A stretch of DNA of 60,000 nucleotides, taken from assembly GCA_038087875.1 (NCBI GenBank), contig CM075992.1, positions 1,676,001 through 1,736,000 of the forward strand, written 5' to 3'. The stretch comes from Malacoraja senta. Its lineage: Eukaryota. The notes below the pieces were generated by a model, which did no database searches, was not told the DNA's origin, and saw only the letters and a list, made by a program, of their open reading frames with translations. Position numbers and translations under genes: made by a program. Below are positions 1-60,000 of this stretch, piece after piece (the first letter of the stretch is position 1; each line of letters begins with the position of its first letter).

Positions 1-819
1 GAATCGGGCCAGGGCTGGGAACTGAATATTCAAGGGTATACCTTCTATCGAAAAGACAGACAGATTTATTCATGTGAAGGTGAGGTGATGCACTTTGCTG
101 AGACAAACCAGGGCTGGACATACACAGTAAACGGGGAACTTTATAGAACTGAGAGATCTCGGGCTGCAGGTATACAGTGCCATGGAAGATGCAACACTGA
201 CAGTGCAGGTTGGGTGGTGAAGAATGTGTTTGTCACATGCTTTATAGGTCAGGATATTAAATACAGCGTTTGGCACAATAAGGTTGTTAGCAAATGAGAG
301 AGGTTGCAAAAGGATTTATGATAATTTAATTGTCTGTAGGACTGGGTTATAAGGAATGAACTGGAGAGAGAGAGAGAGGGGGGGGGGGGGACACTGGCTC
401 ACAGGCAGGCAGTAAAGGCAGAATTGAATTGTATTCACAACGTACTTCAAGATGAAGTCAATTTGGAAACATTTACCCTGATGAACAGAACACTCAGACA
501 AGGCTCAACACCCCATCCATCTAATCAACACTTAGCAGAGTCACACTCTGCAACATTACTTACAACCTATTTACAAGGTGAATGTCCAGGTTTGCAGCCA
601 TCCAATCCATTCTATGCATTTGACAGGGTTTGCAAGGTTTCCAATTCTTTGCATGCAAATTGTATCTGTTCCAGATTTCCAGGCATCTCTCGCTCGCAGC
701 CTGTCTGTCCCACAGAGCTATTCCAATTTGACCAAATCTCCCAGCAAACACCATTTTGAAGTCCAAACACTCTTCTCCTCAGACGGACTAAGGTGGACTG
801 TGAATTATATCTAAAGAGT

Positions 820-855
<36 letters not shown>

Positions 856-943
856 GATTAGGGTGCCTGCCTGCCTCTCTCTCTCTCCATCTCTCTCTCT
901 CTGTCACTCTCCCCCTGTCTCCTCCTCTCTGTCTCTCCCTCCA

Positions 944-1115
944 GCCAGTGTCCAGCAGCCGGAGAAGCCAGTGTCCAGCAGCCGGAGAAGCCAGTGTCCA
1001 GCAGCCGGAGAAGCCAGTGTCCAGCAGCCGGAGAAGCCAGTGTCCAGCAGCCGGAGAAGCCAGTGTCCAGCAGCCGGAGAAGCCAGTGTCCAGTGGCCGG
1101 AGAAGCCAGTGTCCA
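944..1115. repeat. 23-bp minisatellite (GCCAGTGTCCAGCAGCCGGAGAA), ~7.5 copies, flanked by (GA)n/(CT)n microsatellites
   Basis: Units start at 944, 967, 990, 1013, 1036, 1059, 1082, 1105. Confidence 0.95.
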
Positions 1116-1171
1116 ACTCCAGAAATCTTCTGTTTCTGTTGCTGCTCCATTTGCTGGAACCTTGGTTGCTT

Positions 1172-1221
<50 letters not shown>

Positions 1222-1418
1222 GGGAGAGAGAGAGAGAGAAAAGGGGGAAAGTGCAGAGAATCAATTTTTGAAAATGTTTCCTCTTTTTCAACTCTACAGA
1301 TCAAAAGAATGAAGGAGGATAAAGGAACCTGATGGCCAATCCTGGATCTCACAGGCAATAAAGGCAGAATTAGACTGCGGTCAGTTAGTGAGTGAGTAAG
1401 TAAAAACACACAGTACAG

Positions 1419-1456
<38 letters not shown>

Positions 1457-2055
1457 GGGGGAACATACTGTGGTGAGTTGAGCAAGGTTTAATACTTACA
1501 GGGGGTGAAAGTACAAGTGGCAGAGAGAGAGAGAGAGAGCATTTTGGCCTTTTTCCCCACTTTTTGGTGGGTGAAAGTTGCCTGCAGCAGCCCCCCCCCC
1601 CCCCCCCCCCCAGTGGTACGAAGGAATTTGCTCCTAGCCTCCAAATGTCAGGTCGTACTCCCCTCCTGTCATATGACCTGATGACAAGTGATAAGAGCAG
1701 AATAAGGCCATTCGGCCCATCCAGTCTACTCTGCCATTCAATCATGACTGATCTATCTCTCCCTCCTAAACCCATTCTCCTGCCATCTTTCCCATAACCC
1801 CGGACACCCGTACCAATCAAGAATCTATCTATCTATCTCTGCTTTAAAGATACCCACTGAATTGGCCTGCGCAGCCTTCCGTGACAAAGAATTGCACAGA
1901 TTCACCGCCCTCTGACTAAAGAAATTCCTTCTCATCTCCTTCCTCAAGGAAGGTCCTTTTATTCTGAGGCTGTGACCTCTGGTCCTGGACTCTTCCGCTA
2001 GTGGAGACATCCTCCCCCACATCCAAGCCCTGGATACACCTGTGGGCTGGCGTAC

Positions 2056-32532
<30,477 letters not shown>

Positions 32533-33130
32533 GGCGCCGACGTGAGGCTTTCTCCGATCCCGATCCGATCCGATCCCGGCCGCGCCCCCGGACTCGCTCA
32601 CTCCCAGCGCCTGCGGCCTGCGCTTCCGCTCCCGCCCAGACCCTCCCATTGGCCAGCGCCGCCGTCACTCAGCCCGGACAACCAATGACAACTCCGGTCT
32701 GAGAAAAGGGGGCGGGCTTCAGCCGGTGCAACTCGGATTGGGCAAGACCGCCGTCAATCGCCAGGAGCAACCAAATCAAACCGCACTACTGGAAACGGGG
32801 CGGGCAATAGGGGCGTCATTATTGTGCAGCTCTACTCTGATTGGGCGCGATCGCCGTCAATCCCGGCAAAGAGGGCGGGCTTTAGCTCACGTCACACGCG
32901 CAGCCTCTAACCTGATTGGGTTAGACCACAGTCAATGTCGTACGAGCTCAGCCCCATTGGTCCATTCCTGTGTCGGGTTTTGCATAACACACGCCCACCA
33001 CCGTCCCCATTGGTTGGTAGAGACGTCATTTATTCGGACGCCGGCGGTGATTGGTCTACGCGCCTTGGTCCCGCCCCCTCCGCGCGGCCATGACGTCATG
33101 TCCCCGGGGCTCCGGCTTCCATGGCCTCTG
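32533..33130 (-). promoter_or_regulatory. DNM2 CpG-island promoter/5'UTR with multiple CCAAT boxes, GC boxes and a CRE
   Basis: CpG-rich; ATTGG/CCAAT at about 32648, 32682, 32737, 32840, 32915, 32956, 33009, 33050; GGGCGG at ~32710, ~32798, ~32873; TGACGTCA at ~33091. Confidence 0.8.
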
Positions 33131-33342
33131 ATGATGTCACCCGGGCCCGGGGGTGTTTACCGTCGCCATGGAGACGCAGAGTGCTGGAGTCACCCAGTGG
33201 GTCACAGGCAGCATCTCTGGAGAGATGTTTATTGTCATGTGTCCCAGGTAGGACAATGACATTCTTACTTTGCTTCAGCACAACAGAATATAGAAGGCAC
33301 GAATACAGAACAGATCAGTGTGTCCATATACCATTATATAAA

Positions 33343-33377
<35 letters not shown>

Positions 33378-33379
33378 TT

Positions 33380-33885
33380 AAATTTTTATTTATTAGAAGT
33401 ACATTACATTACAACCACATACATTAGTACTCGTCACTTACGTCTTCTTACAATTAATGTACTCCATTTATTTTTTACACTAGAAAAAGAAAAGATTGAA
33501 AGAAAGAAGAAAGTGAAGGAAAAAGTGAAAGTGTAGAAAATGTGACAACAAAAAAGGACGAAGACCCTATAAGAGCAAAATTTAAAAAACAAAAGAAAAA
33601 GAGTTAAGAAATAGACCCTAGAAAAGAAAGAGAAAGAGAAAAAGAGAGAAACAAATATTTTTATGAGCATTACGTAAATGGGGACATACCAACTCTTCAA
33701 CTAGCATCCCCCTGACCTCAATTTTTTTTTAAAGTACTTTTGCACCCTATATTTGTATAATTCTATAAATGCAGACCACGTCAGGTGGAAGTGATCTGGT
33801 TTACCTGCTAGGAGGAGTCTTATCTCTTCTAGGTGTAATATTTCGAACATATTTGAAGTCCACATATTTATAGTTGAAATCTAAT
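33380..33885 (-). mobile_element. L1/Tx1-like LINE 3' end remnant
   Basis: Degenerate ORF2-like C-terminus (MWTSNMFE..LEEIRLLLAGKPDHFHLTWSAFIEL), T-rich 3'UTR and AATAAAAA/(TA)n tail. Confidence 0.55.
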
Positions 33886-33899
33886 TATATAATATCAAC

Positions 33900-34650
33900 G
33901 TGACCCCACCACCTCGCCACATCTTCCCATCTCCCCCCCCATGTCTGCCTTCCGCAAAGACCGCTCCGTAACTCCCCTTGTCAATTCTTTCCCTTCCCTC
34001 CCATACCACCCCCTCCCCTGGTACTTTCCCTTGCAACCCGCAAGAGATGCAACACTTGTCCCCTTCACCTCCCCCCTCGACTCCATTCAAGGACCCAAGC
34101 AGTCGTTCCAGGTGCGACAGAGGTTCACCTGCATCTCCTCCAACCTCATCTATTGCATCTGCTGCTCTAGATGCCAGCTGATCTACATCGGTGAGACCAA
34201 GCGGAGGCTTGGCGATCGTTTCGCCGAACACCTCCGGTCGGTCCGCAATAACCAACCCTGAGCTCCCGGTGGCTCAGCACTTCAACTCCCCCTCCCATTC
34301 CGTATCTGACCTCTCTGTCCTGGGTCTCCTCCATGGCCACAGCGAGCAACACCGTAAATTGGAGGAAATGCACCTCATATTCCGCTTGGGCAGTCTACAT
34401 CTGGGGGCTTGAACATTTGAATTCTCCCAATTCTGCTAGCCCTTGCTGTCCCCTCCCCTTCATCAGCCCTCTGGTTGTCTCCTCCCCCTCCCCCAACCCT
34501 CGGGCTCCTCCTCCACCTTTTTCCCTTTTTCCTTTCTTCCCCCCACCCCCTATCAGTCTGAAGAAGGGTTTCAGCCCGAAACGTTGCCTATTTCCTTCTC
34601 TCCATAGATGCTGCTGCACCCGCTGAGTTTCTCCAGCATTTTTGTGTACC
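33900..34650 (+). mobile_element. Penelope-like element 3' fragment (GIY-YIG endonuclease) plus terminal repeat
   Basis: ORF 33941..34261: FTCISSNLIYCICCSRCQLIYIGETKRRLGDRFAEHLRS; followed by the abundant CTGAAGAAGGG...CCGAAACG terminal module. Confidence 0.88.
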
Positions 34651-34829
34651 TACCATTATATAAATATATACACACATCAATAAATAAACTGATAAAAGTG
34701 CAAATAAACAGATAATGGGCTATTAATGTTCAGAAGGTAAACAAAAGTGCTGGAGAAACTCAGCAGGTGAAAAAGCAGCATCTATGGGAGCGAAGGAAAT
34801 GGGCAACATTTCGGGCCGAAACCCTTCGG

Positions 34830-35165
34830 CAGAGTTTGTTTAAGTTGAGTTCAATAGCCTGATGGCTGTGGGGAAGTAGCTGTTTCTGAACCTGGTCGTT
34901 GCAGTCTTCAGGCTCCTGTACCTTTTCTACCTGAAGGTAGTAGGAGATGAGTGTGTGGCCAGGATGGTGTGGGTCCTTGATGATGCTGCCAGCCTTTTGA
35001 GTCAACGACTGCGATAGATCCCCTCGATGGTAGGGAGGTCAGAGCCGATGATGGACTGGGCAGTGTTTACTACTTTTTGTAGTCCTTTCCGCTCCTGGGC
35101 GCTCAAGTTGGCGAACCAAGCCACGATGCAACCGTCAGCATGCTCTCTACTGTGCACCTGTAGAA
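34830..35165 (-). mobile_element. Rex1/Babar-like LINE 3' fragment
   Basis: Near-identical to 56090-56420; related pieces at ~33228-33340 and ~45770-46035. Confidence 0.8.
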
Positions 35166-37237
35166 GGAATGGGTGAGCAGCCACTCACTCCCAATGCATA
35201 GTCCCAGTAGGACCAGAGGGCACAGCCTCAGAATAAAAGAGTGTACCTTTAGAAAGGAGATGTGGAGGAATTTATTTAGCCAGAGGGTGGTGAATATAGA
35301 TTAGTTTAGAGATACAGCACGGAAACAGGCCCCTTTGGCCCAATGCGTCCGCACCAACCACCGATTCCACACCGGGGACAATTTCTCCAAGCCATTTAAC
35401 CTTCAAACCCGCACCCAAACCGAAGAACTATAGAAACATAGCATAGAAAATAAGCGCAGGAGGAGGCCATTCGGCCCTTCGAGCCAGCACGCCATTCATT
35501 GTGATCATGGCTGATCGTCCCCAATCAATAACCCGTGCCTGCTTTCTCCCCATATCCCTTGATTCCACTAGCCCCTAGAGCTCTATCTAACTCTCTCTTA
35601 AATCCATCCAGTGACTTGGCCTCCACTGCCCTCTGTAGCAGGGAATTCCACAAATTCACAACTCTCTGGGTGAAAACGTTTTTTTCTCACCTCAGTCTAA
35701 ATGCCTCCCTTTATTCTAAGACTGCGGCCCCTGGTTCTGGACTCGCCCAACATTGGGAACATTTTTCCAGCATCTAGCTTGTCCAGTCCTTTTATAATTT
35801 TATATGTTTCTATAAGATTCCCCCTCATCCTTCTAAACTCCAGCGGAATACAAGCCTAGTCTTTTCAATCCTTTCTCATAAGAAGACTAGTCCCGCCATC
35901 CCAGGGATCAATCTCGTGAACCTACGCTGCACTGCCTCAATCACAAGGATGTCCTTCCTCAAATTAGGAGACCAAAATTGTACGCAATATTCCAGATGTG
36001 GTTGGTACATCAAGAGAAAACCCACGCAGGTCACGGGGAGAACGTACAAACTCCGTACAGACAGCACCCGTGGTCGGGATCGAAGCCGAGTCTCTGGCGC
36101 AGCAAGCGCTGTAAGGCAGCAACTCTACCGCTGCGCCACCGTGTGCCGCCCAGCTGCGGATCTCAATGTTGCAGACGACTGTGGAGGCCAAGACAAACCG
36201 GGTTTAGGAAGGAAGTGCAGATGCTGGTTTACACCAGAGACAAACACAGAATGCTGGAGTAACTCAGCAGGACAGGCAGCATCTCGGGAGAGAAGGAATG
36301 GGTGAGCAAGGAGGCAACCTCGGGTGAGCCGTCACTCAAGAGTTTTGGTTCAGTTAAGTTTCTCCGAGATCTTCGGTTTCTTCTCACACTCCGTAGACGT
36401 ACAGGTTTGTAGGTTAATTGGCTTGGGTTTGCATACCTGGTGTAAGTGTAAATTGTCCCCAGTGTGTGTGTAGGATAGTGTTGATGTGCGGGGATCGCTA
36501 GTCGGTGCGGACTCAGTGGGCCGAAGGGCCTGTATCCGCATTTCTAAACTAAATTAAACATCGCGATTTGGAAATGCATCATTGTCAGGTTTAAATCACA
36601 TTATACCCGAAGCAACAGCTTGAGAACTGGGCAGGAAGTGAAACAATGATCTCACCATTCACCCCTGAGAATTACTGTCATTCTTCCTACTGGAGTAAAT
36701 TATGACTTGACCAGATCTTGAACAATGGCACACACACACCATGGGGATATTCTTGACTTTAATTCTTTATTTTAAATTTGATACAATATTGCCTGAAGCA
36801 GAAGCAACAAGCTCAGCTCAATACCTTTGAGTTTCAAGCTAGCACTAAGGTGGCTGGAATGCAGAACTGATTAGACAATAGACAATAGGTGCAGGAGTAG
36901 GCCATTCGGCCCTTCGAGCCAGCACCGCCATTCAATGTGATCATGGCTGATCATCCACAATCAGTACCCCGTTCCTGCCTTCTCCCCATATCCCCTGACT
37001 CCGTTATTTTTAACATTGGTTTCTTATTTATGTCCAGGCACAGCCAGTGTGAAGGATAGCTGAACCACAATGACATTCCATACCAGTCGACCCCCAGTTC
37101 AAAGGGACAGTTGTGATACTCACTGGGAAGACTCGGGAGCTTCCTTTTCCTACTTGAAGTCTTAGTGGTGCCTTAGTCAGCTCAATATTTAGAATCAATC
37201 AACTGGAAGACGTTAGCAGTGTTGCAAGCCTTAGTCT

Positions 37238-37243
37238 TTTATT
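37238..37243 (-). terminator. Candidate polyadenylation signal of the UCK gene (implies a ~2.7-kb 3'UTR)
   Basis: AATAAA on the minus strand at the end of a mostly unique, UTR-like stretch; a second candidate at 36766-36771. Confidence 0.5.
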
Positions 37244-39907
37244 GATCTTTATAAATTCCTTTTCAGTTATTTACATATACTAAAAATAAACATCTGATGG
37301 AAATGAACACAAATTTCAGTTCAGTTCATCCCTCTCTGCGAGTAGCAGTGAACAAACAGGCTACGAAAACCAAGCCACGTAAATCACAAAACATCAGACC
37401 TTGGTCTTTTCAGCTTGTTGCTCAACGGTACTCACCACTCACCCACATCATTAAACATCAATTTAATTCAACAGACTTCAAGTAATAGGCATTAAGTGCA
37501 AGACTGTTGTTCATGGTCAGGCAGCAGAATGGTGAACAGAGAAATAAGCAAATAGCTGTTGGAAAAAAAAAATCCTGCAATATTGCCACAGGTCAGCTGT
37601 GCACACCTCATCCCCTCCTCCTTCCTCCCCCAATCCCCACACTGACGAGGAACCGCTCGATTACACAAAGCGCGGTTGGAATCGCGGCAATTGGTGGATC
37701 CCAGCTGTCGACAAAACAAAGAGTGATGTTCGCCCACTACGCTTCATCCGTGTCAATGCTCCGTGTAGATTGTAGAGCATTGGAGTCAGACAGGACAATT
37801 CAGAAATGTCTTTCAACCACAGGAAAACAAAAACCAAGGGATGAATGCATTGGCAGCCGGGAAGTGGACAAGCTTGGGTTAGTGCCACTTCAGTCTGAGC
37901 ACAATGCCTCAAATCACACACAACATTTACTTCAAACACAAAACACTGTCAGGACACAGCAATCCCAACTCCCCTCAGAGGAGGGGGGGGGGGGGGGTTC
38001 TCTGTAACTGTTAAATACTGTAGCCTCATGAAATGAACTTGGCATTTTTTTCTCAAATCATTCCAGTTTGATTGTTAATTATGACATCCTTGCGCCCCCC
38101 CCCTAAACATGAAATAATACAACAGGTGCCACGAGCAGGTTATCCAATGGCAGTTCCTCAGCAAGTTACTGAACTGTTCTCCCAGTCCCACTCCTCATGC
38201 CTATTTCAGGGCAATAGGACAGATTCCAGTGATGAGCGTGAGACCCAGTTAAAGTGCAATTCCAGTCAAACCTAAAGTTTACATTTTTACATACCTTCAC
38301 AATCTCAATAATTAAACATAACACACTGTGTCTGACACGGTGCAGCACCCTAGTGGGTAGCTGTCCGTCAGAGATAACTACCACATTAATACAGTTTTTC
38401 TCATGCTATGTAAATCCCACCGAGCTTCTTGATGGCCAGACTATAACAAAGGCCATAATGGCAAGTGGTTGGTAACAAATTAAAAGGCTGTAACCCTTCC
38501 AAAGATAAACACAAAATGCTGGAGTAACTCAGCGGGACAGGCAGCATCTCTGGATAGAAAGAATGGGTGACATTTCGAGTCAAGACCCTTCTTCAGGCTT
38601 ACAGAGGAGTCTGAAGAAGGGTCACGACCAGAAACGTCGCCCATTCCTTCTCTCCAGAGATGCTGCCTGTCCCGCTGAGTTACTCCAGAATTTTGTGTCT
38701 AACTGGAGTTCCTTCCTATGCTGTAACCATTCGCATGAATTGAGTTATGGAAGAATTTTAACTTGCTGCCTCCGTGTGAAAATCTCGCACATTAAACCAT
38801 TAAGAACAGCCATTTACGGATCAGCAGCAGCGTGGATTTATCCAGAGAGCGCTGACACAAATCTGCCAGAACACTCTCTTATCCATTTGGAGAAGCCAAA
38901 TGGGCAAGATCTGGAGACGTTAGATATAACAGTACCTGGTATAAGCCCTATATTAACTCATCCAAGAGACAAGGGAGACATGCACCAGCAGAATTGAATG
39001 CCTCCAGGAACCAGTGGAGAGACAAAACATGGCTAGGGTGGGATAATGAATGTCAGTTCACGTCAGATTTTACTCAGCAGCTCATTTACCGACAGGTGAT
39101 AAGCCAGAGCTGAAGCCAGCTACACAAAGCCTCAGGGTAATGTGTACATTTCTGGGCATCGCATTATAGAAAGGATACCCTTAACTAGGTGTGAATGAGG
39201 GGAAGGAAATGATTGCATCTTGCACCAGTGATAGAAAACACTGCTTGGGATGCAAGTGTGTCTCGATAGACTCACAAAAGTGCGTGCAAAGCTCAACTAT
39301 AGCACTAGATGGACTTTACTACACTGAATCCATACAAGGGTAGTCTATGTGGCACAATTCTTTCATGGCACAATCGAACCACTGTGCAATGTCTATTTAA
39401 TGGTCTCCTTGAGACTTGCTTCAAGCAAGTTGTTATGTGTTCCGGTTAATTCACTGAATGCAGGCATCTTATACAGGGTAGAGGGTGATGGTTCAAATCC
39501 CACAGTACAGATAATCACTCGCCCACACACAGACCAGGCTGTGACACCTCATATTAGGTCAGAATTCAACATGGCACTTATCCTTAGGTGGAATCTCCAA
39601 ACCAAGGAGGAGGGGGGGGGGGGGCTACACACCACAAGTGCTCCATCCCACTCCCCAAAGTGAACAGAAGGCTCTGGGGTCAATGCCCCCTTTGACGGAT
39701 ACACAGCCCAATCAATAATTCCAGATGCATTGAACCACTCCTGTGCACTCGCTGCCTACTGCTAACACAGGGAAGTCAGTGAAATGAGACCTTGCAATGA
39801 GGAAAGAGGGGGGGGTTGGGAGGGGGGGGAGCACAGCTATCCTCACGGCGAGACTCTCGACGGTGAAGAAGTGGATGGTGACGGTGCTCCCAGGCTGTGG
39901 TCCGGGG

Positions 39908-40041
39908 TCAGTGTGGCCGGGTGCTGGACTCGGAGCTGTGACGGGTGCGCAGTATGGAGTGTCCATTCACAAAGCCATTGCGTTTGGTCAGGCCACCTGC
40001 CAGGATATCCTGAATGTGCTGCACAATCAGGTTGATGGCAA
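39908..40041 (-). CDS. UCK exon 7, terminal coding ([44 protein letters not shown])
   Basis: 134 nt including TGA. Confidence 0.94.
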
Positions 40042-43000
40042 CTGGAATGAGAAAAGAAAGATTTCAAATGCATGCCACAATCAAACCTGCCAACTGCTCA
40101 TTTCACTTTCCAACACCCCCCCCCCCCCCCCTCCCCTTCAAGTTTCCACACCTTCATGGATTAGGTTCACAAGTTACAGGAGTAGAATTAGGCCATTCGG
40201 CCCATCGAGTCTACTCCACCATTCAATCATGGCTGATCTCTGGCTCCTAATCCCATTTTCCTGCCTTCTCCCCATAACCCTTGTCACCCGTTCTAATCAA
40301 GAATTTGTCTATCTCTGCCTTAAACGTATACACTGACTTGGCTTCCACTGCCCTCTGTGGCAATGAGTTCCACAGATTAACTACCCTCTGACTAAAGAAG
40401 TTCCTCCTCACCTCCTTTCTAATTCTTTAATTTAAATTTAATTTAATTCTGACTACGCCTGATAAAGCAGTTTTTTGCATTCCAGCCCTCTTGATATAAT
40501 CGCTAGCATTGAATTTGCCTTCCTTACTACCGAGTCGACTTGCAAATTAACTTTATGGGAGTCCTGCACCAGCATTCCGATTTCTGGATTCTCCCCCCTT
40601 TTAGAATATAAGGACATAGGAAAAGTGCCAAGGGGTGAGGCTGGGCTGGCGACAGAAGTACTGTGCACCGCAGAACCTCCTGACGATTTACAAGAAGATA
40701 AGAGGTTTGGAATGAATAATAAAGGAGAAAGCAAAATGCCACTGGTGAGTCAATCAATTGATGATTGTCTTGGCCAAGGTCCAAAATGTGTGAGAGGCAG
40801 CATTGTTTTCTGTTCTATGTAAAGGAAATGGAAATAGATGCCATCAATTAACTTTATTGAAGATTATTACACTCATGTTCCAGGAATACAACATTACTGG
40901 CAAAGCCAGCATTTATTATCCACCCTTACACACACCGAGTAGATGGTAGAGGTGATCGCTTGTCATTCAGGGTTCCCTATTCCTGCCAGCCTTGTCCTTC
41001 ACTCTCAGAGGAACGTTTTGGTTTTGAACACTCCCCAGCTCAATTAAAAAAAAACAACTCAGGTATCAGAAATGTCTGAAGAAGGGTCTCGACCCGAAGC
41101 GTCACCTATTCCTTCGCTCCATAGATGCTGCCTCACCCGCTGTGTTTCTCCAGCATTTTTGTCTGCTCACGTATCAGACCCGTTACCTGTAAATTGGCAC
41201 CACCAATAAACTTTTCTAAGTTCTTAGTTTTGTTTAGAGATACAGCACGGAAACAGGTCCACCAAGTCCACGCCCACCAGCGATCCCCGCATATTAACAC
41301 TATCCTACACACACTAGCGACAATTTACATTTATACAAAGTCAATTAACCTACAAACCTGTATGCCATTGGAATGTGGGAGGAAACCGAAGATCTCTGGA
41401 GAAGACGTACAAACTCCGTACAGACAGCACCCGTAGCTGGGATCTAACCCGGGTCTCTGGCGCTGTAAGGCAGCAACTCTACTGCTGCGCCACCGTGCTG
41501 ATGGGACAAGGCTGATTTTGATGATATTAGATAAGATGGGGGATCTTGTCTAATATCATCAAAATCAACCTTGTCAGAAATTAGGAATCCTACATTTGGA
41601 CCAGTCCTATCCATTTTCGTAATATTAAAAAAACTAATGGAATTATCATCACTAGTGCCCCCCCCCCCACGAATAGCTCATTCACCCGTCCTGCCTTATT
41701 CCCCCCCCCCCCCCCGCAAGTCATGTTTTGCCCCTCCTCTAACGGGGGCATCTACATATTGACTGAGAAGATTTCCTGAACACACTTAACAAATTCCACT
41801 CCATCCACACCCTTAGAGCTATGGCAATCCATTTGCAAAGTTAAAATCCCCCACCATTCTTTGCCACAGAAGACCGTGGAGGCCAAGCCAAGGGATATTT
41901 TTAAGGCAGGGATAGATAGGTTCTTGATTAGTACGGGTGTCATGGATTTTGGGGAGAAGGCGGGAGAATGGGGTTAGGAGGGAGAGATAGATCAGCCTTG
42001 ATTGAATGGCGGAGTAGACATGATGGGCCGAATAGCCCAATTTTGCTCCTACCACTTATGAGAACCCCTAATATTTGATTGAAGTAAAAGATACAGCATG
42101 GACCAGTGTCCACACCAACCACTGATCACCCATTCAAACCAGTTCTACATTATCCCACTTTCTCATCCACTCTTTTGTCTTTGATCAACTAGACTCTGAC
42201 AACTTGCTTTCGTTTTCTAGGCTCACTTTATTTACTTTGCACAAGGAGAGAGGCACAGCGCCAGTTACCGAGCAACTCGAACATTCTGCTCGGAAGTCGC
42301 AACTTTTATACAGACTTTGATCAATTGAAATCTCTTAATTCCTTATCACCAACCACAATACGTTCTTAAAAGCATTAATATATAATAAAAACAACATGCC
42401 ATTTAATCCTGTTTACATTTAATCTTACAAGATAACTCTCAAGGTCCTTGTACTGTAGTTTCAGCTGGCTGCATGTCAAAGGACGTCTTTGAAATGCTGC
42501 ATGTACAAATGCCCTCGTGCTGTACAGCTATCCCAACCTTTGTCATACTGCAGCTTCCACAGCTCCCCACACACCCCGAGCAATCTTTATAGAGGCCAAT
42601 TAACCTACAAACCTGGAGGAAAGAATTGCGTATGCTGGTTTAAACCAAAAATGACACAAAATGCTTGAGTAACTCAGCGGGTCAGGCAGCCTCTCTGGAG
42701 AAAAGGAACAGGTGATGTTTCGGATCGAGACCCTTCTTCAGACTTAAGGAGGATTCTGAAGAAGGACCTTGACCTGAAACGTCACCTATTCCTTTTCTCC
42801 AGAGAGGCTGCCTGACCCGCTGGGTTACTCCAGCATTTTGTGCCTATCTTCAACCAACAAACCTGCACGTCTTGGGATGTGGAAGGAAATCGGAGCACCC
42901 GGAGGAAACCCACTCTGTCACAGGGACAGCACCCAAGGTCAGGATCGAACCCGGGTCTCTGAACACTGCTCTACCAGCTGTGCTACTATGCTGCCAAATT

Positions 43001-46000
43001 CTACAACCCTACAATTGTCTGGTCTAACTCTTTTACATCTGGTACAACATGTTATGGAACAACTGGGCAACCTGTGTAAGATGGAACAGCAGATGCTGGT
43101 GCACACCCGAAGGGAGACACAAAATGCTGGAGTAACTCAGCGGGACAGGCAGCATCTCTGGAGAGAAGGAATGGGTGACGTTTTGGGTCAAGACTCATCA
43201 ACTTGCTGGTGGGTCTGGAGTCACTCAGGCTAGATTTTCTCCCTTGATGAACATTACAACCCACCAGTTCTTGTGATTACTGATGAGGTTTTTTCCTTCA
43301 AATTAACAATTATATCCAAATTCCCCAAAAACAGTGATAGATTTTAATGCCTCTGGACTGTCTAGCTCTCTGGATACCATACTCTTAAAGCATGAGTGGA
43401 CACGGTGGGCTAAATGGCCTAATTCTACTCCTATAACTTGTGAAAACCTTCTAACCCAGGCATTGTGTGGTGAGGTGCCTTCTAATCATCATACTGACAA
43501 GGCAAATCAGTTGGGTGTGAACTCACCTAGATTTTCGACTCCCCGGGGGATAATAACATCAGCATATTTCTTGGTCTACGGATGAGAACGACAATCAATT
43601 AATCCAGATGCAAGGACCATTGCTGCAACAAAGAGGCATCCAAGTGGGGGCCAGCCCTCACTCAGCAGGTGAGAGACTGCCCTCTGGTCCCTGCAGGGCT
43701 GACATTCAATGACAGCAAGGAGAGCGGTGACCAGACCATTCCCAGTACCCCAACCACAGAGTCCCCGCTCACCGGAAGGCAGAACTCCTCGAAGGCAGGC
43801 TTGACGAATGTAGTGTACTGCGTCAGGATCTGCTCCAAATCACGGCCCCGCTCGTTGATGTCTCGCAAAACTGAGATGTGAGGAGAAATAAATTTAACAC
43901 CTTGAAGAGGCACGGTGGCGCAGCGGTAGAGTTGCTGCCTTACAGCGCTTGCAGCGCCGGAGACCCGGGTTCAATCCCGACTACGGGTGCTGTCTGTCCA
44001 AAATAGTTTGGAGGACATATTCCTCCAGGGAAAGGTGCGGGGATGAGGAGACGGCTTTCGAGAAGCTCTCTGGGGTGGGTCTGCCCTATTAGGGGTGATT
44101 ATATGAGAAGGCAACAGGTAAGGAAGGGAATCCTGGGAATTGGTGTAGGATTGGGAATGAATCCTCACATCTTGGTCCTCCAAACTATTTTGGCCCCTGT
44201 GTCAGGGCAAGGATGAACATGAGTGAGGGGCTGTATCTCGGCCTGTGTTTGGAGCAGGGCGCATGGCAACTCAAGAGACTGCAGATGCTGGAACCTTGAG
44301 CAAAAGCAGTGCTGGAGAAACCCAGCGGGTCAGGCAGCATCTGTGGATGAGGCTTTGGGTTGGGACCCTTCTGCAGGACATGGCACGAGGCTCCAGCACG
44401 GTTTGGGTCTTGAGGCAATTTTCCCTGCTCTCATCTACTCCCCTGGTCCTTGCATGCTCTTTCCAATCCCAGCATCTATCCGGGTGCGGAGTTTGTGTAG
44501 CAAACGTTCAAGCGGTTCTGAAGGAGGGTCTCGAACCAAAATGTATCAATCCCAGCCCACAGATGTCCATCGGCGACCACCTGGTGAATTCCTCCCTCCC
44601 TCCCTCCCTCCCTCCCGCTCGCCCGCCTGCCTAGCGCAGAGCCCTCACCTCTGCGAGAGAGACGCGTGTCGGCATCTGTATCAACGAAGAGCTTCATGTG
44701 GAACATATCCCTGATCTCCTGGCAATAGAAAACCAGAATGCCCTCGAAAAGAACCACATCTGCGGGATAAACTGGCACCATCTCTGGCTTCCTGCAAGAA
44801 GAAACCTCGTCATATCTGCTCATCACAGGACCATAACACAGGCATGGACTATCTCTGTCTTTTATCCAGACCCATCTTCCTCCATTCAACCCACTCCTTC
44901 TGTTTGTATTCATGATGAATAAGCTCACGCTCTTAAGTTCTAGGAGCAGAAGTAGGCCATTCGGCCATCGTGTCTATTCTGCCATTCCATTATGGCTGAT
45001 CTATCTCTCCCTCCTAACCCCATTCTCCTGCCTTCTCATCATAACCCCTGACACCCGTACTAATCAAGAATCTGTCAATCTCCGCCTTAAAAATACCCAG
45101 TGTCTTGGCCTCCACAGCCGTCTGTGGCAATGAATTCCACAAATCCACCACCCTTTGACTAAAGAAATTCCTCCTCATCTCCTCCTCAAATCCGTTTATT
45201 CTGAGGCTATGGACTCTGGTTCGAGACGCGCCCATTAGTGGAAACATCCTCTCCACATCCAGTCTATGCAGGCTTTTCACTATTTGGTAAGATTCTATGA
45301 GGTCTCCCTTCATCCTCCTACACTCCAGCGAGCACAGGCCCAGTGCCATCAAACGCTCATCATATGTTAAACTCACACTTCTCTCTTCTTTTTAACACCC
45401 TTCCTTGGTTTGCGAAACATTGGGTTTATCAGTGTATAATTTGATTCTGCCCAAGGCCTCATTTCCTATGTTTCCCACACCAATCTCTTTAAAGCCTGGA
45501 TAATTTCCGCAGACAAGATGAAAGATGCTACCACACTACCTCACGCCTCCCTCCCTTAGTTTATGTGTGGAGAGGGCTATTGGTGTGTAGGCCAATCCAT
45601 CCCACCTCAGGCTTCACAGGAATCCTATGAAGTGGCACCAGACCCATTATCCCTCTGTGAAGCAAAGTATCGAATAATGAAAGGCTTGGATACATATCCA
45701 CTCTATCCAGGCCCTTCACTGTTTTGTAAGTTTCAATGTCCCCCTCTTCCTTCTAAACTCCAGCGAGTAAGTCAAGAGAGTTTATTGTCATGTGTCCCTG
45801 ACAGGACAATGAAATTCTTGCTTTGCTTCAGCACAACAGAACATAGTAGGCATGAATACAGAACAGATCAGTGTGTCCATATACCATTATATACGTAAAT
45901 ACACACATGAATAAATAAACTGATAAAGTGCAGATAACAGATAATGGGCTATTAATGTTCAGAGTTTTGTCCGAGCCAAGTTTAATAGCCTAATGGCTGT

Positions 46001-48849
46001 GCGGAAGTAGCTATTCCTGAACCTGGTCGTTGCAGTCCCAGAGTAGAGGCCCAACACCGTAATTTGAGGGCTTAAGTAATAATCGCAGCTGCTCTGATAC
46101 AAACCGTGAATGATTAACAAAGTCATAGACTGGAATCAGCACCGTCCTCCCGTTGATAATATCCTTGAGGGTGCGGAGAATCAGCACGTTGTCAAATGCA
46201 TCTGTGGATGGCAGAAAGGCAGAGTTGTCAGTGGGCTGAGTCTGGAGACAGCAGCAGGAGACAAAACCCAGTCACGATGCCCATGTAACACAAAGTCAAC
46301 CCCAGACAGGGAATCTCCTCTGCAACTCGTATTTCACTTGGGTAGTTCACACCCCAGCAGTATGAACATTGACTTCTCAAACTACAGATTGCCCTTGCTT
46401 TCTCTCTCCATCCCCTTCCCAGTTCTCCCACTTGTCTTACTGTCTCTGACCACATTCTATCTTTGTCCCGCCCACTCTCCTGACATCAGTCTGAAGAAGG
46501 GTCTCGACCAGAAACGTCACCCATTCCTTCTCTCCAGAGAGATGCTGCCTGTCCCACTGAGTTACTCCAGCATTTTGTGTCTACCTTTGATTTAAACCAG
46601 CATCTGCAGTTCTTTCTTACACAAATCTCCTGCACCTACCCAACCCTTCGCCTCATCCTGCAAGGCTGCCTCCGTCTCCATCCACAATGTCCCTGCCCCT
46701 AAGGGCGGCACAGTGGTAGAGTTGCTGCCTCACAGCGGCAGAGACGCAGGCTGACTATGGCTGCTATCTGTACAGAGTTTGCACGTTCTCCCTGTGAACG
46801 TGTGGGTTTCCTCTGGGTGCTCTGGTTTCCTCCCACACTCCAAAGACGCGCAGGATTGTAGATTGTAGGTGTGAATTCTGTAAATTGTCCCTAGTGTGTG
46901 GGATAGAACTCGTTGGCTGGCAATCACCTGTACACGTGGACAGTGGGATGAAAGGCCTGTTTCCCTGCTGTATCTCTAAACTAAACTAAACCAGCTCCCC
47001 CCTCACAACTCTCAGTGACCCTCCCATGGGCACTTATGCTCCTCAACCCTCTCCTCCCATTGTCTTAGTTCCTTTTCAAACCATTCCTCCAATTCGACGA
47101 CCCTGAAAAAAATCATCCACGCATTTATCTCCTCCCGCCTTGATTACTGCAACTCCCTACACACTGGCATCAGCCAATCATCCATGTCCCGCCTGCAATT
47201 GGTCCAAAACGCCGCAGCGAGACTTCTGACGGGTACCCGTAAAAGGGACCACATCACCCCGATTCTGGCCTCTCTCCACTGGCTCCCTGTACAGTACAGA
47301 ATCAACTTCAAGCTCCTCCTATATGTATACAAAGCCCCTAACAGGCTTGCCCGCCCCTATATCAAAAATCTGCTAACCCACCATTCTACCTCCAGGTCCC
47401 TCAGGTCGGCCTACTTGGGGCTACTGACTATCCCGCGGTCCAGGTTTCACCTCAGGGGCGACCGCGCTTTTGCGGTTGCAGCACCTAGACTGTGGAACAG
47501 CATCCCTCTTCTCATCAGAACTGCCCCCTCCATCGACTCCTTTAAGTCTAGACTTAAAACCTATTTCTACTCACAAGCGTTTCTTGAGGTCCTCTGAGGG
47601 AGCGCTGTAAAGAGTTTATGTATGTATTGTTAGATCTGTGTACCATTGCATGTAGCATGTTAGTACCTTGAGACTTTTGAAAGGCGCCCATAAATAAAAT
47701 TTATTATTATTATTATTATTACCTGCACTGATGTAAAGCACTTTGGTCAACGAGAGTTGTTTTTAAATGTGCTATAGAAATAAAATTGACTTGTCTCCAC
47801 TATAGTCCCTTATCATGCACCTACCTATACACTGTAAATTGCTCGATAGTAATCATCTGTGGTCTTTCTGGTTAGCACGCAACAAAAGCTTTTCACTGTA
47901 CCTCTGTACAAGTGACAATGAACTAAACACGTTTACTCCCAATAAACCGCTGATAAGGCCGCAGACGGCAACAGGATCAACAAACTCACCGGGAAGGCTG
48001 GCTCCGTCCTGGGGGTGGAGTTGGATTCATGGGAGGTGGTCTTGGAGTGGAGGATGCTCCTCAAACTGCGGAGCATCCTGGACAATACAGCTCACACCCC
48101 CCCCCCCCTCCATGACACACTGGTCAACCTGAGGAGCACCTTCAGCAACAGACTGGTCCCACCAAGATGCAGCACAGAACGCCACAGGAGATCCTTCTTC
48201 CCTGTGGCTATCAAACTGTACAACCCCTCCTCCTTCTGTAGTGGGGTAGACTGAGACTGACTGACTGACTCCCCTCCTCTCCTCTCCCACACCCCCCACA
48301 TGTTTGCACATCCCCAATCCTTTCCACTCCTTTCTTTTAGGACCAAGATGAGAAAAAAAATTCATACAGAGAGTGGTGAATCTGTGGAATTCTCTGCCAC
48401 AGAAAGTAGTTGAGGCCAGTTCATTGGCTATATTTAAGAGGGAGTTAGATGTGGCCCTTGTGGCTAAAGGAATCAGGGGTATGGAGAGAAGGCAGGTATA
48501 GGATACTGAGTTGGATGATCAGCCATGATCATATTGAATGGCGGTGCAGGCTCAAAGGGCCGAATGGCCTACTCCTGCACCTATTTTCAATGTTCATGTA
48601 TCTTGTGTTTTTATGACTGTTGGCAGATCAATTTCCCTCCTGGGACAAATAAAGTTCTATCGAATCGTATATTGAAAGCGGGCGATTACCTGGATGATCG
48701 AAGTTATACTGTCCCTTGCTGGCCTTGACCCTCTGCTCTGTGGTCAGCACCTTATAGAAGCTGTCCTGGCTCAGAATCACCACCTGCCTCTGGTCTTGAT
48801 CCACTTTATTCTGTCCCAGCAGATCAACAATTTTCTGACACACAGATGA
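39908..48849 (-). CDS. Uridine-cytidine kinase (UCK1/UCK2 family, UCK2-like C-terminus), exons 2-7; exon 1 (P-loop) missing at the gap
   Basis: Exons 48690-48849, 46105-46201, 44649-44791, 43773-43870, 43527-43575, 39908-40041 join in frame (681 nt = 226 aa + TGA). Motifs [62 protein letters not shown]-terminus ESSTRPH*. Confidence 0.95.
41505..41575. repeat. Near-perfect inverted repeat (33-bp arms, 5-nt loop)
   Basis: GACAAGGCTGATTTTGATGATATTAGATAAGAT-GGGGG-ATCTTGTCTAATATCATCAAAATCAACCTTGTC. Confidence 0.9.
43527..43575 (-). CDS. UCK exon 6 ([16 protein letters not shown])
   Basis: 49 nt, donor gtgagt. Confidence 0.94.
43773..43870 (-). CDS. UCK exon 5 ([33 protein letters not shown])
   Basis: 98 nt, donor gtgagc. 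Confidence 0.95.
44649..44791 (-). CDS. UCK exon 4 ([22 protein letters not shown]...DTRLSRR)
   Basis: 143 nt, donor gtgagg. Confidence 0.95.
44940..45376 (-). mobile_element. CR1 LINE 3' fragment
   Basis: ORF 45014..45376 ([21 protein letters not shown]...SRTR.HSLRI...[16 protein letters not shown]). Other CR1 tails at ~1690-2030, 2382-2600, 5000-5270, 19735-19935, 35430-36005, 36875-37010, 40175-40420, 41860-42060, 48355-48590, 49450-49765, 50175-50520, 53290-53500. Confidence 0.88.
46105..46201 (-). CDS. UCK exon 3 ([33 protein letters not shown])
   Basis: 97 nt, donor gtttgt. Confidence 0.93.
47085..47720 (+). mobile_element. L2-clade LINE 3' fragment
   Basis: [61 protein letters not shown]; (ATT)n tail. 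Confidence 0.9.
48690..48849 (-). CDS. UCK exon 2 ([17 protein letters not shown]...QYNFDHP)
   Basis: 160 nt, cag|TCA ... G|gtaat. Confidence 0.95.
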
Positions 48850-49859
48850 CTGTCCAAAAAGAAAGAAAATATTAAATGCAAAACCTCTCCTACATTCATC
48901 AGCTCCAATCCCAGCTAAAGACCAGACACAGAAACATGTCCCACAGAGACACCCCATGGTACTGGACCTGGTAACATCTAGATTCCCGGAAAGGATCTCT
49001 GAATATTCTGCTGCTGAAGAGCAATCCACATCACTAAAGATGGACACAAAATGCTGGAGTAACTCAGCGGGGCAGACAGCATCTCTGGAGAGAAGGAATG
49101 GGAGACGTCACCTATTCCTCCTTTTCGCCAGAGATGCTGTCTGTCCCGCTGAGTTACTCCAACTTTTTGTGTCTCTCTTCGGTTTAAACCAGCATATGCA
49201 GTTCCTTCCTCCTGACACACACTAGTGAAGCTGTTATCAACAGGGACAATACTGCCATCTACCAAAAATGGGAAAATGTCCAAATTAACTATTCACGCTT
49301 CCACTCTCGATCATCAGCAAAGTGATGGGAGGATTTGATGACAGTATTAACAATACTCACTACTAACACATCTCAAAACTGTGCAGGACATGTTTGTGTT
49401 GGAAGGAATGCAGATGCTAGTTTGCACCGAAGATAGTCTAAAGTATTGGTGGTGAATCTGTGGAATTAGAAGGATGGTGAATCTGTGGAATTTATTGCCA
49501 CAGAAGGCTGTGGAGGCAGTCAATGTATATTTTCAAGGCAGATAGATAGATTGTTGATTAGTACAGGTGTCAGGAGTTATGGGGAGAAGGCAGGAGAATG
49601 GGGTTGGGGGGGGAGAGATAGATCAGCCATGATTGAATGGCGGAGTAGATTCTGTCATGGTAACTGACAATTATGTTTAGTGTCCTCGAAGTGTGTTTAT
49701 TACATTCGGAACCAAGCATGGATCTGACAGACTTGATAGGCTGAATGACCTAATTCTGCTCCTATCACTTACGAAGAAGGGTCTCATCCCGAAACGTCAC
49801 ACATTTTAAAATTTCCAGAGATGCTGCTTGTCCCGCTGAGTTACTCAGCATTTTGTGTC

Positions 49860-50059
49860 NNNNNNNNNNNNNNNNNNNNNNNNNNNNNNNNNNNNNNNNN
49901 NNNNNNNNNNNNNNNNNNNNNNNNNNNNNNNNNNNNNNNNNNNNNNNNNNNNNNNNNNNNNNNNNNNNNNNNNNNNNNNNNNNNNNNNNNNNNNNNNNNN
50001 NNNNNNNNNNNNNNNNNNNNNNNNNNNNNNNNNNNNNNNNNNNNNNNNNNNNNNNNNNN
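49860..50059. other. Assembly gap (200 N)
   Basis: Run of exactly 200 N; its right edge cuts a QTRT1 exon. Confidence 0.99.
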
Positions 50060-50094
50060 CCACGGGACAAGCCACGCTACCTGATGGGAGTGGG
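50060..50094 (+). CDS. QTRT1: QTRT1 exon 6, 3' fragment
   Basis: CCACGGGACAAGCCACGCTACCTGATGGGAGTGGG|gtaaga. Confidence 0.92.
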
Positions 50095-53000
50095 GTAAGA
50101 GAGAGCCACTGTACATAACTATCTGCCTCATGGTATGAATCCTCCCTTCACCCAACAATGACCTCTCCCTTATATAGAAACATAGAAAATAGGTGCAGGA
50201 GTCAGCCATTCAATATGATCGTGGCTGATCATCCAACTCAGTATCCTGTACCTGCCTTCTCTCCATACCCCCTGATCCCTTTAGCCACAAGGGCCACATC
50301 TAACTCCCTCTTAAATATAGCCAATGAACTGGCCTCAACTACCTTCTGTGGCAGAGAGTTCCAGAGATTCACCACTCTCTGTGTGAAAAATGTTTTTCTC
50401 TCGGTCCTAAAGGATTTCCCCTTTATCCTTAAACTGTGACCCCTTGTCCTGGACTTCCCCAACATCGGGAACAATCTTCTTGCATCTAGCCTCTCCAACC
50501 CCTTAAGAATTTTGTACGTTTCTATATCTGGCAGTGGGACCCAACCCTTGCTTACCAGCCTTTGTCTGCATCTTCATATAAACCTCTCCAATAGACCCTC
50601 CCATCTATATATATCACAATCACAATAATACTTTATTAGCCAAGTATGTTTTGCAACATACGAGGAATTTCATTTGCCAAGTTAGTCATACAAATAAACA
50701 GCAACGGAACACACAAAATCCATTTTAACATAATGAATGAATGAATAAGTTAATGGGCCAAGTATTCACATACAAGGAATTTGCCTTGGTGCTCCACCCG
50801 CAAGTGACAACGACATACAGTGACAGTTAGGAATGACATCCACCACAGTGACTCCTCCATATTCCTCACTGTGATGGAAGGTGAAGAAAAGTTCAAATCT
50901 TTTCCCTTAGCTCTCCCGCGGTCGAGGGCCTCGAGCCCTCTGTTGACGGGACAATCTTGACTCCCGTAGCCGGCGGCGTTTGCGCCCTCCTCATCGAATC
51001 GATCAGCTCCTGCATCGGGGGGGGTGTCAGCTCCCCCGCGCCGGACGATCGGACCCTGCGTCGGGGGTGGTCAAGCCTCTGTGTCATTGGAGCTTCCAGA
51101 CTAGCCTCTCCCAAGAGACCATAAAACATAGCAGCAGAATTAGGCCATTCAGCCCATCGAGTCCACTCTGTTATTCGATTATGACTGATCTATTTTTCCC
51201 TCTCAATCCTATTTTGATATCAGTGGAGGATCTGCTATTGAAAATTCACTGTGTGGAAGTTGTGGATTTTAACCGAACCTTGGCGCAGGGATAGAGCTGA
51301 CCAAACGTATACTGGACGATGGTTTTGCTGAACACCTTCGCTCAGTCCACCTGAACCTACCTGATCTCCCGGTTGCCAAACACTTTAATTCTCCTTCCCA
51401 TTCCCACGGTCTCTTCCATTGTCAGAGTGAGGCTAAACGCAAATCGGAGGAACAGCATTTCATATTTCGCTTGGGCAGCTTACAGCCCAGTGGTATGAAT
51501 ATTGATTTCCCGAACTCCAAGTAACCCCGGCATTCCCTCTCTCTCCCCCACCCAAGTCGCACCAGCTTCTCGTTTTCACCCAACAAACAGCTAACAGTGG
51601 TCCTGTCTCCTTTATCATTGTTACTTTCTTGCAAATCTTTCATTCATTATTATTTATCTCTCCACGTCATCGTCTGTATCTCTCGTTTCACTTTCCCTAA
51701 CCAGTCTGAAGAAGGGCCTCGACCCGAAACGTCACCCATTCCTTCTCTCCAGAGATGCTGCCTGTCCCGCTGAGTTACTCCAGCATTTTGTGTTTATCTT
51801 CGGTTTAAACCAGCATCTGCAGTTCCTTCCTCCACATAGAACTGAATTGATTGCTGACAAAAGGGAGGCATATATCTCACTGGGGTTAGGAGTTGATGGA
51901 TGGAGGACATGATATATCTGTTGTATGTACAGTGTAGGGGCAACCAGAATACACGAGTTATCCATCTAGTTTAGTGTAGTTTAGAGATACTGCGCGGAAA
52001 CAGACCATTCGGCCCACCGAGTCCGTGCTAACCAACGATTCCCACATATTAATACTATCCTACACACAGTCAGGACAATTTTTACATTTACCAAGCCAAT
52101 TAACCTACAACCCTGGGTACACAAAAATGCTGGAGAAACTCAGCGGGTGCAGCAGCATCTATGGAGCAAAGGAAATAGGTAACGTTTCGGGTCGAATCCC
52201 AAAGGAAATAGGTAACGTTTTGGGCCGAAACCCTTCTTCAGACACTTCTTTAACACAACCTACAACCCTGTATGTCTTTGGAGTGTGGGAGGAAACGGAA
52301 GAAAACCACGCAGGTCACGGGGAGAACGTACAAACTCCGTACAGGCAGCACCCGTAGTCGGGGTGGAACCCGGGTCTCCGGCGCTGTGGGGCAGCAACTC
52401 TACCGCTGCGCCACCGTGACCGCCCTGAATCTTATAGACCATAGAATGCAGAGTGTAGGGGGGGACCAGATTACATGTGTTATGCATTGTGTACTTGAGG
52501 TTTCTAACCTCGTCTTTCCTTGCCTCTGACCAGGTATGCAACAGATCTGGTGGTTTGTGTGGCTCTTGGCTGCGACATGTTTGACTGTGTGTTTCCCACA
52601 AGGACAGCGGTAAGCATTTTGTTGATGCAGTTCAGTTTAGTTCATTGTCACGTGCACCGAGGTACAGTGAAAAGGTTTTGTTAGAGTCATAGAGTGATAC
52701 AGTGTGAAAACAGGCCCTTCGGCCCAACTTGCCCACACCGGCCAACAATGTCCCAGGTACACTCGTCCCACATATCCCTCCAAAACAGGTCCTATTCATG
52801 TACCTGTGTTTAAGAAGGAACTGCAGATGCTGGAAAATTGAAGGTGCACAAAAATGCTGGAGAAACTCAGCGGGTGCAGCAGCATCTATGGAGCGAAGGA
52901 AATAGGCAACGTTTCGGGTCGAATCCCAAAGGAAATAGGTAACGTTTTGGGTCGAAACCCGAAGGGTTTCGGGCCGAAACGTTGCCTATTTCCTTCGCTC

Positions 53001-55435
53001 CATAGATGCTGCTGCACCCGCTGAGTTTCTCCAGCATTTTTGTGTACCTCCTATTCATGTACCTGTTTAACTGTTTCTTAAACGATGGGATAGTCCCAGC
53101 CTCAACTACCCCCTCTGACTGCGTGCTATCCGGTCAGCGGAAAGACAATACATGATTACAATCGAATCACTCACAGTGTGTAGATACATGATAAAGGGAA
53201 TAACGTTTAGTGCAAGATAAAGTCCGATTAAAGATAGTTTGAGGGTCTCCAATGAGATAGATAGTAGCTCAGGACTGCTCTCTAGTTTGGTAGCTGTGTG
53301 GAATGAGCTTCCAGTGGAAGTGGTGGAGGCAGGTTCGATTTTATCATTTAAAAATAAATTGGATAGGTATATGGACGGGAAAGGAATGGAGGGTTATGGT
53401 CTGAGTGCAGGTAGATGGGACTAGGTGAGCGTAAGTGTTCGGCACGGACTAGAAGGGCCGAGATGGCCTGTTTCCGTTCTGTAATTGTTATATGGTTATA
53501 GTTGTGGTAGGATGGTTCTGTTGCCCGATAGCAGCTGGGAAGAAACTGAGCCTGAATCTGGAGGTGTGCGTTTTCACAGTTGCGTGATGGGAGAGGGGAG
53601 GAGAGTGACCGGGGTGCGACTCGTCCTTGATTATGCTGCTGGCCCTGTACAGTAGAACAAAATAATTTGGTTCGTTGCTGAGGAGGGTGATTGTATCTTA
53701 AGCTTACTTACTATCCTATGAGCAGATGGTGGGAGCAGATGTCAATAGGAGAATGGATGGAATTGTGATCCACAGTTAAATGAGAGACTTTGTCAATGAA
53801 TGCGATTGCTAATTGATAAAATTATCTCTTGGCATGAATTAAAGGATTCAAAGTTTAGTTTAGTTTAGAGATACAGTGCGGAAACAGGACGTTCGGCCCA
53901 CTGAGTCCGCGCCGAACAGCGATCCCCGCACACTAACACTATCCTACAAACACTCGATTTACTATTTTAACCAAGCCAATTAAACTGCAAACTTGTACGT
54001 CTTTGGAGCATGGAAGGAAACTGGAGATACCGGAGAAAACTCCGTACAGAGAGCACTAGTAGTCAGGATCGAACCCGGGTCCATGGCGCTGTAAGGCAGC
54101 AACTCCACCGCGCCGCCCTATTTTAAGGATAAGGGTTTTTAAAAAAAAATTTAAGGATATAAAGAGTCAGGCCAAATGACGCCAACCTATTTGCTAAGAC
54201 AGACACAACATACTGGAGTAACTCAGCGGGACAGGCAGCATCTCTGGGGAGAAAGAATGGGTGACGTTTCAGGTCGAGGCCCTTCTTCAGACTCAGCAAA
54301 TCTATTTGCTAAGATGCAACTAATGAATGAGAAATAACGCGGACGAGAAAATGGACCCAATTTGGGGTAGAGACATGGGGTAAGGAACTTGGAATGAGGG
54401 GCCAATGTGCAGACGTGGGAGATGTCTGAGGAGTGCTTGCACTTGGGCCCCTGTTTGCCGTTCACTTCAGCTCAGCCATCTAATCCTTCTCTGATCTCTC
54501 AGCGGTTTGGCTCAGCGCTTGTTCCCTGGGGATCGCTGCAGTTGAAACACAGACAATACGCCAAGGATTTCAAGCCTATCGACGAGGAATGCACCTGTCC
54601 TACCTGCAAGAGGTAAGAGATGAGGCCATTTGCATTGTGCGTCTCTGATTTGCTGATGGCCACCGTTACTTGAGGGCAATTCTGTTGCGTTACTGAACTC
54701 CACGTAAACATGGTTGCCTGACTACTTCGCGGCCGCAGTACCTCTACAGGGTTCGGGTTGGGGGCTGTTCACTTTGGTTGTTGAGTTAATTTGTCAGAAC
54801 TGCTCTTTTGTGTCAACAGGTATACACGAGCATATCTCCACGCCTTGTTCAAGAGTGACACGGCCGCACTCCACCACATCACGATCCACAACATTGCATA
54901 CCAGGTAGGTAGAAACATAGAAAATGGGCTGAGATGCTGTAATAATTACCGCACTGTTTCTATAGGGCTTATTTAACACCCTAATTTAGGGCAGCACGGT
55001 GGTGCAGCAGTAGAGTTACTGCCTTATAGCGCCAGAGACCCAGGTTCAATCCTGACTATGGATGCTCTCTGTACGTTCTCCCTGTGGGTTTTCTCAGTGA
55101 TCTTCGGTTTCCTCCCACACTCCAAAGACGTGCAGGTTTGTAGGTTAATTGGCTTGGTATAAATGTAAATTGTCCCTGGTTTGTGTGTAGGATAGTGTAA
55201 GTGTGCAGGGACCGCTGAAGACTCGGTGGGCCTGATTCCGTGCTGTTATCTCTGAACTAAACCAGTTGCCTCCGTTTTCTAGTTGAACCTGATGAGCTCC
55301 ATCCGTGAAAGCATTCAGCAGAGGAGGTTCCCGGAGTTCATCCAACAGTTTATGAAGCGGATGTACGGAAGTGCCGACAAATACCCACGCTGGGCGGTTG
55401 ATGCACTCAGTGCAGTCAACGTTAAGTTGGAGTAG
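50060..55435 (+). CDS. QTRT1: Queuine tRNA-ribosyltransferase catalytic subunit 1, 3' half (5' exons lost in the gap)
   Basis: Exons 50060-50094 ([12 protein letters not shown], truncated), 52534-52609 ([25 protein letters not shown]), 54503-54612 ([10 protein letters not shown]...CTCPTCKR, Zn ligands), 54820-54904 (YTRAYLHAL...IHNIAYQ), 55283-55435 ([11 protein letters not shown]...VKLE*); all GT-AG and in frame. Confidence 0.96.
51300..51832 (+). mobile_element. Penelope-like element 3' remnant plus terminal repeat
   Basis: [19 protein letters not shown] remnant followed by the same terminal module; similar remnants at 23525-23890 (-), 9530-10075 (-), 46315-46620 (+). Confidence 0.75.
52534..52609 (+). 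CDS. QTRT1: QTRT1 exon 7 (catalytic DMFDCV motif)
   Basis: 76 nt, cag|G ... GCG|gtaag. Confidence 0.96.
54503..54612 (+). CDS. QTRT1: QTRT1 exon 8
   Basis: 110 nt, CxCxxC zinc motif. Confidence 0.96.
54820..54904 (+). CDS. QTRT1: QTRT1 exon 9
   Basis: 85 nt, zinc-ligand His in IHN. Confidence 0.96.
55283..55435 (+). CDS. QTRT1: QTRT1 terminal coding exon
   Basis: 153 nt ending in TAG. Confidence 0.95.
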
Positions 55436-55626
55436 AGGCTGTGGAGTCGGGATACCCTATCCTACTCTGGGAAGGTGAAGGACTCATCCAAAGCCACCCA
55501 GCATGTGGTTTCTGACATGATGCTGCTGTGTTCAACTGTCTTTAATATAATTGTCAGCTATAAACAATTTTTAAAGGAAAACTTTATCTTCTTGTTTGAC
55601 ATATGTGACATTTAGTAACTTAGTAA

Positions 55627-57052
55627 TGGGGCTGTCCCACTGTACGAGCTAATTCAAGAGCTCTCCTGAGTTTAAAAAAAATCAAGCTCGTGGTAAGCAC
55701 GTAGAATGTACGTAGCGGGTACGTCGGAGCTCGGCACGTCTCTTAGCGGCTCGTAACGCTAACGGCAGGTACTCGGGAAACGTGGTAAGCTCATGAAGAT
55801 TATTCAACATGTTGAAAAATGTCGACGAGAGCCCCAAGTACCTACGAGCGGCTATTACCGTAATTCTACGAGTTCGAATCAGGGAAACTCGGGAGAACTC
55901 TTGATTTCAAGTCAAGTCAAGTGAGTTTATTGTCATGTGTCCCTGGTAGGACAATGAAATTCTTGCTTTGCTTGAGCACAACAGAACATAGTAGGCATTT
56001 ACTACAAGGCATTCTATAAATATATACACAATGGTCAATATACTGATAAAAGTGCAAATAACAGTATTGGCTAGTAAAGTTCAGTGTTATGTCCGAGCCA
56101 GGTTCAATAGCCTGATGGCTGTGGGGAAGTAGCTGTTCCTGAACCTGGTCGTTGCAGTCTTCAGGCTCCTGTACCTTCTACCTGAAGGTAGTAGGGAGAT
56201 GAGTGTGTGGCCAGGATGGTGTGGGTCCTTGATGATGCTGCCAGCCTTTTTGAGGCAGCGACTGTGGTAGATCCCCTCGATGGAAGGGAGGTCAGAGCCG
56301 ATGATGGACTGGGCAGTGTTTACTACTTTTTGTAGTCTTTTCCTCTCCAGGGCACTCAAGTTGCCGAACCAAGCCACGATGCAACCGGTCAGCTTGCTCT
56401 CTACTGTGCACCTGTAGAAGTTAGAGAGAGTCCTCCTTGACAAACCGACTCTCCGTAATCTTCTCAGGAAGTAGAGGCGCTGATGGGCTTTCTTAATAAT
56501 GGCATCATTGTTCTCGGACCAGGAAAGATCTTCAGAGATGTGCACGCCCAGGAATTTGAAGCTCTTGACCCGTTGATATAAACGGGACTGTGGGTCCCCA
56601 TCCTACTCCCTCCAAAGTCCACAATCAGTTCCTTGGTTTTGCTGGTGTTGAGGGCCAGGTTGTTGTGCTGGCACCATATGGACAGTTGCTCGATCTCTCT
56701 TCTATACTCTGACTCATCCCCATCAGTGATACGTCCCACAACAGTGGTGTCATCAGCTAACTTGATGATGGAGTTCGCACTATGTCCAGCTACGCAGTCA
56801 TGAGTATAGAGTGAGTACAGCAGGGGACTGAGCACGCAGCCTTGAGGTGCTCCCGTGCTAATTGTTATCGAGTCTGACACATTTCCACCAATACGAACAG
56901 ACTGTGGTCTGAGAGTGAGGAAGTCGAGGATCCAATTGCAGAGGGATGCGCAGAGACCCAGTTCTGCGAGTTTGGTAACCAACTTGGAGGGGATGATTGT
57001 GTTAAATGCCGAGCTGTAATCGACGAATAACAGCCTGTACAGGACAGCCCCA
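55627..57052. mobile_element. PIF/Harbinger-like MITE interrupted by a LINE
   Basis: Ends TGGGGCTGTCC...GGACAGCCCCA flanked by TAA on both sides. Confidence 0.7.
55906..57036 (-). mobile_element. Rex1/Babar-like LINE, 5'-truncated, frameshifted reverse transcriptase
   Basis: [29 protein letters not shown] (mutated FADD), [22 protein letters not shown]; short-repeat tail (GACTT)n. Confidence 0.9.
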
Positions 57053-57189
57053 TAAAGCTGCTCCCTCACAGCTAGGGACTCTGGTTCAATACTGATTTTT
57101 TTTTTTTTTTTAACAGGATTTTTTAAATGTTGTGACAGGGTCCAGTTAAAGCTGCATTGGACTAATCTCCTGCTGTTTGTATTCCAGCT

Positions 57190-57635
57190 CAATGTGCTGG
57201 TCAACCTAGAGCCTCTGTTGAGTCCCTCCCCTCCCCCCACCTTTGAGATTTATGCAAATAATTTTTTTTTAGTGGTCTGAATTGGTAAGTTTCAATCCAA
57301 CAAACACTGCTCCATGAATAAGGGATTATTTAGACAATGCCTTCACCTCCCAGGCCATTAGTAAACAATGTGCTGATGTTGTCAAAGGGTGGCTGCAATC
57401 CATATTTGGGCTGGTTGGTTATGTTTGTGATGCTGATGAAAGGTCACCCAATTGTCAACTCAAGGGCTTTTAAAGCATCTAGAAATGGATATCAGAACCT
57501 CTTCACTGGGTGCACTCTGACCATCTCTAGTGACATAGCCTTTCAAGGTTGTAGCTCAAGAGACATACAGCAAACAGTGTAGGAAGGAACTGCAGATGCT
57601 GGTTCAAACTATAGACATAAAATGCTGGAGGAACT
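57190..57635. repeat. Direct duplication, copy 1 (copy 2 at 59555 to window end)
   Basis: Apparently identical sequence at offset 2365; ORFs 57337..57582 and 59702..59947 are identical. Confidence 0.95.
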
Positions 57636-57931
57636 CAACGGGACAGGCAGCATCTCTGGAGAAGGAATGGGTGACGTTTCGGGTCGAGACCCTTCTTCAG
57701 TCTCGACCCGAAACATCACCCATACCTTCTCTCCAGAGGTACTGCCCGTCCCCGCTGAGTTACTCCAGAATTTTGTGACTATCTACAGCAAACAAGGCCT
57801 TGGTCATGCCTGAACCTTAAAAACAATTGATGCTGGCTTGCCAATTTAAAGAACGAACATTTTCTGAAAGGAAAATTGCACGTCAAGATAAAGCTGACAA
57901 AAATGATGATTCCACAAAGTTCAGCAGTTGT

Positions 57932-57953
57932 TTTATTTTAGAAACATTTTATT
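57932..57953 (-). terminator. ILF3 polyadenylation signals (two AATAAA)
   Basis: tttatt at 57932-57937 and 57948-57953, ~0.9 kb after the stop. Confidence 0.7.
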
Positions 57954-58835
57954 GAACCACTGAGGAAGGTCAACCGCAATACTGTTCAACTAATACAGGG
58001 GAAAAAAGTACAAAACATGGTCTCTTAAAATAATCACACAATTATAAAACTAAACCGGGAAAAGGAAAAGTACATTCCAGAACAAAGCTCCACTTCTAGA
58101 CAGCTGCAAGAAAAAAATCATTGAGGAGTTATACATTACAGAGGACGGGATATTAAAGCATCACAACTGCCAGGCAAAAAAAAGACCCATTAAAGTGAAT
58201 CACTGGAACCTGTTTGCTTAGGTGCACCATTTTAAAATCTAATTTTAAAAAGGAACCATTGATGGTGCCGATAACACAGGGATTGGAATAATTAAAAAAA
58301 AAGAGGGGTTCTGCTTTAGTATTACAGCATTTGGGGCCACAAAAACAAAAAGGGAATCTTCATTCAGTATAAGCCAACACCAAGTTGATCTGTTGTGATC
58401 TTTGTCAGTACAGTATCTTATCCAACACAGGGCACTATTTGGTCAGTAGTTGACAGCAATGCCCACTACCAAGGCCTTTGTTCACTACCTTCTGAGAAAA
58501 AATAATAATTTAACATTTTATACAATTATGACGATGCAGAATTATTGAAGTGGGCTCTCTGCCACAGCAAAATTGAAGGCAGCCTGTGCCAATTAGTTGG
58601 TGGTGCTGGAATTCCAGTCAAGATTCTACACACTACAATATAGCATCACATACCACAGCACTACTTACTAGAGGAATGCTATTAATCTCAACCATAAGAG
58701 TCTGCAGTGCTCATGGAAAATGGTCATACAGGGCGTTTTTTAAAATTCATTGGCAGCATAAAAAAAGATACAGCAGTTAGAAAATAAAACAGAAGGGATA
58801 TAGGGTTTTCTATGACAGGTCCTAGACATGACGAT

Positions 58836-58963
58836 TTATCTGTATTGATAGGTGTTCATGTGGTCCCCTCGGCTATAGCCCCCACCAGGGCTCGAATAGG
58901 ACGACTGACCGGAACCATATCCTCCAGATATTGGTGCATTATAGCCACTCTGGGATGAGTACC
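58836..58963 (-). CDS. ILF3: ILF3 (NF110 isoform) last coding exon (GYSSQSGYNAPISGGYGSGQSSYSSPGGGYSRGDHMNTYQYR*)
   Basis: cag|GG acceptor; GQSY-rich tail ending ...YQYR* as in NF110; ILF3 neighbours QTRT1 and DNM2 in human. Confidence 0.88.
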
Positions 58964-59554
58964 CTGTGGATGATTTAGTGTTAGAATTGGACAGTTACAT
59001 AGAATACCAAATATTCCATCAAGAAACTTTTACTCTTCCCTCAGATGTAGCAGCCTAACGTGCTGAGTATTTCCAGAAGTTTCTATTTCTATTTTACATT
59101 TCCAGCATCGTTTTCTTTTAAATTTCACCATTAAATCTAATGAGCCAGCTTCTACCACCCTCATTGGGGGGCATTCCAGAGATTCACCACCCACTGAGAG
59201 ATAACATTTTTGCACATCTTAATTTTTCTTTATTTTGTAGGAGAGATGTTATTATTATAGATTGCAGATGCGCTGCTCATACTTTAAATAGAGCTACATA
59301 ATCTACCTCCCAATCTACAAGAACATTTTTTTTAAACACAGCAATATCAAAACCAACACAATCAATTTCAGATAATTCTCTTTAATAACCTGAGAACGCA
59401 GGACAATTTTTAAATTGTAATATTAAAACCTTGGATCGTCAAACTAAATTAATCACTATTTCCAGAATTCAATTAATTTTAAAATGCAGTTTATTCTTTT
59501 ATAATTTAAATATTTGGAAATTCATCACCAAATGCTTTAAACTCTTCTCACCCA

Positions 59555-60000
59555 CAATGTGCTGGTCAACCTAGAGCCTCTGTTGAGTCCCTCCCCTCCC
59601 CCCACCTTTGAGATTTATGCAAATAATTTTTTTTTAGTGGTCTGAATTGGTAAGTTTCAATCCAACAAACACTGCTCCATGAATAAGGGATTATTTAGAC
59701 AATGCCTTCACCTCCCAGGCCATTAGTAAACAATGTGCTGATGTTGTCAAAGGGTGGCTGCAATCCATATTTGGGCTGGTTGGTTATGTTTGTGATGCTG
59801 ATGAAAGGTCACCCAATTGTCAACTCAAGGGCTTTTAAAGCATCTAGAAATGGATATCAGAACCTCTTCACTGGGTGCACTCTGACCATCTCTAGTGACA
59901 TAGCCTTTCAAGGTTGTAGCTCAAGAGACATACAGCAAACAGTGTAGGAAGGAACTGCAGATGCTGGTTCAAACTATAGACATAAAATGCTGGAGGAACT
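59555..60000. repeat. Direct duplication, copy 2
   Basis: Matches 57190-57635 to the window end. Confidence 0.95.

Follow-up and report, generated by a model that had tools for sequence, protein, structure and literature searches.

A 60,000-nt stretch of contig CM075992.1 from the skate Malacoraja senta (the window) carries exons of a uridine-cytidine kinase (UCK) next to the Dynamin-2 gene, DNM2. This raises the question of whether the gene is UCK1, UCK2, or a further copy dating from the vertebrate whole-genome duplications.

Structure and surroundings of the gene

We found a minus-strand reading frame, open over 226 codons and 681 nt and ended by TGA, that is distributed over six exons (Table 1) with AG at all six acceptors and GT at all five donors. 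When a UCK profile was run against 3480 six-frame segments from the whole window, the matches were these six exons (E 1e-6 to 5e-29), and there was no further match at E<=1 outside them. The sequence-only reading had described six in-frame UCK exons between DNM2 and QTRT1 and had quoted catalytic and specificity motifs from them; the splice sites, the open frame and the Pfam matches of the neighbours bear out this description, and the quoted motifs are present in the window. A retrocopy was also considered, and all introns are retained in the skate gene, which therefore is not one.

Table 1. Features of the window (positions of the whole stretch; residue numbers follow human UCK2)
Feature	Position	Strand	Evidence or content
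Dynamin-2 gene: GTPase, middle, PH and GED exons	2001..32533 (lower end approximate)	-	Pfam
UCK exon 7, 134 nt of coding sequence with TGA	39908..40041	-	tail short, UCK2-length
UCK exon 6, 49 nt	43527..43575	-	
UCK exon 5, 98 nt	43773..43870	-	Arg169, Arg174, Arg176, Gln184; residue 172 retained
UCK exon 4, 143 nt	44649..44791	-	Mg ligand Glu135; Arg166
UCK exon 3, 97 nt	46105..46201	-	base-specificity residues Tyr112, His117
UCK coding exon 2, 160 nt	48690..48849	-	Ser34 equivalent, catalytic Asp62, Tyr65, Phe83, Asp84
Assembly gap, 200 N	49860..50059	.	between UCK gene and QTRT1
QTRT1, final four coding exons, TGT profile 238-355	52534..55400 (end approximate)	+	Pfam TGT
Final coding exon, rich in Gly, Ser and Tyr, taken as ILF3	58836..58994	-	translation; no Pfam match

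The UCK2 gene is described as having seven exons (PMC9163393), and the window holds exons 2-7 of the skate gene. Exon 1, with the P-loop, was not found in the window by tblastn with four orthologs or with a profile of 14 exon-1 peptides; the top match of this profile reached E 0.13, while genuine exon-1 peptides score 1e-7 or better. The missing exon probably sits in the 200-N gap. On the other side of the gap lies QTRT1, head-to-head with the UCK gene, and the gap would hide its first exons as well, together with a promoter region common to both genes. Among the plus-strand ORFs scanned, the TGT profile had no match before its position 238, and a further 66 plus-strand ORFs of at least 20 aa between the gap and 54.7 kb yielded a single extra TGT exon. 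The exon farther on is probably ILF3, going by the ILF3 C-terminus and by mammalian gene order; it had no Pfam match.

In the other direction, the UCK gene lies 7 kb upstream of DNM2 exon 1 on the same strand, with no N between them, an adjacency seen in one window, that of Malacoraja senta. The PH exon matched Dynamin-2 best, at 72.3 bits, against 65.6-69.5 bits for dynamin-1 chains and 66.5 bits for dynamin-3, and a CpG island accompanies the Dynamin-2 gene at 32251-33250. Some flaws of the assembly were noticed nearby: DNM2 exon 1 switches frame three times, and a 446-nt stretch at 57190-57635 recurs without any difference at 59555-60000.

Active site and predicted chemistry

The window exons agree at 222 of 226 residues with a skate ortholog (P0002), which matched the PRK/URK family PF00485 at 175.6 bits, the gathering cut-off being 22. 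The best PDB match of this ortholog was vertebrate, including human, UCK2 (1XRJ, 1UEJ; EC 2.7.1.48) at 426.6 bits, with UCK1 at 400. All 14 checked active-site positions that the window encodes are identical to UCK2. They include the catalytic Asp62, Ser34 and Glu135 for Mg, Asp84 and Arg166 for the ribose, and Tyr112 and His117 for the base, with roles as given for UCK2 in PMC9163393. Six positions of the P-loop region encoded by exon 1 are conserved in 14 aligned orthologs of the skate protein, and Lys33 of the P-loop is present in all 14.

Judged from these residues, the skate protein is predicted to be a uridine/cytidine kinase with the mechanism of human UCK2. As in that enzyme, ATP-Mg would be bound through the P-loop, Ser34, Asp62 and Glu135, and Asp62 would activate the 5'-OH of the ribose. 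Asp84 and Arg166 would select ribonucleosides over deoxyribonucleosides, while Tyr112 and His117 would admit uridine and cytidine alike, giving UMP and CMP for pyrimidine salvage. No new mechanism is indicated.

Relation to UCK1 and UCK2

Among 577 fetched proteins, 44 had the lineage of the skate gene (the clade) as their best match, and all of these were chondrichthyan, from 23 species including the chimaera; no bony-vertebrate member appeared among the same 577 proteins, which were drawn from the best 120 or best 150 matches per list. For 19 of these species a separate UCK2 is named as well. The RefSeq entries that represent the clade are annotated as genes already, under the names uridine-cytidine kinase 2-like or 2-A-like (for example, XP_055520251.1 of Leucoraja, XP_032868188.1 of Amblyraja and XP_042200671.1 of Callorhinchus), and are 86-98% identical to the window protein over 226 residues; the chimaera copy is named outright uridine-cytidine kinase 2-A. 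The clade received support of 99/94 to 100/98 across trees. These results support a paralog lineage apart from UCK2 itself, as the sequence-only reading had proposed, and the mislabelling that it suspected is what the database names display. About two dozen chondrichthyan proteins filed as UCK2-like or 2-A are thus likely to be a separate ohnolog, a systematic label to be corrected, and a third UCK lineage is added for vertebrates.

The reading had also described a mix of UCK1 and UCK2 residues, which is overstated, since most are UCK2-like: of 17 columns by which UCK1 and UCK2 can be told apart, the skate protein has the UCK2 state in 13, the UCK1 state in three and a state of its own in one. 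Like UCK2, the clade protein has a short C-terminal tail and residue 172, the latter absent from all 13 UCK1 rows. Unlike UCK2, it carries fixed residues of its own (Ala24, Gln38 and Ser77) and, in 11 pairs from one species each, its identity to UCK2 is only 80-84%. Identity to UCK2 overall is 82-84%, and shark UCK2 is 86.0% identical to bony UCK2 and 82.3% to the clade. With vertebrate UCK1 the protein shares the fold family, the active site and the residues Tyr81, Thr186 and Val212, whereas it differs from UCK1 at 14 of the 17 diagnostic columns and has the shorter tail. Mean core identity of the clade to UCK1 is 77.3%, compared with 76.9% between bony-vertebrate UCK2 and UCK1. When derived residues were counted, three were common with UCK2 and two with UCK1 (positions 81 and 212). 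The efficiency of UCK2, which activates nucleoside-analogue drugs, is reported to be 15-20 times that of UCK1 (PMC9163393), and a natural paralog whose otherwise UCK2-like frame has UCK1 residues at 81, 186 and 212 is of use in asking what slowed UCK1.

The maximum-likelihood (ML) trees placed the clade outside UCK2. In the lamprey-rooted tree, the clade (99/94), all UCK2 (96/91) and the two together (91/90) were recovered, and the tree of all rows again gave (UCK1,(UCK2,clade)). With three arthropod outgroups, after four long outgroup rows (tick, tardigrade and two unnamed) had been removed on seeing the seven-outgroup tree, the clade joined UCK2 in 741 of 1000 bootstrap trees (node 74/90) and UCK1 with lamprey in 177, and UCK1 joined UCK2 in none. 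The same topology was thus obtained in all three trees with resolved deep nodes. Seven distant invertebrate outgroups, used with 15 vertebrate rows left out, gave unresolved deep nodes, with clade plus UCK2 in only 255 of 1000 trees and one outgroup row placed among the vertebrates. The sequence-only reading had asked of a tree whether the protein nests within UCK2 or UCK1. It stands outside UCK2, and its grouping with UCK1 was rare, in 28 of 1000 trees with the three arthropod outgroups and 2 of 1000 with the seven; the corresponding counts for grouping with shark UCK2 were 3 and 0. The AU tests on this short protein did not reject clade plus UCK1 (p=0.155 and 0.354), clade plus shark UCK2 (p=0.073 and 0.343) or clade plus bony UCK2 (p=0.101). 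As no alternative is rejected by these tests, the case rests on synteny.

We then looked for UCK1 in cartilaginous fish. The best 120 matches of tarpon UCK1, which extend to a score of 450 bits, included no chondrichthyan-named UCK1, nor did the other UCK searches, and among the matches listed UCK1 was found only in bony vertebrates. The evidence for an absence of UCK1 from chondrichthyans is weak to moderate, because by calibration a shark UCK1 is expected at about 455-480 bits, close to the floor of 450, and no lungfish-named UCK1 was among the matches listed either. One protein without an assignment (P0361) falls beside coelacanth UCK1. Since none was found, sharks may have two UCKs, not three. 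The gene had been called a third UCK, which applies at the level of the family, while in chondrichthyan genomes it is possibly the second copy.

Proposed origin of the gene and probable loss in other lineages

UCK1, at human 9q34 and flanked there by POMT1 and RAPGEF1, we take to belong to quadrant A of the paralogon; in skate its place would be on the GGA17-type chromosome, LER31. In the Lamb 2021 supplement (PMC8040251), paralogon 9 has DNM1 in quadrant A, DNM3 in C and DNM2 in D, with DNM2 on gar LG6, and the text of that paper gives the quadrant order as ((A,B),(C,D)). The supplement of Marletaz et al. 2023 (PMC10115646) puts skate Uck2-1 on Leri_10C and equates LER10 with GGA8, as 1alpha, its partner LER39 being part of gar LOC6, as 1beta. 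In the searched parts of the supplements of PMC10208646, PMC10927551 and PMC8040251, uck1 and uck2 do not occur. The quadrant-D marker DNM2 adjoins the skate UCK gene, and the ML topology fits what ((A,B),(C,D)) predicts for a DNM2-linked ohnolog. Unlike Uck2-1 on Leri_10, the clade gene usually lies on a small chromosome. It is on a smaller contig than UCK2 in nine of the ten species where this is unambiguous (12.3 versus 61.9 Mb in little skate), Narcine being the exception.

Taken together, these results make it quite likely that the open-frame gene beside DNM2 and QTRT1, a member of a clade of cartilaginous fish only, is the sister of UCK2 from the second of the two duplication rounds (quadrant D, the beta copy), and that it was lost in bony vertebrates. 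A single chordate UCK would have stood at the start; the first round would have made the UCK1 lineage (A/B) and the UCK2 lineage (C/D) distinct, and the second would have produced UCK2 on the DNM3 chromosome (C) and the clade gene on the DNM2 microchromosome (D). A whole-genome-duplication paralog had been proposed from the sequence, and the ML topology agrees with this proposal, while the AU tests leave sisterhood to UCK1 or to shark UCK2 standing beside it. The proposed loss in mammals was too narrow. With no member from any bony vertebrate among the 577 proteins, the loss looks osteichthyan-wide. Both the duplication origin and the timing of the loss are inferences. Within the Notch/DNM/PBX paralogon, the DNM2 (beta) segment would then gain a new marker in this gene.

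An ordinary segmental duplicate of UCK2, formed on the gnathostome or chondrichthyan stem and moved beside DNM2 later, is unlikely. UCK2 is the nearest relative in sequence and in diagnostic columns, the clade is confined to chondrichthyans among the fetched proteins, the order of genes is strongly disturbed between chondrichthyans and bony fish (PMC10115646), and the AU test tolerates a grouping with shark UCK2. However, this grouping hardly ever occurs in the bootstrap trees, shark UCK2 is nearer to bony UCK2 than to the clade, and a duplicate with all its introns would have had to land, by what would be a coincidence, on the exact paralogous partner of the UCK2 chromosome. It is quite improbable that the gene is instead the cartilaginous-fish ortholog of UCK1, moved from the DNM1 to the DNM2 chromosome, the UCK1-specific residues having arisen later in bony vertebrates. 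Such an ortholog would account for the UCK1 missing from the tarpon search, which reciprocal loss explains equally well, and would agree with the derived residues at 81 and 212 and with the AU tests; but the clade seldom joins UCK1 in bootstrap trees, is no closer to UCK1 than UCK2 is, has neither the one-residue deletion at 172 nor the longer tail of UCK1, and would have had to reach a paralogous segment by translocation.

It is very improbable that the copy is decaying or has lost its 5' part, or that its neighbourhood is misassembled. Exon 1 is outside the assembled sequence of the window and the gene abuts the gap, with the DNM2 frame switches and the duplicate close by, yet the 226 codons are open, the UCK-DNM2 interval is free of gaps, and the annotation of related skates, rays, sharks and chimaera contains full-length orthologs that include exon 1. 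Moreover, the little skate UCK2-like protein is 98% identical to that of the window, the four differing residues of 226 all being non-catalytic. We therefore regard the gene as real, and as an apparently unreported ohnolog of an ordinary retained kind. Among the papers listed, none was found on it or on the clade as a separate ohnolog, though it may be among 68 ohnologs published as differentially retained, and no paper listed for 'UCK3' concerned a vertebrate paralog, judging by the title or the opening of the abstract.

Returning to the DNM2-linked ohnolog, we tentatively raise a reciprocal loss, for which the chances are a little short of even: cartilaginous fish would have lost UCK1 and kept the DNM2-linked copy, bony vertebrates would have done the opposite, and the clade enzyme would fill the slot that UCK1 has in mammals. 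If so, both lineages would have 'two UCKs' made up of different gene pairs, a hidden paralogy, and if sharks truly have no UCK1, the reciprocal loss of these ohnologs would be a clear example of its kind. The clade gene resembles the 19 ohnologs, for example, wnt6b and cspg5, that chondrichthyans kept while bony fish lost them, according to Marletaz et al. 2023 (PMC10115646).

Gene structure and genomic neighbourhood of the UCK gene

We found that the six joined exons of the uridine-cytidine kinase (UCK) gene give a reading frame of 226 codons followed by TGA, without internal stops, and the same exons were the sole matches of the UCK profile among 3480 six-frame segments covering the entire window. 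Over these 226 residues, the protein shares 98.2%, 97.8% and 96.0% identity with those of Leucoraja, Amblyraja and Rhinoraja, respectively, which marks the window as skate DNA. In orthologs the P-loop is encoded by exon 1; searches with orthologs and the profile did not find this exon within the window.

Features of the window
Feature	Position	Strand	Remarks
UCK exons (6)	48849-48690, 46201-46105, 44791-44649, 43870-43773, 43575-43527, 40041-39908	minus	AG acceptors, GT donors
Assembly gap	49860-50059		200 N; 1 kb upstream of UCK exon 2
Dynamin gene	from CpG island near 32.5 kb, running down	minus	GTPase, middle, PH and GED exons
DNM2 exon 1	32370-32533	minus	3 frame switches in ~160 GC-rich bases
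Two exons matching Dynamin_M 181-241	~12480-12665, ~14975-15120	minus	
Degenerate tandem array	30700-32300		strongly C-rich on minus strand; start of DNM2 intron 1
QTRT1, last four exons	52534-55400	plus	beyond gap; TGT profile 238-355
ILF3-like last exon	58.8-59.0 kb	minus	translation resembles ILF3 C-terminus
RVT_1 (reverse-transcriptase) fragment	56090-57249	minus	broken; LINE-type element
Direct duplicate, exact	57190-57635, 59555-60000		at least 446 nt; second copy reaches window end

The PH exon of the dynamin gene scored highest with Dynamin-2, and two further dynamin exons had only dynamin-1/dynamin-3 chains as top matches, with no dynamin-2 chain among the matches listed for those parts. 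There is no N from the UCK gene to DNM2, and their linkage is therefore independent of the gap join. The 5′ ends of UCK and QTRT1 both face the gap, suggesting a head-to-head pair with its promoter in the unassembled sequence. The stretch between QTRT1 and the ILF3-like exon, which we presume to be ILF3 from its C-terminus, is gap-free. QTRT1 is convergent with this exon (region 57950-59000) and opposite to DNM2; the human ILF3, QTRT1 and DNM2 genes are presumably all in one orientation, and the difference would therefore reflect a local inversion in one lineage. In cattle, the order given is SLC44A2, ILF3, QTRT1, DNM2, TMED1, and UCK is absent from that order (PMC5633919).

The frame switches in DNM2 exon 1 are most likely consensus errors rather than signs of a pseudogene; each of the other dynamin exons detected is an open reading frame. 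Dynamins have a pair of alternative exons, 10a and 10b, and the two-exon match to one part of the Dynamin_M profile is as expected for it. The exact duplicate flanks the ILF3-like last exon and its 3′ UTR, and either arose by recent duplication or is an artefact of assembly. Most introns in the window are filled by LINE/SINE-like repeats, and GC skew is 0.48 in the 30-32 kb bin overlapping the C-rich array.

Distribution and phylogeny of the UCK clade

The exon 2 search returned nine chondrichthyan proteins with 87-98% identity and a partial whale-shark model with 88%, the next match being at most 79%. By cluster look-ups, the UCK clade (the window gene and its orthologs) was named in 23 species, including skates, rays, sawfish, torpedo ray, many sharks and the chimaera Callorhinchus, and all 44 proteins (query excluded) with their best match in this clade, among 577 fetched, were chondrichthyan. 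The sequence-only reading had proposed a third UCK ohnolog at the DNM2 locus, a claim that a genome without another UCK2 copy would contradict; in close relatives it withstands this, as a separate UCK2 was named in at least 19 of the 23 species (a count that drew on 15 of the 20 main-cluster members). The UCK clade gene lies on a smaller contig than UCK2 in nine of the ten species with unambiguous sizes for both. The Callorhinchus member (fetched proteins P0242 and P0010) has the RefSeq name 'uridine-cytidine kinase 2-A', and no true chimaera UCK2 was found by name among the proteins fetched. P0161, an unnamed fetched protein, branches near the UCK2 base.

In the lamprey-rooted tree (55 rows, 255 columns), support was 99/94 for the UCK clade, 100/99 for UCK1, 96/91 for all UCK2, and 91/90 for the UCK clade with UCK2. 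With seven invertebrate outgroups, the deep nodes did not resolve and one outgroup row was placed among the vertebrates; here the UCK clade joined UCK2 in 255 of 1000 bootstraps, UCK1 in 2 and shark UCK2 in 0. After four long outgroup rows were dropped, the corresponding counts were 741, 28 and 3, with 177 for UCK1 plus lamprey and 0 for UCK1 with UCK2. AU tests rejected none of the alternatives, which placed the UCK clade with UCK1 (p=0.155, 0.354), shark UCK2 (p=0.073, 0.343) or bony UCK2 (p=0.101). Mean core identity of the UCK clade was 83.5% to bony UCK2, 82.3% to shark UCK2, 77.3% to UCK1 and 79.0% to lamprey; shark and bony UCK2 share 86.0%, and bony UCK2 and UCK1 76.9%. The UCK clade is clearly a lineage of its own, and its attachment point is moderately supported.

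Origin of the UCK clade and the fate of UCK1

We take UCK1 to be a quadrant-A gene from its presumed human location at 9q34. For paralogon 9, Lamb 2021 (PMC8040251) assigns DNM1, DNM3 and DNM2 to quadrants A, C and D, gives ((A,B),(C,D)) as the common topology, and locates the gar DNM2 gene on LG6 and the chicken DNM3 gene on chromosome 8. A DNM2-linked ohnolog should therefore branch as the sister of UCK2 to the exclusion of UCK1, and this is the arrangement of the ML tree. Mainly because of this match, and because a moved duplicate is unlikely to land on the partner segment, an origin by whole-genome duplication is quite probable. In the skate genome supplement, Uck2-1 is on Leri_10C, and an informal table there lists LER10 (=GGA8, 1alpha) and LER39 (part of gar LOC6, 1beta) as partners (PMC10115646).

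Among the best 120 matches of tarpon UCK1, a capped list with a floor of 450 bits in which coelacanth, amphibians and mammals were represented, none was a chondrichthyan-named UCK1. One unassigned, unnamed protein (P0361) among those fetched lies near coelacanth UCK1. Calibrated on UCK2, where shark copies score ~15 bits under tetrapod ones, a shark UCK1 would score roughly 455-480 bits and, since this exceeds the floor, would be expected in the list, but only just. UCK1 may truly be missing, at slightly under an even chance, in which case sharks and bony vertebrates both retain two UCKs, but different ones.

RefSeq annotates the UCK clade genes as UCK2-like, and no description of them as a separate ohnolog was found in the literature and supplements searched, a set outside which the 19-ohnolog list of PMC10115646 falls. 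Ohnologs that chondrichthyans kept and bony fishes lost are already a known class, with 19 reported in that source (PMC10115646), and the UCK clade gene, itself real, would be a member of it.

Paralog-specific residues and predicted activity

UCK1 and UCK2 show nearly fixed differences at 17 columns; the UCK clade matches UCK2 at 13 of these and UCK1 at three (81, 186 and 212, human UCK2 numbering), with a state of its own at the remaining one. The mixture of UCK1 and UCK2 residues in the sequence-only reading exists but leans strongly to one side, and some residues given there as UCK1-like do not distinguish the two paralogs. By outgroup polarity, three derived states are common to the UCK clade and UCK2, and two to the UCK clade and UCK1.

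The window protein keeps Ser34, Asp62, Asp84, Tyr112, His117, Glu135 and Arg166, for which PMC9163393 describes the roles, and additionally Tyr65, Phe83, Ile137, Arg169, Arg174, Arg176 and Gln184. These kept active-site residues predict a functional enzyme that phosphorylates uridine and cytidine in pyrimidine salvage. Position 24, just ahead of the P-loop, is Ala in all 14 UCK clade rows and Gly in the other 40 vertebrate rows; position 26 is Gly in all 11 shark/ray UCK2 rows and Ser in the UCK clade, UCK1 and lamprey.
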